From positions 1 to 64,000 of the IMG/VR virus record IMGVR_UViG_3300047160_031539: a DNA stretch of 64,000 bases. One strand, given 5' to 3'. This DNA is from a virus (taxonomy: Duplodnaviria > Caudoviricetes). A program made the position numbers and the translations under genes. Below, one piece after another: positions 1-64,000 of this stretch. The notes under the pieces were generated by a model. It did not search any database, had not been told where the DNA came from, and was given only the letters and a program-made list of their open reading frames with translations. Position 1 is the first letter of the stretch. Each line of letters starts with the position of its first letter.

Positions 1-1516
1 CCTCCGACAGCTTGCACGGCCCCTCCCCCGACCCCGAACCGGCCGGCTTCAACTGCTGGGCCTCCTGAGCGGCCCACGCCAGGGCATCCACCATGTCGTC
101 CGCCTCGTCCCCGTTCCCCGTGAACACGGCCAACTGCCTGCAGAACCCCTCCAGCCAGTGGTCCTCCTCGGAGGCCAACTGGCGTAACTTCAACTGCGTT
201 TGCACTAACTCGTCATGAGGCAACAGGATCCGCCCGTTCTCCCCCATCGTGATCGCCGGAAACGCCCGGGCCAGCTTGCTCCTCCCCTCGTGGTTGACCC
301 GCCGGGGCTCGGGAATCTCCCGGTGCCGCCGACACTCGTTCGCCAGCGACGACTGAAACCCCCCCGTCTCCACCACCACCAGACTCGGCCGCCACTGCTT
401 GCACACCTCGGCAAGACGTGGCACGGCCCTCTCCAGGGCCAGCCGCTCGTTCACCACGTCGAGGACCAGAACCCGCCCGTCCGGCAAGAGACCACACGTC
501 ACGATCGCCGTGTGATCGCTCGTCACCCTCTCCGAGGTCGCCCAGTCCACCGCCACAAACACCATCACCTCGTCCTTCCCCACCACCTTCCTCGGCAAGC
601 CGGCCGACGGAACGGAATAAGAATCCCCCGTGTCCAGATACACCGGCCACCGACTCGGCTTGAAGTGACCCCCCTCCTCCGGCGTCGGGTCCTGCTGCCA
701 ACACGCCTGCCACCACCTACCCTGTACCTTCTTCTGACGCAAAAGCAACCTGAGAGAGACTTTAGAAGGCCACAAGGGCGACCCCACCGGCCGCCCCAGC
801 ACGTCCCCCGCCAACGCTATCGCCGGAAACTTCAGGTGCGTCCACCTCTCCCCCGTCTTCCTCGACTCCCGCAAAATCCGCCCGAAATGATCGTTGTGAC
901 ACCACCGCGTCCCAATCACCCCCACCCGCGTCTCGTTCGTGATCCGACTAAACACCGTCGTCTGCATGAAATTCCAGTGCCCGTCCAAAATCAGCGGACT
1001 CACCGCTTGCTGCCACTTCCGGATCAAGTCGTCAATCAGGAAAAGTCCCGCCGGACGACCCACCACCCCCGCCTCCGGACCAAAACACACCATCCCACCA
1101 CCCTGCGGCTCCACCCGCCACTCCCCCTTCGCCTTACTGTCCGCCTTCAGGTTCACCCCCACCTCCGGACCATACCGTCCCACAATCTCCTTCACCCTCG
1201 CCCCATAATCCCTCGCAAACTCCGTCCCGTGCGCCACCAACACAATGTTCTCCCACGGAAAATGAAGTAAAAACCACGCCGGAAAATAATGAGCCGCCAG
1301 CAACGTCTTGCCGTGCTGAAACGGGATGTTGATCAACAGACGATCCGACCCGTCCTCCTTCCTGTCGCCAGCGTGCGAGAAGGCCAAACGTACCAACGCC
1401 GCATCTATCACCCGCAAATGCTTCGCGTCCCGCCACCGCCCCTCCATGTCCGCCAACGCCAACGCCGCCGGCGATGTCAGGTGAGGGAACTCCGCCGCTA
1501 ACTCCTCGAATCTCAT
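1..1516 (-). CDS. terL: Terminase large subunit (3' end runs off window; absent from the ORF track)
   Basis: Hand translation from ATG 1516 is open to position 1. Walker A-like PFQHGKT, Walker B LFLIDD, GTRW coupling motif, nuclease VAVDWA...SDHTA and DDMVDALAWA. Confidence 0.93.
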   Translation of the reverse strand, partial: MRFEELAAEFPHLTSPAALALADMEGRWRDAKHLRVIDAALVRLAFSHAGDRKEDGSDRLLINIPFQHGKTLLAAHYFPAWFLLHFPWENIVLVAHGTEFARDYGARVKEIVGRYGPEVGVNLKADSKAKGEWRVEPQGGGMVCFGPEAGVVGRPAGLFLIDDLIRKWQQAVSPLILDGHWNFMQTTVFSRITNETRVGVIGTRWCHNDHFGRILRESRKTGERWTHLKFPAIALAGDVLGRPVGSPLWPSKVSLRLLLRQKKVQGRWWQACWQQDPTPEEGGHFKPSRWPVYLDTGDSYSVPSAGLPRKVVGKDEVMVFVAVDWATSERVTSDHTAIVTCGLLPDGRVLVLDVVNERLALERAVPRLAEVCKQWRPSLVVVETGGFQSSLANECRRHREIPEPRRVNHEGRSKLARAFPAITMGENGRILLPHDELVQTQLKLRQLASEEDHWLEGFCRQLAVFTGNGDEADDMVDALAWAAQEAQQLKPAGSGSGEGPCKLSE

Positions 1517-1525
1517 GACCCTATC

Positions 1526-1589
1526 CCCCTGGAAATCAGATTTTGCTGTTTGCCCAAATGAAGCCCCTGGAAACTAGATTTTGCTATTT
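1526..1589. repeat. Two 26-bp direct repeats upstream of terL
   Basis: cccctggaaatcagattttgctgttt (1526-1551) vs cccctggaaactagattttgctattt (1564-1589); 3 mismatches. Confidence 0.85.
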
Positions 1590-1625
1590 CCCCGAATGGA
1601 GCCTCCCCCACCCCCGGGGGGTCCT

Positions 1626-1750
1626 GGGCGCCTGTACAAGAGGGCGCCTGTCCAGTACCTGGCGCCTGTCCAGTACTGGACAGGCGCCAGGTGGCGCCAG
1701 GTGGCGCCAGGGGTAGTCCAGGCGCCAGGTGGCGCCACTCGCCTGGCGCC
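1626..1750. repeat. GGCGCC-rich cluster with tandem CAGGTGGCGC half-sites
   Basis: ggcgcctgtccagtac twice, then caggtggcgc at 1688, 1698 and 1726. This decamer is one arm of the genome-wide palindrome. Confidence 0.85.
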
Positions 1751-1962
1751 CTGACCCGGGAGGAGTCAGGAAGTGAGTGAGAGGGAGTCCAGTCGCCTGG
1801 GGGTTTGGGCAACCCCGTTGCCTGGTGGTTTGGGCAAGCGGGCCCCGGTGGCCTCCGTGTCTGGCCGGGGCTAGACAGGCGGGGCGTGGTGGGCTACCAT
1901 GCCAGGCGACACGGGACTGCTCCCCCTGCCGGGCAGCGGAGGGGAGCGGGAGGGACGGCCGG

Positions 1963-2466
1963 TCAACCGGGGGAGGTTGGCTGGCCGTTCCGCATTTCAG
2001 GGGGCAGAGGGGCAGGCACGGCCGCGGACGGCCCTGGCTGGCCTTCGGGCGAACGATCGGGGGCGGAGGCAGGGGAAGAGGCATCAGGACCGGGATCGTC
2101 GGTCTGAGGGCCCGCCAGGGCCCTTGCCAGGGCAGCAGCGAAATCCACGGATGCCTGCTGGCCTTCCTGGGTGCCCATGGCGGCCTGGAGGGTCTGGAGG
2201 CGGATGCGGGCTTCGCCCTGTCGCTCGAGAGTCTGGGCCCGGGCGTTGCGGACGTTGAGTCCGGCGAGGATGGCGATGGTCCGGGCCGCGGCGAGGGCGA
2301 CGCGGGGCCGGGGGGATTCGAGGTAGGGGAGGACGGCCCGGACGGTGGCATCCAAGTTGGATGCGGTGAGGGGGAAGGAGCCTTCGGTGACTCGCTGGCG
2401 GATGAGGGCGAGGTCGCTGCGGATGTTGTGGGGGCGGATGGCGGGATTCCAGAGTGGTTCAGGCAT
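1963..2466 (-). CDS. Hypothetical helical protein; possible terminase small subunit
   Basis: Coding-like ORF (MPEPLWNP...), last gene before terL. The TerS call is positional only. Confidence 0.5.
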   Translation of the reverse strand: MPEPLWNPAIRPHNIRSDLALIRQRVTEGSFPLTASNLDATVRAVLPYLESPRPRVALAAARTIAILAGLNVRNARAQTLERQGEARIRLQTLQAAMGTQEGQQASVDFAAALARALAGPQTDDPGPDASSPASAPDRSPEGQPGPSAAVPAPLPPEMRNGQPTSPG

Positions 2467-2533
2467 GGCACGGCCCCCGGGGCGACACTGGGAGTGTACC
2501 ACGGGGGCCGGTGGCTGTCAGGGGCAGGGGCCC

Positions 2534-2557
2534 CCGGTGGCGCAACTGCGCCACCGG
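2534..2557. repeat. 24-bp palindrome copy 1 (variant CCGGTGGCGCAACTGCGCCACCGG)
   Basis: Compensatory A>C/T>G change in the arms; inverted repeat extends 2531-2560; 6 nt after stop at 2564. Confidence 0.9.
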
Positions 2558-2563
2558 GGGCGG

Positions 2564-2764
2564 TCACGGGGTGGACAGGCGGACGACGAGCAGGGGCGGT
2601 GTCGTGTGGGCCCGGTAGAGGGCACCGGCGGCGGTCTGGGCCTGGTGCCGGGACGCGAAGAAGGTAGGGGGCCGCGGCAAGCGGGACCACGGCCAGAGGC
2701 CGGGGCCGCACCAGACGCGGGCCCGGTCGTGGGTCACCAGGGCGAAGCCGAGGACGGAGGGCAT
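2564..2764 (-). CDS. Small hypothetical protein (66 aa)
   Basis: ATG 3 nt after the previous stop; ends just before palindrome copy 1. Confidence 0.55.
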   Translation of the reverse strand: MPSVLGFALVTHDRARVWCGPGLWPWSRLPRPPTFFASRHQAQTAAGALYRAHTTPPLLVVRLSTP

Positions 2765-2767
2765 GGG

Positions 2768-2860
2768 TTAGCTCCCGAGGTAGGCCACGACGGCCTCCGC
2801 CACGCGGGCGAAGTCCCGCAGCTGGCCCATGAGGCAGACGCGGGGGATGGCAGGGGACAC
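2768..2860 (-). CDS. Small hypothetical protein (30 aa, VSPAIPRVCLMGQLRDFARVAEAVVAYLGS)
   Basis: GTG start preceded by GGGAG; leader duplicated from the upstream gene. Confidence 0.45.
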   Translation of the reverse strand: MSPAIPRVCLMGQLRDFARVAEAVVAYLGS

Positions 2861-2895
2861 GGGATGGACTCCCAAACAGGGCCCCTCCCGTGGGG

Positions 2896-3117
2896 TCAGT
2901 CGATGGCGTCCACGAAGAAGCCGTTGACGGTCTCCTCCAGGGGCAGGGTCAAGGGCCCCGGGCCGTCGGCGAACAGGTCGACCCGGAACGACCGCCCCCC
3001 CTGGAGGCGGACCACCAGGGCCCGGGAGCAGAACCCCCCGGACGGGCCCCCCGACGGGTAGACTTCGATGTCGTCCAGGGTCACGGACTCGACGGCGTGC
3101 AGGGATAGGGTGGACAC
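2896..3117 (-). CDS. Small hypothetical protein (73 aa)
   Basis: AGGAG SD then GTG at 3117; globular-looking sequence. Confidence 0.6.
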   Translation of the reverse strand: MSTLSLHAVESVTLDDIEVYPSGGPSGGFCSRALVVRLQGGRSFRVDLFADGPGPLTLPLEETVNGFFVDAID

Positions 3118-3189
3118 GGGATGGACTCCTAACAGGCAGACACGGGAGGGGCCCCCGGCACCGTGCCGGGGGCCGGACACGGGAGGGAG

Positions 3190-4398
3190 CTAGGCAACGG
3201 CCGGGGCCGGGCACGTCCACAGGATCTTGTCACGACCCGAACCGACGCCGTAGGTCTCGCCGGGGCGGGGCTTGCCGGTCAACTTCGTCCACCCCCATCC
3301 CGACGCCTTCCGGGCGTCCTTCCGGCGGCGGTACAGGGGGGACGGGTACAGGGGGGACGGGACCGGGAAGAGGCCGGGGCCGGCCTCCGGGGCCGGGACG
3401 GGAACGGCCGGGATCGGCTCGCGGGCCCAGTCGGGAACGTCCAGGATCGCGCGAGACGCATCCGGGGCAGGGGTGGACTCTCCGGACGGCCCGGAGGGAG
3501 ATCGCTCGTCCCGGGGCTTGCCAGGGCCGTTCCCGGGCATGCCGTCGAAGGCGTCCCGCAGCTGCCGCAGCTTGGCCCCCCGGAAGACGGGCCGGCGGGG
3601 TTCCCGGACGTGGACGTAGCCGGCAGCGGCAGGGGTGACGTGCGGCGGGGTGGCCGGACAGACGGGGCCGGCCCGCTCGTCCCGCTGGGCCTGATCGTCC
3701 CGGGTGGCCTCCGCCAGGCTAGCCAGGAAGGTGCGGGACAGTCGCCCCGCGGCCGCGGGCTCAACCAGAGCGGGGGGGTACAGGCCGCTGATGACCCCCG
3801 GGCGCTCCCAGATCGCGTCCGAAGCGACGGGGGCCGCGACCGGGACGGCAGCTGCCCGGACGGTCGATCGTTCGGCCCAGAGGGCGTGGGGGGCCCGGAC
3901 GGGCAGGGCCTCCGGGGTGGACTCCTCCAACCAGGCGTAGAACTCTTCGCCGCCCGTCCGGGCCGGGTCGAGCAAGCGGGCCCAGTCGGGACCGGCCAGC
4001 CGCTCGGCCACCGGCAGGGGCAGGGCGGCCGGGGCAGCGGCCGGCAGGGCCACCGGGATGGGGGCCGGTACACCACAGGGCCCCCACCAGAGATCGACCG
4101 CCTCGCGGGCCGCGGCCCAGACCGACCGGCCCATCCCCCGACCGTCCCGGAGCGCCCGGCCCGTCGCCAGGGCCAGAGTCAGGACCGACGCGGCCCACAG
4201 GCACGCGATCCCGACCGTCAGCTTGAGAGCCCGGATCGGGAACCCCACCAGCACGTCATAGGCCAGCTCCCCGGCCGCCTCATCCCACTGGCGGGCCGAC
4301 AGCCGCAACTCCCACGCCGCCGCCAGGCCCACCGTCGCCAGGCCGAACACGCCCACCAGGCCGCCCAGACCGCACGCCGTCGATTCCAGAGTACCCAT
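3190..4398 (-). CDS. Pro/Ala-rich protein with N-terminal hydrophobic segments
   Basis: Long ORF directly downstream of a near-consensus sigma70 promoter; start taken at MGTLES. Confidence 0.55.
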   Translation of the reverse strand: MGTLESTACGLGGLVGVFGLATVGLAAAWELRLSARQWDEAAGELAYDVLVGFPIRALKLTVGIACLWAASVLTLALATGRALRDGRGMGRSVWAAAREAVDLWWGPCGVPAPIPVALPAAAPAALPLPVAERLAGPDWARLLDPARTGGEEFYAWLEESTPEALPVRAPHALWAERSTVRAAAVPVAAPVASDAIWERPGVISGLYPPALVEPAAAGRLSRTFLASLAEATRDDQAQRDERAGPVCPATPPHVTPAAAGYVHVREPRRPVFRGAKLRQLRDAFDGMPGNGPGKPRDERSPSGPSGESTPAPDASRAILDVPDWAREPIPAVPVPAPEAGPGLFPVPSPLYPSPLYRRRKDARKASGWGWTKLTGKPRPGETYGVGSGRDKILWTCPAPAVA

Positions 4399-4473
4399 TG
4401 CACAGACTCCCAGTCGCAAGATCCCGTCGGATCGGCTGGCCCCACCACAGGGCCAATCCGTCCTACGCAATGG

Positions 4474-4502
4474 AGTCTACAACGGGACCCAGGGCCTGTC
4501 AA
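4474..4502 (-). promoter_or_regulatory. Sigma70-type promoter TTGACA-N17-TAGACT
   Basis: Read directly on the minus strand: perfect -35, 17-nt spacer, near-consensus -10. Confidence 0.75.
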
Positions 4503-4518
4503 GCCGAACTTCGGGTTC

Positions 4519-4773
4519 TCATTCCTGAGAATGTTCAGTAGTGCATGCCTGTTCAGACACGACCGGACCCCTCTCCCCGGCCCGCTTGCGGCCCCGGGGG
4601 AATCCCCCCGTCCGGGCCGGGTCCGCATCCAGCCCCGCCGCCGCGAACAGCGACAGCCGAACCCACCCGGCTAGGCCCAGACCGGCCTTCTCCGCCGCCC
4701 ACCGAAGCCTGGCTAGCTCGCTGTGATGAAGCCGCACGTCCAGGTGAACGCTCGTTCCTTCCGCCCGTGGCAT
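4519..4773 (-). CDS. Ribbon-helix-helix-like DNA-binding protein
   Basis: SD GGAGG. VHLDVRLHHSELARLRWAAEKAGLGLAGWVR fits the RHH/MobC-like strand-helix-helix pattern. Confidence 0.6.
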   Translation of the reverse strand: MPRAEGTSVHLDVRLHHSELARLRWAAEKAGLGLAGWVRLSLFAAAGLDADPARTGGFPRGRKRAGERGPVVSEQACTTEHSQE

Positions 4774-4798
4774 CGTCTCTCCCTCCCCCTTCGGTCCC

Positions 4799-4874
4799 GG
4801 GGCCGTCCCGGGACGGCCCCGGGACGGTGTACGCGCGTGCGTGTGTACACGCGTGCGTGTGTACGTACGTGCGC
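4799..4874. repeat. 22-bp perfect palindrome plus 48-bp alternating purine-pyrimidine tract
   Basis: ggggccgtcccgggacggcccc (4799-4820); strictly alternating RY run 4827-4874. Confidence 0.85.
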
Positions 4875-4966
4875 CTACGCAGGCGCCCGCGGCACGCACG
4901 CGGACAGGGCCAGGGCCAGGCCGTTCTCGGCCGGCCCCAGATCCCGCCCCTGATTTCTAAAGATTG

Positions 4967-4982
4967 TGCTTAGCGCTAAGCA
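4967..4982. promoter_or_regulatory. 16-bp perfect palindrome TGCTTAGCGCTAAGCA (operator-like)
   Basis: Seen in sequence; related site TGCTTAGCGTCAAGTA at 5212-5227 overlaps a -35 box. Confidence 0.5.
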
Positions 4983-4986
4983 GAGA

Positions 4987-5142
4987 CTACTTCCGCCGGT
5001 ACTTGGCCGCCTTCGCCTTGCCCCCCTGAGAGGCGATGTCCTTCCGCTGTCCCGCCGTCAGTACCTTCGCCCTGGACTGCCCCCCGACCTTCCCCAGGAT
5101 CGCCGCGGCGGCCTTCCGGTTCGTCTTCACGTCTCTCTTCAT
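4987..5142 (-). CDS. Small basic protein (LGKVGGQSRA...QRKDIASQGG; KGG-like)
   Basis: SD GGAGG; Lys/Arg/Ala-rich motif of small phage DNA-binding/KGG-type proteins. Confidence 0.7.
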   Translation of the reverse strand: MKRDVKTNRKAAAAILGKVGGQSRAKVLTAGQRKDIASQGGKAKAAKYRRK

Positions 5143-5195
5143 TTCTCTGCCTCCCCTTGGCCATAGGCCCACCCCGTTTCAGCGTGCATGCCGGA

Positions 5196-5224
5196 ATTGT
5201 AACCAGGGGCCTGCTTAGCGTCAA
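5196..5224 (-). promoter_or_regulatory. Sigma70-type promoter TTGACG-N17-TACAAT
   Basis: Read directly on the minus strand. Confidence 0.75.
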
Positions 5225-5229
5225 GTATC

Positions 5230-5541
5230 TCAGGACGGGCTGGAGACAACGGCGAAGGCGATCGGCCGGGATGTCTGCTGCACCCCCTGGGCGTCCGTCA
5301 GCCTCCAGGCCCGGGTCCACGTCCCGGCCGGACCTGGGTTGACCCACTGCACGTAGCCCCCGCCCCCCGCGATCGTGCCCACAAACGAGTAGGCGTTCCC
5401 GTAAGGGTCCGTCATCAGGAGAGAGGCCAGGCCCCCCGTCAGGTCCCAGAAGACACCCCCCAGGAACGCACTAAACTGCAGCTTGTACACGCTGCCGATC
5501 GTCAGGGGCACCAGGCCCGTCGTCGCAAAGGCGTTGTTCAT
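5230..5541 (-). CDS. Small beta-rich virion-associated protein (Ig/BppU-like)
   Basis: SD GGAG; beta-strand pattern; follows tail-fibre-like genes. Confidence 0.55.
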   Translation of the reverse strand: MNNAFATTGLVPLTIGSVYKLQFSAFLGGVFWDLTGGLASLLMTDPYGNAYSFVGTIAGGGGYVQWVNPGPAGTWTRAWRLTDAQGVQQTSRPIAFAVVSSPS

Positions 5542-5551
5542 GGTCCGACTC

Positions 5552-5575
5552 CAGGTGGCGCAATTGCGCCACCTG
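5552..5575. repeat. 24-bp palindrome copy 2 (exact)
   Basis: CAGGTGGCGCAATTGCGCCACCTG; 5 nt after stop, abuts the SD of the next gene. Confidence 0.97.
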
Positions 5576-5580
5576 ACAGG

Positions 5581-6585
5581 TTACGGGAACTGCAACACGT
5601 CCGTCACGACCCCGGCGCCCGGCCCGCCGAAACGCAAGACGTCCAGGGGCAGGCCCTCGCCCAGTTCGTCGAAACGCAAGACGTCGAGGACCACCGCCCC
5701 GAACAGGGGGACGGCCGGCGAGGACGAGGAAGACGGCAAGGGCAAAGACGACAGCGAGGGCAGGGCCGGGGGCGAAGACAACGCCGAAGAAATAGGCGCC
5801 GCCGAAGAGGGGGCGGCCGAGACAGCAGGGGAAGACGGGGCGGCCGGCGAACTGACCGCGGCCGAACTGACCGCCGGAGAAGAAACTGCCGGCGAAGACG
5901 GGGCGGCCGAAGACGGGGCGGCCGAAGACCGGGCCGGGGAAGAAACGACAGGGGAAGACGGCACGACCGCCGAGGAAGGGACGGCCGACGAAGGCACGGC
6001 GGAAGACGGAACGACCGAAGATGGGACGACCGAAGACGGCACGACCGAAGACGGCACGACCGAAGATGGGACGACCGAAGACGGCGGAGGACTGAACAGG
6101 CTGCTGGGCAGCCCCGACACCGAGGAAACCGGCGAGGGCCCCGACGAGGCCGAGGACAGGGGCGAAGGTGCCGGGGACGACGGGGAAGGCGAGGCCGGCG
6201 ACGACAGAGGAGACGAAGGGCCCGACGGCCCGACACCCGAGGGACTCGACGGGCCGGGAGATGAAACCGCCGGGGAAGGCGACGGGAAGGCCGGCGAAGG
6301 CGAGGAAGGCCTCGGCGACGACGGGGAAGGGGAAAGAGAAGGCGACGGGGAAGGCGACGAGAACGGGGAGGACGGCGAGGAAACGGGCGGGACCGGCACC
6401 ACCCCCCGGGCCGGCGAGGCAGACGCCGAAGGCGATGACGAAGAGGCCGCCGGCCCGTCGAAGGTGCCGAAATACTCCCCCCTCGACCAGAAGTCGAGGT
6501 TGGCCGTCGTGAAGGCCCCTGTCCAGTCGGGCGGCTCCCCCCGCGACCAGAAGTCCAGCCGGTTCGTGTTCTGGAGCGTTGCCAT
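5581..6585 (-). CDS. Ser/Pro-rich mucin-like protein with 15-bp (VVPSS) tandem repeats
   Basis: Duplicated terminal motifs LDFWSRGE x2 and LDVLRF x2 flank a long S/P/A/V linker; starts 9 nt after the previous stop. Confidence 0.7.
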   Translation of the reverse strand: MATLQNTNRLDFWSRGEPPDWTGAFTTANLDFWSRGEYFGTFDGPAASSSSPSASASPARGVVPVPPVSSPSSPFSSPSPSPSLSPSPSSPRPSSPSPAFPSPSPAVSSPGPSSPSGVGPSGPSSPLSSPASPSPSSPAPSPLSSASSGPSPVSSVSGLPSSLFSPPPSSVVPSSVVPSSVVPSSVVPSSVVPSSAVPSSAVPSSAVVPSSPVVSSPARSSAAPSSAAPSSPAVSSPAVSSAAVSSPAAPSSPAVSAAPSSAAPISSALSSPPALPSLSSLPLPSSSSSPAVPLFGAVVLDVLRFDELGEGLPLDVLRFGGPGAGVVTDVLQFP

Positions 6586-6594
6586 CGCCCCACT

Positions 6595-8394
6595 CTACAC
6601 CAGGCCACCCCAGTACACGTTGGAGGCTCCCGCCGTGTCCCGCGACTCGAAACGCAGCCAGACCACCCCGTTGCCCGTCGCCTGGATGCTCACGGGAATC
6701 AGGTTCCAGGACTGCCCCGGCCCCGAGTCCACCAGCGTCTGGGCCGCCACGCCGATCTCGGCCGCCGCCTCCACCACCACCTGCGGGTTGTTGCCGCCCC
6801 CGTAACTGCCGTCCCGGTAGACCGGCACGCTGAACGTGTTGGCCCCCGCCTGCACCGGGTACTGACGCCGCAAGGCGTCCCCCGGCCCCGTGACCTGCAC
6901 GCTGTTGGAACGACCCGCGTAGGTCGTTCCCACGTTCTGCACCCCCGCGTCGTGCCGCTCGTAGGCCCCACAGGCCCCGTTGGCACTGGACCACGTCCGG
7001 CCACCCCCCGACGGCTTGGGCAGGTTCAAGAGATCGGTCAAGGGCGGACTCGCCAGGGCCCCGAAGGCCAGGTGCGGTGAGTCGAACGTGGGCGACAGGA
7101 AGGGCCGCAGCCTCCGGTTGGCCTGCCACGCCTGGCCCAGCTCCATGAGCGCAGCGTAGGAGTTGTTGGAGACCGAACCCGTGCCCACCAGCACGTTCGT
7201 CCGGGCCGTCGTCGCTATAATCCGGTTATAAGACTCCGTGACTTGCGAGGTGCTCTGGGCCGCGATGCCCGTCCCGGACCCCGCCAGGACCAGGCAGTTG
7301 TTGACCGTGCAGGGGAACGTGATCGACAGGTTGACGTTGTTGGTCTGGAAGCCGCCCCCGCCCAGCAGGGTGCAGTTGACCAGCGAGACGCCACCGCCCT
7401 TGAAACTGTTCGCCCCGCTCGCCGTCACCGTGAAACAGTTGCTAGTGCCGGCCTGCACCAGAAGGCAATCGGTTAAGGTGATCCCGGCGGAATAGTCCGC
7501 GACCGTGCTGGTCGGCAGGGTGGCCAGAAACAAGGCCGAACCAGCCAGGCTGACGAACACGCAGCGGTTGAAGTTCCAGTTGCTGTTGGTGTCCACCGCC
7601 GGGTTGAGCGACATGAGGTTCGCCGCCCCCGAGTTGCACGCCTCAAACACGCAATCGTTGAAGGTGATCGCCGTCCCGTTCGTCAGCGACAACACGGCCG
7701 AAACGCTGCCGCTAACGAGGTAGAGGTCGGAAAAAGTCAGGTTCGACTTGGTCGTGGTCGAAAAGACGATGGCGGCGGCCGGCGCCGTCGTGTCGTTGGT
7801 CGTGTAATTCGTCACCCGACTCTCGCCGGGACTGACCGGCACGCCAGGCGCCCCGTCCGTGAACTGCTGCGTGTTCCCGGGGTCGCCCTGGAACGTGACG
7901 ACGGAGCCCGGACTGGACATCCCGAAGCCCAGCGTCTCGCGGTAGACCCCGGGGGCAATGAAAACGTCGTTGCCGCCGACCACCGGACTCGAGCTGCTGG
8001 TCGTCATCCCGATCGACTTGACCGAGCCACCCAGACGCCCCGTACCCACCGAGCCCGCCCCCGCCGTCGCCGGGGCCCGGTCCAGCGTGCAGGAGGTCAG
8101 GGAGGCCACCGCCGTCACGAAGTAAAAACCGGCCACGAAGTTGGTGCCCGCGGTAATGTGAATCGCGTTACCAATCATGGCGGCCGTGAAACCGCCCGTG
8201 GCACTCGTCAAGGTGGTCGAGTTCTGGGCCGCCGCCAGGTCCGTCAGCGTCAGGATCGGCGTGGCACGCAGGGCATAATTCGTCCCCGCCCCGGCAATGC
8301 CCGGGTCAAACCCCATGCCGTTGTTGTCGTTGCCGGTGGAGGCGGCCGAGGGGTTGTTCTGAACGTACCAGTTGGCGGTCGCGCCGATGGCCAC
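6595..8394 (-). CDS. Tail fibre/spike-like protein with parallel beta-helix repeats
   Basis: 599 aa, T/G/N/S-rich; IAPGVYRE and repeated 'ITFNDCVF/FNRCVF/LTDCLL/LVNCTL' pectin-lyase-like rungs. Confidence 0.7.
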   Translation of the reverse strand: MAIGATANWYVQNNPSAASTGNDNNGMGFDPGIAGAGTNYALRATPILTLTDLAAAQNSTTLTSATGGFTAAMIGNAIHITAGTNFVAGFYFVTAVASLTSCTLDRAPATAGAGSVGTGRLGGSVKSIGMTTSSSSPVVGGNDVFIAPGVYRETLGFGMSSPGSVVTFQGDPGNTQQFTDGAPGVPVSPGESRVTNYTTNDTTAPAAAIVFSTTTKSNLTFSDLYLVSGSVSAVLSLTNGTAITFNDCVFEACNSGAANLMSLNPAVDTNSNWNFNRCVFVSLAGSALFLATLPTSTVADYSAGITLTDCLLVQAGTSNCFTVTASGANSFKGGGVSLVNCTLLGGGGFQTNNVNLSITFPCTVNNCLVLAGSGTGIAAQSTSQVTESYNRIIATTARTNVLVGTGSVSNNSYAALMELGQAWQANRRLRPFLSPTFDSPHLAFGALASPPLTDLLNLPKPSGGGRTWSSANGACGAYERHDAGVQNVGTTYAGRSNSVQVTGPGDALRRQYPVQAGANTFSVPVYRDGSYGGGNNPQVVVEAAAEIGVAAQTLVDSGPGQSWNLIPVSIQATGNGVVWLRFESRDTAGASNVYWGGLV

Positions 8395-8404
8395 TGCTCA
8401 ACCC

Positions 8405-8659
8405 CTAACTGGGGGGCGGTGCCACCCCGGCGTCGATCATCAGGAACCGCACGGCGTTCTCGTGAACGAACGCCGACATCATGGCATTCGTCCAGCCCGG
8501 CACGAAGAAGTAGACGTTGAGCGCGTTGGGGCCCGTGTCGTCCTTGATGACCGTGGACTGGTTCTGGCTGTCCACGACCTTCCCGGCCACCTGGACGTGT
8601 GCCACGGTGAAGGTCGTCAGCCCCACCAGGCTGACCGTGTGCGACAGAACGTCGGCCAC
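8405..8659 (-). CDS. Hypothetical protein (84 aa)
   Basis: Coupled to neighbours; coding-like codon use. Confidence 0.65.
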   Translation of the reverse strand: MADVLSHTVSLVGLTTFTVAHVQVAGKVVDSQNQSTVIKDDTGPNALNVYFFVPGWTNAMMSAFVHENAVRFLMIDAGVAPPPS

Positions 8660-8862
8660 TAGACCTCCTTGACCGTCACCCGGTTGCCCGCACGCTCCAG
8701 GGTTTCCTTCAGCTGGCGGACGTTGGACTCGACCTGGTCCCTGCCCACGGCCAGGCCCGTCTTCACGTCCCGGCCCGTCACCGGGTCGTGACAGAGGATC
8801 TCGTGCCGCCCCTGCCCGTCGGCCTTGCCCACCACGATCCGGGCCTCACGCTGCTCTGCCAT
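8659..8862 (-). CDS. Hypothetical protein (67 aa)
   Basis: SD GGAGG right after palindrome copy 3. Confidence 0.7.
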   Translation of the reverse strand: MAEQREARIVVGKADGQGRHEILCHDPVTGRDVKTGLAVGRDQVESNVRQLKETLERAGNRVTVKEV

Positions 8863-8879
8863 CGCCGGCCTCCCCTCTT

Positions 8880-8903
8880 CAGGTGGCGCAATTGCGCCAC
8901 CTG
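8880..8903. repeat. 24-bp palindrome copy 3 (exact; extends to 32 bp, 8876-8907)
   Basis: Seen in sequence; intergenic. Confidence 0.97.
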
Positions 8904-8913
8904 AAGATAGCAG

Positions 8914-9369
8914 CTACCGGGTCCGGGCCGCCACCACCCGCAGGTTCCCCTGGGCCACACTGCCCAGGTAGGTCATTCCGACCGGGTCCAGGTTGACGCC
9001 CAGGACCACGCCAACGTCCCCCTTGCCGATCCAGTCGAGCATGGCCTCGTCCCGGAGCTTCTGCAGGTGCAGGCCCAGGCCGCCCGCCTTGGTCAGGTGG
9101 GCGTTGAAGGAGTCCGAAAACTCGAACACGTCGCAGCTGACCTCGGGGAAGAGCGGGGTCGTGTCCTGGCAGGAGACGAACCGCAACCCGCAAAGGCACT
9201 GGACACGGTAGAGGCCGGGTCTCTTCTTGGCCACCTGCCGGAAGCGAAAAACGACAACGGCCTTGCCGACAGGCACCGTCACGTCCCGGTGGGCATCCCG
9301 CAGGTGGTTGATCTCCTGGCAGACGTTCGGCGACCGGTAGCCGCAGAAGGGACAGACCAGCTCAGACAT
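8914..9369 (-). CDS. C2H2-type zinc-finger protein
   Basis: CPFCG...HLRDAH and CLCG...HL; paralog of 9362-9736. Confidence 0.65.
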   Translation of the reverse strand: MSELVCPFCGYRSPNVCQEINHLRDAHRDVTVPVGKAVVVFRFRQVAKKRPGLYRVQCLCGLRFVSCQDTTPLFPEVSCDVFEFSDSFNAHLTKAGGLGLHLQKLRDEAMLDWIGKGDVGVVLGVNLDPVGMTYLGSVAQGNLRVVAARTR

Positions 9370-9736
9370 GAGGGTTCTCTCCTGCGACCTGCGAAAGGAG
9401 GGCGTCGTCGCAAACCTTCCGGAAGTGGACGATGAGGCCGCCCTCCCGCCAAAGGTGCCTGACCAGCGTGTCGTGCCAGTCGGGCCGCAGCCGGATGTGG
9501 GCAGCGGCCAGGTAGAAAGTATCCCCGCAGAAACAGCAGACGTTGTGAAAGCCCGTAGGGTTCGGCCGCCCCAGGGTAAAGGAGACCACCTTGCGGCCCA
9601 CCGGACAGCCAAACGTCTCGCCCGGGTGGTGTTCCGAAAGGTGAACGACCAGGCCGCCCACCGTGTCGCAGGGGCAACCGCAAAAGACACAGTCCCACAC
9701 GCCCTGGCTGACGCCGTGGCTGACGCCGTGGCTCAC
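9362..9736 (-). CDS. C2H2-type zinc-finger protein (paralog)
   Basis: CVFCG...HLSEHH and CFCG...HL..GGL..H; GTGA overlap with the primase stop. Confidence 0.65.
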   Translation of the reverse strand: MSHGVSHGVSQGVWDCVFCGCPCDTVGGLVVHLSEHHPGETFGCPVGRKVVSFTLGRPNPTGFHNVCCFCGDTFYLAAAHIRLRPDWHDTLVRHLWREGGLIVHFRKVCDDALLSQVAGENPHV

Positions 9737-10677
9737 GGGAGCCCCCCGAGGAGCCAGCCCCGGGGCTTGCCGAAGGGCACCCGGTCGGCCTCCTGGCACT
9801 TGTGCCAGAGTTCCTTCTCCGACCAAGGGGGCTGGCACCGAGGATTGTAGTAAACGGCCAGCACGCTGAAGGCGTCCTCGGCCCCCAGGTCGAAACCGTA
9901 GGCCACCGCCCGGGCCACGTACATCGTGACCGAGTGGCCCCCCTGACCGCTGACCGCCGGCCGGCAGGCGTTCACGTAAGCAATCGCCCGCTTGAGCCGG
10001 GCGGCCGGGGTATCCGGCAGGTCCGGTGGCCGCCGCGGCACGGCCACCGTCACCTCCGGCGGCCGCAGCCACGACAGGAGCCAGCCAGGAGCCTCCGGGA
10101 GGGGGTGGTCCCACGGGGCCCTCTCCCAGGCGTAGGGGCCCTTGCCGTTGACGCTGGGAGGCGCCACCACGTAGCCGCCCCGCCCACGAACGTCGATCGG
10201 CAGACGACGGTGGTTCTTGCGGTTAGTGACCTCCAGAACTAGGGGCCAGCGGAAATACCAGTGCTCGCCCCCTGAGCCCGTCCGGGCCAGTGGGCCCTCG
10301 GGCAAGAGCCCCCACCGCACCTGCAGACCCATGAGGGCGTGCACCCCCTCCCCACCGTCGGGCCCCAGGACCCACAGGCCCGAGGCCGGCCCCGTGGCAA
10401 CGCCCACGTTCGCCCCCGGCCAGCGCCGCCACCAGTGACGCACCACGAACGGGTCGCTCGTGGCATCCAGGACCCCGTGCTCCGTCCGGGGATGCTTGCC
10501 GGCCGAACGGCCACAGGCCTTGCCGCACGAACAGCGGCCCTCAGCGACCGAGTGCAAGGGCAGAATCTGCCAGCCCAGGCCGGCCAGGGCCAACGCCGCC
10601 TCACCCCTCAGGTGGCGCAATTGCGCCACCTGAGAGGCTTCCGCAGGTTCCTGAATCTCAGACGGCATGGGGCACAC
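9733..10677 (-). CDS. Bifunctional DNA primase/polymerase (Prim-Pol) with PriCT-like C-terminus
   Basis: GKHP, WPGANVGVATG, TGSGGEHWYF, IDVRGRGGYVVAPPS and C-terminal PPWSEKEL..K motifs. Confidence 0.9.
   Translation of the reverse strand: MCPMPSEIQEPAEASQVAQLRHLRGEAALALAGLGWQILPLHSVAEGRCSCGKACGRSAGKHPRTEHGVLDATSDPFVVRHWWRRWPGANVGVATGPASGLWVLGPDGGEGVHALMGLQVRWGLLPEGPLARTGSGGEHWYFRWPLVLEVTNRKNHRRLPIDVRGRGGYVVAPPSVNGKGPYAWERAPWDHPLPEAPGWLLSWLRPPEVTVAVPRRPPDLPDTPAARLKRAIAYVNACRPAVSGQGGHSVTMYVARAVAYGFDLGAEDAFSVLAVYYNPRCQPPWSEKELWHKCQEADRVPFGKPRGWLLGGLP
10609..10632. repeat. 24-bp palindrome copy 4 (exact; in 5' part of the Prim-Pol ORF)
   Basis: Encodes QVAQLRHL in frame. Confidence 0.97.
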
Positions 10678-12274
10678 TCAGGTATTGGGGGTAAAGCTGC
10701 CGGACGAGCTTCTTCCAGTCCTTGCCAGACGGGACGTGCCGCAAGAGGTCGGAGGGCCACTCGCCCGTCTTCTCGCGGAAGCGGTGGGCCGCCCACCCCG
10801 CCGCACGGCCCAGGGCGGCCGCCTGCCCCAGGCAGGAGTCCCACAACTTTTGTTGTAACTCCAGGGCCACCGAGCCCCGGAAGGGCCCACCGTCACGCTC
10901 CTGATGCACCAGGAGCCCCGGTTTGATTCTAACGGGCGGCCGCAGGCGGTGGGGCAGGACGTGCCCACAGGTCGGGCACTCGATCGAGCCCTGGAACATA
11001 CGCCCGCACTTGGGACAGACGACCGGCCGCCGGGCCTTCTTGGCCTGGGCGTGCCGCCTGTCCACCGTGTCGGCCGCGTCCAGGGTCCACTCCACGTCGT
11101 CGTCGGGCCAGCCGTGGTCCCAGACCGCCCCGGCGTGGTCGAGCAGGTAGGCCACCCCCTTGCCGCCGAAGGGACGCATGATCCGCCCGCACGCCTGGGC
11201 GAACAGGACCCGGCTGCCACACCTCCGCAAGAGGATGCAGGCCGCCAGGCACGGCACGTCCACGCCCTCGACCATCAGGCCGACCTGGCAGATCACCAGG
11301 GTCAGGCCCCGCTCGACGTTCCGGACGATCTCGTCCCGGGCAAAGTCGGTGGTGTTGGCGTCCATGTACTCGGCCGAGATCCCCGCGGCCAGGAACTCCC
11401 GGCAGGCGTCCCGTGCCTGGGCCCTCTTGCCGGCGAACAGGACCGTCGGCAGGCCGGCGGCGTGCTGCTTCCAGGTCGAGACCGGGTCGGCCGTCAACCC
11501 CCGCGGCCGCCGGCCGTAACGGGACTGCTTCTGCCCTTCGGGGGCGTAGCACTCCACCGCCACCAGGTGGCCGTCGGCAATCAGCCGCCCCATCGAACAG
11601 GTACACTCGATGGCGTGCCAGAAGTCGCCCAGCCCCGCCCCGTCCGGCCGGGCCGGAGTGGCCGTCAGCCCGACCACCGCCGCCTGGGGGTAGTGGGCCA
11701 GGATCTGCTGGTAGACGTCCAGGCTCCCGTCCTCGCCCTGGATCGGGTCGAGGTTGTGACACTCATCAGGGATCACCAGGTCGGCCGGCGGGAAACCCAC
11801 CCAGTCGTTGTTAAGGCTGCGTGAGAGCAGGGTGTCCCGGCTGGCCACCTGCACCGGCGCCGCGGGGTCACCCCGGACGCCGGCCATCAGGACCCCCGAG
11901 GGAATCCCCCAGTCGTCGAACGTGGCCGCCGCCTGGTCGATCAACCGGCGGCGGTGGGCCAGGAAGAGCACCCGCTTGCCCTTGGCCACCGAGCGGCGGA
12001 CGATCTCGGCGGCACAGCAGGTCTTGCCCGCCCCCGTGGGGGCCTGCAGGATGACCCGCCTGGCCCCCTGCACCAGCCGGGAACGTACCCGCTCGACCAC
12101 GTCCACCTGGTAATCCCGCAAGACCGGCAAGCCCCGGGGAACCGCAGGAATCGCGGGGGTCTCGGGAATCGCGGGGGTCTCGGGAATCGCGACAGTCTCG
12201 GGCGCCGCTACAGGGATTTCCATCCCGTCCGGCGAGCAGATGAAGGAAAAGAGTTCGCCCTGTTTCATCATCAC
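10658..12274 (-). CDS. Superfamily II DNA helicase with C-terminal Zn ribbon
   Basis: LRDYQ, APTGAGKT, DECH, LTATP, EGVDVP, QACGRIMR; CPKC...CPTC. Confidence 0.92.
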   Translation of the reverse strand: MMMKQGELFSFICSPDGMEIPVAAPETVAIPETPAIPETPAIPAVPRGLPVLRDYQVDVVERVRSRLVQGARRVILQAPTGAGKTCCAAEIVRRSVAKGKRVLFLAHRRRLIDQAAATFDDWGIPSGVLMAGVRGDPAAPVQVASRDTLLSRSLNNDWVGFPPADLVIPDECHNLDPIQGEDGSLDVYQQILAHYPQAAVVGLTATPARPDGAGLGDFWHAIECTCSMGRLIADGHLVAVECYAPEGQKQSRYGRRPRGLTADPVSTWKQHAAGLPTVLFAGKRAQARDACREFLAAGISAEYMDANTTDFARDEIVRNVERGLTLVICQVGLMVEGVDVPCLAACILLRRCGSRVLFAQACGRIMRPFGGKGVAYLLDHAGAVWDHGWPDDDVEWTLDAADTVDRRHAQAKKARRPVVCPKCGRMFQGSIECPTCGHVLPHRLRPPVRIKPGLLVHQERDGGPFRGSVALELQQKLWDSCLGQAAALGRAAGWAAHRFREKTGEWPSDLLRHVPSGKDWKKLVRQLYPQYLSVPHAV

Positions 12275-13191
12275 AGCTTGCCCTCCGCCTTCAGCTCCTC
12301 GTGGCGGTTAAGCGGCATGTGCCCCTGGCCCAGGCAGTTGTCACAGCCCTGGCCGTGACACCACTCGCAGACCAGGTCCGCCTGGCCGTGCTTCAAAACC
12401 TCCAACAGCACCTCGGCCTCCTGCTGCATCCGGTCCAGGTGGTTCTCCAGATCGACGTGCCTCATGAAGAGGAAGGACTTGAGCCGCTTGCGGATGTCGT
12501 TGAGGTAACGCCTCTTGCCCATCTCCGCGATCAGGCCCTCGCACCAGGCGACGGCCTCCGGAATCGCCCGGTCGCTGAAAACGTCGATCAGCCCGGCCGG
12601 CACGACGGTGCCGTGGGCGTCCTTGAGTACCGCCGGGTTGCCATTGTCCTCGGCCTTCTCCGGCTTGCCGTTGGCGGCGGCCGGCTTGCGGCTCCTCGCG
12701 CCCTTCTTTTGCGTCTTGCCGTCCCGGCCGACCCTCTCCTCCTGGGGAGACAGGTTCCCCGTCTCCTCGAGCTTCTGGCGGACCCGGCCGACCGCCCGCC
12801 GGCTGGCCCCCGTCTTCTTGGCCACCTTGCGGTCGGACTCCTGCGGGAAGAGGCTCAAGTAGGTCGCCACCGTCTCCTTGATCTGGTCCCGGTCGAGGTG
12901 CCGGCGGCCGAAATTCAACTCGAAGCACAGCCGGCGGGCGTCGTCCTCGTCCTTGCAGGTGATGTGCTCGAAGGTAACGTTGCGATCGGACAGGCCAAGC
13001 TCCGCCGCGATCTCAAGCCTGTTCATCCCGTCAATGATGTTGTTGTGCTGATCGACCAGGATGGGGTAATAGACCTTCCCGGCCCTCTGGATGGCCTCCA
13101 GGAGCCTCTGGCGGTCCTCCAGGTTGGGGCCCGGGATGTCGTCGTACCAGGGCAGGTTGTAGGTTCTTCGCGCGAAGGTAACGTGTCGCAA
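12271..13191 (-). CDS. ParB/Srx N-terminal domain protein with HTH
   Basis: YPILVD..NNIIDGMNRL, NFGRRHL, SDRKVAKKTGAS HTH; perfect SD TAAGGAGG before TTG 13191. Confidence 0.8.
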   Translation of the reverse strand: MRHVTFARRTYNLPWYDDIPGPNLEDRQRLLEAIQRAGKVYYPILVDQHNNIIDGMNRLEIAAELGLSDRNVTFEHITCKDEDDARRLCFELNFGRRHLDRDQIKETVATYLSLFPQESDRKVAKKTGASRRAVGRVRQKLEETGNLSPQEERVGRDGKTQKKGARSRKPAAANGKPEKAEDNGNPAVLKDAHGTVVPAGLIDVFSDRAIPEAVAWCEGLIAEMGKRRYLNDIRKRLKSFLFMRHVDLENHLDRMQQEAEVLLEVLKHGQADLVCEWCHGQGCDNCLGQGHMPLNRHEELKAEGKL

Positions 13192-13306
13192 GGCAAACCT
13201 CCTTAAATGCCGGCCCGCCGCCGCCCCCTGGCGGTGAGCCGGGGCAACGGGTCTGTGCGTCCGTTCCCCCGACACAGGGGACGGCGGGCGGGTCCGGCAA
13301 GACAGT

Positions 13307-13381
13307 AGGGCGAACGTCAGTGGGGCGAACGTCAGTGGGGCGAACGTCAGTGGGGCGAACGTCAGTGGGGCGAACGTCAGT
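13307..13381. repeat. Five tandem 15-bp repeats GGGGCGAACGTCAGT
   Basis: Four exact copies plus one with 1 mismatch; the array begins at the stop codon of the Rad52-like gene. Confidence 0.95.
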
Positions 13382-14201
13382 TCTGGCTCGGCACGGGCTC
13401 GGGGAACGACTCCAGGTGCGTCATGACCCTCTTATATCCCGCCAGGCTCAGGGAGGCGGGGGTGGCGTCCTCAGCCAGGGCCAGGTGCGAGCGGACGACC
13501 TCCCACTTCCAGCCGAGGAGCTTCAGGCGGTCGTTGACGCGGGCGGTCTTGTTCTGGGCGATAAACTCCTTGGGGGAGATGTTCCTCTTGGAGGCCAAGA
13601 GGAGCGAGCCGGGGGCGAAAATCCCCTCGGCCGACCAGGCGGCGTCCAACTCCTCCAGGGTGGGCTTGCGTACCCCCGAGCCCTGCCTGGGGGCCTCCTG
13701 CCTGGGGGCCTCCTGCCTGGGGGCCTCCTGCCTGGGGGCCCCCTGTTTAGGCCTGGGCAGGGCGGAAGCCGGCAGGGTCGGCAGGCGGGTGAACTGCCGC
13801 TTCTGCGGGTCGTAATCGCACCACGCCTGCGGCAGCCGGTACAGGTAGCGGCCGATGCCGAACTTGACCGCTGTACGCTTCAGGGCGTCACTAAAGGCGG
13901 CCTTGCGGCGGTCCCCCTCGTCGGGCTGCTCAGACGGGCCGCCCACGTCCGTCTTGGTAATCCACTCCTCCCCCAGCCGCAGCCGCAAGCGGCAGATCAC
14001 CGAGCCGTCCGACAGGCACTGGTACTCGTCCTGCCAGCCGGTCACGCCCATCACGTCGTCCAGCCGGTCCTGGATCACCCGGGCGTCCACGTAGGGCAAA
14101 GCCAGGGCACGGTTGCCCGAGACGACAGCCGGCTTGAACTTCACCTCCTTGGGGTTGAACGGCTCCGCCAGCATCTCCTGCAGTTCCTCAACGGTCGGCA
14201 C
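13377..14201 (-). CDS. Rad52/Rad22-family (Sak-like) ssDNA-annealing protein
   Basis: YVDARVIQDRLDDVMG..GW, K.DVG, KAAFSDALKRTAVKFGIGRYLY; QEAPR x3 linker. Confidence 0.9.
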   Translation of the reverse strand: MPTVEELQEMLAEPFNPKEVKFKPAVVSGNRALALPYVDARVIQDRLDDVMGVTGWQDEYQCLSDGSVICRLRLRLGEEWITKTDVGGPSEQPDEGDRRKAAFSDALKRTAVKFGIGRYLYRLPQAWCDYDPQKRQFTRLPTLPASALPRPKQGAPRQEAPRQEAPRQEAPRQGSGVRKPTLEELDAAWSAEGIFAPGSLLLASKRNISPKEFIAQNKTARVNDRLKLLGWKWEVVRSHLALAEDATPASLSLAGYKRVMTHLESFPEPVPSQN

Positions 14202-14204
14202 GGC

Positions 14205-14417
14205 TCACCCCCTCGCCTTCAGGGCCGCGAACTCTTCCGCAATCAGGTCGTGGTCGGGGTTCTCGCCCAGGACCCACGACAGGAGACTGATGGAAGCGAC
14301 AAGCACCTCATGGGCCACACTCGGGCAACCGACCACCAGCCCGCCACAGGCAGGGCAAAGACACGAAGAGGCCAGCATCGCGTCACGGTGGGCACGAATC
14401 TCGCGTTCGTCTTTCAA
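14205..14417 (-). CDS. Hypothetical protein (70 aa)
   Basis: 4-nt overlap with the upstream gene. Confidence 0.6.
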   Translation of the reverse strand: MKDEREIRAHRDAMLASSCLCPACGGLVVGCPSVAHEVLVASISLLSWVLGENPDHDLIAEEFAALKARG

Positions 14418-14773
14418 GGCAAACTCCTCCAGTCGTTAACCCGGGCGATCAGGTCGTCCAGCGAGCGGACGACACAGGACAGGCCGCCCAGGCGGTTTAC
14501 AAGCTCCAGGAACGTGTACTGGGCCTCGGTCGGGTTGTTGCCGGGCCGCTTGATCTCAATCGCCACCAGGCGGCCCCGGGGGGCCATGACCCCCAGGATG
14601 TCCGAGGAACCCACCAGGCCGGCCCGGACGAACCGGGTCTTGCCCCCGAGGGCGTTCGGGATGCGGAAGGCGCCCGTGTTGTTACGCCAGGTGAAGAAGT
14701 CCGGCTGCAGGGCCAGGTAATCCAGGCACTGCCTGAGGATCTCCGCCTCCAGGGGGTGCGGCAACTTGGCCAC
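14414..14773 (-). CDS. VRR-NUC domain nuclease
   Basis: RNNTG, GLVGSSDIL, AIEIKRPG..PTEAQ..FL. Confidence 0.88.
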   Translation of the reverse strand: MAKLPHPLEAEILRQCLDYLALQPDFFTWRNNTGAFRIPNALGGKTRFVRAGLVGSSDILGVMAPRGRLVAIEIKRPGNNPTEAQYTFLELVNRLGGLSCVVRSLDDLIARVNDWRSLP

Positions 14774-15201
14774 TAGACCATCTCCTTGGGCGGCCGGGGG
14801 ATCACGCCGGGCGAAGTCGTGGGCCGGGAGTACTCCTCGCCCTTGAGTTCCCACTGGGCGGCCACGAAGGCGATCTCAAGGTCGGTCTGGGGCCGCCACA
14901 GGTGCAGCGTGTGGTCGTGGACGTTGACGTGCTCTGCCCGGGGGACCGACAGTTGCATGACGCACTCGTCGTCCCGGAAGAAAAGGGACCGGACGTATTC
15001 CATCTCCTCCCACGTCGGGGTCCTGTAAGGCAGGGAGACGCTGACGTGGTCCCAGCCGCCGCCGTCGGAGGCCTGGACGGTCAGCCAGACCTCCCTGAGC
15101 GGCACGCGGAACATGCCGTTGTTGCCGTAGCTGTCGTCACTGGCCCGGGTGCCGTTGCGCAACCGGTAACGGTTGGCCTTCAGGTTGGGAACGTTCCTCA
15201 C
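14773..15201 (-). CDS. Conserved phage protein (WDHVSVS...PTWEEM...HLW family)
   Basis: Motif pattern seen in many phage hypotheticals; coupled ORFs. Confidence 0.7.
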   Translation of the reverse strand: MRNVPNLKANRYRLRNGTRASDDSYGNNGMFRVPLREVWLTVQASDGGGWDHVSVSLPYRTPTWEEMEYVRSLFFRDDECVMQLSVPRAEHVNVHDHTLHLWRPQTDLEIAFVAAQWELKGEEYSRPTTSPGVIPRPPKEMV

Positions 15202-15425
15202 AAGTGATCTCCGAAATAGTCCTTGGTGCCGGTCCCCGGCCTGCGACCAATCGCGCGAACACGGACGCCGTCGGGGACGTGGAACCGGCGAGAAGTAATG
15301 TCCTCATAAGACGGCACGATGCCCTGGCACAACTCCAGGGCACACTCCACGCAAAGGCACTTGCGGCATGACTCGACCCAGCTGGCCGGCTCGTCCCCGC
15401 AGCAGTCACAGGTGACGCTTCTCAC
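15198..15425 (-). CDS. Small Cys-rich protein
   Basis: CDCC...CRKCLCVEC; GTGA overlap. Confidence 0.55.
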   Translation of the reverse strand: MRSVTCDCCGDEPASWVESCRKCLCVECALELCQGIVPSYEDITSRRFHVPDGVRVRAIGRRPGTGTKDYFGDHL

Positions 15426-16759
15426 GGGTCGATCTCCACGCACGGGATGTGGGCGGGGCAGTCCTCCCCGGAACCGCCGACGACGACCGCCAGGACCCGC
15501 AGGCCGCGACAGTCTTCGGGGGTCGGCCACTCGCCCCCCAGGATTCCGTCGGTGATGATGACGACAACGTCCGGCTTCCTCTTGCGGGCGGCCTCCAGGC
15601 CGGGGGTCATGAGCGTACCGCCGCCGCCCCGGTTGAGCCGCTCGATGTCGCGGGCCGAGGTTAAACGCACCTCGGCGTGGACCGCCGCGTCACACGCATA
15701 CCCCCAACACTGCCCCCCGACAGCCAGGACCAGGCCCAGCACCTCCGAGAGGGCCTCGTCCTCGGCCGTCCGGCTGTCCGCAATCTGGGCCATCATTGAG
15801 CCCGACGTGTCCAGGACGACCGCCACGGTCGGGACCGGACAGTGGGTCGAGGGGGACAGGGGCCACCCGGGACGACCGGCCGAGTGGAGCGACCGGCGAC
15901 CGGGCCGCCGCCAGGTCCAGTCGGAGGCCCCCGCCACACTGGCCAGGGCCTGGCGGGCCAGCCCCCGCAGCCGCCGCCGCCAGTCCACCTTCGGCGGCCG
16001 CAGGTGCGACTTGGCCCAGGCCATGAGCCCCGCCGGGACGGAATCCCGGCCGCGGGCGTGTGCCACGGTCGCCAGGGCCGCCCGCCTGAGGGCGATCTCC
16101 CGCTCCAGGGGCCCGACGGGGGGCGGAGTCGTGATTGGACCGTCAGCTCCTCCGGAAGCGGAACGACCGCTTATCCCCCCGCCGGGCCCCGGGGCGGAAT
16201 CCCCCTCGCCCTCCACCGGGTTGTTCGCACATCCCCCACAGGCCCCGCCACAACCCGGGGCCCACAGGACGCAGCCGGGCTGCACCTTCCCGACCTCGGG
16301 GTGCCGGTAGTATTCCTCCGCCGTCAGGCCACGGGCCATGCCGATGTCCTCGGGCAGGAGCGGCTGGCCCGGCAGGCCCCAGCCGGCCTGCAGCACGTCG
16401 TCGTTGATCTCCCGGTCCTGCGCCGCGTTGGCGCAGACGGCGTCCATGCCCAGCATCCGCTCGGCGTGCTTGCGGACCAGGTGCCCGATCTCGTGGAAGA
16501 GCACCGCCGCGACCCCGTCATGGCCGGCGTCCTTCTTGCCGGCCAGGCGGTCCAGCTTGCCCACCTGCTCCTCCCGATACCAGGCCAGCACCGTCTCCGG
16601 GTCGTAGTAGAGCCTCCAGCCCCCATCGACGGCCAAGGTTCTCAGGCCAGGCTTGGAGACCATCCGCACCTGCCACAGGACCGCCCCCAGGTAGGGGTGG
16701 CGGCCGTAGACCCGCATCCGGGCAGCCGCCACCACGTCTTCGGCCCTCACCTCACTCAT
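15422..16759 (-). CDS. HExxH metallopeptidase-like + VWA-like protein (DUF2201-type)
   Basis: TLAVDG..LYYDP, FHEIGH, NAAQDREIND; MIDAS DTSGSM, GGGT, TDG. Confidence 0.88.
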   Translation of the reverse strand: MSEVRAEDVVAAARMRVYGRHPYLGAVLWQVRMVSKPGLRTLAVDGGWRLYYDPETVLAWYREEQVGKLDRLAGKKDAGHDGVAAVLFHEIGHLVRKHAERMLGMDAVCANAAQDREINDDVLQAGWGLPGQPLLPEDIGMARGLTAEEYYRHPEVGKVQPGCVLWAPGCGGACGGCANNPVEGEGDSAPGPGGGISGRSASGGADGPITTPPPVGPLEREIALRRAALATVAHARGRDSVPAGLMAWAKSHLRPPKVDWRRRLRGLARQALASVAGASDWTWRRPGRRSLHSAGRPGWPLSPSTHCPVPTVAVVLDTSGSMMAQIADSRTAEDEALSEVLGLVLAVGGQCWGYACDAAVHAEVRLTSARDIERLNRGGGGTLMTPGLEAARKRKPDVVVIITDGILGGEWPTPEDCRGLRVLAVVVGGSGEDCPAHIPCVEIDP

Positions 16760-17009
16760 GGGCACCCTCCATCCCCGCCAGGGCTTGATCGACCTCCGAC
16801 GACATCAGAAGCCTCATCTTCTCGTAAGCGGGACAGTTCTCCGTCTGCAGCCAGACGATCTTCCCCCGGCCACCACGCAGGGCCACGGCCGTGGGAAGTC
16901 TGCCCTGGTCCAGGAGCCGCCGAAGTGTCAGAAGCTCATGGCGGCTCAGCTGGGGCACGGCCTGGTGCCGCCAGTTCTCCAGCCACTCCGAAAAATCAAA
17001 ATCGCTCAT
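16752..17009 (-). CDS. Hypothetical protein (85 aa)
   Basis: SD GGAGG after palindrome copy 5. Confidence 0.65.
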   Translation of the reverse strand: MSDFDFSEWLENWRHQAVPQLSRHELLTLRRLLDQGRLPTAVALRGGRGKIVWLQTENCPAYEKMRLLMSSEVDQALAGMEGAHE

Positions 17010-17025
17010 CGGTCCCTCCGGTCCC

Positions 17026-17049
17026 CAGGTGGCGCAATTGCGCCACCTG
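17026..17049. repeat. 24-bp palindrome copy 5 (exact)
   Basis: 5 nt after stop at 17055. Confidence 0.97.
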
Positions 17050-17054
17050 GCTGC

Positions 17055-17363
17055 TCAACAGTTCAGCCCCTCGGCAATAACCTCCATCACCTCCCGCTCC
17101 GTCAGCCGCTTGTTGTGCAGGGTGGTCACGGGAAGGTAGCGGTGATGGGAGACTTTCAACTGCTCAGGGCTCAGGGGCCCCGCCTCCTCGCCGTCCCGAA
17201 CCCAGACGTAGTGCCCACGCTTGGTACGGTGCGGCCTGTAGCGGACCACCACCCAGCACATCACCCAGCGGCGTCGGTACTTGCGCATGTTCCCAAAGAG
17301 CCTCGTGAAGAAGTAATGGTCCCAGTCCAGCCTCTTAGCCCAGCGGCGTGACCAGCGAAACAT
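17055..17363 (-). CDS. Basic hypothetical protein (start uncertain; 17288 possible)
   Basis: Fills the gap; stop precedes the palindrome. Confidence 0.5.
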   Translation of the reverse strand: MFRWSRRWAKRLDWDHYFFTRLFGNMRKYRRRWVMCWVVVRYRPHRTKRGHYVWVRDGEEAGPLSPEQLKVSHHRYLPVTTLHNKRLTEREVMEVIAEGLNC

Positions 17364-17823
17364 GGTTGGGCCCCAGGCTTTCGAGCTTGTCCATCTCGGC
17401 CTCCAGGGCGGCCCTGGCCTCGGGCATCGGGGCCTGGCGCAGGGCCAGTTCCCGGTTCACCTCGGCCAGGAGCAACGGCCAGAACTCCTGCCGCGGCGTC
17501 TCGTCGAAGGCGAAGAGGAAATGCCGGCAGCCGGCCGGCTCGCCGAGGCGGCCGTCCGCCTCGAAGCAGGCCGTGGCGAAATACTCTTCCACCTCGCCGA
17601 CCGTCCCCAGGCCGTCCCCCCGCCAGCCGCAGTAGCCGACCGCACAGGCGGCCTCGGGCGGCCACCGCTCGTCCTCGACACACTGAAGCGCCTGTGGGTC
17701 CGTCGTCACCCCCTGCACCAGCCGCGGGTCGTCCCGGAGCAGGGCCTCCCGCAGGGCCCGGAGGCCCGGCGTACTGATCCCGGGCACGAACCCGTCCCGC
17801 CAACACTTACGCCACGACTCCAT
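17335..17823 (-). CDS. Conserved hypothetical protein resembling a Gemmataceae family
   Basis: MESWRKCWRDGF...DDPRLVQG.TT.P...EAACA.G.CGW...FDETPR matches a family recalled from Gemmata-like genomes; SD AAGGAGG. Confidence 0.75.
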   Translation of the reverse strand: MESWRKCWRDGFVPGISTPGLRALREALLRDDPRLVQGVTTDPQALQCVEDERWPPEAACAVGYCGWRGDGLGTVGEVEEYFATACFEADGRLGEPAGCRHFLFAFDETPRQEFWPLLLAEVNRELALRQAPMPEARAALEAEMDKLESLGPNHVSLVTPLG

Positions 17824-18343
17824 CGCAAACCTCCTTCTTCAGGGCAAACGAAGTCATGGCGGCGTTCAGGCCGGCCGACAGGGCCAGCTTGACCGCCTCG
17901 ACCCCGTCGGCCACGTCCCGGGTAATCCCCCAGCCGAGGGCACACTCCTCGGCCGCCAGGCACTCCCTCCTCGCCTTGGCCAGGACCGCCCGCCAGCGGC
18001 GGTAGGCCTTCTCCTGGCCGGAGTCCCACTCGGCGTCGGCCAGGAGGACGCGGCATTTAAGGTTCAACTCGGAGACCTTGGCCAGGGTTTGGCCCATCTG
18101 TTTCTGGATGGACAGCCTGACACCGGCCACCACCGTCTCCCAGGACGACTCGTGAACGTCGATGATCCAGACGATGGCCCCCAGGGTCCTCAGACGCTCA
18201 ACGCGGGCCAGGGGCACCGTGCCGGGCGGGAAAAAGTAGCCACTCTGATTGAGGGCCCTGCCGAACCGGCGGAAGTAGGCCGCCGGGTTCGGGATCTTCA
18301 GGGCCTCGGGCAGGTCGTAGATGACGAGCACCGGCCGCGGCAT
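17807..18343 (-). CDS. Hypothetical protein; N-terminus Cas2/VapD/PaaX-like, C-terminus helical
   Basis: VLVIYDLP...RFGRALNQSGYF. Confidence 0.55.
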   Translation of the reverse strand: MPRPVLVIYDLPEALKIPNPAAYFRRFGRALNQSGYFFPPGTVPLARVERLRTLGAIVWIIDVHESSWETVVAGVRLSIQKQMGQTLAKVSELNLKCRVLLADAEWDSGQEKAYRRWRAVLAKARRECLAAEECALGWGITRDVADGVEAVKLALSAGLNAAMTSFALKKEVCDGVVA

Positions 18344-18345
18344 GG

Positions 18346-19533
18346 TCAGTCCTCCCAGATCTGCATGAACTCGCACAGGACGCCACAGACCTGCCGGGCG
18401 GCCGGGCACTTGGCCAGGTCCACCTGGGGCCGCCGGGCACGGGAGGCCAGGCTCCGGGCCGGCAGGAGCACCACGTCCTTACCCAGTTTCAAATCGAGGC
18501 CGCGGCGCAACACCTGGAAGGCCGCCTCCCACCGCTGGGCCCGGCGGAGGGGGGACAGCTTCTTGCCATCGACCCCCTGGGTGGCCAGTCCCGCTTCCGA
18601 GACGGCCAGGAGGGTCGCGAAGGTCCGGTCTGGCCTGATCGGGTCGTCCTCCAGCAGGCCGGGGTCGGCCAGGAGGGCCTCCGGATCGGGCAGGTCGGCG
18701 TCGGCCAGCCACACGAGCCAGGCCCCCTGGCCGGCGTCCCCGGAGCCCTCCAGGGCCACGGAGGGCCCCAGGCAGCCCTGGGCCAGGGCCGGGTACAATT
18801 CGGGCCGCCGGGCGGCCCGGCAGGAAGCCAGGAGCCGCAGGGCCGACTCCCAGGTCCGGGGGGTGGCGTAGGCCGGAGGGGTCCTGCCCAGAACCTTGCC
18901 CACGTCCTCATGCAGGGCCGCGGGGAACGACCGGGTGAACGCCGCCCCGAGGGCCCGGGCGTTGGCGTACTCCTTCTCCCAGGCGACCGGGTCCAGGCGG
19001 ACGGCCCCGTCCTGGCCGCCGTGGCCCATGAGCCAGGCCGACCAGGCGGCCGGCTCGGGGGACGGCCAGGCCATGTGGACGAACCGGTTGGCCAGGGCTG
19101 GCGCCAGGTCCCAGCCCCCCGCCGCCTGGTCCACCGGGTTGGCCGCCGCACAGCGGCGGACGCAGGGGGGCAGCCGCTTTCCGGCGATCATGCCGTCCAG
19201 GGCCAAACCCATAATCGCCGGCTGCAGGGCCGGCGGGGTCGAGGAAACCTCATCCAGGAAGACCAGGGCGTCCCGGCCCTCCTCGACCATCCGGTAGGCC
19301 CAGGCGGGCATCGGGTAGTTGAGCACACTCTGGTCGGCGGAGGGGACCGGCACGACCCCGAAGGCCCCCTCGCCACGCTCGGCGGGGCGCAGCATCTCCA
19401 CGGCCCAGCCGAGGTGCTCGGCCAGGTCGAGGATGCGGCGGGTCTTCCCGATGCCAAAATCACCCCAAATCAGCGGCGGCAAACAGCCCGGCGTCTGTAG
19501 CACCAGGCTCAGACTCGCGATCTCGTCGGACAC
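18346..19533 (-). CDS. MoxR-like AAA+ ATPase
   Basis: GDFGIGKT, VFLDE, AAANP, LAPALANRF, TPRTW. Confidence 0.9.
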   Translation of the reverse strand: MSDEIASLSLVLQTPGCLPPLIWGDFGIGKTRRILDLAEHLGWAVEMLRPAERGEGAFGVVPVPSADQSVLNYPMPAWAYRMVEEGRDALVFLDEVSSTPPALQPAIMGLALDGMIAGKRLPPCVRRCAAANPVDQAAGGWDLAPALANRFVHMAWPSPEPAAWSAWLMGHGGQDGAVRLDPVAWEKEYANARALGAAFTRSFPAALHEDVGKVLGRTPPAYATPRTWESALRLLASCRAARRPELYPALAQGCLGPSVALEGSGDAGQGAWLVWLADADLPDPEALLADPGLLEDDPIRPDRTFATLLAVSEAGLATQGVDGKKLSPLRRAQRWEAAFQVLRRGLDLKLGKDVVLLPARSLASRARRPQVDLAKCPAARQVCGVLCEFMQIWED

Positions 19534-19570
19534 GGATTTTCTCTCCTCTTCACGCAAAGGGCGACAGCAC

Positions 19571-19599
19571 ATTCTTTGCGCCGATGAAGAGAATGTCAA
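19571..19599 (-). promoter_or_regulatory. Sigma70-type promoter TTGACA-N17-AAGAAT
   Basis: Read directly; 16 nt downstream of palindrome copy 6. Confidence 0.6.
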
Positions 19600-19615
19600 G
19601 GGCTGTCGCACGATC

Positions 19616-19639
19616 CAGGTGGCGCAATTGCGCCACCTG
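19616..19639. repeat. 24-bp palindrome copy 6 (exact)
   Basis: 4 nt after stop at 19644. Confidence 0.97.
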
Positions 19640-19643
19640 CGCC

Positions 19644-19886
19644 TCAGCCGACGGCCGTCAGCGGGATGTGCGGGCGACCGACCGTCACCCCGGGGACGTG
19701 TTCGGGCAGGCGAAAGCCGACCAGGTCGCCGCGGCGGACCAGCCAGATCCGGCCGATTCGCGAGGCCGGCAGCAGCTTGCGGTGAATCCAGTAGCGGACC
19801 CGGTACTCCGGCACCCGGCACAGCCGGGCAACGTCCGGCACCGAAAGCGGCTGGTCCGCGAAAATATTGTCTTGGTCCATGAACAC
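19644..19886 (-). CDS. Excisionase/MerR-like HTH DNA-binding protein
   Basis: LSVPDVARLCRVPEYRVRYWIHRKLLPASRIGRIWLVRRGDL. Confidence 0.88.
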   Translation of the reverse strand: MFMDQDNIFADQPLSVPDVARLCRVPEYRVRYWIHRKLLPASRIGRIWLVRRGDLVGFRLPEHVPGVTVGRPHIPLTAVG

Positions 19887-19896
19887 ATCCTACCCC

Positions 19897-19932
19897 AAAA
19901 AAGCCCGGCGGGGGAGGTCCTCCCCCGCCGGG
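19897..19932 (-). terminator. Intrinsic terminator
   Basis: 13-bp GC stem (19904-19932) followed by T6 on the minus strand. Confidence 0.7.
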
Positions 19933-20005
19933 TCGCGTCTATCCGGGCGTCCGCCGCTGGTCGCCCAATCAACGAGCGGTCCACCCGGACAGATTCCCGT
20001 GGACA

Positions 20006-20764
20006 CTACCGCCGACCCCGGATGACGGCAGCGGACCCGCCGGGGCCGACGACGGCCGCCGTGAACCGGCCCCGCCTGCCCTGGTTGAAGAAGACCGCCC
20101 CGCCCCCGCTCGACGCGGCGAACGTGCTGCGCCGGCCCCGGCCCGAGGAGAACACCGCCGCCCCGCCGCCGAACCCGCCGCCGAAACTCGTCCCGGCAAC
20201 GAACCCGCCGCGGAAGCCGCCCCTCCGACCGGTGCTGAAGGAGCCGGCGAAGCCCGTGCCGCCGAAACCGCCGCGGCTGAAGCTCCGGAAAAAGGTGCGG
20301 TTGGTTGGGAAGAAGCCGCGGAAGCGGTTGTAGCCGTAGAAAAAGCCGCTGAAGCTGTTGTAGTAGAGCGGTACCGAGAAGCCGGACAGGTACGCCGAGT
20401 AGAGCGAGTAGCCCTGGGGGATGTCGTACTCCGGAGCGTAGGAGTAACTGGAGGGCGACTGGGAGTAGGTGTCCTCGGCGTAGGGCATGGACGGCGGCGG
20501 TGCCTGCTGCTGGTAGGACTGCTGATAGTTGTACAACGGCTGATAGCGGAAGTTCGGCACGACGTTGAAGCTAAAAGTCTGCGGCACCACCAGGGAGGCA
20601 AAAATGGGGAAACTGCACGAGCAGTAGCCGTAGCCGTAGCTCGGGAACGAGTAGGACGACGGGAAGCCGTAGGACGAGCGGAAGCCGTAGTTGCAGGCCG
20701 CGGCCGGCGTGGGCGAGCATGCCAGGGCACAGGCCAGGAAGACGAAGAGGAGGAGTTTCTTCAT
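20006..20764 (-). CDS. Secreted Tyr/Ser/Phe/Gly-rich low-complexity protein
   Basis: Signal peptide MKKLLLFVFLACALA; YSF-rich then GGF-rich repeats. Confidence 0.7.
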   Translation of the reverse strand: MKKLLLFVFLACALACSPTPAAACNYGFRSSYGFPSSYSFPSYGYGYCSCSFPIFASLVVPQTFSFNVVPNFRYQPLYNYQQSYQQQAPPPSMPYAEDTYSQSPSSYSYAPEYDIPQGYSLYSAYLSGFSVPLYYNSFSGFFYGYNRFRGFFPTNRTFFRSFSRGGFGGTGFAGSFSTGRRGGFRGGFVAGTSFGGGFGGGAAVFSSGRGRRSTFAASSGGGAVFFNQGRRGRFTAAVVGPGGSAAVIRGRR

Positions 20765-20772
20765 GGCATACC

Positions 20773-20889
20773 TCACTTGAACATGAACAAGACCCAGCCG
20801 AAATAAATCACGGTCGCCGAGACCAGCATACTGCACACGGTGCATATTAGCACGCCGATGCAGTCCAGGTCTTTGTCCACGTCGTTCAC
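20773..20889 (-). CDS. 38-aa single-TM peptide
   Basis: Hand translation VNDVDKDLDCIGVLICTVCSMLVSATVIYFGWVLFMFK; GTGA overlap. Confidence 0.55.
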   Translation of the reverse strand: MNDVDKDLDCIGVLICTVCSMLVSATVIYFGWVLFMFK

Positions 20890-21602
20890 TTGGTCCTCTT
20901 GTCAATCCAGGCCGCCAAGTCGGCGTATTCGGCATCGGTGGGAGGCTGCTCCCTGGAGTAAGGCGGGGGCATGGCACCGGCAGCGTCGTGGGGGCGGCCT
21001 ACGCGGTTCAGGATCTTGAGCATCTGCATGGCCGACAGGTCCCCGATGGCACCATCGGCCTTGAAGAGGGCGAACGTCGTCTCGTGCTCGGCGGTGTGCA
21101 TCAGCTTGCCCTCCGTGTGGCAGGCCAGGCACTTGTTGAGGACAGCGGGGGCACCGTCCGCCCTGGCTCTCGCCCCAGGGACGGCCGGCGGGGGCCCCCC
21201 GCTGTCCCTTGCTCCCCCGCCGTTGCCGCCATTGCCATAGCCGGCTCGCTCCAGGGCCGCCAGGCGGGCCAGCACCTCCTCCAGCTTCTGCTCGCAGGAC
21301 GTCTTGGCGGCCGGCGCCGGGGGTGCCGCCTGGGGGGCGGCGACCGTGGGGGCTACCCCCGTCGTGGCCACCGCCGTCGTCGGCACCGCCCCGGCCCCGT
21401 AGGCGGCGATGACCGATACCGGCGCCAGCACCGCGATCGGCGTCACGATCTCCTTCACCACAACCCGCTCGACCACCGGATAATACGGGGTGTAGTACGA
21501 ATAGCTCGGGTAGTAGTAGCTGCTGCGGTAGCACCCCCCCGCGGTGAGGCGGGGGCAGGCCACCAGGCAGCCGAGCAGGGCGAACGGCAGCAGGATCTTC
21601 AT
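20886..21602 (-). CDS. Secreted protein with planctomycete-type cytochrome c domain
   Basis: Signal peptide; KCLACHTEG (CxxCH), distal MPP, ...LAAWID. Confidence 0.75.
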   Translation of the reverse strand: MKILLPFALLGCLVACPRLTAGGCYRSSYYYPSYSYYTPYYPVVERVVVKEIVTPIAVLAPVSVIAAYGAGAVPTTAVATTGVAPTVAAPQAAPPAPAAKTSCEQKLEEVLARLAALERAGYGNGGNGGGARDSGGPPPAVPGARARADGAPAVLNKCLACHTEGKLMHTAEHETTFALFKADGAIGDLSAMQMLKILNRVGRPHDAAGAMPPPYSREQPPTDAEYADLAAWIDKRTK

Positions 21603-21781
21603 GGCTTGGGGCCTTTCTCCTTGGGCTGGGCCTGGAGCAGGCCGCAGCAGTAGCCGGTGCCGAATGACGTGATGGCCACGATCCAGGTGTAAACCTGCCC
21701 CTGCACCTGCGGCAGGCTGGTGACGTACAGCAGGAAGCCGAGCCCACCGGCGAACAACAACAGTGCGTAGAGGTGGTTCAC
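21599..21781 (-). CDS. Small 2-TM membrane protein
   Basis: Two hydrophobic segments, basic C-terminus. Confidence 0.65.
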   Translation of the reverse strand: MNHLYALLLFAGGLGFLLYVTSLPQVQGQVYTWIVAITSFGTGYCCGLLQAQPKEKGPKP

Positions 21782-21790
21782 GGCAGCCCC

Positions 21791-23476
21791 TCATGGGTTG
21801 GGGAACGCCCCCCGTAAGTGTACCTCAACCAGGGCGTACAGTTCCTCGTGGTGGACACGCTCCAGCGTGTCCGGTGGGTCGGCGACCAGCCCCGCCAGGC
21901 CGGGGTTCAGCACCTGGGTGGTGTTGCGGATCGCCAGCAGCGACCTGGTGAGCTTCTCCGGCGTCGTGTAGTGCTCCCGGGCCACGTCTTCCAGGGCCAG
22001 GGAGGTCTCCACGTAGTCGTTGTAGGCGTCGAGGTACGCCTTCATGATCCTGCCGGTCTCCGCCCGCAGTTGCCTGTCGTCGGCGTTCTCCAGGCCGGCA
22101 CCGGAGAGCCGGGCGTAGGCCTGCCAGTAGGCCCGGCGGTCGTTGCGCAGGTGCAGATCCAGGTTGCTGAAGTATTGCCTCGCGAAGTCCAATTGCTGGT
22201 CCTTGTCCGCCGCGGCGTTCAGCAACTGCGGCAGCCTAAAAGTGCGGCGGGCCCAGTCGTTGATGGGCTTCAAAACGTCCTGGTAGTGGCAGTCCTTGCA
22301 CGACTTGTTCACGTGAATCCGGAAGTCGCGGCCGAGGCGGAAGGGAGAGTCGTCGCCGCCGATAAAATCCGGGGCGGTAGCTTGCAGGGTACCGTCGGCC
22401 TGGCACAGGATGTTCACCTCCAGGCCGTTGGGAAGAAAGCCGTAATGCTCCTCGGCCTTATGCTTGTAGTCCCCTTTTTTTAGCTGCACCGTGGCGTTGC
22501 CTCTGCCCGTGGGGTCGTCCACGTCCAGGGTGTACCACTCGCCCCCGGTCAAAGCCTGGTCCCGCTCGATCTGGCGGTTCTGCTGGCTGACCCCCGACCG
22601 CTTGACCACCGCCCGCACCTCCCGGCCGATGTCGATCGAGTCCTTCTCGCTGAACTTGATGAGCTTGAAGTAATCGTCTCTCTTCTTGATCCCCAACCAG
22701 TCGTAATAGCCCACCCCCGTCTGCTGATTGCTGAGGGACAGCTGGCGGGCCCCTTGCACCAGGAACCAGTCAGCCCGGACGAAGGGGGCGGCACTCTTCG
22801 TCATGGCCAGCAATTGGCCGATCTGGGTGAGGGCGAGGGCCTTGTAGAACGCCTCCGGGTCCTTCAGGTTCTTGATGACGGTGGCGTGCTCCTCGTCACT
22901 GAGCAAGACGAAGCTAGCCGAGCGGATCTTCTGGGAGACCACCTTCTTCGAGACTTTTTTGACCTCACCGGTCTCGTAGTTGCCGGGGGCGTAATACTTG
23001 CCGTCCTTGGGATCGATGCCCCCTCCCCACTTCTCGATCACCTTCTCCTCAACCAGCTTGTACTCGGCCTTTTCCTGCGTCACGTGGTAATAAGGGTCCG
23101 CGTCGGCCAGCAGCTCGCGGACCTTCGCGTCCCACTTGGGGTCGCGGATGTCGATTCGCAGCACGTCGGGGCTGACGACCGTCGGGCGGATGAACTCGCT
23201 GTACCGGGAGATGGCGTTCACGTGCAGGGCAATGGCCGTCAGGAAAGCCTGCCACTTGGCGTCCGTCATGCCGTTGCGGTAGAGGAACAGTTGGTACGGC
23301 CAGTCGGCGGCGGCCATTGTCGTTTTGAGGTGATCGACGCACTGGCCCACCGCCACCGGGGGCAGGACCCCCGTGGCCGCCTTCTTTGCCTCCTGTGCCG
23401 CCACATACGTCATGAGCAGCCCGTACAGGACGATGGCAGACAATGCGAGGGTTCGCACGAGCTGCCTCTCGGTCAA
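21791..23476 (-). CDS. Exported c-type heme-motif protein
   Basis: N-terminal hydrophobic helix; SGVSQQNR.IER, LPNGL, SCKDCH (CxxCH). Confidence 0.75.
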   Translation of the reverse strand: MTERQLVRTLALSAIVLYGLLMTYVAAQEAKKAATGVLPPVAVGQCVDHLKTTMAAADWPYQLFLYRNGMTDAKWQAFLTAIALHVNAISRYSEFIRPTVVSPDVLRIDIRDPKWDAKVRELLADADPYYHVTQEKAEYKLVEEKVIEKWGGGIDPKDGKYYAPGNYETGEVKKVSKKVVSQKIRSASFVLLSDEEHATVIKNLKDPEAFYKALALTQIGQLLAMTKSAAPFVRADWFLVQGARQLSLSNQQTGVGYYDWLGIKKRDDYFKLIKFSEKDSIDIGREVRAVVKRSGVSQQNRQIERDQALTGGEWYTLDVDDPTGRGNATVQLKKGDYKHKAEEHYGFLPNGLEVNILCQADGTLQATAPDFIGGDDSPFRLGRDFRIHVNKSCKDCHYQDVLKPINDWARRTFRLPQLLNAAADKDQQLDFARQYFSNLDLHLRNDRRAYWQAYARLSGAGLENADDRQLRAETGRIMKAYLDAYNDYVETSLALEDVAREHYTTPEKLTRSLLAIRNTTQVLNPGLAGLVADPPDTLERVHHEELYALVEVHLRGAFPNP

Positions 23477-23501
23477 GACTGGCGTACAAAACTGCCCTCA
23501 A

Positions 23502-24500
23502 TTATTCCGAAGGGACGGGCGGGGCGGCAAGGCAGGACAGCAGGTCGGCCTCCACGGCGGCCGGCTCGGGCGGCTCCCCGTAGGGCTTCTGGACGTAGAC
23601 GCGGCCGGCGGCGTGGGCCCAGAGGGCCGCGTCGGCCAGGGACAAGCCGTGAGACAGGCCCAGGAGCAGGTGGGCCGCGAAACAGTCGCCGGCCCCGACG
23701 TGGTTAGCCTGCCGGACAGGGGGCCACCGCAGCGAAGGGTCGGGCGGCAGGGGCCTGCTGACGGTCCCCTCAAACCCCGGGAGGAAGACCAGGGGCGGCA
23801 TGGGCCCACAGGTCACGACGGTACACTGCCAGGCGATCGAGGGGTGGTGACCGGCGTACTCGGCGTTGCACTTGAGCACCGCACCCCGGGCGCACCCCGG
23901 CGGCAGCCGCAGGTCAGCCACCACCCGGATGCCCCGGGACACACAAGCCCGCACCAGGCCGTGGACGGTCGGGCCGTCCAGGAAGCCCTTGCCGTAATCG
24001 GAGATCAACAGGCCATGCCAGTCCTGCTCCCGGACGAGCCGCAGGGCCTGCTCGCGACAGGTGGCCGTCTCCGACGCGGACAGGCCGTGGCAGGCGGGCT
24101 CCTTGTCCACGCGGTAGGCGATCCGGCCGTCGGGCTTCACGTAGCGGTACTTGACCGGGTTGGCCGGGCACTCGAAACAGAGGTCGGTACAGACGCCGGT
24201 GGTGAAACAGCGGTCGAGCTTGCGGGACAGGGGGGCCACCAGGCTCACCTCGCAGCCCCAGTTGCCCAGTTGGCTGGCGGCCCCGGCAGCCCCGCCCGGC
24301 CGGAGGTACTCCTGGCCGGTCACGAAACAGCCACAGTCGTCCTGGCAGGCCCGGGGCTGGCCCGTGACCCACACGTCCACGATCGGGTCGCCGATCACAC
24401 AGATCCGTTTGGGGAAGGCCCGGTCGAGGACGACAAGGCTTGGGCGTACTTTTCCCAAAGATCCCCGATGATCTTCTGGCTGCACCGCTTCACTGTCCAT
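23502..24500 (-). CDS. PfkB-family sugar kinase, HldE/RfaE kinase-domain-like
   Basis: VIGDPIVD, PGGAA, RVDKE, LISDYGKG, LKCN, HVGAGDCFAA; start uncertain. Confidence 0.85.
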   Translation of the reverse strand: MDSEAVQPEDHRGSLGKVRPSLVVLDRAFPKRICVIGDPIVDVWVTGQPRACQDDCGCFVTGQEYLRPGGAAGAASQLGNWGCEVSLVAPLSRKLDRCFTTGVCTDLCFECPANPVKYRYVKPDGRIAYRVDKEPACHGLSASETATCREQALRLVREQDWHGLLISDYGKGFLDGPTVHGLVRACVSRGIRVVADLRLPPGCARGAVLKCNAEYAGHHPSIAWQCTVVTCGPMPPLVFLPGFEGTVSRPLPPDPSLRWPPVRQANHVGAGDCFAAHLLLGLSHGLSLADAALWAHAAGRVYVQKPYGEPPEPAAVEADLLSCLAAPPVPSE

Positions 24501-24658
24501 GACACCCTCCCCAGGGGACTCGGCCCGAAAAACGCCTCCGCCACGGACGGGCTGCCCGCGACCGCTTCCAGCCGCCGGCACGCCCCGTGCGGCGTCCGCT
24601 TGCCACGCCCCCGCTTCCGCCCACACAGGGGGCACAGGTTAGGGCCGCGAGCCATCAC
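24395..24658 (-). CDS. Hypothetical basic protein (CxxC)
   Basis: ATGA overlap with the upstream gene; overlaps the 5' end of the kinase. Confidence 0.4.
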   Translation of the reverse strand: MMARGPNLCPLCGRKRGRGKRTPHGACRRLEAVAGSPSVAEAFFGPSPLGRVSWTVKRCSQKIIGDLWEKYAQALSSSTGPSPNGSV

Positions 24659-25317
24659 GACCCCCCGCCGCGAATTTCAGGTGGCGCAATTGCGCCACCT
24701 GAAGAAGTCGTCCAGAACGCCACGTTGCGCATGAGCCCGTGCCCCGACAGGTTGCCCTCGTACCAGACCTCCCGGGCCACGACGGCATGACCCCCGCGGC
24801 CGACCGCGGCCAGCAGCCGATCCTCGGTGACGTAGCAGTGGGGGTAGTCCCTGCCGTCATCGAGATCCTCGTCGAGGATCTGCACGTCGAAGGCAGCGTT
24901 TTCGCCCCTGGCCAACAAGTCGGCCAGGTGCTCGTCCAGGCCCTCCAGCGGGACGTGCTTGAGACAGGAGAAGCTCACGACCAGGTCGTGCGTGGCCCCG
25001 TCCCACGGCACGCCCGCGTCCGTGAAGGAGGCCCGCTCGAGGGGGAAGTCCAGGAACCTCTCCCGGGCCATCCGCAAGAGTGCCAGGGACGCCTCAACGC
25101 CGCTGTAGGTCAGGGAGGGGTGATTGAGGACCAGCGTCCGGGCCAGCAGACCCGAATGACAGCCCAGCTCCAGGACAGTACGGATGCCGGCCCGCGTGAT
25201 CCTCGGCCCGACGAACGCGGCGGCCTGCAGGTACTCGCGGTTGAGCAGCCAGCCGACCTCCTCGTCGGTGGCGTGACTGCCCTCGTCGAACCACTCGCCG
25301 ATCGTCTTTTTGCTCAC
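24655..25317 (-). CDS. Class I SAM-dependent methyltransferase
   Basis: VLELGCHSG, YSGVEAS, HDLVVSFSCLKHV. Confidence 0.85.
   Translation of the reverse strand: MSKKTIGEWFDEGSHATDEEVGWLLNREYLQAAAFVGPRITRAGIRTVLELGCHSGLLARTLVLNHPSLTYSGVEASLALLRMARERFLDFPLERASFTDAGVPWDGATHDLVVSFSCLKHVPLEGLDEHLADLLARGENAAFDVQILDEDLDDGRDYPHCYVTEDRLLAAVGRGGHAVVAREVWYEGNLSGHGLMRNVAFWTTSSGGAIAPPEIRGGGS
24678..24701. repeat. 24-bp palindrome copy 7 (exact; in 3' end of the methyltransferase ORF)
   Basis: Encodes SGGAIAPP in frame. Confidence 0.97.
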
Positions 25318-26486
25318 GCCTGGACCACCTCCAGCCGGGGCAACGCGAAGGCGATCTCGCCGCGGAAACCCGCCGAGCGTTCCCTCAGAATCAACTCGTC
25401 CCGGAAGTGGCCCAGGACGGTCAGGTACACGTCGGGCTCCAGGGCACGGGAGTCTTTCTCGGTCAGGATGGGAATGTTCGTCCCCGGGCAGCGGCGGCCG
25501 GCCTTCCGCGGGTCGCGGTCGCTGGCATACTCGACCAGACCCGGGTCCACGTCGGCGAACTGCAGGACGGTGTTGGCTTTCGAGCTGGCCCCCAGGAGGT
25601 GGACCCGCTTGCCCGCCCTGCTACAGCCCACGAGATACCTCAACAGTTCCCTGCGGTGCTGGCGGACCTGGGAGGCGAACCCCACCAGGTTGTAGTCAAG
25701 GCCCGGCGGCGGCACCCCCTGCCCACGCCTGCCGTAAACCCGGAGCGAGCCGCCGTTAGAGTCGTTGACGCTCGAAGAGACCGCCCGCATCCCGGCCAGG
25801 TCCAGACAAAAAGCCAGGCTCGGCAGGTCGTAGTAGCACAGGTGCTCGTGCAGGATGGAGTCGTAAGACAGGTTGGCGATCATCGCCGCCAGGTCGGCCA
25901 CCTCCACGCACCAGATGCCCTCGGGGGTCAGGCAGTCCCGGACGGCCGAGGCGAACTTCACCGGGTCGTCGGCGTCGTAGAGGCAGGCCACCGTGTAGAC
26001 CAGGTCGAAGGAGGGCCACTCCTTCGGCAGGGCGGCGGGGAAAAAACCCCGGACGCGGTTGACGGTCGGCGGGCACTCCACGTCGGCCGGGTCGATGCCG
26101 TAGCGGCCGCGGGCACAGGCCGGCGTGTGGGCCAGGAGCGTGCCGTCGTTGCAGCCCACGTCCAGCACCTTGCGGGCCGCCAGCGGGTCATCGGCGGTCA
26201 GGCCCCACGCCTCCCCGGCCAGGTTGCGGAGGTGCTGGTGCATCGTGGCACTGATGCCCGAGCGGTAGTAGTAGGAGCGGAACTGAAGCTCCGGATCGAC
26301 CGTGTGGCGGAGTTGCACCAGGTTGCACCCCGGGCACTGGCACAGGACCAGTGGGTAGGACGGCGGGTCGGGCTCGCCGGGCCCGGGGAACTGGCCGGCC
26401 AGCCGGTGGCGGCCGAGGTCCAACACGTCCTCCAGGCCGTCGGTGCCGCACAGACGGCAGGCGTCGGCCCGCTCGCAATCGGCCAT
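25314..26486 (-). CDS. NDP-sugar C-methyltransferase-like protein
   Basis: CRLCG..LDLG..PLVLC.C..CNLVQL...YYYRSG, VLDVGCNDGTLL, HEHLCYY, C-terminal GASSKANT. Confidence 0.9.
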   Translation of the reverse strand: MADCERADACRLCGTDGLEDVLDLGRHRLAGQFPGPGEPDPPSYPLVLCQCPGCNLVQLRHTVDPELQFRSYYYRSGISATMHQHLRNLAGEAWGLTADDPLAARKVLDVGCNDGTLLAHTPACARGRYGIDPADVECPPTVNRVRGFFPAALPKEWPSFDLVYTVACLYDADDPVKFASAVRDCLTPEGIWCVEVADLAAMIANLSYDSILHEHLCYYDLPSLAFCLDLAGMRAVSSSVNDSNGGSLRVYGRRGQGVPPPGLDYNLVGFASQVRQHRRELLRYLVGCSRAGKRVHLLGASSKANTVLQFADVDPGLVEYASDRDPRKAGRRCPGTNIPILTEKDSRALEPDVYLTVLGHFRDELILRERSAGFRGEIAFALPRLEVVQA

Positions 26487-26499
26487 CGTCACGCACCCC

Positions 26500-26812
26500 C
26501 TACTTGGCCTTGGGGATCGGCTTGTTGGCGAAATACTGCAGCTTGGTCTTCTTGCCGGCACGGAAGGCGTTCCAGGCCGTGATCGACTTGGCGTACTGGA
26601 CCCGGAAGGCCGACTCGGCCTTCTCCTTGCGGTCCTTGATGTCGCCCGATGCAGGGGCGGAACTCGCCGGCGGCCAGGATGCGGCGGTAGACCATGAGCC
26701 GCCGCTCCTTGATGCCCCGGTCGCCCGGGACCGGGTCCATCTCCACGAACTCCCGAACCAGTGCCAGGGTCACGCGGACGGTCTTGGGCTTCTCCACATA
26801 ACGGCGGGCCAT
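26500..26812 (-). pseudogene. Internally deleted or frameshifted gene (ParB-like N-terminus joined out of frame to a C-terminus)
   Basis: High-GC3 frame MARRY...AAGEFRP switches near 26655 to a different high-GC3 frame, SGDIKDRKEK...ITAWNAFRAGKKTKLQY...*. Confidence 0.6.
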
Positions 26813-26813
26813 C

Positions 26814-27677
26814 TCAGCACCTCCAGAAGGCGAGCACCCGGGCGGCCAGGTGACCCAGGTAGGCGTCCGGGGACCATTCATAACACGGCAGAGAGAAAGT
26901 CGGCAAGGCCAAGGGGTCGATGTTCTCCAGGCGGCCGAAGACGTAATAGCGGTCCTGGCGGTAGGTGTCCTCGTCGTCGATGACGATCACGGGACGGTTG
27001 AAAAAGCCGGCGTACCGCGGCGAGGTCGGCGAGCCGCCGCCGCCGCCCTTGGAGGTCGGCAGGACGAACAGGAAGTGGCTGACGGGGGCGAACATGTCTG
27101 CCAGATCCTCGACCCGGCTCTGCCAGGGGTAAGTGGCCACCTGGACACCTTCCTCGCAGCACCGGTCGATGTAATCGGCGTACTGGACGGCCAGCGTGTC
27201 GGGGCCGCAGGCGTAGAAAGACAACCCGTGCGACCTCGCCCATGCCCCCATCTCCCGGACGTGCTTCTTGGGCTCGACGTGCCCGAACGTGGCCAGGCAC
27301 GTCGGCAAGGTCGCGGCCGGCACCAGGGGGCCGAAGACGGGCATCCGCACCAGTTCGGGGCCGTAGACGTGATTGGCCTGCATTCCCGAGCGGGTCCAGA
27401 CGAAACTCGGGTAGTGGCCCGGCGTGGGCACGCAGTCGTTGTTGTGCAGGACGCCGAAGGGCTTACCGTCGGCGGCCAGGACGCACAGGTGCCGGTCGAT
27501 AAGTTCCCGCGGGTAGAGGTCGGACACCGTCACGGCCAGGTAAACGTCCGCCTCGCACGCCCGGGGGTGGGAGGCGATCACGACCTCGTGGACACTCGAG
27601 TGGCGGGCCAGCGTGCGCAGCCAGTTGCCGACCGCCTCGTAGACCCAGCCGCCCGGGTAAAGAAAAGCGACCTTCAC
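26814..27677 (-). CDS. Glycosyltransferase-like (GT-B) protein
   Basis: KVAFLYPGG; ATFGHVEPKK; located in the glycan cluster. Confidence 0.55.
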   Translation of the reverse strand: MKVAFLYPGGWVYEAVGNWLRTLARHSSVHEVVIASHPRACEADVYLAVTVSDLYPRELIDRHLCVLAADGKPFGVLHNNDCVPTPGHYPSFVWTRSGMQANHVYGPELVRMPVFGPLVPAATLPTCLATFGHVEPKKHVREMGAWARSHGLSFYACGPDTLAVQYADYIDRCCEEGVQVATYPWQSRVEDLADMFAPVSHFLFVLPTSKGGGGGSPTSPRYAGFFNRPVIVIDDEDTYRQDRYYVFGRLENIDPLALPTFSLPCYEWSPDAYLGHLAARVLAFWRC

Positions 27678-28360
27678 GGGTTCCTCCGCAACACCAGGGA
27701 GGCGAAGGTGTAATCGTAGACCCACGGCGAGAAGTGCGACCAGTCGGGCTCCCCACGCCAGCAACCGACGGCGTCGTAGGGCCGCCCCAGCCGGCCCAGG
27801 AGGGCCATCAGGGCCCGCAGAGAGGACTCGCTGTAGGTGCGCAGGTGCCCCCCCACCAGCCGCTTGCCGGTCGGGTGAAAGTCGGCCGTCAGAACCAGAA
27901 GACCCCCCGGCCTCACCTTCCCCAGGAGCCTGTCGGCGAAACCAAAGTCGTCCCCGACGTGCTCGATCACCGACAGGCAGGCCACCACGTCGTAAGGGCC
28001 CTCACGCCACGACTGCAAGTCCGAGTTGCCGAAGCGGATGTTCTGGCCGATCAGGGCCCCCTGTGCCGCCACCCGGGCTGCACAGTCTCCCGGGTCAATC
28101 TGGGTCACGTCCGCCCCACAGCGGGCGGCCGCGGGACTGAACAGGCCGCCGCCGCCGCCCACGTCCAGGACCGTCTGGGCGTCGGAACGGGTGCAACACC
28201 GCAGGGCCAGGGCGTACTCCCAGAAGCAGGACGGGTGCGGGATGCCGGGCGGGGCCGGTGCCAGGTGGGCCTTCATCCCGTACAGGAAACCCAGTTCGGG
28301 GTCCAGAAGGTTGAAGTCGGCCGGGTTGAGCAGCTTGGAGTAGGTCGGCAGGTCTCTCAC
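27674..28360 (-). CDS. SAM-dependent methyltransferase
   Basis: VLDVGGGGG, YDVVACLSVIEH. Confidence 0.85.
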   Translation of the reverse strand: MRDLPTYSKLLNPADFNLLDPELGFLYGMKAHLAPAPPGIPHPSCFWEYALALRCCTRSDAQTVLDVGGGGGLFSPAAARCGADVTQIDPGDCAARVAAQGALIGQNIRFGNSDLQSWREGPYDVVACLSVIEHVGDDFGFADRLLGKVRPGGLLVLTADFHPTGKRLVGGHLRTYSESSLRALMALLGRLGRPYDAVGCWRGEPDWSHFSPWVYDYTFASLVLRRNP

Positions 28361-29049
28361 AACTCCCTCTGGAGAACGAGCGAGGCAAAAGTGTAATCGC
28401 AGACTTCCGGCGTGAAACCGGACCAGTCCGGCGGGTGAGGCCACCACGAGACCGTGCCCAGCCGCCCCAAATCCCAGTCCGTACCGAAGGGCCTGACCAG
28501 TTCCTCCAGGCGGGCCTCGTTGTAGGTCCGCAGGTGCCCCGTCACCCGGGGCTGGCCGGACGGGTGGAAGTCGGTCGTCAGGACGATCAGGCCCCCGACC
28601 CGCGTCCTCCGCAGCAACTCCTCGAGGAACGCAACATCATCGGGCGTGTGCTCGATCACGCTCACGGAGGCCACCACGTCGTACTCTTCCGGTGAATGCT
28701 CGTGGAGATAACACTGCCTGAACGCCATGGGCCGGCCCACGCGGGCGGCCTGGGCGGCCACCAGGGGGCCGAAGTGCCCGGGGTCAATCTGGGTCACTTC
28801 CAGGCCGCAGCGGGCCGCCGCGGGGCTCAGGAGGCCGCCGCCGCCGCCAACGTCCAGAAAGGTCCCGGCCCCCGACCGCAGGGCACACCGCAGGGCCAGG
28901 GCGTACTCCCAGTAACGGTTGGGGTGCGGCACGTCCGGCGGGCAGGGGCTCAGGTGGGCGTTCATGCCGTAGAGGAAGCCCAACTCGGGGTCGAGGAAGT
29001 CGTAGTCCCCCGGCCGGAGCACCCTGGAATAGGTCGGCAAGTCTCTCAC
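28357..29049 (-). CDS. SAM-dependent methyltransferase (close paralog of 27674-28360)
   Basis: FLDVGGGGG, YDVVASVSVIEH; near-identical N- and C-termini. Confidence 0.85.
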   Translation of the reverse strand: MRDLPTYSRVLRPGDYDFLDPELGFLYGMNAHLSPCPPDVPHPNRYWEYALALRCALRSGAGTFLDVGGGGGLLSPAAARCGLEVTQIDPGHFGPLVAAQAARVGRPMAFRQCYLHEHSPEEYDVVASVSVIEHTPDDVAFLEELLRRTRVGGLIVLTTDFHPSGQPRVTGHLRTYNEARLEELVRPFGTDWDLGRLGTVSWWPHPPDWSGFTPEVCDYTFASLVLQREL

Positions 29050-29061
29050 GGTCGGTCCCTC

Positions 29062-29085
29062 CCGGTGGCGCAAATGCGCCACCTG
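29062..29085. repeat. 24-bp palindrome copy 8 (variant CCGGTGGCGCAAATGCGCCACCTG)
   Basis: 4 nt after stop at 29090; followed by SD GGAGG. Confidence 0.9.
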
Positions 29086-29089
29086 ACAC

Positions 29090-29866
29090 TCAACCGGGCT
29101 CGGAAGCCAGGTAGTCCTTCAGCCGTTCGTAGTCGGCCGCCGAGACGACCGACGGCACGTCGTGCCGCCTGGGCATCCGGGACCGCCACCGCCGGTACTG
29201 GGCGTAGTCGTGCGTGTGGATGTAGTGCCGCGGATTACCCGTCTGGTACTGGTTGACCGACACCTTGCCCGCCAGGAGGCTGGCCAGGTAGTGCTCAAGC
29301 CCCGGATAGCCCCTGACCGCCCCCACGTCGAAGACGCCCGCCAGGGCGGCCGTCCTGGAGGCAAAAAAGGCCGTGTTGACCGAGTCGGACCAGCGGAAGC
29401 CGGAATAGTCGGCCCCGGCGTCCAGGTCGGCCAGCATCGCCCGCACCGAACCGGGCCAGGGGATGATGTCCTCGGCCGTGTGGACGTAGTAAGGGTAGCC
29501 CCAGTAACCGGCACACTCCAGCCCCTGCCGCAGGGTGATGGACGCCCCGATCTGGTGGTCGGCGTCCTCGGGGCTGGCCAGGACCGTGACCCGCTTCATC
29601 ACCTCCCAGAGCAGGTCCCGCTCGGCACCCGTGGGGACCTGGAGGATCGGCAAAAGGGCCGAGGCCGTCACCACTACCCGTGCCTCCCGGCGGTCGGGGT
29701 GACGGCCCAGGCCACGGGCGATCCCCTGGTAAAGGCTCACCGCCTCCAGAAGCCACTCCATGTGGTCCTTGGCGCCGACCATGACGGCGCCGGGGGAGCC
29801 GGCCACCGCCCCCTTGGCGTGCGAACCACACCAGGAAATCCCCACGAGTACGGCGGGCAGAGGCAT
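29090..29866 (-). CDS. Putative glycosyltransferase-like protein
   Basis: HQIGASITLRQGLECA...HTAED; paralog of 30633-31319; cluster context. Confidence 0.5.
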   Translation of the reverse strand: MPLPAVLVGISWCGSHAKGAVAGSPGAVMVGAKDHMEWLLEAVSLYQGIARGLGRHPDRREARVVVTASALLPILQVPTGAERDLLWEVMKRVTVLASPEDADHQIGASITLRQGLECAGYWGYPYYVHTAEDIIPWPGSVRAMLADLDAGADYSGFRWSDSVNTAFFASRTAALAGVFDVGAVRGYPGLEHYLASLLAGKVSVNQYQTGNPRHYIHTHDYAQYRRWRSRMPRRHDVPSVVSAADYERLKDYLASEPG

Positions 29867-29874
29867 CGGGGTCC

Positions 29875-30636
29875 TCAGCCGAGACGGTTCAGGCAGTCCA
29901 CGACCTCGGCGGCCGTGGGGTTGACGAGGTAGTGGTTCAGGGGCGAGCGGACGAAGTGCCGCGAGTCACCGCCGCCGGAGTGGACGCACAGCCGCGTGAG
30001 ATAAAACCCGTTGGCGCAGACCAGGTGACTGGTCGAGCCGCCAACGAAACCCAGTGAGCCGGCGATCAGGGAACACTCCTGGAGGTAGTCACAGCCGGTG
30101 CGGTCGATGACCCTGTCCGTCGAGACCCTCTCGCCGGCCGCCCCGACCTGCACCACCGGGTGGCGGCAAGACTCCACCAACTCAACGTGCCCGGCGGCCG
30201 ACAGGTCGCAGCCGGCCAGGACGACGTAGCCGGGCCTCACGTAAAGGGGCGAGTCGGGTCCCAGAAGCGGGCAGTCGTAGTGAATCGGCAAGCCCCCGGG
30301 CAGGCCGACCGAGGCCGCGATATAGTCCGGCAGGGGGCGATCCGGGGTCGAGCGGTAGCCCAGGTGGAAGACGGCGTCGTAGCCGTCTTCCGGCACCGGC
30401 ATCTGCCACGGCTGGACACCACAGCCGGCGTGCTCCATGCGGTACCCGGGGCTGACGACGAACCGGCGGACGAAGGACTGGTAGCCGATCAGGGGCCCGA
30501 GGTTGCGGCAGTGCTCCGAGGTATAGAAGTCGCAGCGGGCCGCCCGGTCGTAGCAGAGCCTCCGGGCCGCCGGCAAGGCGTAGAGACAGTCACCCCGCTT
30601 GCCGGGGTGCGTGACGGCGATGACCCTCTCGCTCAC
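29875..30636 (-). CDS. GT9 (heptosyltransferase-like) glycosyltransferase
   Basis: HPGKRGDCLYALPA, VVQVG, DRTG, FVGGST..L. Confidence 0.7.
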   Translation of the reverse strand: MSERVIAVTHPGKRGDCLYALPAARRLCYDRAARCDFYTSEHCRNLGPLIGYQSFVRRFVVSPGYRMEHAGCGVQPWQMPVPEDGYDAVFHLGYRSTPDRPLPDYIAASVGLPGGLPIHYDCPLLGPDSPLYVRPGYVVLAGCDLSAAGHVELVESCRHPVVQVGAAGERVSTDRVIDRTGCDYLQECSLIAGSLGFVGGSTSHLVCANGFYLTRLCVHSGGGDSRHFVRSPLNHYLVNPTAAEVVDCLNRLG

Positions 30637-31319
30637 AGGCCAACCTCCTTGCACCACCGCCGCCACTCCGGCCAGTCATGCGTGTGCCGGTAGAGGCGGC
30701 CCAACTCCAGCCGTGCCACTGCCCGACCCTCCAGGAGCTGCCCCAGATAACGCTCCAGGCAGGGACCCGACCCGTCCTGCCAGACGGCACAGGGGTCAAA
30801 GAGGCCGGCCAGGCGGCCGACCTGGCAGCCGAAAAACTGGGCGTTGACCTGGCCCGGCGACCACGCCTGGCCCACGTACTCGTAACCCCCGACCGTCAGG
30901 TGCTCCAGCATGGTGGCAACGGCATCGGGTGTCGGGAAAATATCCTCACAAGTGTGAATCAGACAGTCGTAGCCCAGCTTGCCCGCACACTCCAGGCCCA
31001 GCCGGATCGTCCAGGCCGCCCCCTGCTGGTGGCCGGGGTTCTGGGCCATCGTCACGAACCGCGACCACCTGAACGCCTCCCAGTACCAGTCCCGCTCCAG
31101 GTTGTTCTGCTGCACGTCCACGTCCGGCCAGCCCGGCCAGCCCGTGATCGAGACGAAGAAGTGCCGCGGGGACAGACCAGGGCAGCGGAAGCGGTAAAGC
31201 TCCAGGGCCGAACACAGCCAGCGGGCGTGGTCCTCGCCCCGCATCTGGTTGGCCCAGTCGCCGCCGCGGTAGTGCTCGGCACAGTGCCCAAAGTTGATCG
31301 CCACCTTGGTGTTGGTCAT
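30633..31319 (-). CDS. Putative glycosyltransferase-like protein
   Basis: HQQGAAWTIRLGLECA...HTCED; paralog of 29090-29866. Confidence 0.5.
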   Translation of the reverse strand: MTNTKVAINFGHCAEHYRGGDWANQMRGEDHARWLCSALELYRFRCPGLSPRHFFVSITGWPGWPDVDVQQNNLERDWYWEAFRWSRFVTMAQNPGHQQGAAWTIRLGLECAGKLGYDCLIHTCEDIFPTPDAVATMLEHLTVGGYEYVGQAWSPGQVNAQFFGCQVGRLAGLFDPCAVWQDGSGPCLERYLGQLLEGRAVARLELGRLYRHTHDWPEWRRWCKEVGL

Positions 31320-31320
31320 T

Positions 31321-31560
31321 TTACCCTCGTTTTGGCCTGTGCCTCGGCCGACCCGACTTCTTCGGGGCCCTGTTCGGCGTCTGCGTCTGCGCCTGCACCT
31401 GCGCCTTGATGTCGAGCAATGCCCTGTCCATGCAGTCGTAAAGATACTTGATCATATGGTCGGCGATCCCTCTGAACCCCTGGGCACAGAACCGCTCGTG
31501 CGTGCGGATAATCAGGCCAGCCAGGGCGTCCGCACCATAGTCTTTGGCTTCTTGGTCCAC
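31321..31560 (-). CDS. Hypothetical protein (79 aa)
   Basis: SD GGAGG, GTG start. Confidence 0.65.
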   Translation of the reverse strand: MDQEAKDYGADALAGLIIRTHERFCAQGFRGIADHMIKYLYDCMDRALLDIKAQVQAQTQTPNRAPKKSGRPRHRPKRG

Positions 31561-31578
31561 GGAAACCTCCCTTCATGC

Positions 31579-31602
31579 CAGGTGGCGCAATTGCGCCACC
31601 TG
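31579..31602. repeat. 24-bp palindrome copy 9 (exact)
   Basis: Intergenic. Confidence 0.97.
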
Positions 31603-31619
31603 AAGCTCTAGCCCAGCTT

Positions 31620-31913
31620 TCATTTCTCAATCTCCCTGTAAAGGTGCTCCAGGCCAAAGGCCCGGATCATCGTGTCCACCGCCGACCGCCGCAGGAAATG
31701 CGTCCGGTCGGGCCCATCGTCCTCCTCGTTCCTCCCCTCAAGGTCCAGGACGATGGCCTTGTGGAAGTTGTGGGCGGCCATGAAGCCGTCGATATACGCC
31801 ATCCCCTCGGGGTTCCTCCCCAGGTACTCACTGATGAACTCCTCGTAGCAGGCGATCAGGCGTCCGGTCAATTCCTCGACCACCCCCCGGTCAGCCGCAA
31901 CAACCTTATCCAC
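31620..31913 (-). CDS. Hypothetical protein (97 aa)
   Basis: SD AGGAGG; coupled. Confidence 0.7.
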   Translation of the reverse strand: MDKVVAADRGVVEELTGRLIACYEEFISEYLGRNPEGMAYIDGFMAAHNFHKAIVLDLEGRNEEDDGPDRTHFLRRSAVDTMIRAFGLEHLYREIEK

Positions 31914-32259
31914 TCGCCACCTCCTTTAACTCCTGCAGGCCGACCTCGAAGTCGGTCAACTCCTCCGTCCAGAACGACCACTCCCAGACTTGCCCCCCGT
32001 GCCACTTCACGCAGCACAGGCTCACCACCCTCGCCGGCCCCCCGTCCAGGCCGTACAGCACTTTTCCCGTCTCCCCGAGGGCCGCCTTGACCGGGTCCAC
32101 GCGGTCAGCCGGCATGTCAAACAGCACCGTCCAGTTCCGACGCGAACGGCCAGAAAAAACCACCGGGGAGTCGCCGTAACACATCGGCCCGGCGGTCAGC
32201 TGCAGCCGCAGGCCGCCGTACTCGACGAATTGCGGGCCCTTCTTCTTCACCCGAACCAC
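31906..32259 (-). CDS. Hypothetical protein (117 aa)
   Basis: Overlaps both neighbours. Confidence 0.6.
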   Translation of the reverse strand: MVRVKKKGPQFVEYGGLRLQLTAGPMCYGDSPVVFSGRSRRNWTVLFDMPADRVDPVKAALGETGKVLYGLDGGPARVVSLCCVKWHGGQVWEWSFWTEELTDFEVGLQELKEVASG

Positions 32260-34145
32260 CCCCTCGCCTCCATCAGGGCGATGACCTCGTCCGGCTTCTC
32301 CCGGAGGTACAGGAGCGGCAGATAGTTGCCCTTGGACGTGAACGCCGGGTTGGTCCAGGCCGAGGCCATCCGCTCGTCGAAGGCGACCAGCCGCTTGGGG
32401 TGAATGCTGTTACCGTCGGGCCGCCACCACATCGCCACCCGCTTGCCCAGGTAGTGGGCGAAGATCCCCAGACCGCACTGGTAGCTGACGAAGAACTGGG
32501 ACCGCCGCAGGAGGGCCATCGTCTCGCCAATCTCAAATTTCCCGATCAGGTTGTAACAGGAGACCCCGGCCTCCTCCATGCCCCTCTTGACGTAGTGGTC
32601 CCAGTAGGACATGTCGTAAGGGGCCCCGACCAGGACGATCTTGAGGTCGCGGGCGGAAACGGACTTGGCCAGCGTGACCCAGTCCTTGGGCTCCCACAGG
32701 AAGCCGCGGTTGTGGCCTTCGTCCACATTTCCCGATTCGGGGCCCAAATAGAAAGCGACGAAAGGAGAGAGGGCCCGGCCGACCTCGTCGCCCCGCTCGG
32801 TGCCCGACCAGTCGAAGTCGTCCACCACGGACCAGTCGATCGGGTGCTCGGGCAGCCACTCCTCCAGCCGCCGGCCGTCCTCCAGCACCTTGTTGGGCAC
32901 CAGGTAGTGAAAGCCGTTGTGCTCGCCGTCGGACAGGTAACGCCAGCGACCCTTTTCGTCGTTCTTCTTCTCGTCCTCCTCGTAGCCGGCGTCCAGGACG
33001 GGCACGTCCAGGACTGTGGCGGACCTGACGAAGGGGAAGCGTTTGACGAAGGGGATGGCCCGGCGGTCGATCTCCCGGCGCATGTCGCCGCACAGGACCA
33101 GGTCGATGGCCCCCCCGGCGGCCACGGCCTTGATCTTGTGCAGGACCCAGAGGATGTCGCCGATGCCGTTGGGCACGGCGTAGGCCACTCCGGCACCCTT
33201 GGGCCGCTCGAAGCGGAGGACCTCCGAGAGCCACTCGCGGGCGGCGTCCACCATGCCGCCGTCGCCCCGGTAGACGCGGAAGCGGTAGTGGGCCTCGAAG
33301 AAGGAGGCCACCTGGTTGTCCTCGCAGGGCGGCACCGAACGCCAGTCGGCCGGGACCAGGTGCATCGTCGTCGGGCACGGGTCGTGGAACTGCACCGGGC
33401 TGTGGTCCCTCCAGATGGAGAGGGAGGGCGTGCCGGTCGCACTGGCACACTTGCCGGGGCCCGAGTCGATACCCACGAACGCCTCGGCCATGTGGATCAG
33501 GGCCGCGATCGTCTCGGCGTCGCCGCTGCCGAACTCCCCCCAGATGTCGCCCTTGCCGACCGGGGGACGGAAGACTCGCTTGTTGTCGGCCAGGGGGGAG
33601 CGGCCGTCCCAGTCCAGGAGGACCGGCACCCGGCCGGCGGCCAGGGCGTGGTCGATCAGCACCTTGGCCTGCCAGTGGGACAGGTTCTTCTTCCAGGTCG
33701 AGGTGTTGCCCTCGTAGTGGATGACGAAGGCGTTGTACTTCTCCGCCGCGACCTCCCTGCAGCCGATGGACCGCAGGTAGTTGGCCACCTTCCCCCGGCA
33801 GTCGCCCGACAGCTTGATCTCGTAGCGGGCCAGCTCCCGGTCCCAGCCCAGGCCAAAGACCTCCTGCAGGCAGTTGGTGATCTTGGAGTTGGGCCGGTCG
33901 CCGAAGTGCAGGTAGTTCTCGTACCAGCCGATGTCGGCAACCGTGTCGTAGAGCTTGTGCGGTGGCTCGGGCTCCTGGTCGTGCCACACGGCGTTGCAGA
34001 AGCCGCGGAGGGCCGAGTGCTTGCCCCGGCCGCAGCGGACGTCGATCTGCCAGTCGGGGCGGTGCTTTTTCAGGTGCTTGAGCACCACAACGAACTGCAC
34101 CACGTCGCCCAGCCCGTGGCTGAAACGCAGGAGAATCTTGGCCAC
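32247..34145 (-). CDS. Two-domain GT9 glycosyltransferase
   Basis: HGLGDVVQF...FVGIDSGP.. and a second NGIGDILW...LIGK...QCGL..A module. Confidence 0.82.
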   Translation of the reverse strand: MAKILLRFSHGLGDVVQFVVVLKHLKKHRPDWQIDVRCGRGKHSALRGFCNAVWHDQEPEPPHKLYDTVADIGWYENYLHFGDRPNSKITNCLQEVFGLGWDRELARYEIKLSGDCRGKVANYLRSIGCREVAAEKYNAFVIHYEGNTSTWKKNLSHWQAKVLIDHALAAGRVPVLLDWDGRSPLADNKRVFRPPVGKGDIWGEFGSGDAETIAALIHMAEAFVGIDSGPGKCASATGTPSLSIWRDHSPVQFHDPCPTTMHLVPADWRSVPPCEDNQVASFFEAHYRFRVYRGDGGMVDAAREWLSEVLRFERPKGAGVAYAVPNGIGDILWVLHKIKAVAAGGAIDLVLCGDMRREIDRRAIPFVKRFPFVRSATVLDVPVLDAGYEEDEKKNDEKGRWRYLSDGEHNGFHYLVPNKVLEDGRRLEEWLPEHPIDWSVVDDFDWSGTERGDEVGRALSPFVAFYLGPESGNVDEGHNRGFLWEPKDWVTLAKSVSARDLKIVLVGAPYDMSYWDHYVKRGMEEAGVSCYNLIGKFEIGETMALLRRSQFFVSYQCGLGIFAHYLGKRVAMWWRPDGNSIHPKRLVAFDERMASAWTNPAFTSKGNYLPLLYLREKPDEVIALMEARGWFG

Positions 34146-34376
34146 CTACCCCTCCCTGTACGTCGCTATCTCGCGAACGTCCCGGTTCAGAAGCCACTCC
34201 AGGCAGCACGCACACCCCACCAGCTCCTCGCGACGAGTCACCTCAAAGGTGAAAGCAAGTCGCCCACAGGCGACCACACACTCCCCGTTGGCGCTCCCGC
34301 CGCCGTCGGCGTCCCGCAGGAAGTAATGCCACTTCGAGAACGAAGCTGAACTACTCGACGTACTCGACGTGCTCAT
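34146..34376 (-). CDS. Small Cys-containing hypothetical protein
   Basis: Fills the gap; start uncertain because the ATG overlaps the -10 box. Confidence 0.45.
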   Translation of the reverse strand: MSTSSTSSSSASFSKWHYFLRDADGGGSANGECVVACGRLAFTFEVTRREELVGCACCLEWLLNRDVREIATYREG

Positions 34377-34403
34377 TATCTTAACCGACAAACAAAACGT
34401 CAA
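34375..34403 (-). promoter_or_regulatory. Sigma70-type promoter TTGACG-N17-GATAAT
   Basis: Read directly; 9 nt downstream of palindrome copy 10. Confidence 0.7.
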
Positions 34404-34412
34404 CGGAAGGCT

Positions 34413-34436
34413 CAGGTGGCGCAAATGCGCCACCTG
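34413..34436. repeat. 24-bp palindrome copy 10 (loop variant AAAT)
   Basis: 2 nt after stop at 34439. Confidence 0.93.
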
Positions 34437-34438
34437 AC

Positions 34439-35449
34439 TCAACCTGAGCAGCAACGCAAGACCGCCTCGGCCACCGCCTCGGGCCGGATCATCTCCAGGC
34501 AGCGGGGGATGGGCGGGTCGCCGGGGACGGGCTGCTCGCACAAACTGCCGTCCTTCTGGTCGTTGTCGCCCAGGGGGACCGTCCGCGACCGCCAGCAGCC
34601 CCCCTCGCGGCAGCAGGACAGGAGGCCGACCGTGTGCAGGGTCTGCTGCAGCGGGTAGGCGTTCCAGGGCACGGGCTCCCGACCCCCCAGGATGCACACG
34701 TAGGGCTTCTTCGAGGCGGCGGCCAGGTGCATCAGCAGAGTCGTGCCGCCCACGGCCCCCTGGGCGTGGTGGAGCAGGCGGACCAACTGGCGGTCGTCCG
34801 TCTTGCCCCGCAGGTCCACCACGCCGTCGAGGTCGGGGTGGCTGTGGCCGTTGTCCCCCTTGCCGACCTGAACAAATTGCACCCGGCCCCGCAGGAGGTC
34901 CACCAGCCGCTGGTAGTTCCGCTTCCCCCAGTGCTTGGCCGTGTAGTCGCTCTTGGTCCCGGCATTAAGCACCCAATACTGCTGGGCCCGGCCCGTCACC
35001 TCGTGGACCTGGGGCAGCCAGGCCTTCTCCTGCTCACTCAGCCAGATCATGGGCCGGTTGGTCGCCAGCGGGCAGGGGACGCGGAGGTTGTCGGCCAGAA
35101 ACTCACAGTAAGCCTGCAGGAAGTGGATGGCCCTCTGGTTGCACTCGTTGACCGCGGGGTAGTGGGTCTGGCAGACCTCAAAGCCCCGCTGGCGGGCCTG
35201 GTCGAGGGAGACCACGTCAGGGTTGTGCTCCCAGAACGCCTGGGCGGTCGTGTCCACGGCAACCTCGAACTGGCCGGGGTTGGCCCTGTGGAGACTGTGG
35301 ATGGCCGCCGTCATCACCAGCACGTCACCCGGTGACAGGTGGTTGACCAGGATCAGGCGGCGGGGCTCGGGCACGAGGGTTCGCGGCCTCCAGGCACAGG
35401 ACTGACAGTCGTGGAGGGTGATTTCATCAAACGAACCGTCCACTTTCAA
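34439..35449 (-). CDS. GT9 glycosyltransferase (in frame with upstream Cys-rich ORF across one UGA)
   Basis: LSPGDVLVMTAA, KHWG, FVQVG, DLRGKT, MHLAAA. Confidence 0.85.
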   Translation of the reverse strand: MKVDGSFDEITLHDCQSCAWRPRTLVPEPRRLILVNHLSPGDVLVMTAAIHSLHRANPGQFEVAVDTTAQAFWEHNPDVVSLDQARQRGFEVCQTHYPAVNECNQRAIHFLQAYCEFLADNLRVPCPLATNRPMIWLSEQEKAWLPQVHEVTGRAQQYWVLNAGTKSDYTAKHWGKRNYQRLVDLLRGRVQFVQVGKGDNGHSHPDLDGVVDLRGKTDDRQLVRLLHHAQGAVGGTTLLMHLAAASKKPYVCILGGREPVPWNAYPLQQTLHTVGLLSCCREGGCWRSRTVPLGDNDQKDGSLCEQPVPGDPPIPRCLEMIRPEAVAEAVLRCCSG

Positions 35450-35455
35450 GCGGGA

Positions 35456-35496
35456 GGGGCAACGGCACTGGAAGACCTCCAGTTCCTTGTCGCCCC
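35456..35496 (-). other. SECIS-like stem-loop immediately 3' of the in-frame UGA (35498-35500)
   Basis: GGGGCGAC/GUUGCCCC lower stem, ACUGGA/UCCAGU upper stem, apical AGGUCU. Confidence 0.4.
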
Positions 35497-35497
35497 C

Positions 35498-35749
35498 TCA
35501 GCCCGTCGAGCACCAGCGTTTCCGGACGGAGCCGTCCTCGTTGCGGACCCGCCTGTAGAGGTGCGGGCAACGGGGCACCTTGGCGGCAAGGGACCGGATG
35601 TCATTGTCGGCCTCGCGGTCGTAAAGGACCTTGTAGGCCAGGTCGTTGACGTAGAGCCAGCAGACCCGGCAGGACTTCCCGTCCCAGGGAGATCCCGTCG
35701 GCGGCAGCAGGGCATCGGCGTGCCCGCAGGGGCGGCCCATGAGGTTCAA
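35498..35749 (-). CDS. Cys-rich ORF ending at a UGA that is probably a Cys/Sec position
   Basis: CRVC...CPHL...WCSTG* then in frame GGDKELEVFQCRCP...DCQSC. Confidence 0.65.
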   Translation of the reverse strand: MNLMGRPCGHADALLPPTGSPWDGKSCRVCWLYVNDLAYKVLYDREADNDIRSLAAKVPRCPHLYRRVRNEDGSVRKRWCSTG

Positions 35750-36732
35750 CTGGTAATGACGATATTGACGCCTCCGTTACAACAGGAGACGCCGCTGGGC
35801 GGCACACGCAGGTTAAAATTGTCGAACTCAAAGAACGGCGGGGAGCAGGAGGCGCTGGAGCCGTCGTCTTTTTGCGTGGCAAAGACGCTACTATCATTGT
35901 TACAGCAAAAACGCAGTTTGAATTTCGACGGCGTCGGGATGCCGACCGCGTTGTCGCAGAAGAAGGCCATCGCGATCACGCCCTTGCCGGCGCACCTGCC
36001 GTCGTAACGGTCAATAAGGGCGTAAAGCCACCAAATGGGGAAGATTAGTCCCTGCCAAAAGGGATCTTTAATCATGAAGCTCAACGGGGCGGCCAGGTAG
36101 GCCAGGGGCACGACCAGGCCGCCCAGACAGCCGCAGCCCGCCCGGTTGACGAAGGTCGCGACCAAAGTCTGCGGCAGAAGTTGGGCCGGCGGGGTGGACG
36201 GGCAGCAGGCCACCTGGACCGGCGGGGGCCCCCCCGAGGAGGACGCCGACGACGAGTAAGACGAGTGCAGGGAAGGGCTGGTGCTCAGGAGGATGTTGAC
36301 CAGGCCCGCACAGGGCGAATTTAACAGACCGCCGAGGTTGACACCCTTGAACAGGGCGTTGAGGGTCACGTTACTCTCGACATCGACACAGTAAAGATTC
36401 ACCGAGTCGGGCGAGTAGACCTGGCCCCCGACCGACAGTCCGAACTGGCTCGCGGTCAACCCGTCGCCGCCGCAGTAGAAGTCGAGTGGGATGCTCGCAC
36501 CGGGCGTACACGTCAAGATCGGGGCGTTGGCCGTCCAGTGCTGCGTGCCGGGGGTGTTGTTGAGCGTCACAGTGGTGTCGTCCAGACAGCCGCAGCCCGA
36601 GACGTTCGTCAGGCGGGCCGTGATCTGGCTCCACATGTACGGCTGGACCGTAAAATAGGGGGCGCAGCACGGGCACACGACCCGGTAGCGGGGCGGCCCG
36701 GAGGGCGAGGACGAGACGGCGGCAACGACCAT
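35746..36732 (-). CDS. Cys-rich virion/tail-associated protein with two repeated domains
   Basis: CPCC...GCGCLD x2 with a Ser-rich linker. Confidence 0.7.
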   Translation of the reverse strand: MVVAAVSSSPSGPPRYRVVCPCCAPYFTVQPYMWSQITARLTNVSGCGCLDDTTVTLNNTPGTQHWTANAPILTCTPGASIPLDFYCGGDGLTASQFGLSVGGQVYSPDSVNLYCVDVESNVTLNALFKGVNLGGLLNSPCAGLVNILLSTSPSLHSSYSSSASSSGGPPPVQVACCPSTPPAQLLPQTLVATFVNRAGCGCLGGLVVPLAYLAAPLSFMIKDPFWQGLIFPIWWLYALIDRYDGRCAGKGVIAMAFFCDNAVGIPTPSKFKLRFCCNNDSSVFATQKDDGSSASCSPPFFEFDNFNLRVPPSGVSCCNGGVNIVITS

Positions 36733-36744
36733 AGCCCGTACCTC

Positions 36745-37236
36745 TCAGGAAGTGACGATGACGTTGCACATGCCCACGCAGCACGGCATGCCGACCGGGT
36801 CGTTCAGGTTAATGCCGTTGAAGGGCACACTCATGACCGGGTTCTGCTGGCCGTCGGAGCAGTGGCAGACCGGGTGGGGGACCGGCTTGACGGTCTGGGT
36901 GTAGGTCTGGGTGTTGCACTGGACCGTCAGGCGGAAGTCGTCACAGAGCAGGCCCGAGCCGCCGCAGGAGAAAGTCACCGACAAGTTGCCCTGGGGGCAG
37001 GAGCCCGGCCCGACGAGCGGGCCGGAGACCCAGGCACCGGCCTCCGGAGGCCCCGGGGCCCGCGTGAGGGCCACCGTCAGGCCGTCCAGGCAGCCGCAGT
37101 CCTGGCCGGGGATCGCCACGAAGGAGGCGTAGAGCGTGCTCCAGGCGACCGGCACCTGGCTGAACTCCCCCTGACAGCAGGGGCAGAGGGTCAGGTAGCG
37201 CGACGGCCCTGGCGAAGACGAGGCGGGTGAAGCCAT
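36745..37236 (-). CDS. Cys-rich protein, single copy of the same domain
   Basis: CPCC...DCGCLDG..V.L...C.C.; SD GGAGG after palindrome copy 11. Confidence 0.7.
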   Translation of the reverse strand: MASPASSSPGPSRYLTLCPCCQGEFSQVPVAWSTLYASFVAIPGQDCGCLDGLTVALTRAPGPPEAGAWVSGPLVGPGSCPQGNLSVTFSCGGSGLLCDDFRLTVQCNTQTYTQTVKPVPHPVCHCSDGQQNPVMSVPFNGINLNDPVGMPCCVGMCNVIVTS

Positions 37237-37249
37237 GCGAGGTCCCTCC

Positions 37250-37273
37250 CAGGTGGCGCAATTGCGCCACCTG
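37250..37273. repeat. 24-bp palindrome copy 11 (exact)
   Basis: 6 nt after stop at 37280. Confidence 0.97.
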
Positions 37274-37279
37274 ATTCTA

Positions 37280-40200
37280 TCAGGGAACGATCGTAACACC
37301 GATGTTCGCGAAGCGGCAGCAGGGCGTGCCGATGTTGTCGTTGTTGTTGATGCCCGTAAAAGTCAGAGACAGGGGCGAGCAACTGCAAGGGCTCGGGTTG
37401 TAAGTCGTCGAGATCGACGACGTGTTGCACTGGAAGATGAGCTGGAAGCCGGTGCAGGCCGTCTGGCCGGCCGGGCAGCGGAGCTGGAGGTTCAGGGTGG
37501 GGTTGCCCGTGCAGGTCGTCGGGATGTTGGCCGACTGCCAGGAGTTCACGACGCCGTTAAAAGTCAGGGTCACCTGCACCCCGTCGATGCAGGGGCAGCT
37601 CGGGGCCGAGATCGTCGCGTGCAGGACCGCCGGCAGCAGGAACGGGGCGCAGCAGCCGGTCGAGATCGTTCCCCCAACCACCGAGGAAGACGACAGCGAC
37701 GGTAAGGGCGAGGAGGGCGAGGAAGGCGAAATCGCCGAGGAGGACGGCGACGGGGAAGAGGGCGAGGAAGAAAGCGACGGCGAGGAAGGCGAGGACAGGA
37801 GAACCGAGGACGAAGACGACGAGGGGGACGAGGGGCTGCTGGCCGGGCTGACGCAGCAGGGCAGGACGACCGAGATGCCGTTCATGGCCGCCGTGCCGGC
37901 CACGCTGGCCGTGCGGACGCCCGTAGGGCAAGGCGTCGGCTGCTGGAACGACACCTCCGTGCCCAGGTCGCCCACCGAGGTGTCCAGGCCCGAGTCCGTC
38001 ATGCCCGGCGGCGGGGTAATGACGATGCCGCCGATCTCGTGGAAGCTGCAGAAGAGCAGGCTGTTGGGCCCACAGCCCAGGGACGGGGCCTGCGGGTTGG
38101 GGGCATTGGTCTGCTGGCCGGCCCCGGTGGGGGCACCGGCCTGGCCGACCGAGGTACACAGGGCCGTGATCCCGTCGGCCCCGCCCGTCGTGCTCCAGAT
38201 GCCCGGCCCGGGGCTGGCCGGGGCCACCCGCCAGTAGGCGTACCCCTGGGCCGTCGTCCCCAGGGCCGTGAAGGCCCCGCCCGTGGCCAGGAATGTCCAG
38301 TTGGGGTCGGGCGTGAACGTCCCGGCCGTCTGGTCCACGGTGAGCCAGGTCAGCATGATGTCCCCGGCCTGCGTCCCGGGGGGCACGGGCACGCTGACCG
38401 ACGTGCCCGCGTCGTGCGTCCAGCCCCGGATAATGCACTGGCAGCCAGCCGACGACGGGCCCGAGGACGAGACCGAAGGCGACGGCGAGGCAGACAGGGA
38501 CGCCAAGGGCGAGGGAGAAGAGGACAGGGAGACCGACGACGGGAAGGAAGCGGAGAACGACGAGGACAGGGACAGGGCGCTCAGGGACGACGCCGAGGGC
38601 GACGAGGGGGAGGAGGACAGGGAGATGCCGACGCAGCAGGGGACAACCGTGCTGATGCCGGCCATGAAGGCCAGGGGGCCGCTGACGGTGGCGTGGAAGG
38701 GACCGACCATGCCGACCATCGGCTGCCTGTAGGAGACCTCCACGGCCGTCCCGCCCGTGTTGACGACCGTGTCCTGGCCCGACTCCGTGAAGCCCGGCGG
38801 CTGTGTAATGACCGCCGGGTTGACGGGCAGTTCGTGGAAGCTCGCGAAGACCAGGTTGTTGGCCGCCGTGGCCACGACGGCCGGGGCCAGGGCGTTGTCC
38901 GAGCGGGTGATCTGGGCCACGCCCGTGGGGATGCCGGCCTGGCCGATCGCTGCCATGACCATCGAGATCTCGTAGTTGTCCACCCAGTTGCTGGCCGGCT
39001 CGTTGGCCCCGGCGACCTTGTAGTACACGAAGCCGCGGATGCGGAAGTTCGTCGCCCAGGTCACGGGCGGCGATTTGACGCACAACGTCCAGGACGGGTC
39101 CGGCACGAAGGCACCGCCGCCACCACCCGGGTTAACGTCCTGCCTCGTCGTGTCGGCCGTGATGAAGGCCAGGAGCAGGTCGCCGGGCTGGTAGCCGGGG
39201 GGCGGCAGGATGGACAGGGTCTCGACACTGTAGCCCTGGACAAAGCCGCGGACGATGCAGGGGCAGTAGGACGACGACGACGACAGGGACAAGGAGCGGG
39301 CCGAGATCGAGGGGGCCGAGACGGAGGAGGCCAGGACGCAGCAGGGCAAGACGACCGAGGCCCCGGCCATCGTGCGGACGCCCGGCACCGAGGCCGTCCG
39401 GATACCCGTGGGGCCCACGGCCCCGAACTGGTAGGAGACCTCCGTGCCCAGGTCGCCCACCGCCGTGTCCAGGCCGCTGTCCGTCATGCCGGGCGGCTGG
39501 GTAATGAACGCCCCGCCGAACTCGTGGAAAGAGCAGAAGAGCAGCCCGTTGGGGGCCCCCGGCGTCGAGGGGGCCTGCGGGTTGGGCGAGGCGGTAAGCT
39601 GGATTGCCCCGGCGGGAATGCCGGCGTTGCCGACCGCGGTCTCCAGGACCGTCATGGCGATCCCGTCCACGCCGTCGGACCAGGCCGCCGCCGGCTCATT
39701 GGCCTGTGCGACCTTCCAGTAGACGAAAGCCCTCAGAGACTTGTCGCTCCCGTAGAGCCAGTAGTCGCTCCGGAGCAGGAGGTTCCAGGACGGGTCGGGA
39801 CTGAAGGAGCCGCCGTTGGGGTCACCCGCGTCGTCGTAGGACGTGTCGGCCGTGATGAAGGCCAGCAGGATATCGCCCGGCTGCGTTCCGGCCGGCGGGT
39901 TCACCAGCAGGAACGTCTGGCCGATGGCAATGGCCCCGTAGGACCAGCCGCGGATCTCGCACTGGCAGGCCCCCGAGGCGGAGGAGACCGACGCACTGGG
40001 CGAGGCCAGCGTGATCGGCAGGGCCGGCGACGACGGGGAGGACGGGCCCACCAGGGGCGGCCCCACGGGCAAGGGCGGCCCGACCGAACTCGGCGAAAAC
40101 GACGAGGACGGCGACGACGGCGAGGAAGCCGGGGAAGAAACGTGGGCCGCCGACGAGGCCGCCGAGGAGGCCACCGCCGGGGAAGACGCCACGGGAGACG

Positions 40201-40630
40201 TTATACCGGCCGAGACCGCCGAGGAAGGCAAGAAGCCGAAGGGAAACTGCAGGCCCGAGGGTGAGGACGACGAACTCGAGCTGACCGGGGCAAAACTCAG
40301 CAGGGACGACGAGGAGAGCGACGGGAAGGGCGCCGGCGCCGGACAGCAGGCCAGGCTGATGGCGTAGAGGGGCAGGCCGGCACCGCCGGGGTGGTTGCCG
40401 ACCAGGCGGCCGCGGTAGGAGCCGGGCACGACCGGGATGCCGTTGGGCTCCCAGACGTAGCAGGCCTCGCGGTCGCGGAGCTTGCCCTGCCCGTCCCACT
40501 TCTGCACGTAGGCCGCGTAGACGCCGCCGCCGGCCGACCCGGTGACCCGGACCAGCTCCCGCAGGGGCGGGTACGACGGCAGCCGGGGCCCCAGAAAGGG
40601 CGGGTTCGTGTTGGTGCTGGCCCGGACCAT
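37280..40630 (-). CDS. Large modular tail-fibre-like protein (1116 aa)
   Basis: Shared N-terminal module, three repeats C.C.IRG...PPG.Q.GD...VLPCC separated by Ser/Pro linkers, Cys-rich C-terminal domain. Confidence 0.75.
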   Translation of the reverse strand: MVRASTNTNPPFLGPRLPSYPPLRELVRVTGSAGGGVYAAYVQKWDGQGKLRDREACYVWEPNGIPVVPGSYRGRLVGNHPGGAGLPLYAISLACCPAPAPFPSLSSSSLLSFAPVSSSSSSSPSGLQFPFGFLPSSAVSAGITSPVASSPAVASSAASSAAHVSSPASSPSSPSSSFSPSSVGPPLPVGPPLVGPSSPSSPALPITLASPSASVSSASGACQCEIRGWSYGAIAIGQTFLLVNPPAGTQPGDILLAFITADTSYDDAGDPNGGSFSPDPSWNLLLRSDYWLYGSDKSLRAFVYWKVAQANEPAAAWSDGVDGIAMTVLETAVGNAGIPAGAIQLTASPNPQAPSTPGAPNGLLFCSFHEFGGAFITQPPGMTDSGLDTAVGDLGTEVSYQFGAVGPTGIRTASVPGVRTMAGASVVLPCCVLASSVSAPSISARSLSLSSSSSYCPCIVRGFVQGYSVETLSILPPPGYQPGDLLLAFITADTTRQDVNPGGGGGAFVPDPSWTLCVKSPPVTWATNFRIRGFVYYKVAGANEPASNWVDNYEISMVMAAIGQAGIPTGVAQITRSDNALAPAVVATAANNLVFASFHELPVNPAVITQPPGFTESGQDTVVNTGGTAVEVSYRQPMVGMVGPFHATVSGPLAFMAGISTVVPCCVGISLSSSPSSPSASSLSALSLSSSFSASFPSSVSLSSSPSPLASLSASPSPSVSSSGPSSAGCQCIIRGWTHDAGTSVSVPVPPGTQAGDIMLTWLTVDQTAGTFTPDPNWTFLATGGAFTALGTTAQGYAYWRVAPASPGPGIWSTTGGADGITALCTSVGQAGAPTGAGQQTNAPNPQAPSLGCGPNSLLFCSFHEIGGIVITPPPGMTDSGLDTSVGDLGTEVSFQQPTPCPTGVRTASVAGTAAMNGISVVLPCCVSPASSPSSPSSSSSSVLLSSPSSPSLSSSPSSPSPSSSAISPSSPSSPLPSLSSSSVVGGTISTGCCAPFLLPAVLHATISAPSCPCIDGVQVTLTFNGVVNSWQSANIPTTCTGNPTLNLQLRCPAGQTACTGFQLIFQCNTSSISTTYNPSPCSCSPLSLTFTGINNNDNIGTPCCRFANIGVTIVP

Positions 40631-40648
40631 TGCACCAGTCTACCCGCC

Positions 40649-43006
40649 TCAGCCCACGTAGCCGTTCTGGATGTCGGGCCTCGTGACCGTGCTCTGCGTG
40701 ATCGAGCCGAACATGCAGATGCCGTACTGAGTCAGGGCCTGCGTGTTGGTCAGGCCGGCCACCGGGAAAGCCACCAGACCCGGCGGGTTGCCGGAGACGG
40801 GCCCCACGAAGCCCGGCGCCTGCTGCGTCCAGAACACCTGGAAATCGTCGCCCTGCACGCCGTTGTGGGCGGTCACGAAGACCTTGTTCGACTCAACCAG
40901 GTTCACGGGCCCCACCAACTGGGTGGTCTGGTAGAGCATCTCGATCGAGACAAGCGGCTTGCCGGGGAGTGGCTGGCAAGTCACGTTGTCGAGGTGGGCC
41001 TCGACGGGGTGGTGCTGGCCCGTGATCTGGTTGACCGGTGCGGCCACGACGCCGATCCCGCAGACGAACGTGCTGTCCGAGACGGTGAGCGTCAGGGGGT
41101 TTCCGGGGTGCGAGTAGTAGGGCAAGGTCACGCCCCGGGTACAGCCCTCCACGTCCCAGTTGGTGAAGGTCAGTTGCGTCTGCGGGTAGTCGGAGGTCCA
41201 GGCCCCCCAGGTGTACTGCGTGTTCGGCCCCTTCTCCAGGGTGCCGCGGTAGGTGAAGCCGTCCAGGGTCAGCCCGTAGGAGTCGTAGCCGTAGATGGTC
41301 CACTGGTAGATGTTCCAGGACGATCCATTCAGGAGGGTGCCGCCGCCCTTGCTGTTGGGGCCGATCCCGCCCGGAGCGCAACCCAAGAACCAGAAGGAAA
41401 GGTAGTTGTTGGTGGCCCCGTACCCCTCGTTATTTTCCCACTTCAAGACCGGGGTGTCGTAGGGGGTGTAAACGACGGACTGGCCGGCCACCGTCGGGTC
41501 GGCCCCCTGGTAGGCGGGGACGGGGAGGGAGGCAGGCACCTGCTTCTGGCCGATGACGTAAGAGTACGAATAAGGCGCGTGGCCCGTGACGTTGGCCGCC
41601 GCGTTGTTCGTGACGATGTGACGTGTGCCGAAGAAGTAAAAACCCGCCCCCTCGGCCTCGTTGGAGTCGCGGTTGCCGTCGCCGATACAGCGGCACACGA
41701 AGTTGGAATCAAAGGTGTTATTGGCGTCCTGGGGGAACTTGGTGCCGATGCCCGCGGACGCGGCCCGGTAGACGAAGTTGCCCTGGACTAGCCCGTAGTG
41801 GGCGTTGTAGGTGGCGATGGCCCAGCGGTGGAAGGGGCTGGCACTGCTGGTCCTGTCCGGGTCGTCGCCCCAGACGGAGCAGCCGACGATCTCCCACTGG
41901 TAGGGCCCCTGCGGCGGGTAGGGGCCGATCATCCCGTTGGGCCCGAACGGGACGCGGTTGTACTGGTTATTCCCGACGTGGATCAGGGAACCGTTGCTCG
42001 AGAAGGTCGTGTTGTCCTCGGCCGCACTCCCCAGCGTTCGCCCCAGCGACTTCAGGCAGGCGTAGTTGACGCGGACGGTGCCGTAGCCGGTCGGCAGGAT
42101 GTGGCCGCGGGTGCCCTGGGCGTGGGCACTCTGAAAGACGACGGAACGGGACAGGTTGCCGACGTGGGGCAGGGCCGGAGGCGCGATGGCACTCCCGGCG
42201 AACAGCGTCCCGTCGAGGTTGTGGCCGCCGTAGTGGTTGTTGGCCAGCGTGCCGGTCAGGAACACGGTCATGCCGTCGGCCGAGACCGAGGCGATGGTCA
42301 TCTCCTCGGTCTGGTTAACGTAGCCCCCCCAGACGGTCGCTTCCACCTGGTTGAGCTGGTGGGTGTCGGGGATGACGACCACGTCGCCCGGCAGCCAGCC
42401 CTGGACCGGGTAGGGGAAGGCCAGCTTGGCCGAACCGCCCGCGGGCTCGGCCTCGACCCGGGCGAAGGAGGTTTTCACCTCCCCCTGGACCAGCAGGTTC
42501 CCAAAAGACACGAGGCCGGGGAAATACTGCTCGGGATCGGTGGTCAGGTCCGTCGGGGTGTCGCTGAAGGTGATCGTCGAGGGGTTGGCGTGCGTGATCG
42601 GGGCCGCGGGCGTGCCGACCTCCAGGGTCCCCGAGGGGGCGACGAGGAACTGGGCCACGGTGAGGCCGGTCGTCACCGCCGGGGAGAAGGCCAGGGTCCC
42701 GCCGACCAGGAGGCCCAGGGAGGCGGCCGAGGGCGTGTCCACGGTAACGACCATGCCGGCCGAGACCACCGTGCGGTCGGCGCCGGTCGGGACCACGCCC
42801 GTATTCCAGACGCCGGGGTCCGACCAGTTACCCGACCGGACGCTGTAGACCGTCCAGGCGGCACAGGGGTTGGGCACGCCCGGCGAGTGCGTGGGCGTGA
42901 GGCTGAAAAGCCCCGTGAAGTTGTTCTGGAAGTACGCGGGGAAGCTGGGAGGCCCGACGGCCCCCACGACCTGGCCCGTCGCGTAAGCGGTGGCGGTCTG
43001 TACCAT
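40649..43006 (-). CDS. G8-domain + parallel beta-helix protein (adhesin/depolymerase-like)
   Basis: SGNWSDPGVW..GVVP....V.V..G..V.VD, GTLEVGT..PI, HVGNLSRSVVF; ATG overlaps the previous stop. Confidence 0.78.
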   Translation of the reverse strand: MVQTATAYATGQVVGAVGPPSFPAYFQNNFTGLFSLTPTHSPGVPNPCAAWTVYSVRSGNWSDPGVWNTGVVPTGADRTVVSAGMVVTVDTPSAASLGLLVGGTLAFSPAVTTGLTVAQFLVAPSGTLEVGTPAAPITHANPSTITFSDTPTDLTTDPEQYFPGLVSFGNLLVQGEVKTSFARVEAEPAGGSAKLAFPYPVQGWLPGDVVVIPDTHQLNQVEATVWGGYVNQTEEMTIASVSADGMTVFLTGTLANNHYGGHNLDGTLFAGSAIAPPALPHVGNLSRSVVFQSAHAQGTRGHILPTGYGTVRVNYACLKSLGRTLGSAAEDNTTFSSNGSLIHVGNNQYNRVPFGPNGMIGPYPPQGPYQWEIVGCSVWGDDPDRTSSASPFHRWAIATYNAHYGLVQGNFVYRAASAGIGTKFPQDANNTFDSNFVCRCIGDGNRDSNEAEGAGFYFFGTRHIVTNNAAANVTGHAPYSYSYVIGQKQVPASLPVPAYQGADPTVAGQSVVYTPYDTPVLKWENNEGYGATNNYLSFWFLGCAPGGIGPNSKGGGTLLNGSSWNIYQWTIYGYDSYGLTLDGFTYRGTLEKGPNTQYTWGAWTSDYPQTQLTFTNWDVEGCTRGVTLPYYSHPGNPLTLTVSDSTFVCGIGVVAAPVNQITGQHHPVEAHLDNVTCQPLPGKPLVSIEMLYQTTQLVGPVNLVESNKVFVTAHNGVQGDDFQVFWTQQAPGFVGPVSGNPPGLVAFPVAGLTNTQALTQYGICMFGSITQSTVTRPDIQNGYVG

Positions 43007-43290
43007 CAGGGGCTCGCGTCCGTGTAGGTCGCCGAGACGGTGTAGGTACTGCCGCCCGGCGGCAGGCCCGTGGCGGTCCCGGAGAGGAGTCCCGACGGCG
43101 ACAGCGTGACCCCCGGCGGTAGGTTCGACGCGGCGTAGGCCGGGGGACTGTAGGGGGCAATGCCGCCCGAGGCGGACGACTGCAACTGGTAACTGAACGG
43201 TGTGCCGATCACGATCGTGGGCGGCGTCGAGACGGTGGCGGCCAGGGCCGGGGCGACGGCACCCTGGGCCGTAGCGGTCGAGGTTTGCAC
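43006..43290 (-). CDS. Putative Ig-domain (He_PIG-like) protein
   Basis: GTPFSYQL..SGG..PY....SNLPPGVTLSPSGLLSGT. Confidence 0.75.
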   Translation of the reverse strand: MQTSTATAQGAVAPALAATVSTPPTIVIGTPFSYQLQSSASGGIAPYSPPAYAASNLPPGVTLSPSGLLSGTATGLPPGGSTYTVSATYTDASP

Positions 43291-43300
43291 AAGGGCCTCC

Positions 43301-43324
43301 CAGGTGGCGCAATTGCGCCACCTG
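43301..43324. repeat. 24-bp palindrome copy 12 (exact)
   Basis: Followed by SD GGAGG and GTG 43290. Confidence 0.97.
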
Positions 43325-43400
43325 ATTTCTCCGGGCAGGCGGGCCGGCCACCTTGCCCAACGCGGCCCGCCCCCCCGGCGGTTGTGGTACAACGCCGACT

Positions 43401-43565
43401 CTACCCGGCCCGGCGGCCCTCCACAAGGGCCAGGCGCGACGCGGCATTGTCGTGGATACGCGACCACAGATACCGCCCCCAGGCATTTTTGGCCACAAAG
43501 GCCCTGTGCCAGCGGGCCAGGGCGTAGGCCAGCACCCGCCTCACCCTCTGGGGGTCCGCTCGCAT
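43401..43565 (-). CDS. 54-aa basic hypothetical protein (below ORF-track cutoff)
   Basis: SD GGAGGTG; MRADPQRVRRVLAYALARWHRAFVAKNAWGRYLW... Confidence 0.6.
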   Translation of the reverse strand: MRADPQRVRRVLAYALARWHRAFVAKNAWGRYLWSRIHDNAASRLALVEGRRAG

Positions 43566-43569
43566 CGCC

Positions 43570-43830
43570 TCACCTCCTGCACAGATTCTTGAGTTCGGCC
43601 AGGACGCCCCGGCGGTCCAACGCCCAGGCGCACACGAAGGCCCCCAGGATGCCGCCGAACTGCTTCTTGATCTCGTAGAGCGTGGGGAAGCGCCCCGTCT
43701 CGGCGATCCGGGCCCGCAGGTAGGCCTCCAGCTTCTCCTCCGTGCAGCGGTTGTCCTTGGCCCTCAGGTCGAAGTCCGAGGCGTCCATGCCCCTCCACGT
43801 GCCCTTCTGCCGCCGCTTGCGCATGCTCAC
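43570..43830 (-). CDS. Small basic, possibly HTH protein
   Basis: GRFPTLYEIKKQFGG helix-turn-helix-like segment. Confidence 0.55.
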   Translation of the reverse strand: MSMRKRRQKGTWRGMDASDFDLRAKDNRCTEEKLEAYLRARIAETGRFPTLYEIKKQFGGILGAFVCAWALDRRGVLAELKNLCRR

Positions 43831-43856
43831 CCCCAGAAGGCCAGGCAGCCCCGCCT

Positions 43857-44243
43857 TCAGGACGGCTGGACCGTAAAGCCCGTCGGCCCGCCCGAGACCA
43901 CCGTGAAGTTACAGTCCCCCGTGAACGGCCCGAAACTCCCGTCGTTGGCCGTCATCGTGATCGTCACGACCGCCGAACCGGCCTTGTTCCCCTGCACCGC
44001 GAACGTGGTCGCCCCCGTCACCGACGAGGTCGCCACCCCCGAGCCGTCGTCGCTCGTGGCGATGGTCGCCGTCGCCGACACGTCCAAGGTTTCCCCGGCG
44101 GCGTTGGTCGCGTAACACACGTACCCGCTGGGATTGTTCGGGTCGTTGGTGATCGTGAAATCACCCACGTCCTTCTCGCCCTTCTTCATCAGGCGGCCCG
44201 GACGGACCCCCTGCTTGAACTTCGACCGCAACTTGCCCGTCAT
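43857..44243 (-). CDS. Beta-rich (Ig-like) hypothetical protein
   Basis: T/G/V-rich beta pattern; SD GAGGAG. Confidence 0.6.
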   Translation of the reverse strand: MTGKLRSKFKQGVRPGRLMKKGEKDVGDFTITNDPNNPSGYVCYATNAAGETLDVSATATIATSDDGSGVATSSVTGATTFAVQGNKAGSAVVTITMTANDGSFGPFTGDCNFTVVSGGPTGFTVQPS

Positions 44244-44270
44244 CGCTCGCTCCTCGGTTAGAGACCACTC

Positions 44271-44492
44271 TCAGGAACTCGGCGGACTCGGCTTGACCGT
44301 CATTCCCACCGGCACGTCGTCGGCGGGGTTGTTGAGCACCTCCTGGATCAACTTCACGCTCTTGTCCAGGCCCTCGAGCGCCACCACCCCACGCTCCAGG
44401 AGGGCCAGGAGCCGCCCGAACAGTTCGGGGTTCACCTGCGACATCATCTCGGCCATCTGGCACACGGCCCGGATCTGGTCTCGGCTGTCCAC
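44271..44492 (-). CDS. Hypothetical protein (73 aa)
   Basis: SD GGAGG, GTG start. Confidence 0.6.
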   Translation of the reverse strand: MDSRDQIRAVCQMAEMMSQVNPELFGRLLALLERGVVALEGLDKSVKLIQEVLNNPADDVPVGMTVKPSPPSS

Positions 44493-44661
44493 CGCGGCCT
44501 CCCGTCTGCGTGGGGCTGGGAGCTATCCTAACATCCTCCCCGCCCCCTTGCGCATAGTCGCCCCCTCTGACCGCCGGGACTGGCCCTCCCTCCCCCCCGA
44601 CCGTCACGACCGAGGATCGGTTAGACAGTGTGGCGTCTACGCACACCCCCCTGATCGCTGC

Positions 44662-45150
44662 TTATACCCTGAGTTTCCCAAGGCTTTCCAGCCCCCAGTC
44701 GGCCACGGGGAGGCCTCCCGCGCGGACCTCGGCGAGGAACCGCTTGGCGGCGTCCAGCCCGCAGACCAAACAGACGGGGACCCCGAACCGGCGGTAGAGG
44801 GCCAGTTGCTCCCGGACCTGCCAACGGGCCTTACGCGGCAGCACGTCTGGCCGTTTGATCTCCACAATCAGCAGCAGCCTCCTTTGCTTGCCGCTGCCCC
44901 CGAAGACCGCTAGGTCTACCCGGGCCGCCCCGGAGCCCTTACACCTCACCTCCCCTCGGGCCATGTACCCCATCTCCCGGAGGTGCCGGTAGACGTAAGC
45001 CTGGATCTCGAACTCGGTCGGCTTCGCCGCCCACCGCAGTTCCAGCCGGACCTCCTCTCCCGCGGCCAGTCGTGCCTTCAGTTCCCTCGTCTTCCTCGCG
45101 AACGCCATCCCGCCCCTGGGGGGCTTCCTCACACTCTTCGGGACCTTCAC
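44662..45150 (-). CDS. PD-(D/E)xK restriction-endonuclease-like nuclease
   Basis: EFE.Q..., RVDLAV...IVEIK...QL..Y; SD GAGGAGG before GTG 45150. Confidence 0.75.
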   Translation of the reverse strand: MKVPKSVRKPPRGGMAFARKTRELKARLAAGEEVRLELRWAAKPTEFEIQAYVYRHLREMGYMARGEVRCKGSGAARVDLAVFGGSGKQRRLLLIVEIKRPDVLPRKARWQVREQLALYRRFGVPVCLVCGLDAAKRFLAEVRAGGLPVADWGLESLGKLRV

Positions 45151-45410
45151 ACTTCCCTCCTCCCCCGCAATGCTTAGGGGCGCCGGTGAGGGCGCAGACT
45201 GCACCCTGGGAGGTGCAGTCGCGTGCCGCGGGTATGCCGTATGAGTCACGCTTTTTGCAGCTACTTGCGGCTTTCCTGGGGTGCCAGTGCCGGCCCGTGA
45301 TGCCCACCCCGCCTCGTCGCCGCTTTCGCCCGGCGGATCAACCTGGTCGAAAGGCTTGCCCACAACTCGCGGCGCTCGACCGCTCGGCATGTGGCGTTGG
45401 CCGGCTACTC

Positions 45411-45439
45411 TTGCCATTCAGGGGCCTATGTGCTAGAAA
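45411..45439 (+). promoter_or_regulatory. Sigma70-type promoter TTGCCA-N17-TAGAAA
   Basis: Read directly; flanked by the imperfect inverted repeat ccggctactc/gagtcgccgg. Confidence 0.55.
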
Positions 45440-45444
45440 AGAGT

Positions 45445-45514
45445 CGCCGGGTAGCAACGGCAAACCTCTTCTCTGGACAGGCCGGGAGTGCTAGCCCGGC
45501 CTGTCCTCTTTTAT
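45445..45514 (+). ncRNA. Putative ~70-nt small RNA ending in an intrinsic terminator
   Basis: Promoter, then a 12-bp hairpin GGACAGGCCGGG/CCCGGCCTGTCC (45475-45506) followed by TCTTTTAT. Confidence 0.45.
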
Positions 45515-45604
45515 ACCCCCCCCTTTTACTCGGCGGGGGACACGGCGTGGTGCTTGATGGTCAGGAAAGCCCGGCCTGTCCTCTTTTATACCCCTCCCTT
45601 TTAC
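45493..45604. CRISPR. CRISPR-like mini-array: 37-bp repeat, 38-bp self-matching spacer, 37-bp repeat
   Basis: Repeats 45493-45529 and 45568-45604 differ by 1 nt. Spacer 45530-45567 is identical to 48888-48925. Structure is certain; CRISPR origin is unproven (atypical repeat, no cas genes). Confidence 0.6.
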
Positions 45605-45625
45605 CGTCACCGGAGCTTTTGATCA

Positions 45626-45880
45626 ATGCCAGACTGTCAACTCGACACCCTGCCGGACGAGGACGACGCCCTCAAGCGATTCTTCCTGGCGGACGTGCGG
45701 GACTCAAGTCCCGCCCGCGTCGGGAAGGCCCCCCGGCAACTCGCCGGGGCCGCGATCATGCTCCTGAACGCGGCCTTCGGGCTCTCCCGGCCCACCCGGG
45801 CGGCCCTGCACGCCAGCGTGGAGGCCATCCTGTGGACCCTGGACACCGAGTATGGACTTCGGCCGCCGACCTTACCATAA
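45626..45880 (+). CDS. Hypothetical protein (84 aa) directly downstream of the mini-array
   Basis: GGAG upstream; coding-like; followed by a terminator. Confidence 0.6.
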   Translation: MPDCQLDTLPDEDDALKRFFLADVRDSSPARVGKAPRQLAGAAIMLLNAAFGLSRPTRAALHASVEAILWTLDTEYGLRPPTLP

Positions 45881-45938
45881 TGGGGCCGTTGGGAAGCCAG
45901 GACGTGTGCCGCTGGTTGCGGCACACAACTCCCTGAGT

Positions 45939-45982
45939 AACTCCCCCGGCCGGCGGGTAAGCGGTCGGGGGAGTTCTCTTTT
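45939..45982 (+). terminator. Intrinsic terminator
   Basis: AACTCCCCCGGCCG/CGGTCGGGGGAGTT stem then CTCTTTT. Confidence 0.7.
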
Positions 45983-46060
45983 GGCGGCGACCGTGGTACG
46001 ATTTTCCTGGTTGGTCTTCTGTAGTGCCCCCCGGCTCGTTGCCGGGGAAGGCTGCGCATG

Positions 46061-46102
46061 ACTCCCCCGGACGACTCCAGGCGTCCGGGGGAGTTTTCCT
46101 TT
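46061..46102 (+). terminator. Intrinsic terminator sharing arms with the previous one
   Basis: ACTCCCCCGGACG/CGTCCGGGGGAGT stem then TTTCCTTT. Confidence 0.7.
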
Positions 46103-46126
46103 CAGGTGGCGCAATTGCGCCACCTG
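46103..46126. repeat. 24-bp palindrome copy 13 (exact)
   Basis: Between a terminator and a promoter. Confidence 0.97.
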
Positions 46127-46128
46127 AC

Positions 46129-46156
46129 TTGCGTTTTCTCGCCCGAAAGGGATAAT
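46129..46156 (+). promoter_or_regulatory. Promoter TTGCGT-N16-GATAAT
   Basis: Read directly; upstream of the DHH gene. Confidence 0.5.
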
Positions 46157-46280
46157 GGCCGCCGGAAGGAACGGAAATTCCTTCCTCCTCACTCCCGACG
46201 CCCGAAACGTCGGGACCATCCTGCGGACGGCGGGTGCCGGTCTCCTTTCCCGGCACCCGCCGTTTTTCCAAGGAGTCGCC

Positions 46281-47150
46281 GTGTCCAAACCCCTCGTCCT
46301 CTTCCACGCCTCGTGCGCCGACGGCTTCTGTGCCGCCTGGATCGCCCACCGGGCCCTGGGAGACTGGGCCGACTACGTGGCCGTTAACTACGGCCAGGAG
46401 CCGCCCGACGTGACCGGCAGGCCCGTCTACATCCTCGATTTCAGCTACAAGCGAGACGTTCTGGACGGGATGCTGCAAAAAGCTCAAAGCATCGTCCTGC
46501 TCGACCACCACAAGACCGCCGAGGCCGAACTGCGGCCTTTCGTGCTGGCCGGCGAGGATAGGCCGCGAAACCTGACCGTCTTCTTCGACCTGTCCAAGTC
46601 CGGGGGCCGCCTGGCCTGGGAGTACTTCTTCCCCGGCAAGCCGGCCCCGTGGCTGGTGGACTACACCGAGGACCGCGACCTGTGGCGGTGGGCACTGCCC
46701 GACTCCAGGGCCATCAGTGCCTACATCGCCTCCCACCCGTTTGAGTTCTGGCGGTGGGACGTGTGGGGGGCGTGCCCGATCGGGGACGCACCCTGGCGTG
46801 GCTGGATTCTGGAGGGGGAGGCCATCCTCCGCTACCAAGAGAAGGTCGTGAGCGAGCAGGCCAAGACCGCCGCCGAGGTCGAGATCGGCGGCTACAAGGT
46901 TCTGGCCGCCAACGCCGCCGAGGTCGAGATCGGCGGCTACAAGGTTCTGGCCGTCAACGCCACCCTGCTCACCAGTGAGATCGCCGGGAAGCTGGCCGAG
47001 GGCAGGCCGTTCGGGGCGACCTTCTTCGTCCGCAAGGACGGCAAGAAGGTCTGGTCGTTGCGGTCCCGGGAGGGCGGCATCGACGTGTCGGAAGTGGCCA
47101 AGGCCCTGGGCGGCGGCGGCCACCGGGACGCCGCCGGCTTTGTGGAGTAA
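46281..47150 (+). CDS. DHH/DHHA1 phosphoesterase (NrnB-like)
   Basis: FHASCADG, YILDFS, LDHH, EDRDLW, WSLRS, GGGGHRDAAGF; SD AAGGAG. Confidence 0.9.
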   Translation: MSKPLVLFHASCADGFCAAWIAHRALGDWADYVAVNYGQEPPDVTGRPVYILDFSYKRDVLDGMLQKAQSIVLLDHHKTAEAELRPFVLAGEDRPRNLTVFFDLSKSGGRLAWEYFFPGKPAPWLVDYTEDRDLWRWALPDSRAISAYIASHPFEFWRWDVWGACPIGDAPWRGWILEGEAILRYQEKVVSEQAKTAAEVEIGGYKVLAANAAEVEIGGYKVLAVNATLLTSEIAGKLAEGRPFGATFFVRKDGKKVWSLRSREGGIDVSEVAKALGGGGHRDAAGFVE

Positions 47151-47154
47151 CCTC

Positions 47155-47409
47155 GTGGACACGGTCACGTTCCGCTACAAAAACCACCGCGGCGAGGAGG
47201 CCGTCCGGCGGGTGCGGCCGATCCGGGTCTGGTTCGGCTCGACGGCCTTCCACCCCGGGCCGGGCTGGCTCCTGGAGGCCTGGGACCTCGACCGGCAGGC
47301 CACCCGGGACTTCGCCATGTCCAACATGCTCAGCGGGTGGGAGCGAATCCTCCCTCAGTGCCCGGCCAAGGAACTGGATGAGGCCACCGGGCAGCAGGCC
47401 GTGGCGTAG
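47155..47409 (+). CDS. Stand-alone WYL-domain protein
   Basis: VTFRYKNHRGE...RRVRP..WFG......WLLEAWDLDRQATRDF. Confidence 0.8.
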   Translation: MDTVTFRYKNHRGEEAVRRVRPIRVWFGSTAFHPGPGWLLEAWDLDRQATRDFAMSNMLSGWERILPQCPAKELDEATGQQAVA

Positions 47410-47678
47410 AGGGGCAGGCCCTGCCAGGAGCCGACCAGGCGGCAGTCGTAGACGCCCTGGGAGACCAGGGGCAGCGAGTTGGCCTCGAAGACGTAGGCCT
47501 GCTCCCGGTCCCTGAGTGGCGGGGTCCCCGGGCACTGTTCGACCTGGCAGGGGTAGTAGGTGACGGGGAAGACGACGGAGCCGGGCCCCGTCACCCGGAC
47601 CAGCTGGGACAGTGCCGGGTAGAGGGGGTGTTGGTTAAGCCCCAGGAAGGGCGGGGCCAGGTTGTCGGACTGGTCCAT
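47355..47678 (-). CDS. Tail-associated protein consisting only of the shared N-terminal module
   Basis: PPFLG...YP.L..LVRVTG...LRDRE.AYVFE.N...Y..RLVG...GLPLYA..CC; 3' end overlaps the WYL gene convergently. Confidence 0.7.
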   Translation of the reverse strand: MDQSDNLAPPFLGLNQHPLYPALSQLVRVTGPGSVVFPVTYYPCQVEQCPGTPPLRDREQAYVFEANSLPLVSQGVYDCRLVGSWQGLPLYATACCPVASSSSLAGH

Positions 47679-47682
47679 CGGC

Positions 47683-48738
47683 TCACCCCGGCCACGAGAC
47701 GATAACCCGGCCGTCGGCCCCGTTGGCACCGAACGGGATGCCCACGACGCCACTGCCGCCCCCGCCGCCGCCGGGGGCTACCCCGTTGACCCCGAAGCCG
47801 TTGCTGCCGCCGCCGGCACCGCCGGCACCCCCCGCGTCGGGCCCCGGGCCGCCGGCGCCGGCCGTGCCGCCACCGGACGGGCCCGTGGTGCCGTTGCCGC
47901 CGGGGCCGCCGGGGCCCCCCGCACCGGCGGCACCTCCTCCGCCACCCCCGGCAGCCGTCGCCCCTGGCCCGACAGTGCCGCCCGTGCCACCGCTGTTCTT
48001 GAGTGTGCCAATGCTTGCGGACGCTTGCCCGCCCTGGCCGCCGTTGTGGCCGCCGCCTGTCCCGCCCTTGGCCAGCACGGTGAGGTTGCTCACAAACCAC
48101 GAGTCCTGGCCGAGGGCCCCGAAAGGCCGCCCGCCGCTCCCGCCGCAGCCCACGTAGCCCGAAACGGCAACGCCCGGGGTTACGACGATTGCACCGAGGG
48201 AGGCGTAGGCTCCGCCGCCGCCGCCGCCGCCGTTCCCGGACGCACCGAGCGACGTGGTTCCCTGGGCCCCGCCGCCGCCGGCCCCCGTACAGCGGGCCTT
48301 CACCAAGGTAACGCCGGCCGGGGGGATGAAGGAAAAATTGCCGCAGACGGTGAAGGTCTGGCTGGTGAGGGTGGCCGAGGAGGCGGCCGCGGACGAGGCG
48401 ACCGCCGAAGAGGTCGGGGAAAACGACACGGAGGACGGGACGGCCTTCCGGCAGCAGGCGACGGCGTAGAGGGGCAGGCCGCCGAAGCTGCCCACCAGGC
48501 GGCCGTCGTAGATCGCCCCACCCAGGGGCTGGCTGTTGGGCTCGAAGACGTAGGCCGGCTCGCGGTCGCGGACGGCCAGGTTGCCGGTGTACTGCTGGGT
48601 CATGCAGGGGTAGATCGGGAAGGGCTGGCCCAGGAGGGCCGGCCCGGTGACCCGGAGCAGTTGGGGCAGTTCGGGGTAGAGGGGGTGCTCGTTCTGGCCG
48701 AGGAAGGGCGACACCGTGTTGGTGCTGACCTCAGCCAC
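47683..48738 (-). CDS. Glycine-rich tail-fibre protein with the shared N-terminal module
   Basis: FIPPAGVTLVKARCTGAGGGG...GADGRVIVSW glycine-rich domain. Confidence 0.8.
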   Translation of the reverse strand: MAEVSTNTVSPFLGQNEHPLYPELPQLLRVTGPALLGQPFPIYPCMTQQYTGNLAVRDREPAYVFEPNSQPLGGAIYDGRLVGSFGGLPLYAVACCRKAVPSSVSFSPTSSAVASSAAASSATLTSQTFTVCGNFSFIPPAGVTLVKARCTGAGGGGAQGTTSLGASGNGGGGGGGAYASLGAIVVTPGVAVSGYVGCGGSGGRPFGALGQDSWFVSNLTVLAKGGTGGGHNGGQGGQASASIGTLKNSGGTGGTVGPGATAAGGGGGGAAGAGGPGGPGGNGTTGPSGGGTAGAGGPGPDAGGAGGAGGGSNGFGVNGVAPGGGGGGSGVVGIPFGANGADGRVIVSWPG

Positions 48739-48928
48739 GGGCGATTTCTCTCATGTCGGTATCGGACTGACGCTGGGCCAGTAAGAGCAGGCAGGTCGGG
48801 CAGGTAACGTTCTCGTCGTTGATACAGCACTCGCCGTCCGTCACCGACTTGCCGCAGACGGCCTTCCGTGGGGCCGGCACGGACCACTCGGCGGGGGACA
48901 CGGCGTGGTGCTTGATGGTCAGGAACAA
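48731..48928 (-). CDS. Small Zn-binding protein, paralog 3; target of the mini-array spacer
   Basis: HH...CGK...VTCPTC...D...IARG; nucleotides 4-41 match the spacer. Confidence 0.7.
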   Translation of the reverse strand: MFLTIKHHAVSPAEWSVPAPRKAVCGKSVTDGECCINDENVTCPTCLLLLAQRQSDTDMREIARG

Positions 48929-48931
48929 GGG

Positions 48932-49144
48932 TCACCCCTTCGCGATGGCCTCCAGGTCCCGGACAAGTAAAGCCCGCCTGCAGGCCGGACAGGTGGCGTC
49001 CTCGGGGGCTGTCGTCAGCCGAACGGGCCCCACCCACTTGCCACAGACCGCGGGCAACGTCCCGTCCCCCGAGCCCATTAAACAGGGTTGGTAAACGTGG
49101 ACCCAGAGCCAGTCGGCCGGGGGCGCAACCGGGTCGTAGTTCAC
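48932..49144 (-). CDS. Small Zn-binding protein, paralog 2
   Basis: H...CGK...ATCPAC...RDL.AIAKG. Confidence 0.7.
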   Translation of the reverse strand: MNYDPVAPPADWLWVHVYQPCLMGSGDGTLPAVCGKWVGPVRLTTAPEDATCPACRRALLVRDLEAIAKG

Positions 49145-49148
49145 GATC

Positions 49149-49352
49149 TCACCCCTTCGCGACCTCGGCCAGGTCCCGCCTGTCCAGGAAGGCCAGGCAG
49201 TCCGGGCAGGTGCAGTCGTCCCGTTCACTTGCCAGGTCCCAGCCGCGGACCTGCTTGCCACACAGGGCGACGATTGGGGTTCCCATAGTCTGCGGTCGCT
49301 CCACGGGCCGGCCCAGGTGGCGGACCCGGGAACGTGTGGTGTCGTCGGGCAC
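49149..49352 (-). CDS. Small Zn-binding protein, paralog 1
   Basis: H...CGK...CTCPDC...RDL.EVAKG. Confidence 0.7.
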   Translation of the reverse strand: MPDDTTRSRVRHLGRPVERPQTMGTPIVALCGKQVRGWDLASERDDCTCPDCLAFLDRRDLAEVAKG

Positions 49353-49355
49353 GGC

Positions 49356-50651
49356 TCAGTCCTCCCGGTGTTGCACCAGGGGCCAGGGCTGGTCGGGCCC
49401 GCGGAGGACTTCCGTCCGCCAGGCCAGCCGCCCTTCCCTTTGATACCAGCATACCCCGTCGCACAGGCTGCCGGTGAAAAAGTTGATCGCCCCGGCGTAG
49501 ACCTGGGTCAGGTAGCCGGCCGTGCCGCGGGTGACGCGGTTGTAGTACTGCTGGGCCCGTTCCGCGGCGATCGTGGCCGCGGTTGCCGCGTCGGCCGCCA
49601 CCGGGAGGTTGTTCACGTCATAGCTGACCTGGAAGTCGTCCCAGATGTAATGGGTGCCCGGCGAGTTGCTGTAGGGGCTGGGGCCCGTCACCGTGACCGA
49701 GTAGAGGGGCGTGCTGGCCCACTGGAGGGCGTCCCGCCGAACCGTCTCCTCGGTGCCGTACTGGGCGTTGTAACGGTGGAAATAGATCGTGACCTTCCCC
49801 GGGACGCGGCCGGCCCCCGCGTCGATCCACTCCAGGTCTTCCTCCAGGGAGGACAGGTACTGCGACTGGAGGCTCGTGAAGGCCGCGTCCGTGCCCATCA
49901 GGGACACGATCCCGTAGGGGGCACTCTTGGTCAGGTTGACCGAGATCGTGAGCCCCAGAAGGTCCAGGACGCTGCAAAGGGCATCCCAGCAGGAAACCCC
50001 CGGGAAGACGAAGCCCTCCGGGGTGCCGGCCGGGGTGATCGGCAGGCCGGGGTAGGCGCCCAGGACGGGCATCTGGCCCCACAGGTCGGCGACCATCGCG
50101 TTCCAGTTCCAGGGCGTACCGCCGCCTGGGGTACTTAGGCTGTAGAACTGGCCTGGGTAGGCTGGGGAGATCACGTTGTACTGAGAAGTTGTGGGGGCCT
50201 GGAACCATGCGTTAGATAGGAGGCCCCGGGGGTCGGTCAGTTCGACCAGGTAGATGGCGTTGGGACTGGAGGCGAGGCCCCGGGTGACGCAACGGGCCTG
50301 GGTGAGGGCCAGGTTCTGAAGGAGGATGCCGTTGGTCGCGGGCTGGCCCGACCCGCCGGTGACGTTCTGCAGGTTAAAGAAATCGTCGAGGTTGAGCTGG
50401 AAATTGGTCTTGTAGAGGCCCGAGGCACCCAGGAGGGTGGTGATCTGGTTGTAGCCGGCCCGGCCCAGGAGCACCCAGCCCCTGGCCGGCCAGCGGTGGC
50501 CGGGACAGTAAAAGGCGTTGGCGAAGGCCAGTTCGGGCACCCGGGGCCGGTTGAACCTGTCCCGCAGGCCCCGGACCAGGGCGGGGTCTACCAGGGGGAC
50601 GGAGTAGAGGACCGTGCCGCCCGCCGACACGATGTTAAGGCAGTTGGGCAT
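49356..50651 (-). CDS. Probable tail/baseplate structural protein
   Basis: 431 aa; YLVELTDPR, YNV...Y motifs; tail-gene context. Confidence 0.55.
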   Translation of the reverse strand: MPNCLNIVSAGGTVLYSVPLVDPALVRGLRDRFNRPRVPELAFANAFYCPGHRWPARGWVLLGRAGYNQITTLLGASGLYKTNFQLNLDDFFNLQNVTGGSGQPATNGILLQNLALTQARCVTRGLASSPNAIYLVELTDPRGLLSNAWFQAPTTSQYNVISPAYPGQFYSLSTPGGGTPWNWNAMVADLWGQMPVLGAYPGLPITPAGTPEGFVFPGVSCWDALCSVLDLLGLTISVNLTKSAPYGIVSLMGTDAAFTSLQSQYLSSLEEDLEWIDAGAGRVPGKVTIYFHRYNAQYGTEETVRRDALQWASTPLYSVTVTGPSPYSNSPGTHYIWDDFQVSYDVNNLPVAADAATAATIAAERAQQYYNRVTRGTAGYLTQVYAGAINFFTGSLCDGVCWYQREGRLAWRTEVLRGPDQPWPLVQHRED

Positions 50652-51027
50652 CGTAAGAGCCGGGGCTGGCCATCCTCATCTCGTCGGGCACCAGGTATAT
50701 CTCGTAGGGGCCGCCGACCTGGTCGAGGGCCGCCTGGGGCGCCTGACCGACGCGATAGAGTAGCACGGGCCTGGCCAGCACCTGGTCGTTCAGGAAAGGC
50801 GGCTCCTGGCCCTCTGGCACCGGCTCGAAGGAGGGGTGCCAGACCTCCAGGACGAAGCTCAGGGGCAGTTCCTGCAGGTGGGCTGTGATGACCCGGGCGT
50901 CCGCTGGCAGCCCCTCAAGGATGCGGACGTTGATGTGGTCAGCCCACCGCCACGTCTGAAAGAGGTCCAGCACGTCCGTCGGGCTCACCTTCAGCAGTTT
51001 GATCCGCCGCTCATACCACTTAGTCAT
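50635..51027 (-). CDS. Hypothetical protein (130 aa)
   Basis: Coupled ORF. Confidence 0.65.
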   Translation of the reverse strand: MTKWYERRIKLLKVSPTDVLDLFQTWRWADHINVRILEGLPADARVITAHLQELPLSFVLEVWHPSFEPVPEGQEPPFLNDQVLARPVLLYRVGQAPQAALDQVGGPYEIYLVPDEMRMASPGSYDAQLP

Positions 51028-51118
51028 CGTGGCCCTTGCGGAAATAGACGTTGGAACGCTCCATGCCCATCCAGACCAGGAGCAGGACCAGGATCGCCAC
51101 GTCCACCCAGTTGTCCAT
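51020..51118 (-). CDS. 32-aa single-TM peptide
   Basis: Hand translation MDNWVDVAILVLLLVWMGMERSNVYFRKGHDD. Confidence 0.55.
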   Translation of the reverse strand: MDNWVDVAILVLLLVWMGMERSNVYFRKGHDD

Positions 51119-51137
51119 GATACGGCTCAGATCGAGT

Positions 51138-51161
51138 CAGGTGGCGCAATTGCGCCACCGG
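51138..51161. repeat. 24-bp palindrome copy 14 (right-arm variant ...CCACCGG)
   Basis: 1 nt after stop at 51163. Confidence 0.93.
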
Positions 51162-51162
51162 G

Positions 51163-51429
51163 TCAGCCTTCCAGACGGCGGTAGCGGCGGGCGAAGTTGT
51201 CGGGGCTCACCGTGAACTTGAGGCCCCGGTCGGGACCCTCCAGGGCCAGGACCAGGATCTTCTCCTGGTAGGTCGGCACGTCCACCACGTCCACGTCCAG
51301 AACCTCGTAGCGGCAGCCCTGGCAGCCGGCCGGCCACTCCGGGAGGTACACGTAGACGCCCAGGGTGATCCTCTCCCGGGTCGATACCTCGGCCCGGCCC
51401 CCGTCCCAACTGTCACGCACGAGTGACAT
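51163..51429 (-). CDS. Hypothetical protein (SH3-like beta pattern)
   Basis: SD AGGAGG before MSLV. Confidence 0.6.
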   Translation of the reverse strand: MSLVRDSWDGGRAEVSTRERITLGVYVYLPEWPAGCQGCRYEVLDVDVVDVPTYQEKILVLALEGPDRGLKFTVSPDNFARRYRRLEG

Positions 51430-51661
51430 CGGTCCTCCTTGCGGAGCCCCTTGCGGAGCCCCTTGCGGGCTCAAAAAGTTCCCCGGCCGCCACCTCGGCC
51501 GGCGAGGCTTCCGACAGGGCGATCACGTAGGGGATCACGCTCCGGTAGCGGTGGACGCCCGTGGGGGGCGGGTCCAGGACCAGCAGGAACGGCTGGCCGT
51601 ACTCCGTACACATCCGGCGGGCCAGGTCCCTCAGGTACTGCTCGGTGTCATTCGGTGCCAT
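51413..51661 (-). CDS. Hypothetical protein
   Basis: Coupled; short tandem repeat RGSA near the 3' end. Confidence 0.55.
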   Translation of the reverse strand: MAPNDTEQYLRDLARRMCTEYGQPFLLVLDPPPTGVHRYRSVIPYVIALSEASPAEVAAGELFEPARGSARGSARRTDVTRA

Positions 51662-53189
51662 GACCCAGAATCTCCACCGCCCGGGTGCCCTTCTGGCCGC
51701 GGACCCCAAAGTGGCCCAGGAGCAGGTCCACCGCCGTCGCCGCACTCACGAGGGCCGCGTTCAGCGTGCTGTCGAACAGGTAGTCCCCCACCACGAACAG
51801 CCCGGGGTGCCCCTCGGCTTCGGGCTGGTGCTCGCCCCGAAGCTCCCCGACCGGCCAGCCGCCCGGCTGGGCGTTGACCGAGCCGATGAAGCGGTCCACC
51901 TGGGCCTCGGCCAGCGTTTCCTGCGCCCCTGCCCTCTGGAAGTCCGGCAGGGATTCTACCAACCGCTCGACGATCTCGGTATCCGTGTCGTTGCCCGAAC
52001 ACTGGATGAGCGCGCTGCCGCCGGCCAGGAGCACCGACAGGCAGTGGCCCGGCCCACAGCCCCAGCGTTTATCCTCGTCGTAGAAACAGCACCCGCCCCC
52101 GAGGTCTTGCATCCAGAACTCGCCCGGCATGCCCATCTGGGCCCACCAGTTCTCCCGAAAGTTCATGGAGACCCGCAGGTAGTGGGCCGGCAGGTCGTAA
52201 TGGGCCAAGAGGCGGTGGACGGCCTCGTTCAGGTTGCGGTTGAGGAAGGCCACCTGCTCCAGCCAGTGGTTGGGCACGGCCAGGACCACGGCGTCGAAGC
52301 GGCCTCCCAGGTCTTGCCCGTTGTTGCGCCAGCCGACGAACTGCTGGCCGTTCTTGCTCCTGTCGATCCAGCGGGCCCGGTGGCAGACCCGCACGTCCGC
52401 GTCGATCTGCTGGGCCAGGCACAGGGAGACCTGCTCGATGCCGCCCCGGACGTGGTAAAGCTGCATGTACCGGTCGTTGTCGAGCAAGACGTTCTTGATC
52501 CCGTTCAGGCCGTTACACGTTCTCGGTTCGGTCGCCAGGTCGGAGTGACAGGCCGTCTCAATGTAGCGGCAGGCCACCGGGTCGTGATCGACCTCCTCCC
52601 GCAGGCACTCGCGGAACGTGCGGTTGGCCCAGGGGTGCTCGTTGTCCGGCTGCCAGCGGGCCGCGTACCTCTCCAGGGGCATCAGGTCGGCACAGCGTTT
52701 GTGGAAGTGCTCGATGCGCTTGCGGGTGTCGTGGCCGTGAAACTCTTCCACCTCGTCAAGGTTGCGCAGGCAGCGGCCGTCCAGGACGACACCGCCCCCG
52801 CTCATGTTGACGGTCTCCAGGCCGAGGTCTTCCTCGATCAGGATCCGCAAGGGGTCGGGCTTGCCCCCCTCCCCGGGGAGGTACTCGTACAACTCGGCCA
52901 CGCCGCTCTCAAAGGGCGTGCCGTCACTGAAGCAGTCCGTCATCAGCTTGCCGCCCAGGCGGTCGGACGCCTCCAGCAGCGTCACGTCGGCCCCGGGGAA
53001 GCGTTGGTTGAGCAGGTAGGCCGTAAAGAGCCCGCCGGGGCCGCCCCCCACGACGGCCACGGAAGGGCCGCCCTTTGGCACCCTGGGGGGAGGCCCCGGC
53101 GGCTCCTGCCGGACCCACCGGCCCGAGCCGGCGTAAGCCCAGCCCGGCCCCGGCGGCTCGCTGCCATAACACTCCTCGGCCACGGCCAC
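51648..53189 (-). CDS. FAD-dependent oxidoreductase (amine oxidase/protoporphyrinogen-oxidase-like)
   Basis: VAVVGGGPGGL, LLEASDRLGGK, ESGVAE, FVVGDYLF. Confidence 0.85.
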   Translation of the reverse strand: MAVAEECYGSEPPGPGWAYAGSGRWVRQEPPGPPPRVPKGGPSVAVVGGGPGGLFTAYLLNQRFPGADVTLLEASDRLGGKLMTDCFSDGTPFESGVAELYEYLPGEGGKPDPLRILIEEDLGLETVNMSGGGVVLDGRCLRNLDEVEEFHGHDTRKRIEHFHKRCADLMPLERYAARWQPDNEHPWANRTFRECLREEVDHDPVACRYIETACHSDLATEPRTCNGLNGIKNVLLDNDRYMQLYHVRGGIEQVSLCLAQQIDADVRVCHRARWIDRSKNGQQFVGWRNNGQDLGGRFDAVVLAVPNHWLEQVAFLNRNLNEAVHRLLAHYDLPAHYLRVSMNFRENWWAQMGMPGEFWMQDLGGGCCFYDEDKRWGCGPGHCLSVLLAGGSALIQCSGNDTDTEIVERLVESLPDFQRAGAQETLAEAQVDRFIGSVNAQPGGWPVGELRGEHQPEAEGHPGLFVVGDYLFDSTLNAALVSAATAVDLLLGHFGVRGQKGTRAVEILGHGTE

Positions 53190-53190
53190 C

Positions 53191-53823
53191 TCACACGAAG
53201 ACGTTAGCCAGGTTACTGCCGGCCAGGATCAGGGCGTCGAAGGTCGTCTTCTGGACGTTGCCCATGTTTTGGGCGTTCAGCGAATTTAACTCGGCAATGC
53301 CGAACAGGAAGCTGACCGGCTTGGGGTCGGGCCCGGGGCCGTTCAAGGGGATATTGGCCGTCTGATTCACGCCGGGCGGGTCCTCCAGGGGCCAGCCCCT
53401 CTGGATGGCAGTTAGCTCCCAGGTCAACCCGTACAGGTTCTCCTGGTTGAGCAGGTCGAAGGGGATAATTACCACAGGGACACTGCCGCCCAGCATCCCC
53501 ATGAGGGTACGGCCGGTGGTCTCCCGGCCCAGGCTGTCCGTGGGTCCCTTCACGCCGGGGGGCAGTACCTCGACCAGGACCGTGTCCGTGCCGTGGTAGT
53601 CCTCCGGGTGGAGGAAGAGAAATATTTTCAGGTACAGCATGTCGCCCAGGGGCAGGGGCGTGTCCACCTGGGCACTGCTGGCCACGCGGGCGATGCCGGT
53701 CTGGACGATCCGGGAGTCCAGTACCCCCGGGGGCTGGTTGCCCAGGTAGATGACTGTCGCCTGCGGGTTGGCCACCCCCGTGGGGGCGTCCCGCCGCTCC
53801 AACTGCTCCAGTCGCGGGATCAT
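53191..53823 (-). CDS. Protein with planctomycete-type export motif (LE.LE.R..P)
   Basis: MIPRLEQLERRDAP N-terminus. Confidence 0.7.
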   Translation of the reverse strand: MIPRLEQLERRDAPTGVANPQATVIYLGNQPPGVLDSRIVQTGIARVASSAQVDTPLPLGDMLYLKIFLFLHPEDYHGTDTVLVEVLPPGVKGPTDSLGRETTGRTLMGMLGGSVPVVIIPFDLLNQENLYGLTWELTAIQRGWPLEDPPGVNQTANIPLNGPGPDPKPVSFLFGIAELNSLNAQNMGNVQKTTFDALILAGSNLANVFV

Positions 53824-54086
53824 CAGTACACCGTGTTGGGTTCGGGAACCGGTTGCGGGGGCAGTTCCACCTGGCCGCCCAGGGCCCTGGCCACGGCCTG
53901 CGCCGGAGTTCCGCCGGGGATGCCGTCAGCGGGAGAGTAGCGGTAGCCGACCGTCAGGGCCTCGGCGTAGGCGGCCAGCAGATCGGGGCCCTTCCAGTGC
54001 CAGTCGAGACCCAGTTCCAGGGTGCCGATCGGGCCCTCATGATCGGCTACGTGGACGCGGGCCCTCCAGTTGTCCGCCACCGTCAC
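53823..54086 (-). CDS. Hypothetical protein (87 aa)
   Basis: Coupled to both neighbours. Confidence 0.65.
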   Translation of the reverse strand: MTVADNWRARVHVADHEGPIGTLELGLDWHWKGPDLLAAYAEALTVGYRYSPADGIPGGTPAQAVARALGGQVELPPQPVPEPNTVY

Positions 54087-56413
54087 CTCCGGGGTAAAAC
54101 CTTCGTGCGCAGACTGCCGTCCAGTATACCGACGATGAAGGCACAGTATTCGGGGTCCTTGGCGGCGAAGTCGGCGGCATCCCCGTAGAGCTTCTCGACG
54201 CCCATCGAGATGACCTCAGTCGCGCCGAAGTCGTAATAGCGGCCGACGTAGACGCCGCCGGAGCCGAAGGCTTTGTCGAATTCGTCCTTCCAGCCGACCT
54301 CGTCGTCCTCGTAACTGCCCCCCGGATTCAGCTCCTTGAGCTTCCGCATGGGCTCGTTGCCGACGCGGTACTTGAGGAAGGCCCGGGCGGCCTCCTTGGC
54401 GCCGGGCATCTCATCCTCGATGCCGTGGGCCATCTCGTGGACCCAGGTCGTGGCGGGCGTGATCTCCCCCACGGCAATCTGGTTGTTGCCGAAATACTTG
54501 GCCCGGTAAGAGCCGGCGTGCCCCTCGATGCCGAACTGCGGCAGGTCAGTGCCGTGGGCGCCCTTGCCCACAATGCCGCTGAGGAAATCGACCGCGGGAG
54601 TCAGGGCCTTGGTCGTGTATTCGCCGACCTCCGGTGGCAGGGGCGCGACCTGAACCGGCGAGGGGTCGGGCACGGCCAGGGCCTTCTTGGTGGCCTGGCG
54701 GACATCGCCCTTTTCGTAGAGGGCATCCCTCTCCTGGCTGAGGGCTCCCCGCCGTGCCCGGAGTTCGTCGATTTTCGCCTTGGCCTCCAGGTACGCTTTC
54801 TTGCCCCGGTCCGTCTTGGCCTTGTTGAACCTCTTCTCGAGGCCCGGGAGGTCCATGTGCAGAAGCGACAGATCCTGGCTGAGTCGGAGGTCTTCCCGGA
54901 AGATATCCTCGAGACGCCGGGTCCTTGACTCGCCGAGCGACTCCAGGGCTGCCAGGGCTCGGACCTTCTCGTGGGCGGCCTTGGCCTGGCTGATGCGGTT
55001 CTGGATGGGGCCGTCGGGGTTGAGCGCGTCCTCGACCTTCTGGTGCATGAACCGGCGGGTGTCGTAGGTCCCGCCGTAGTCGGGGTCCTGCAAGTCGAGA
55101 CCGTAGTGCTCGAAGATCTCCCGCCTGACCTCCTCCGGGTTGCTCGTGAACTGAGCGTCGTGGATCGCCCGGGCGGCGAGATCTACGTCTTGTTTCGTAC
55201 GGAGGGGCCCGAGCACATCGCCAAACACGGTGACGTAGGGGGCCTTGGTCTCGTCGAAGAGGGGGTGGGTCTTGGCGGCCGGGGCGGGCTCGGGAGGCCC
55301 AGGGGGCTGCTGGCCGGGGGCCCTCATGACCGATACGAAATGCATGCCCGATTTGGGATCGTGGACGATTTCCTCCCTCTCCTCGGGGGTGAGGAGGGAG
55401 GGCTGGTCGTGACGGTGCAGGAGGACCTTACCCTCGTTAGCCATGCGCAGGATGGCCTCGTCGAAAGACTCCTTGGTGAACATCCCCTCAGGCATGACAC
55501 GACGCATGTCTCTGAGCAGGACCGTGCTCTCGTTCCCCCCCAAGGAGTTCAGGGCATCACTGACCGCCTTGTCCGCGGCCTCCGACGTGAGGGCAGATGG
55601 CGCCGGTGGCTGCACCGGGGACGGTGGCGTCACTCCGCCACCACCGGCCTGCAGCCGGGCCAGCACCCCCTGCACCAGCTGCTCCCGGAGTTTGCCGGGG
55701 ATCTTCTGACCGTGCTCGCGGTGGAGATCCCGGAGTTGTTTGACGCTGAGGAGGGCCAGGTGGCCGGCGACCGACTCGGGCGTGTGGTGCGTCCCCTTGC
55801 CCGAGATCACCTCGCCGACGGCCTTCACCGCGGCCTCGCCGGCCTGGCCCGTGCCCTTCTTGATGAACCTGCCGTCGGGCCCCCGCGGGTGCTGGAGCTT
55901 GTCCCACTTGGCCGCCAGTGCCACCCCCATTGCGGCCCCGAGTCCCTGCTGGCCCAGCACCTCCAGGGCCCGCTCGCCGTAGAGCCCGTAGAGGATCTCG
56001 GCGATCATCTCCGCCCGCTGCCGTACGTCCCCCAGTTGTTCCTCCGACATCTCCGCCCCGCCCCAGACCCAGGGCCGCTTGGTCGCCGACAGGTCCACGG
56101 AACCGGTCACGGACAGCCGGGCCGACAGGTGCTGGCGGCGGCGGCGGACCTTCCAGGACCGGGTCTTCTTGGTCCGCTTGGACTTGGGGCTGGCCTTCTT
56201 CGGGGGCGACGGCGTGTCGGAGGGGCTGCTGCTGACATCTGGCGGGGTCGGCGTCTCCAGGACGGACTCGGGGACCGTCTCGGGCTCGGCGGGCTGGGCC
56301 AGGGCCACCTCGACGGCCGTCAGGGCCTCCTCCAGCGTCCGCGACAGGGGCAGGGCGTGCAGGAGCAGCGTGGCGTAGCGTTTGGCCCCGTCCATTTCCG
56401 TTCGCACGTCCAA
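54083..56413 (-). CDS. Polyvalent/head-associated multidomain protein with C-terminal HExxH zincin
   Basis: WDKLQHPRGPDGRF motif, wHTH-like middle segment, VHEMAH...TEVISMG. Confidence 0.7.
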   Translation of the reverse strand: MDVRTEMDGAKRYATLLLHALPLSRTLEEALTAVEVALAQPAEPETVPESVLETPTPPDVSSSPSDTPSPPKKASPKSKRTKKTRSWKVRRRRQHLSARLSVTGSVDLSATKRPWVWGGAEMSEEQLGDVRQRAEMIAEILYGLYGERALEVLGQQGLGAAMGVALAAKWDKLQHPRGPDGRFIKKGTGQAGEAAVKAVGEVISGKGTHHTPESVAGHLALLSVKQLRDLHREHGQKIPGKLREQLVQGVLARLQAGGGGVTPPSPVQPPAPSALTSEAADKAVSDALNSLGGNESTVLLRDMRRVMPEGMFTKESFDEAILRMANEGKVLLHRHDQPSLLTPEEREEIVHDPKSGMHFVSVMRAPGQQPPGPPEPAPAAKTHPLFDETKAPYVTVFGDVLGPLRTKQDVDLAARAIHDAQFTSNPEEVRREIFEHYGLDLQDPDYGGTYDTRRFMHQKVEDALNPDGPIQNRISQAKAAHEKVRALAALESLGESRTRRLEDIFREDLRLSQDLSLLHMDLPGLEKRFNKAKTDRGKKAYLEAKAKIDELRARRGALSQERDALYEKGDVRQATKKALAVPDPSPVQVAPLPPEVGEYTTKALTPAVDFLSGIVGKGAHGTDLPQFGIEGHAGSYRAKYFGNNQIAVGEITPATTWVHEMAHGIEDEMPGAKEAARAFLKYRVGNEPMRKLKELNPGGSYEDDEVGWKDEFDKAFGSGGVYVGRYYDFGATEVISMGVEKLYGDAADFAAKDPEYCAFIVGILDGSLRTKVLPRR

Positions 56414-56426
56414 GCCACGACTCCCC

Positions 56427-56450
56427 CAGGTGGCGCAATTGCGCCACCTG
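56427..56450. repeat. 24-bp palindrome copy 15 (exact)
   Basis: 2 nt after stop at 56453. Confidence 0.97.
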
Positions 56451-56452
56451 CG

Positions 56453-58033
56453 CTAGGCCGCCCTCGAAGCCTTCAGGATGCGGGCGGCGATGTCGCGGAT
56501 GCGGTCGGCCTCCGCCACCGAAAAGGCCATCGCCCCCGTCCCCGGCGGTTCCTGGCGAACCGGCGAGCCCGGCGGCTGTGTCCGCCACGCCCCGCCGTCG
56601 GCCCCGGGCCCGTCGTGGTAGGGGTTGGGCCCCCGGGCCTCCTTGCCGGGCATCTGGCCGCTGACCGGCTGGTGGGGGTCGTGCCCACGCTCCCTGTCCT
56701 GGCCCTGGGCACGAACCAACTGCTGCTTCGTCTGCAACAAGTTCTTCACCTTCACGCACCAGCGGGCAGCGGGACCGAAATTCCACCGCACGAGCGGCCC
56801 CAACACCTGCCGGCAGAACAATTCGAGCAGGGCGTCGGCCAGCCGCTGCTGCAACAACATGAAAGCCTCGAGCGGGATCGCCCGGCCCGAATAACCGGAG
56901 CCCGTCTCGGCGGCGGCCATCAACTCGGGGGGCACGCCGATGCCGTAGCGGATCTGGTCGCACAGGTACTGGATGTAGGCAATGAGGCCCGCCCCGTCCA
57001 GCGTCCCCTCGGGCAGGTGGAACTCCCACTCGTCCCCGCCGCCCAGGTCGCCCGGGTACTTGGTCGAGGGCATGCCGACCCCGGCACCGGCCTTGTACCA
57101 CTCGCACATCTGCCGGGCCATGTCGCGTCCCCAGCGGACGCTGTTGCCCTGGCTGTCCATCGTCGAGCCGGGCGTGCCGGGCGGGCAGACGAAACTCTTG
57201 TCGGGGTACTTGATGACCGGCCCGGCGTAGCCGAAGCGGTAGAAGCCGCCGTCCACGACCGTCTCGGCCGCGTCCTTCCAGGCCAGCCGCCGCCACGGCC
57301 GCCAGGCCCCCAGCAACTGGCTCTGGCCGTAGAACTGGCTGTACCGGGGATTGTGTGCGTACCAGAGTGCCTTCGCGGGAACGTCCTGGGAGGCCATCCA
57401 CAGGTCCGTGACGCCCGGGGCCGCCCCCGCGACCCGCTCCAGTTGCTTCTGCTCGGGGCTCAGCTCCTTCTGGACCGCCACCTGCTTCACGCGCACGCCC
57501 ACGGGCCTGGTGTCCTGGGTGAGCAGGTACACGTCGCGGGGCGAGAACTGGAGCAGGCCGTCCCACTCCAGGTACTTGTCCTGGCGGTAGAGGTTCTCCC
57601 CGGCGATCCAGCCGTACTCGTAGCCGGCCTGGAGCAGGGGCACCCCGCGGTCCCAGTAGCGGTGGCAGTGCTCCAGCACGAAGCCGGCCACCTCGGGGCT
57701 GTCGCTGATGGGCTTGCCGTTGGGGTCGCCCTCCTTGGGCCCGCCCCAGAACTCCGCCCCGGCGATGCCGGACTTGAAGTAGTTGAGGGCACTGAGGACG
57801 ACCGGGTGGATCATCATCAGCTCGATGTCCCGCAGCAGGTAGAACTGCGGGACGACCTCGGCCGACCACAGGGCCCACAGGGGCAGGGTCGGGCGGTAGC
57901 CCTGGGTCAGGGGCTCGCCGATCAGACGCTGCTCCAGTTCGGTACGTGCGACGTGCGGCAGGAGCACGTTGGCGTTGCCGTTGGCGTTGCCGTTGCCATT
58001 CTGTGCCGGTGCCGGTGCGGTCGGGTCCATCAC
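56453..58033 (-). CDS. Probable portal protein (Mu gp29/DUF935-like)
   Basis: 526 aa; HP.V...L, YGW...E, YGQSQLLGAWRPW, IRYGIG.P; followed by a head-morphogenesis-like gene. Confidence 0.7.
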   Translation of the reverse strand: MMDPTAPAPAQNGNGNANGNANVLLPHVARTELEQRLIGEPLTQGYRPTLPLWALWSAEVVPQFYLLRDIELMMIHPVVLSALNYFKSGIAGAEFWGGPKEGDPNGKPISDSPEVAGFVLEHCHRYWDRGVPLLQAGYEYGWIAGENLYRQDKYLEWDGLLQFSPRDVYLLTQDTRPVGVRVKQVAVQKELSPEQKQLERVAGAAPGVTDLWMASQDVPAKALWYAHNPRYSQFYGQSQLLGAWRPWRRLAWKDAAETVVDGGFYRFGYAGPVIKYPDKSFVCPPGTPGSTMDSQGNSVRWGRDMARQMCEWYKAGAGVGMPSTKYPGDLGGGDEWEFHLPEGTLDGAGLIAYIQYLCDQIRYGIGVPPELMAAAETGSGYSGRAIPLEAFMLLQQRLADALLELFCRQVLGPLVRWNFGPAARWCVKVKNLLQTKQQLVRAQGQDRERGHDPHQPVSGQMPGKEARGPNPYHDGPGADGGAWRTQPPGSPVRQEPPGTGAMAFSVAEADRIRDIAARILKASRAA

Positions 58034-58743
58034 TGCCTCAGTTGCGCATTGTTGGGCGGCAGGATGCCGATGCCGCTGATCCCGCCGATCTGGGCGTTGT
58101 AGGCGGCCAGGGCCGAGTTCTGGTCCGTGGGGGCCACCGGCAGGCCGATCGCGTCGGGCAGTTTGGCGTCCCCGCGGACGTGGAGCGCCGGGTTGAAGGG
58201 CACGATGTCGTTGAGGTCCATCCGCGTCGGGGCCCGCGGCAGCATGTAGTGCAACTCCCAGTAGGCGTAAAAGATCGGCACCCCGCTCCAGTTGCCGATG
58301 AGCAGGTTGGCCGCACGCTGGATTCTATCGGGGACCGGCGTGATGCCGCCAACGTACTTGAGCCCCGGGATCGGGACCGGGTAGCCGGCCCGCATGGCCC
58401 AGCCGCGGAGGACGAAGCGGAAGTCCGAGGTGGCCATCCGCTGGATCACGTCCACCGTCGCGACCGACGAGCCCACCGGGTAGGGCGCCTGCGTCGTGTC
58501 CAGGTTATTGTCGTTGATATAGACCTGCGCCAGCGTATCGGGGTCGTAGTCCTGCCGCGGCAGGGGCTTGTGCAGGGCCATGCCGGAATCGAGTGAGACC
58601 TCGACCCAGCAGCGGTAGTCCAGCCACGAAGCGGCCGGGTCGCTGACCCAGGGCAGTGCCAGGTCCTGCTCCGGGTTGGTGTTGAGATCATCGATATTCG
58701 TGACCTGACCGGCGAAGTCAGGACTGAACGGGTCAAAGGGCAT
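58030..58743 (-). CDS. Probable tail/baseplate protein
   Basis: SD GGAGG; tail context. Confidence 0.5.
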   Translation of the reverse strand: MPFDPFSPDFAGQVTNIDDLNTNPEQDLALPWVSDPAASWLDYRCWVEVSLDSGMALHKPLPRQDYDPDTLAQVYINDNNLDTTQAPYPVGSSVATVDVIQRMATSDFRFVLRGWAMRAGYPVPIPGLKYVGGITPVPDRIQRAANLLIGNWSGVPIFYAYWELHYMLPRAPTRMDLNDIVPFNPALHVRGDAKLPDAIGLPVAPTDQNSALAAYNAQIGGISGIGILPPNNAQLRQ

Positions 58744-58752
58744 TGGGTCCTC

Positions 58753-58776
58753 CAGGTGGCGCAATTGCGCCACCTG
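58753..58776. repeat. 24-bp palindrome copy 16 (exact)
   Basis: 3 nt after stop at 58780. Confidence 0.97.
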
Positions 58777-58779
58777 ATT

Positions 58780-60240
58780 CTAGCCGCCGAAGGGCACTTG
58801 GGGCGGGGTGCCGCCACCCAGGTCCACGATCACGTCCTGGTTGGGGTTCAGTTGGTTGGTCAGCCAGGACGAGGAGCCCATGACGGTCGAGAGGGTCGCG
58901 GCCGCCCACAGGCCCCCCGTCGAGCCCGGCAGCCACCGCCAGATGCCACTGGCGTTGAGCAGGCTGGGCAGGTCCGTCAGGAGGGTCCAGACGGCCTCGA
59001 AGGTGACGGTCTTACTGTCGAGGTAGAGGCCCTCGTCCACCGAGAAGTCAATGGGGATGGCGTAGCCCGTTTTTACCTTGGGCTGGACGGCCACGGCGGT
59101 CGGCTGGCTGAAAAGTTGCCGGAAGAAGGCGATGGCCGTCGTCACGATCGTGAAGGGCAGCGGGTTGGCCGGCTTCGGCAGGGGCTTGGGCGTGCCCGGC
59201 GGGGCGGTGTCGGCCAGGTACGTGAATTTACCGTTGGCCGACTGGCTCATGCGGTAATACCACAGGGCACAGAAGTTCTCGTAGGCGATGCGCCTCGGCT
59301 GGTCGCCGCGGACGGTGTAGGTGGCCTTGAGCGAGATCGTCCAGATGTTGGCCGCCCCCAGGAAGACTTTCTTGCCCGAGCGGCGGATCGACATCGTGCC
59401 GCGGGCATCCGTGCAGTAGAGCGGCAGGCCCATCGGCGGCAGTTCCTCGGCCACGTACTCCCAGTCGCACTTCCGCTTGTCCCGGCTGTAGTTGAAGGAC
59501 CGCCGCACGACCCGGAACTTGGTCAGGTCGATCTGCAGGTTCATCCAGGCCAGGCGGAAGGCGTCCACGGTCGTGGGGACGGTGCGGTCGATGACCGTGC
59601 TGCGGGTGATCGGCACCTCCAGGGTCCCGTGGATCGCCAGGCCCGAGTAGCCGTCCTCGCCGAAGGTCAGCGAGCACTCGTAGTTCCACTGGAGCACCGT
59701 GGCCAGGACCGGGACCAGAATCCCGATCCGCGGCAGGCCGGGCGTTGGCGGGATGGTAGGGGCCGGGGCCGGTGTCACCAGGCCGGGCAGTTCGGGCACC
59801 CGGCACGTCACCTGCCAGGACACGAAGGCCCCGTTGCCCTGCCCCAGGGGCTTGAAGTCGAGGACCTTGGGCATCGGGCCCCAGGCCACGTCCCGGAGGC
59901 CGCCGCCGCCGGGCGGGTTGATCGTAAAAGGCCCGAACCCCCTGCCGGTGTAAGTCAGCGTGCCGGCGTGGGCACTGAGACGCTGCCGCAGGAGCGTCAT
60001 GGAAGTATCCGTGCCACTGCCGGGCACCTGCAGGAGGGGGTTGGAGAGGGTGACGTGGCCGTCCACCTGCAGCGTCCACTCGACGAACATCGTCGTCCTG
60101 TGGGCCTCGTCCTGGACGACGCGGCCCGACTGCTTGCTCGTGTACAGCGACGAGAACGTCACGCCGTTGTAGGCCAGTTGGCCGATGTCGGGCAGGGGCG
60201 CGATGCCCGTCGAGGTCAGGAAGTTGGACGGGGAAGGCAT
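58780..60240 (-). CDS. Probable distal tail/hub protein
   Basis: Directly follows the tape-measure gene (TGATG overlap); beta-rich. Confidence 0.55.
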   Translation of the reverse strand: MPSPSNFLTSTGIAPLPDIGQLAYNGVTFSSLYTSKQSGRVVQDEAHRTTMFVEWTLQVDGHVTLSNPLLQVPGSGTDTSMTLLRQRLSAHAGTLTYTGRGFGPFTINPPGGGGLRDVAWGPMPKVLDFKPLGQGNGAFVSWQVTCRVPELPGLVTPAPAPTIPPTPGLPRIGILVPVLATVLQWNYECSLTFGEDGYSGLAIHGTLEVPITRSTVIDRTVPTTVDAFRLAWMNLQIDLTKFRVVRRSFNYSRDKRKCDWEYVAEELPPMGLPLYCTDARGTMSIRRSGKKVFLGAANIWTISLKATYTVRGDQPRRIAYENFCALWYYRMSQSANGKFTYLADTAPPGTPKPLPKPANPLPFTIVTTAIAFFRQLFSQPTAVAVQPKVKTGYAIPIDFSVDEGLYLDSKTVTFEAVWTLLTDLPSLLNASGIWRWLPGSTGGLWAAATLSTVMGSSSWLTNQLNPNQDVIVDLGGGTPPQVPFGG

Positions 60241-61952
60241 CAGCGGGCTCCTGGTTGGGCCCCCTCGCGGAAGGCGGGGCCGAAGTGTCGGGTCATCCAC
60301 TCCATCGGGTCCTGGCCGGGCTTGGTCCAGTCGTTGAGCTGGTCGAGGCCGCGGTTGGTCTCCTCGGCGATCTTGCGTTTGATGTCCTCGACCTTGCCGC
60401 TGAGGATCGGGATGTGCTCGGCCGCGATGGTCAGGAGGTTGATGCCCAGTTCGACCAGGGGCAAGAGTTGTTCCAGCCGTTCCATCGCGGCGATGATGAC
60501 GGGTGTCATGCGTGCCATGATGTTGGCCTTGGCGTCCTCGTACTTCTGCTGGAGCGAGCTGGACGCCTGGACGTACTGGGCCAGGGCCGGCCCGACCTCC
60601 TGGGCCCGGCGCAATTCACCCAAGGTCTGCGTCACGTCGGCCAGGGCCTGGGCAGTTGCCACCTGGGGGCTGTAGGCGCCGTAGCGTTCCGCGAAGCCGT
60701 CCAGGGCGTGCATGAAGCCGGCTAGGGCCTGGGTGGCGGCCCCGACCGTGCTGGCGAAGAAGCCCAGGACGTTCCAGGACAAGAGGGCGTTGTCGCCGAG
60801 TTTCGACAGGGCATCCCCGGTCGCCTCGGCAAAGCGGGCCGGGTTGGTGTCGGGGGAGACGAGGGCGGTCGTAAAATCCCCCAGGCCCCGGATCGCCCCG
60901 GCCACGGCAGCACGGTAGGCGCTCAGGGCCTCGGTGATGCCCACGACGGCTGCCACGGCGACCCCGGCCGCCCCGGCCCCGCCGCCGACCGCCGAGGCGA
61001 TGTCCAGGCCGGCCCCGACGGCCTTGCCGAAGACGCCCCCCAAGGTGCCGCGAAGGGCCTTGGCGATGGACAGGAGGGGGTTCTCCTTCTCCTCGTCCTT
61101 GGGGTAGAGCCGCTTGTAGGCCGCATCGATGGCGCCCCTTTGCACCTCGGCCCGCCGACGCTTCCGGGCCTCCCGCTCGGCGTACTGCTCGGGCGTCAGC
61201 ACGTCGAGGGCCTTCTGGGTGGCGACCGCTAACTGCTTCCTGCGTTCGGTAAGCTGCTGCTCCATGAAGGCCAGTTGGGCGAGCGTGTCGGGGTCCATCG
61301 AGGCCTGCAGCCGCTCCATCTCCTGGCGGAAGGCCGCCCACTTAGCCTCCAGGTCCACGACCGGCACGACCTCGGGCGGCCCGTGGATCTGCTCCTCCAG
61401 GTCCCGGCGGGCCTGGGCCAGCATCTCCCGGGTGGCCCTCTCGGCCTGCTCCTGCTGGTAGGCCAGTTGCGCCATCTCCTGGGCGTTCTGCCAGGTGATG
61501 GTGCCCAGTTTCTCCGTGGCGTACTCGGCCGACACCTGGGCCTGGGCCAGTTGGCGGGTGATCTCGGCGAAGGCCCGGGCCTGATAGACGGCCGGGCCCA
61601 GGGCGTCGGCCAGGTCGCGGAAGCGGTCGGCGGCCTGCTGCTCCAACTGGACCCACTCGTTGAGCCCCGAGACCGCACTCGCCAGGGCGGCGGGGTCCAG
61701 GGCCTCCTGGAGGGCATTGATGCGTTCCCGCAGGCCCTCCAGGAAGTTGACTGTGGGCGGCAGGCCGATGGGCGGCAGGCCCGGCAGGCCGGGGATGTCT
61801 CCCCCCGAAGGCGGCCCGCCGGGGCCGGCACCGCCGCCGGGTCCCGGCGGCCCGCCACCCCCTGCCCCGCCTCCGCCTCCACCGCCCCCGCCGCCGCCTG
61901 CGCCACCGGGCGGCCCGGTGGCCACGATTTTGAGGATCGCTTCGTCTGCCAC
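60240..61952 (-). CDS. Tape-measure-like protein
   Basis: 570 aa, Ala/Gln/Leu-rich helical with hydrophobic G/A/V stretches; follows the tube-like gene. Confidence 0.7.
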   Translation of the reverse strand: MADEAILKIVATGPPGGAGGGGGGGGGGGAGGGGPPGPGGGAGPGGPPSGGDIPGLPGLPPIGLPPTVNFLEGLRERINALQEALDPAALASAVSGLNEWVQLEQQAADRFRDLADALGPAVYQARAFAEITRQLAQAQVSAEYATEKLGTITWQNAQEMAQLAYQQEQAERATREMLAQARRDLEEQIHGPPEVVPVVDLEAKWAAFRQEMERLQASMDPDTLAQLAFMEQQLTERRKQLAVATQKALDVLTPEQYAEREARKRRRAEVQRGAIDAAYKRLYPKDEEKENPLLSIAKALRGTLGGVFGKAVGAGLDIASAVGGGAGAAGVAVAAVVGITEALSAYRAAVAGAIRGLGDFTTALVSPDTNPARFAEATGDALSKLGDNALLSWNVLGFFASTVGAATQALAGFMHALDGFAERYGAYSPQVATAQALADVTQTLGELRRAQEVGPALAQYVQASSSLQQKYEDAKANIMARMTPVIIAAMERLEQLLPLVELGINLLTIAAEHIPILSGKVEDIKRKIAEETNRGLDQLNDWTKPGQDPMEWMTRHFGPAFREGAQPGAR

Positions 61953-61973
61953 AAGTCCCCCTCGGCTACGCCT

Positions 61974-62495
61974 TTACGTGCAGACGAAGGGCACGTTCCA
62001 CGTCACCGAGCCGAGGATCGTCAAGTAGGGGAACAGGATGTACTCGATGGGCAGTTCCCGCATCTTGCTCGTCATTAAAAAGGCGGACTGGCTGTTGGGG
62101 GCTACGACGCACGAGAGGGCCGTCAGGCTCTGGGGCGTCGTCGGCGGGTTGCCCAGGATGGCCGTCAGGACCATCGACTGGCCGAAGGTCGTCCACCGCT
62201 GGCCGATGGCCTGCACGGCCGGCGAGAGGGAGTTGGCGACCCGCTGGCCCGTGGCCTGGAGCGAGTCCAGAAGGCCCTGCTTCCACTCCAGGCCCCGCAG
62301 ACGTAGCCGCCAGTCCTGGCCGCGGTAAATCGCCTCGACCAACGTCATGCCATAAGCGTCGGTCTCGGCGATCTCCTGGCCCTTGATGGTCGCCGTGATC
62401 TCGAAACCGTCGTCGTTCTGGGTCCCCAGGACGAAGGCGTTCCAGGTGCCCAGGTACGGGCCCGAGATCGGCACGACGAGGCCGGCCTGTGCCAT
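61974..62495 (-). CDS. Probable tail tube protein
   Basis: 173 aa beta-rich; immediately upstream of the tape-measure gene. Confidence 0.55.
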   Translation of the reverse strand: MAQAGLVVPISGPYLGTWNAFVLGTQNDDGFEITATIKGQEIAETDAYGMTLVEAIYRGQDWRLRLRGLEWKQGLLDSLQATGQRVANSLSPAVQAIGQRWTTFGQSMVLTAILGNPPTTPQSLTALSCVVAPNSQSAFLMTSKMRELPIEYILFPYLTILGSVTWNVPFVCT

Positions 62496-62496
62496 T

Positions 62497-62910
62497 TTAC
62501 TGCCCCCCCAGGGGGACAGAGCCTGCCCCCACTTTTGGCTCCTGGTCGGTCACGCCGACGCCACCGGCGGCGACTTCCCGAATGTCGGCGTCCGGCCAGC
62601 CCTCCAGTTCGGCGATCTGGGCCATATTGGCCTTCCACTCCGGGCTGTCCCTGCACTCCGGGCAGGTGACGGCCCGGCTCTCGGCCGAGTGGACGCAGGG
62701 CGTCGTCCGGTCGCCCTGGACTAAAGGCGTCACCTGCTTTAGGCCCCGCTGGCAGGCGATGTAGCCCCGGACGCCGCCCAGGGTCAGGGGCCCCAGGGCC
62801 GTCGGGGTCGTCGTGGACGGCGTCTGGGCCGGCCCCGCGTCGTCCCAGACGAAGTAGTGGATGCGGACCTGCTTCCTGTCCGGCAGCATCTTGATGACGA
62901 CCTGCATCAT
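62497..62910 (-). CDS. Zn-binding hypothetical protein
   Basis: IHY...IAC...HS.E.RAVTCPEC; paralog of 62907-63161. Confidence 0.6.
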   Translation of the reverse strand: MMQVVIKMLPDRKQVRIHYFVWDDAGPAQTPSTTTPTALGPLTLGGVRGYIACQRGLKQVTPLVQGDRTTPCVHSAESRAVTCPECRDSPEWKANMAQIAELEGWPDADIREVAAGGVGVTDQEPKVGAGSVPLGGQ

Positions 62911-63161
62911 CGAACCGGCCTCCCCCTGCCGGCACGCACCTGGGCCAGCCCCTGCTTGTACTCCTCGGTCTCCTTGCACTCCCGGCAGGTGACGGCCGTC
63001 GGCTCGGCCGAGCGGTGGTAGGGCACCGGCCTGTTGTAGCCGGCCGAGAGCTGCGTCAGGCTGGGCGAGCAGGCGATCCGCTCCCCGTCCGGCGTGGCCA
63101 GGGAGTAGTGGACCACCACCTGCAGGGTGCCGTCGGGGAGGATCGCTTCGAGAGGTTCCAC
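62907..63161 (-). CDS. Zn-binding hypothetical protein (paralog)
   Basis: VHY...IAC...RS.E.TAVTCREC. Confidence 0.6.
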   Translation of the reverse strand: MEPLEAILPDGTLQVVVHYSLATPDGERIACSPSLTQLSAGYNRPVPYHRSAEPTAVTCRECKETEEYKQGLAQVRAGRGRPVR

Positions 63162-63172
63162 GCCACCCTCCT

Positions 63173-63196
63173 CAGGTGGCGCAATTGCGCCACCGG
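63173..63196. repeat. 24-bp palindrome copy 17 (right-arm variant ...CCACCGG)
   Basis: 2 nt after stop at 63199; followed by SD GAGGAGG. Confidence 0.93.
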
Positions 63197-63198
63197 GG

Positions 63199-63741
63199 TC
63201 AACTGAAGACCTGCAGGGCCTGCATCCGCCGGGCGTCCTCGAAGCGGATTTCCGCCACGAGGGCCTCGGGACGGTCGCCGGCCTTGCCGCCGAACCATTC
63301 TCCGCCGATCAGGGACGGCACGTCCATGCCCGCGAAGTGGGCCGGCTCGCAGAAGCCGTAGACTTCCACGGCCTGCGGGTTCATTTCGACCAGGAGCGTG
63401 TTGGCCGCCTGGAGCAGGAGCCAGTCCATGTGCAGGGCAACGGCCAGGGCGTTGGCACGGGCGTTGAAACCGATTTCGGCGGCCAGCTTGCGGGCCAGGA
63501 GTTGGTCGCCGATACGGTCCTGGGGCACCGTGACGCGCATCGAGAGAGTGAGGGCGAAGCTGAAGTATTCGTCCAGCGAATTCATCGAGCGGCAGGAGGA
63601 CGGCCCCTGGCAGATCGCCACGAAGTAGTTACCGGCCTTGGCCTGGGGCTTCCCGTCGGGCATGACCTCGCAGGTGCGGGCGTCGTAGCCGAGGTCCGTG
63701 CGGAGGCGGTCGCGGGCGGCCAGGAGGAGCGCGTCGATCAT
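63199..63741 (-). CDS. Probable tail completion/terminator protein
   Basis: 180 aa; position upstream of tail genes. Confidence 0.5.
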   Translation of the reverse strand: MIDALLLAARDRLRTDLGYDARTCEVMPDGKPQAKAGNYFVAICQGPSSCRSMNSLDEYFSFALTLSMRVTVPQDRIGDQLLARKLAAEIGFNARANALAVALHMDWLLLQAANTLLVEMNPQAVEVYGFCEPAHFAGMDVPSLIGGEWFGGKAGDRPEALVAEIRFEDARRMQALQVFS

Positions 63742-63977
63742 TGCTTACGGACCTGCTCCTCGAGGGCGATAGCGGACTCTTCGGCCGGAACGCCCAGGCC
63801 GCAGACCATCATGGCCCAGATCCTGTAGGCATCGACCTCGCCGCAGGGCGTGACCCGGACGGGCTTGCCGGCCAGGCCCGTGTCGGACTGGCCCAGGAGG
63901 CCCCCCAGGATGTGGGCCCGCTGGCGGGCGGCCAGGAGTTCGGGCAGGGAGCCGCCGACCCGCTTGATGAGGTCCAT
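63738..63977 (-). CDS. Hypothetical protein (79 aa; may extend beyond the window)
   Basis: AAGGAGG before ATG 63977. Confidence 0.5.
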   Translation of the reverse strand: MDLIKRVGGSLPELLAARQRAHILGGLLGQSDTGLAGKPVRVTPCGEVDAYRIWAMMVCGLGVPAEESAIALEEQVRKQ

Positions 63978-64000
63978 GACCTCCTTGCGGTTGGCACGGT

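Follow-up and report, generated by a model that had tools for sequence, protein, structure and literature searches.

A probable selenocysteine codon in a phage gene for a GT9-type glycosyltransferase with a cysteine-rich N-terminal domain

The window analysed here (64,000 nt; positions 1 to 64,000 of IMG/VR record IMGVR_UViG_3300047160_031539, Caudoviricetes) belongs to a 73.6-kb phage record with 68% G+C that is estimated to be 86% complete; among its profile matches are a weak one to a portal family and a clear one to a helicase. In the part of the window considered below, all genes are oriented on the minus strand. We identified a GT9-like open reading frame (ORF; 35497-34442) that is preceded in the same frame by a Cys-rich ORF of 80 codons, and the TGA codon at which the latter ends is all that lies between the two (Table 1). 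A preliminary description of the locus had noticed this arrangement, and the ORF coordinates confirm it. Read-through translation gives ...RWCSTG-U-GGDKELEVFQCRCP..., where U stands for the residue encoded by the UGA, and the Cys-rich domain continues across the interruption, as that description had written. Its figure for the product, ~436 aa counted from TTG 35749, has to be revised: the alignment of homologues places the start at the ATG (MGRPC...) found five bases past the stop of the upstream gene, which leaves 433 aa. The terminal TGA is a true stop, with more stops within 9 codons and a 24-bp palindrome, one that recurs genome-wide, just after it. In database annotation the 80-codon piece matches itself as an 80-aa protein that ends at the UGA.

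Table 1. Features of the interrupted glycosyltransferase gene and metagenomic contigs covering the UGA codon (positions in the window)
Feature	Coordinates	Strand	Details
Whole gene, predicted to be recoded	34439..35740	-	433 codons; ATG 35740, putative Sec codon 81, terminal TGA 34441-34439
First 80 codons, Cys-rich N-terminal domain	35501..35740	-	Separate small protein in database annotation
In-frame TGA, predicted to be read as Sec (residue 81)	35498..35500	-	Cys column of homologues
SECIS-type hairpin inside the coding sequence	35455..35497	-	43 nt, +1 to +43 after the UGA; folding, bSECIS constraints, conservation of the apical hairpin
Upper stem of the hairpin	35483-35478 with 35472-35467	-	ACUGGA/UCCAGU, 6 bp
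Apical loop of the hairpin	35477-35473	-	GGUCU, 5 nt
Rest of the Cys-rich domain, residues 82-120	35381..35497	-	Cys 92, 94, 112, 115
GT-B glycosyltransferase body, GT9 type, residues ~121-433	34442..35380	-	Pfam and Foldseek
PF01075 (Glyco_transf_9) match, residues 206-367	34640-35125	-	E 7e-10
Logan contig X2	35489-35639		Covers the codon; starts inside the hairpin
Logan contig X3	35430-35580		Covers the codon and the whole hairpin
Logan contig X4	35420-35570		Covers the codon and the whole hairpin

The only Pfam family in the protein, PF01075, is found in its C-terminal part, where it scores 39.1 bits against a cut-off of 22. In the AF2 model (mean pLDDT 86.6) the body adopts a GT-B fold, and the best Foldseek matches in the PDB were WaaF (1psw), the Veillonella GT9 protein 3tov, TibC (4rap/4rb4) and WaaC, with E-values of ~1e-11 to 1e-9 and with TibC tying with WaaF; a sequence search of the PDB returned WaaF alone (E 0.005). 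The protein thus has PF01075 above its cut-off and the GT-B fold in common with the GT9 heptosyltransferases WaaC, WaaF and TibC, but it stays far below the cut-off of every NCBIfam equivalog for the lipopolysaccharide heptosyltransferases WaaC, WaaF and WaaQ (30.2 bits at best, where the cut-offs are 135-569), and it adds an N-terminal domain of ~120 residues that is rich in Cys and, if the UGA is decoded as proposed below, contains selenocysteine (Sec).

No Pfam, NCBIfam or PHROG family was found for this N-terminal domain, nor any fold relative in the PDB (best Foldseek E 0.6, best VIA-align Z 2.6), a result that does not show the fold to be new. Conserved Cys occupy residues 5, 24, 27, 58 and 77 of the first 80 codons, and a further Cys cluster (residues 376, 377, 382, 401 and 414) is found near the C-terminus. 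For residues 57-117 the model shows a small beta-sheet and a helix, with the conserved Cys at strand ends and turns and pLDDT values of 81-93 for residues 61-110; in this model, the arrangement of the Cys looks like that of knuckle-type metal sites.

A database search with the read-through protein yielded 771 relatives. Many of them are 410-440 aa long and match over 94-99% of the query, which makes the fused architecture the norm. When 30 full-length homologues were aligned, all 30 proved to have Cys in the column of the UGA, and an alignment of the N-terminal domain gave the same result. Including this column, six Cys are invariant within the first 120 positions of these homologues and two more are nearly so; Cys92, Cys112 and Cys115 are invariant in the alignments. 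Most viral short forms (309-311 aa) truly lack the N-terminal domain. One homologue of this length (P0022, contig L081) was considered as a hidden Sec form and rejected, since its upstream ORF is open, with TGC at the codon in question, and the gene caller had merely chosen a late ATG.

The column looks different in a second set of relatives. Eight contigs (L005, L087, L089, L090, L091, L092, L104 and L105), all found without requiring a TGA and sharing ~28-44% identity with the window in the N-terminal domain, have TGA at the Cys column; together with the window this makes nine of nine sequences, with TAA or TAG in none, against a baseline of ~60% of the coding-like ORFs of this phage that end in TGA. 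One of them, L005, is a second viral contig whose protein is 52% identical overall and reads ...SCPVG-U-GGHVKELDVFQC... at this point. Others came to light through database proteins of ~340 aa, several of which start with MLDVFQC or MKVFNC, directly past the Cys column. In each of the contigs examined for four such proteins (contigs behind the ~340-aa set are L087/L088, L089, L090, L091 and L092), the frame of the protein holds a small ORF upstream that ends in TGA at the Cys column. L104 and L105 are the contigs of two of the short HMM matches described below; inspection of their DNA again showed TGA, followed in frame by ...LDVFQC.... The check proposed in the preliminary description, whether Cys or UGA occupies this column in homologues, gives a result that favours Sec: Cys in all 30 full-length homologues and TGA in eight diverged contigs.

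The same boundary was seen in protein databases. An HMM of the first 79 positions had 131 matches among 1.84 billion cluster representatives, and ~40 of these are proteins of 60-106 aa that end at the last positions of the profile. Among 35 such short matches inspected, which are representatives of clusters at 50% identity, 34 stop 2-5 residues past the equivalent of Cys77 and 27 have an exact C-x-x-G terminus. A scan of metagenome contigs for TGA combined with the hairpin core described below returned four contigs with three distinct sequences (L113-L116), each with the Cys-rich N-terminal domain in frame upstream of the TGA; because the scan pattern itself contains TGA, they are left out of the count of nine. 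Two of them, L115 and L116, are close to the window (...RRWCQTG-U-GGEKELDVFQCRCPGRL...). The corresponding scan of viral contigs for more Sec forms recovered L005 again and nothing else. The Sec forms, as we shall call the sequences with UGA at this column, have the motif C-x-x-G-U (C-S-T-G-U in the window) as opposed to C-x-x-C in most Cys forms.

A more mundane origin of the TGA, already allowed for in the preliminary description, would be a private nonsense mutation (TGC to TGA), a pseudogene, or a sequencing or assembly error in one contig. One substitution, C to A in the last position of the codon, would suffice, and TGC is what the closest uninterrupted homologue (L081) has at this codon. 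Nevertheless, three soil-metagenome runs yielded 151-nt Logan contigs that match the window across the codon without differences (Table 1), so the A on which the reading depends is supported and a one-off assembly error is unlikely. These contigs are of low depth, minor TGC variants cannot be excluded, and the source sample may be one of the runs. Mutation or error is further contradicted by TGA at the same column in at least 11 other diverged sequences, by the dozens of database proteins that end there, and by coding-type GC3 in both halves of the gene (0.86 and 0.91). Judged from these sequence comparisons, it is effectively excluded and retains no more than a token probability.

A global reassignment of TGA in this phage was also considered and rejected: with ~60% of the coding-like ORFs stopping at it, TGA is the main stop codon, the terminal TGA of the gene itself is backed by the further stops and the palindrome, and no tRNA genes were found in the window.

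Folding of the sequence downstream of the UGA bears out the hairpin with the ACUGGA/UCCAGU stem that had been placed directly 3' of the codon. Its lower stem is formed by GGGGGCGAC/GUUGCCCCU, and its apical loop starts at +21, a spacing of 20 nt from the UGA. The A of AGGUCU is nucleotide +20, in keeping with the earlier statement that this motif starts 20 nt after the UGA. The predicted energy is about -32 to -35.4 kcal/mol (-35.4 in a 71-nt context), with z = -2.96 relative to dinucleotide shuffles, 1 of 200 of which was as stable. The comparison made in the preliminary description with the apical sequence of the SECIS of E. coli fdhF also holds: in MG1655 the UGA is followed by 18 nt and then by GCA-GGUC-UGC. 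The fold of this genuine SECIS has a z of only -0.19, so shuffle-based stability does not discriminate; z-scores are unremarkable in several of the Sec forms as well.

More informative is the comparison among relatives. In each of the nine Sec forms, a perfectly paired apical stem of 5-9 bp carries a loop of the form N-G-U-N(-U); the spacing from UGA to loop is 20 nt in six of them, 23 nt in another two and 35 nt in the last. Written as 5' arm, loop and 3' arm, the ACUGGA-GGUCU-UCCAGU of the window corresponds to GCUGGA-CGUGU-UCCAGU in L005, L087 and L104, ACUGGA-CGUGU-UCCAGU in L105, GCUCGA-CGUGU-UCGAGU in L089 and L092, GUUGAA-GGUC-UUCAAC in L090, and CUUGAA-AGUG-UUCAAG in L091. The consensus of Zhang and Gladyshev for bacterial SECIS elements (bSECIS) calls for a loop of 3-9 nt with a G in its first two positions, an upper stem of 4-16 bp, 16-37 nt between UGA and loop, and a minimum free energy of -7.5 kcal/mol or lower (PMC13188914). 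Applied by eye, these criteria are met by the window and by the other eight Sec forms, whose stems measure 6-9 bp by this count.

The apical stem is built from the codons for L-[EDK]-V-F-[QENK], with the G-U of the Val codon at loop positions 2-3, and signs of selection on the RNA have to be sought on top of this. One pair shows a compensatory exchange of G-C for C-G, Leu CUG going with Gln CAG and Leu CUC with Glu GAG. In L090 and L091 Leu is encoded by the rare UUG, whose pairing partner is AAC or AAG, and L104 keeps the GC-rich core GCUGGACGUGUUCCAGUG despite its A/U-rich neighbouring sequence. Over the same codon-aligned segment, RNAalifold derived a consensus of six pairs from the nine Sec forms, whereas six Cys forms yielded none. 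Paired cells amounted to 85.7% compared with 80.3% in shuffles, and 19 of 500 shuffles reached the observed value; the shuffle control is thus exceeded only moderately, strict covariation is confined to the one pair, and two Sec forms pair in a shifted register.

Hairpin conservation, another check that had been suggested at the outset, came out positive for the nine UGA forms and negative for the Cys forms as a group. Individual Cys forms can fold: L001 has a very similar hairpin (ACUGGA-GGUAU-UCCGGU) and L002 is also able to form the stem. L001 alone among the six Cys forms combines a perfect stem with a G in the first two loop positions; its hairpin could be a remnant or could reflect the peptide L-E-V-F-R written in GC-rich codons. 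In general, the hairpin is in part a consequence of the peptide L-E/D-V-F-Q in GC-preferred codons, and SECIS-like structures are commoner in GC-rich DNA (PMC12013277). An Rfam scan of positions 34000-37000, with E-values up to 10, gave no match to a SECIS family. We know of no general Rfam model for bacterial SECIS elements located inside ORFs, so this blank result says little.

The main rival to Sec insertion is a conserved gene split, according to which the UGA is a real stop, the N-terminal piece of 80 residues and the GT9 enzyme are two polypeptides, the enzyme is made by re-initiation or from its own start, and the hairpin serves coupling, pausing or mRNA stability. Gene callers do annotate two genes everywhere, an AUG follows the UGA within 1-5 codons in L087, L089, L092 and L104, and other phages have short GT9 forms without any N-terminal domain, so the enzyme can work alone. 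However, no AUG follows in the window, L005, L090 or L091, and the first start codon in the window (TTG 35449) lies beyond the conserved Cys92 and Cys94. A split would also delete, from the inside of a conserved Cys cluster, a residue that is Cys in all 30 uninterrupted homologues, and it leaves unexplained why all nine sequences collected without bias have TGA as the stop, and at one and the same codon. Nor does it account for the N-G-U-N loop and the spacing of 20-35 nt, which fit the SECIS consensus and for which no role in re-initiation is stated. We therefore consider a split unlikely.

Insertion of Sec would require SelA, SelB, SelD and tRNA-Sec, which have to be provided in trans for this gene as for bacterial selenoprotein genes; the difference is that the carrier of the phage gene appears to have none of the machinery. 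The 73.6-kb phage record contains neither SelA nor tRNA-Sec. No further Sec gene turned up in it either: two other same-frame TGA junctions (9733-9735 and 26814-26816) were examined and lack a hairpin. They are ordinary gene ends, the one at 26814 with the overlapping ATG of the next gene in another frame.

Of the GTDB representative genomes, only three contain the protein family, including a Gemmataceae MAG (G001) and a Pirellulales MAG (G002). Of the close homologues of the protein, a single one is named, as a hypothetical protein of a Gemmataceae bacterium. Each of these two has SelA (E ~1e-146 in G001 and ~1e-142 in G002), SelB (385 and 329 bits, cut-off 242), SelD and tRNA-Sec (73.8 and 69.7 bits, cut-off 47), and of 61 genomes sampled within the Gemmataceae family of G001, 57 have SelA. 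The SelD gene of G001 has an in-frame TGA of its own (...SCAG-U-AGK...), followed by a hairpin GCGCA-GGUUC-UGCGC. A homologue of the phage portal protein with 56% identity is located on another contig of G001, and weaker homologues are found within large contigs of four other genomes of the same family. No real match to a CRISPR-like repeat of the phage was obtained in 201 Gemmataceae genomes. On the basis of composition, the homologues in Planctomycetota MAGs and the portal homologue in G001, a host among the Planctomycetota, probably in the Gemmataceae, is plausible but has not been demonstrated. The proposal that the Sec machinery be looked for in the host has thus been met at the level of candidate lineages (Gemmataceae and Pirellulales), the actual host not being established.

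A second way of reading through the UGA would do without Sec: the hairpin might stimulate near-cognate decoding of the UGA (as Trp, Cys or Arg), so that a little full-length protein is made and short and long products stand in a regulated ratio. A UGA with a structure downstream is equally compatible with this mechanism, near-cognate insertion of Cys would restore the ancestral residue, and the lack of Sec machinery in the phage would pose no problem. Yet a conserved leaky context is missing, since the UGA may be followed by G, C or A; the recoded column is an invariant Cys, which is the hallmark of Sec/Cys pairs; the loop motif and the spacing fit SelB-type elements; and almost all sampled genomes of the candidate host lineage have SelA. 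Read-through independent of SelB cannot be excluded computationally, although we regard it as quite improbable.

We conclude, with a probability of about 0.85, that the UGA of the window is decoded as Sec and that the gene encodes a selenoprotein of 433 aa; this rests on sequence comparison, and direct selenium, RNA or ribosome data are lacking, none of the sequencing runs listed for the sequence being of RNA. The suggestion in the preliminary description of Sec insertion at a Cys position gains support from the Cys column, the conserved UGA and the conserved hairpin, and, as far as sequences can decide, the recurrence of the same UGA in diverged relatives is the decisive result. The gene resembles bacterial selenoprotein genes of the type of E. 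coli fdhF in having an in-frame UGA at the Cys position of its homologues, an in-ORF hairpin directly 3' of it, and a small apical loop with a G followed by G or U (GGUCU in the window, GGUC in fdhF), at a spacing of 20 nt rather than 18. It differs from the fdhF prototype in that the upper stem of the hairpin consists of the L-[EDK]-V-F-[QENK] codons and the loop holds the G-U of Val. Sec is normally found in the active sites of oxidoreductases; a glycosyltransferase is an unusual setting, and this counts against the assignment.

The mechanism that we infer would start with the complex of host SelB, GTP and Sec-tRNA(Sec) binding the hairpin directly after the UGA in the phage mRNA. SelB would then deliver Sec to the ribosome, and a Sec-decoding host would make the 433-aa protein, while ribosomes that do not recode would release the 80-residue fragment. 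In the predicted product, the Cys-rich domain of ~120 residues with its C-x-x-x-U motif (family consensus C-x-x-G-U) precedes the GT9-type glycosyltransferase. Sec81 is inferred to replace the second Cys of a C-x-x-C knuckle and to serve either as a metal ligand or, in a redox pair, as the selenylsulfide partner of Cys77; whichever of the two applies, it would influence an enzyme whose probable substrates are the Ser-rich virion proteins encoded next to it.

Candidate acceptors for such an activity are encoded nearby in the form of Ser-rich proteins (37280-40630 and others). Protein O-heptosyltransferases of the TibC/AAH type (BAHT) have a four-Cys iron finger, form dodecamers and act on Ser-rich protein acceptors, and enzymes of the TibC type modify Ser-rich autotransporters. 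TibC itself, an iron-containing dodecameric protein O-heptosyltransferase (4rap/4rb4), resembles the phage protein in that the latter, too, has extra conserved Cys, among them C-terminal ones, and is encoded beside Ser-rich candidate acceptors. By this analogy, we infer that the phage enzyme probably glycosylates the neighbouring Ser-rich virion proteins.

To our knowledge, viral selenoproteins have been reported for a few eukaryotic viruses only. No description of a phage-encoded selenoprotein or of a selenoprotein glycosyltransferase was found in the literature searched, and the single paper retrieved for selenoproteins and heptosyltransferases together deals with selenium nanoparticles and is unrelated. 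BSepDB covers 111 bacterial families, and no word in the main text of its paper starts with phage, viral or glycosyl; the phage protein is not an oxidoreductase of any of the listed selenoprotein families. The mechanism proposed here is already known from bacteria. The novelty lies in the carrier, a phage lacking the machinery, in the protein family, and in the apparent breadth of that family, with dozens of clusters at 50% identity. We think it rather likely that these proteins constitute a large undescribed family of phage selenoproteins, including the first glycosyltransferase to contain Sec, in phages of Sec-decoding Planctomycetota of soil and groundwater.

For database annotation, this would mean that dozens of entries are wrongly split into an orphan of 80-100 aa and a truncated GT9 protein. 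It would also place Sec in a context other than an oxidoreductase, namely a Cys-rich domain, probably with a metal-binding or redox function, that is joined to a GT-B enzyme. If the proposed reading is true, these phages borrow the SelB machinery of their hosts to place Sec in a C-x-x-G-U knuckle, the Cys-rich domain controls or assembles an enzyme that glycosylates the virion, and part of the phage life cycle depends on the supply of selenium. Confirmation would show that phages rely on a host recoding system that they do not encode, which would make both the range of hosts and the productivity of these phages dependent on the Sec trait and on the availability of selenium, and Sec codons in phage genes could then serve as marks for predicting the host.

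Two other TGA codons in the window, at 26814–26816 and 9733–9735 (-), also lie between long ORFs that share a frame. As further Sec codons both were rejected, being ordinary gene ends; at 26814 the ATG of the next gene overlaps the stop and is in a different frame, and a SECIS-like hairpin is absent from both sites. The terminal TGA of the Sec gene itself is closely followed by a hairpin, a perfect 11-bp palindrome (CAGGUGGCGC-AUUU-GCGCCACCUG; -30.3 kcal/mol, z = -3.97) that is one copy of a 24-bp palindrome found genome-wide. Because a strong hairpin also follows this terminal stop, the combination of UGA and a strong hairpin does not alone make a SECIS.

Among the homologues, the closest uninterrupted one (L081, 2656–3930 (+), Logan SRR14194035; 65% identity) has TGC at the column of the Sec-UGA. 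Its ORF is open across the entire Cys-rich domain and yet is annotated at only 309 aa, the gene caller having picked a late ATG, so a short entry for this family in the databases is not necessarily a Sec form. In some Cys forms, the C-x-x-C or C-x-x-G-U motif is replaced by an adjacent Cys pair, T-T-C-C-G, at the site (proteins P0003, P0004 and P0008; homologue alignment A1, columns 150–170), which represents a third variant of the knuckle. A 532-bp contig (L104, 345–530 (+), ENA ERZ28594784) contains more stops, TGA and TAA, about 35 in-frame codons past the conserved Sec-UGA; these could mean that the copy is decaying or frameshifted, or that the contig end is chimeric.

The Sec gene is flanked on one side by a protein with a possible additional GT9-like region, and on the other by Cys-/Ser-rich proteins. 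The latter comprise a pair of paralogues, both terminating in N-[IV]-x-[IV]-T-S, and one protein of 1116 aa that carries long tracts of poly-Ser; they are candidate acceptors for the glycosyltransferases.

Features next to the Sec gene (window coordinates)
Feature	Position	Strand	Remark
Palindromic hairpin	34413–34436	-	Just 3' of the terminal TGA
632-aa protein	32247–34145	-	Flanks the Sec gene; weak PHROG match only
Cys-/Ser-rich proteins	35746–36732, 36745–37299, 37280–40630	-	Other flank of the Sec gene

The Gemmataceae MAG G001, which represents the candidate host lineage, carries a GT9-gene homologue, L083, and, on a separate, short contig, a portal gene (L111, C24:1896–3134) with 56% identity to that of the window. 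The presence of both in G001 indicates that a related phage was binned with, or is integrated in, that genome. The SelD gene of G001 (L109 2394–2392 (-), contig C245) has an in-frame TGA of its own (...SCAG-U-AGK...), with a hairpin, GCGCA-GGUUC-UGCGC, about 32 nt downstream. This in-frame TGA implies that the candidate host lineage itself produces one or more selenoproteins.

Follow-up and report, generated by a model that had tools for sequence, protein, structure and literature searches.

What is a CRISPR-like repeat-spacer-repeat unit, whose spacer perfectly matches one of the carrier's own genes, doing at the head of an accessory cassette in an uncultured soil phage? An earlier note on this DNA had read the unit as a guide or antisense RNA that silences one phage gene, either via a host effector or directly. 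In the window analyzed here (the whole stretch of 64,000 nt, from a record of 73,632 bp), a direct, effector-less antisense action fitted the evidence best, and the part of that reading that invoked a CRISPR effector found no support beyond the 37/38/37 lengths. Our best, though tentative, reading is that the unit is a Cas-independent antisense or attenuator RNA. Its anatomy, its apparent source and the alternatives are considered in turn below.

The repeat-spacer-repeat unit and its genomic setting

Sequence comparison bore out the reported pair of 37-bp direct repeats, R1 (45493-45529) and R2 (45568-45604), enclosing a 38-bp spacer, S (45530-45567), all described on the plus strand, with a complete length of 112 bp and a 37/38/37 geometry. 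The two copies differ by a single base, a C to T change at repeat position 28 of R2, within a run of eight C residues, and both boundaries of the insert are unambiguous because the flanking bases differ. A third copy with three or fewer mismatches was found neither in the window (0 expected from shuffles) nor in the 73,632-bp record. R1 comprises the loop end and 3′ arm of a hairpin (T1, described below), its U tract and a C8/T4 tail. With a C8 run, a T tract and no internal palindrome or hairpin, the repeat resembles a terminator tail in composition, and its left boundary falls within the loop of the perfect inverted repeat. The unit has direct repeats in the range of about 23-50 bp and a unique spacer of similar length, as mini-CRISPR arrays do, and likewise the spacer-length insert (38 bp) and exact repeat-length duplication (37 bp) of an off-target Cas1-Cas2 event.

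The unit is situated in a 517-bp non-coding leader (45109-45625), delimited by the GC-phase profile, between a minus-strand gene (44662-45108; database call, 148 aa) and the only plus-strand cassette of the phage, which consists of an orphan 84-aa gene, a DHH phosphoesterase gene and a gene for a lone WYL protein. R2 ends 21 nt ahead of the ATG of the 84-aa gene (45626-45880, plus strand) and 6 nt ahead of its ribosome-binding site, GGAG; the mRNA of this gene should therefore begin further upstream and run through the unit.

The record comes from one metagenome assembly, and in four soil runs the phage was represented solely by low-depth unitigs of about 150 nt, none of which bridges R1-S-R2. 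An assembly or library artefact, with the R-S-R arrangement absent from the phage DNA, is nevertheless very improbable, because an assembler needs both novel junctions (R1-S and S-R2) to be present in reads, the 112-bp unit is shorter than one 151-nt read, R1 and R2 are distinct at one base, and an independent unitig spanning 45578-45728 (the right part of R2 into the 84-aa gene) agrees with the record without any difference. Searches of this genome revealed no known relatives of the phage. A weak hint of a Planctomycetota host came from an amine-oxidase look-alike, with no genome locus recovered.

Source of the spacer and direction of copying

The spacer had been described as a 38/38 match to nt 4-41 of a Zn-binding gene at 48731-48928, and both the open reading frame and the database gene call agree with this placement. 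With the preceding AC, which is the end of R1, the match extends to 40/40 (48886-48925, minus strand), covering nt 4-43 of the gene, directly after its start codon. No longer dispersed exact repeat occurs in the window, local tandem repeats and a 24-bp palindrome family aside, and no other non-coding segment of the cassette matches the genome over more than 16 nt, so that S stands out as a single specific match. The gene itself (minus strand; TTG start at 48928, after AAGGGG) encodes a Zn-ribbon-like protein of 65 aa, identical to the product of the source-database gene call (P0131). Two tandem paralogues, at 49149-49352 and 48932-49144, precede it and make it the third of the set, and glycine-rich tail-fibre-like genes are located downstream of it. 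Since the paralogues share the peptide motif encoded by S (AVSPAEW versus VAPPADW), the gene is probably the source and the leader the copy. The orientation proposed earlier also held: a plus-strand RNA of S would be antisense to the first codons of the target (codons 2-14), with perfect complementarity over 40 nt from +4 to +43, placing the pairing in the start region as for antisense sRNAs.

A copied fragment need not have a function, and the unit could be the scar of a single rearrangement. Host Cas1-Cas2 may have integrated a phage prespacer off-target by the terminator hairpin, duplicating 37 bp (a "neo-CRISPR"), or a two-step replication template switch may have brought in 40 nt from a site 3.3 kb distant; no other non-coding gap of the genome is as large as the one that received the insertion, which would explain why it was tolerated. 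Consistent with such a scar, the unit is unique to one genome without relatives, so that conservation is not evident, and the near-identical repeats (one base apart) and the still perfect S indicate a recent event. A 2-nt microhomology (AC) at one junction and the placement of the left repeat boundary in the hairpin loop point in the same direction. Off-target integration by Cas1-Cas2 and de novo arrays are known (Nivala, Shipman and Church 2018, as referred to in PMC6546382, PMC6698737 and PMC7054753). In the case reported there, over-produced type I-E proteins acted on E. coli chromosomes and left 28-bp duplications; our unit is similar in its spacer-length insert and exact repeat-length duplication of a non-CRISPR sequence, and different in its location on a phage genome and in a protospacer position that looks non-random.

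That position weighs against a scar. A random 38-mer of this genome would be antisense with at least 15 nt inside -20 to +20 of a start codon in only about 2.5% of cases (P = 0.025), and an end at codon 2 itself, or no more than 3 nt from it, would be expected in about 0.1-0.4% (P = 0.001-0.004), the position statistics having been computed post hoc, once the locus had been inspected. Of random 38-mers, only about 2% would restore the hairpin against R2 described below. Moreover, the second junction has no microhomology, CRISPR-like lengths are unexpected from a template switch, and we know of no report of off-target Cas1-Cas2 integration into a phage genome. A functionless scar is somewhat improbable in our estimation.

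Terminator-like hairpins and a candidate antisense RNA

The 12-nt anti-repeat noticed earlier at 45475-45486 exists and constitutes the 5′ arm of T1 (45475-45514, plus strand), a perfect 12-bp hairpin followed by TCTTTTAT. In the fold, 45475-45486 pairs with 45495-45506 across an 8-nt loop, with 10 GC pairs and an energy of -26.9 kcal/mol, and the terminator scan scored T1 as terminator-like on the plus strand. A second, imperfect hairpin, T2 (45536-45591, plus strand; -22.9 kcal/mol), precedes an identical TCTTTTAT tract and is formed by pairing of GGGGACA.CGG in S with CCG..TGTCCTC in R2. Both predicted structures have the GC-rich hairpin and U tract of an intrinsic terminator. Among random phage 38-mers (n = 3000), 1.9% paired with all 9 nt of R2 before the U tract and 0.6% did so at an energy equal to or better than that of S, again in post hoc statistics; the fold of the region overall was not unusual (z = -1.9).

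These features suggest how a Cas-independent antisense or attenuator RNA might operate. A copy of 38-40 nt from the start of the Zn-ribbon gene would have been inserted into the cassette leader, between two terminator 3′ halves, by an event that could have been Cas1-Cas2-like integration or a replication template switch. If the leader is transcribed rightward, the S portion of the RNA would be perfectly complementary to the Zn-ribbon mRNA from +4 to +43. Their pairing would mask the downstream half of the ribosome-binding site and create an RNase III substrate, turning down the Zn-ribbon gene and probably also the tail-fibre-like genes behind it. Within the leader, S would pair with R2 to form the second terminator just ahead of the 84-aa gene. 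Because S pairs with R2 as T2, pairing with the target mRNA should open T2 and admit transcription into the cassette, which would couple the two expression states. If this is correct, the phage built a trans-acting regulator from a 40-nt copy of its target and a duplicated terminator, a simple and datable route to a new regulatory RNA.

Several observations argue for the antisense reading: S is antisense on the cassette strand and begins exactly after the start codon, the repeat supplies the 3′ arm and the U tract of T1, a strong terminator-like hairpin on the plus strand, and the position of the match, the S-R2 hairpin, the closeness of R2 to the ribosome-binding site of the 84-aa gene, the paralogue motif, the single specific match and the precedent of NrsZ (below) point the same way. 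Several others argue against it. T1 stands between S and the plus-strand promoter that the earlier note had placed at 45411, and little RNA would reach S if T1 terminates efficiently. The sigma-70 scan did not call that promoter, and no consensus sigma-70 promoter, a consensus that may not be that of the host, was found upstream of S on the plus strand across 44800-46200; a look-up of sequencing runs for this phage likewise turned up no RNA run. S is mostly base-paired in the predicted fold. The exact 37-bp duplication is left unexplained and fits what Cas1-Cas2 integration would leave, and a start exactly at codon 2 is needless for an antisense RNA but expected of a PAM-adjacent guide. Finally, the phage has no relatives, hence no conservation or covariation to support this reading.

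Short antisense RNAs of phages, among them lambda OOP, P22 sar and P1/P7 c4, pair with phage mRNAs at the translation start region; c4 acts at sites distant from its own coding position. Such RNAs are encoded opposite or beside their targets, or have short imperfect matches. The candidate RNA is similar to OOP, sar and c4 in its predicted pairing with a start region, whereas its 40-nt perfect match, its distance of 3.3 kb from the target and its apparent origin as a copied piece of that target set it apart. In Pseudomonas, NrsZ is a Cas-independent sRNA of three stem-loop modules with equal-sized spacers, whose CRISPR-like look was noted by its authors (PMC4253122). Our unit likewise has stem-loop and U-tail modules with a spacer, and the tail CUCUUUUAUACC is common to both. 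The Rfam NrsZ model (RF02695) aligned weakly to T1 and to S/R2 (20.7-23.5 bits), below its gathering score of 76.9, and membership in the family was rejected. NrsZ acts through its conserved loops, its spacers being discarded, whereas our unit lacks the loop motif and has its complementarity in the spacer.

Resemblance to CRISPR arrays and the downstream cassette

Similarity of the repeat to known arrays was sought in several collections. When 19-24-nt sub-words of the repeat were used as exact queries, a method that would overlook a repeat differing at several positions, there were 0 matches in 2.9 million viral contigs (IMG/VR), 0 in 185,579 species genomes and, in 241 million JGI metagenome records, a single chance match inside an ATPase gene. 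BLAST searches yielded no plasmid match to a 141-nt query of the unit and nothing related in phage records to a 301-nt stretch spanning it, and the Rfam CRISPR-DR families did not match the repeat even at E <= 10. Apart from that chance match, the repeat did not turn up in any collection searched. Its observation that the window has no cas operon stands and extends to the remaining 9.6 kb, since neither Cas1 nor any other cas gene was detected in the 73.6-kb record. The proposed fit to type I or V CRISPR accordingly holds for the 37/38/37 lengths and for nothing further, repeat similarity being absent and the composition terminator-like. Repeat-spacer geometry without repeat similarity to arrays does not identify a CRISPR element.

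A guide dependent on host Cas proteins would explain the geometry differently. The repeat would mimic a host CRISPR repeat, making the unit a phage mini-array or a solitary repeat that might have captured a spacer from the phage's own DNA, and the crRNA with a host effector would silence the phage's own gene without cleavage or exclude related phages. Several type I, III and V arrays typically have such lengths, and spacer integration characteristically leaves an exact duplication as long as the repeat. The protospacer is flanked by CAC in the plus orientation and, as reported earlier, by TTG in the minus orientation, where it begins exactly at this 5′ flank; the TTG is also the start codon of the source gene. 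The accessory cassette headed by the unit encodes a CRISPR-associated type of WYL protein, and its DHH phosphoesterase could serve to degrade nucleotide signals. Phages are also known to carry mini-arrays, repeat decoys and crRNA-like regulators (PMC11656645, PMC10651486, bioRxiv 10.1101/2024.10.29.618823). However, the repeats of viral mini-arrays are the same as the host's own (PMC11656645), and the repeat here, unmatched in every collection and in CRISPR-DR, is half of a terminator with a C8 run, a U tract and no internal hairpin. The S-R2 pairing would serve no purpose in a guide, and a perfect self-target should be lethal with a cleaving effector. The TTG "PAM" argument and the antisense argument require opposite strands, minus and plus respectively, and are not additive. 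Taken together, a Cas-dependent guide appears unlikely.

It seems quite unlikely that the unit was CRISPR-made, in the sense that host Cas1-Cas2 put a phage-derived spacer at a non-repeat or decoy site, where it was kept for gene silencing with or without an effector. A true CRISPR origin would mean that an array had arisen naturally on a virus; retention after such an origin would show both where viral mini-arrays come from and a self-directed guide for phage gene control.

Known virus-borne elements differ from the unit in informative ways. Viral mini-arrays carry host-identical repeats, and their spacers are directed against related viruses (Medvedeva et al. 2019, PMC6858448; PMC11656645). 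The unit shares with them two CRISPR-length repeats, one spacer of similar length and a virus without cas genes, but its repeat matches no array and is half a terminator, and the sole match of its spacer is the carrier's own gene (40/40) rather than a related virus or foreign element; it was assigned to mini-arrays neither by repeat identity nor by spacer target. RNA anti-CRISPRs (Racrs; PMC10651486) and viral crRNA-like regulators (Cracr; bioRxiv 10.1101/2024.10.29.618823) have similarity to host repeats and short spacers that partially match host cas or toxin promoters. Like these, the unit is a small non-coding element heading an accessory or counter-defence-like cassette, and it could in principle engage Cas proteins without cleavage; unlike these, it has no repeat similarity, a full-length perfect spacer and a phage gene as target. 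An RNA anti-CRISPR (Racr or solitary repeat unit) was rejected for the lack of repeat similarity and of an internal hairpin, and a CreA or crRNA-like regulator because the perfect 38-40-nt match lies in the coding start, not in a promoter, and there is no cas locus.

Under the antisense reading, the unit would possibly link late virion genes to the accessory cassette with its DHH phosphoesterase and WYL protein. The first cassette protein, of 84 aa, has no homologue among 5.8 billion proteins and gave a low-confidence three-helix bundle model. The last gene (47155-47409, plus strand; frame checked) encodes a stand-alone WYL-domain protein of about 84 aa, with E values of 2.5e-6 for Pfam WYL and 4.9e-9 for the PADLOC CAS-associated WYL model. 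Between them, the DHH/DHHA1 phosphoesterase (46281-47150, plus strand) has a probable GTG start at 46281 after AGGAG, and its reading frame is open from 46155.

A copied gene start between two direct repeats

The unit comprised two 37-bp direct repeats, R1 (45493-45529) and R2 (45568-45604), enclosing a 38-bp spacer, S (45530-45567). Both these coordinates and the single mismatch described in the earlier note were confirmed, the differing base lying within a C8 run, and no third repeat copy was found in the full IMG/VR record (73,632 bp; 68% G+C; completeness estimate, 86%) with up to three mismatches permitted. The reported 38/38 match between S and one of the phage's own genes also held and in fact reached 40/40, as S together with the last two bases of R1 was identical to 48886-48925. 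Once local tandem arrays and the members of a 24-bp palindrome family were set aside, the window (positions 1-64,000 of the record) contained no longer dispersed exact repeat, and the S match was the sole above-chance one between the non-coding DNA of the plus-strand cassette downstream (45626-47409) and the remaining genome. The coding signal of the adjacent ORF listed as 44662-45417 extended only to ~45108, in agreement with a public gene call of a 148-aa form; the unit therefore lies within a 517-bp non-coding gap (45109-45625), with R2 ending 6 nt before the GGAG of an 84-aa gene.

The gene that S matches lies on the minus strand (48731-48928). Its TTG start at 48928 follows AAGGGG by 6 nt, and it encodes 65 aa, the source database gene call giving an identical product. 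The gene comes last in a tandem row of three paralogues for a small Zn-ribbon-like protein (CGK...TCPxC), all with AAGGGGTGA in front. The second paralogue has VAPPADW as the equivalent of AVSPAEW, the peptide encoded by S, which identifies the gene as the original and the leader sequence as the copy. S begins exactly at codon 2, so that the TTG flank, which had been read as a protospacer-adjacent motif, is the start codon of the source gene. The three paralogues (65-70 aa; CGK...TCPxC...AKG; 48731-49352) are situated directly upstream of tail-fibre-like genes. A Zn-ribbon profile search recovered only these paralogues and distant, unannotated small Zn-ribbon modules, which occur 2-4 times per protein.

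Several other readings were considered. A gene remnant was ruled out, as S has no start codon and ORF signal is absent across the unit, as was a simple tandem duplication, given a single S between two repeat copies. The template/variable pair of a diversity-generating retroelement was disfavored by the lack of adenine-specific changes and by the location of the match at the 5' end of the gene. An att site was excluded by the absence of an integrase or resolvase from the record, in which no tyrosine or serine recombinase was found. An assembly artefact is highly improbable because both new junctions must have been present in reads, a single read is longer than the whole unit, and R1 and R2 differ. 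Small parts of the stretch were contained in 21 soil runs, with no RNA run listed among them; in the four soil metagenomes examined, the phage appeared as low-depth unitigs of ~150 nt, none spanning R1-S-R2 and none of variant form, and one of them (45578-45728) showed zero differences.

Likeness to CRISPR arrays

In viral mini-arrays the repeats match the host's own exactly (PMC11656645), whereas our unit resembles a mini-CRISPR array in its dimensions but not in this defining repeat identity. In exact scans, sub-words of the repeat were absent from 2.9 M IMG/VR viral contigs and from 185,579 species genomes, and a search of 241 M metagenome records gave one match, a chance 20-mer in a secretion-ATPase-like gene of an AT-rich organism; the scans being exact, these null results are compatible with a diverged repeat from an unsampled host. 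BLAST of the unit or of the surrounding stretch against phage and plasmid records brought up no related sequence. Rfam gave no family over threshold in the window, nor any CRISPR-DR family even at E ≤ 10. The remark in the earlier note that the window lacks a cas operon holds, and Cas1 was not found in the whole record. The two CRISPR-style arguments of that note, the TTG flank and the antisense relation, call for opposite strands: TTG lies 5' of the match in the minus orientation alone, and the spacer is antisense in the plus orientation alone. The lengths are the sole remaining positive support for a CRISPR link, which is otherwise unsupported.

A guide for a host Cas effector would account for lengths that fit exactly, for a start placed precisely at TTG and for the company of WYL and DHH genes. 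It would leave unexplained the absent repeat family, the terminator nature of the repeat, the pairing between S and R2 and the survival of a perfect self-target, and we consider it quite unlikely. A weak terminator-like hairpin that ends in a U tract was observed on the minus strand (45444-45463), just downstream, in the minus sense, of the first repeat's hairpin. Reading along that strand thus gives a repeat, the spacer, a second repeat that pairs with its complement and then the terminator-like hairpin. This layout bears a superficial likeness to a crRNA joined to a tracr-like tail.

Terminator-like hairpins and a possible antisense RNA

The repeat, a pyrimidine tract that includes a C8 run, has no internal hairpin. 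The first 14 nt of R1 combine with 45475-45486 into a perfect 12-bp hairpin (T1; 45475-45506; -26.9 kcal/mol), followed by TCTTTTAT and classed by a terminator scan as a plus-strand terminator. The 'anti-repeat' previously noted at 45475-45486 is accordingly real, but it constitutes the other arm of this hairpin. R2 has no such upstream arm, and S provides the replacement: in the folded plus strand, GGGGACA.CGG of S pairs with CCG..TGTCCTC of R2 (T2; 45536-45591; -22.9 kcal/mol), ending at a T1-type U tract. Among 3000 random 38-mers of this phage, only 1.9% paired along the entire nine-base stretch that precedes the U tract; 0.6% did so with equal or better energy. The Rfam model of NrsZ aligned to T1 and to S/R2 at 20.7-23.5 bits, compared with a gathering score of 76.9. 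NrsZ is a Cas-independent small RNA of Pseudomonas, built from repeated stem-loop and U-tail modules with equal-sized spacers between them; its authors remarked on the CRISPR-like layout and described their strain as having no CRISPR-Cas system (PMC4253122). The tail CUCUUUUAUACC is common to NrsZ and the unit, and we take the apparent resemblance to be one of build rather than of membership.

The position of S was compared with that of random 38-mers of the phage genome relative to 76 called genes. Such a 38-mer had an end precisely on the +1 or +4 position of some gene with P = 0.2%, had one within 3 nt of +4 with P = 0.7% and had at least 15 nt inside -20..+20 with P = 5%; each value was halved when the antisense orientation was additionally demanded. 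Taken together, the position and hairpin statistics argue that the action of its RNA is the reason why the unit was retained, or was picked out from many such events; both were computed after inspection and are hence discounted. A functionless scar would suit a unit that is unique and young, and off-target array creation by Cas1-Cas2 is precedented (Nivala et al. 2018, as cited in PMC6546382, PMC6698737, and PMC7054753); this reading must accept the positional coincidences, and we regard it as somewhat unlikely.

We tentatively favor, as possible rather than probable, an RNA element that lies in the leader of the plus-strand cassette and works without Cas proteins. S would pair with +4..+43 of the Zn-ribbon mRNA, blocking initiation or triggering cleavage, and the same pairing would also open T2, allowing transcription to enter the cassette. 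Such an element would resemble phage antisense RNAs in action and NrsZ-type modular small RNAs in build. It would be a trans-encoded, perfectly complementary antisense segment that arose when a gene start was copied between duplicated terminator halves. Origin and present function are separate questions, and a CRISPR-type integration later used as a plain antisense RNA is possible.

The plus-strand cassette and its surroundings

Codon-position G+C profiles placed almost all genes on the minus strand, with the cassette as the single exception, and the last 9.6 kb of the record held virion genes only. The cassette opens with an orphan gene (45626-45880; 84 aa), modeled as a three-helix bundle with a mean pLDDT of 60, too weak for structure search. 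A DHH/DHHA1 phosphoesterase (phrog_4771; E = 8e-86) and a stand-alone WYL protein (~84 aa; to 47409) follow, and the cassette may be a counter-defence module degrading or binding nucleotide signals. The WYL protein matches the PADLOC CRISPR-associated WYL model, and the 3' end of its gene overlaps the convergent gene 47355-47753 by ~55 nt. The DHH protein has thousands of homologues, the best (L005) sharing 62% identity in an unrelated gene context. Neither the 84-aa nor the 148-aa protein had close relatives among 5.8 billion proteins, and the flanking proteins (251/148, 65, 431, and 949 aa) had no relatives of any kind in IMG/VR. As to the host, a feature search of the amine oxidase hinted at Planctomycetota; a genome scan turned up no relative.

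The 400-nt non-coding stretch between the 84-aa and DHH genes (45881-46280) contains at least eight strong hairpins (z = -8.6 versus shuffles), four with U tracts behind them and two (45939-45982 and 46060-46102) paralogous. It gave only weak, sub-threshold Rfam matches and could be a terminator bank or a small-RNA cluster. A 24-bp perfect palindrome (core CAGGTGGCGCAATTGCGCCACCTG) occurs at 46102-46127 and at ~20 other sites of the record, at gene junctions, including ~67256, 70113, and 71865 past the window; one copy, inside the plus-strand cassette, is followed by a U tract.

The ORF 44662-45417 probably encodes only 148 aa from ATG 45108, upstream of which we observed no codon-position signal and a low-complexity product. 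Its C-terminal D...E-x-K pattern (VDLAVF...LIVEIKR) resembles a PD-(D/E)xK nuclease, a part that Pfam, PHROGs and NCBIfam did not recognize. The minus-strand neighbors 47355-47753 and 47683-48738 have a common C-terminal segment of ~270 nt (47382-47664 versus 48442-48721; 72-79% nucleotide identity), and look like duplicated receptor-binding tips; besides a glycine-rich domain (PF21722), the larger gene shows a weak minor-tail match.
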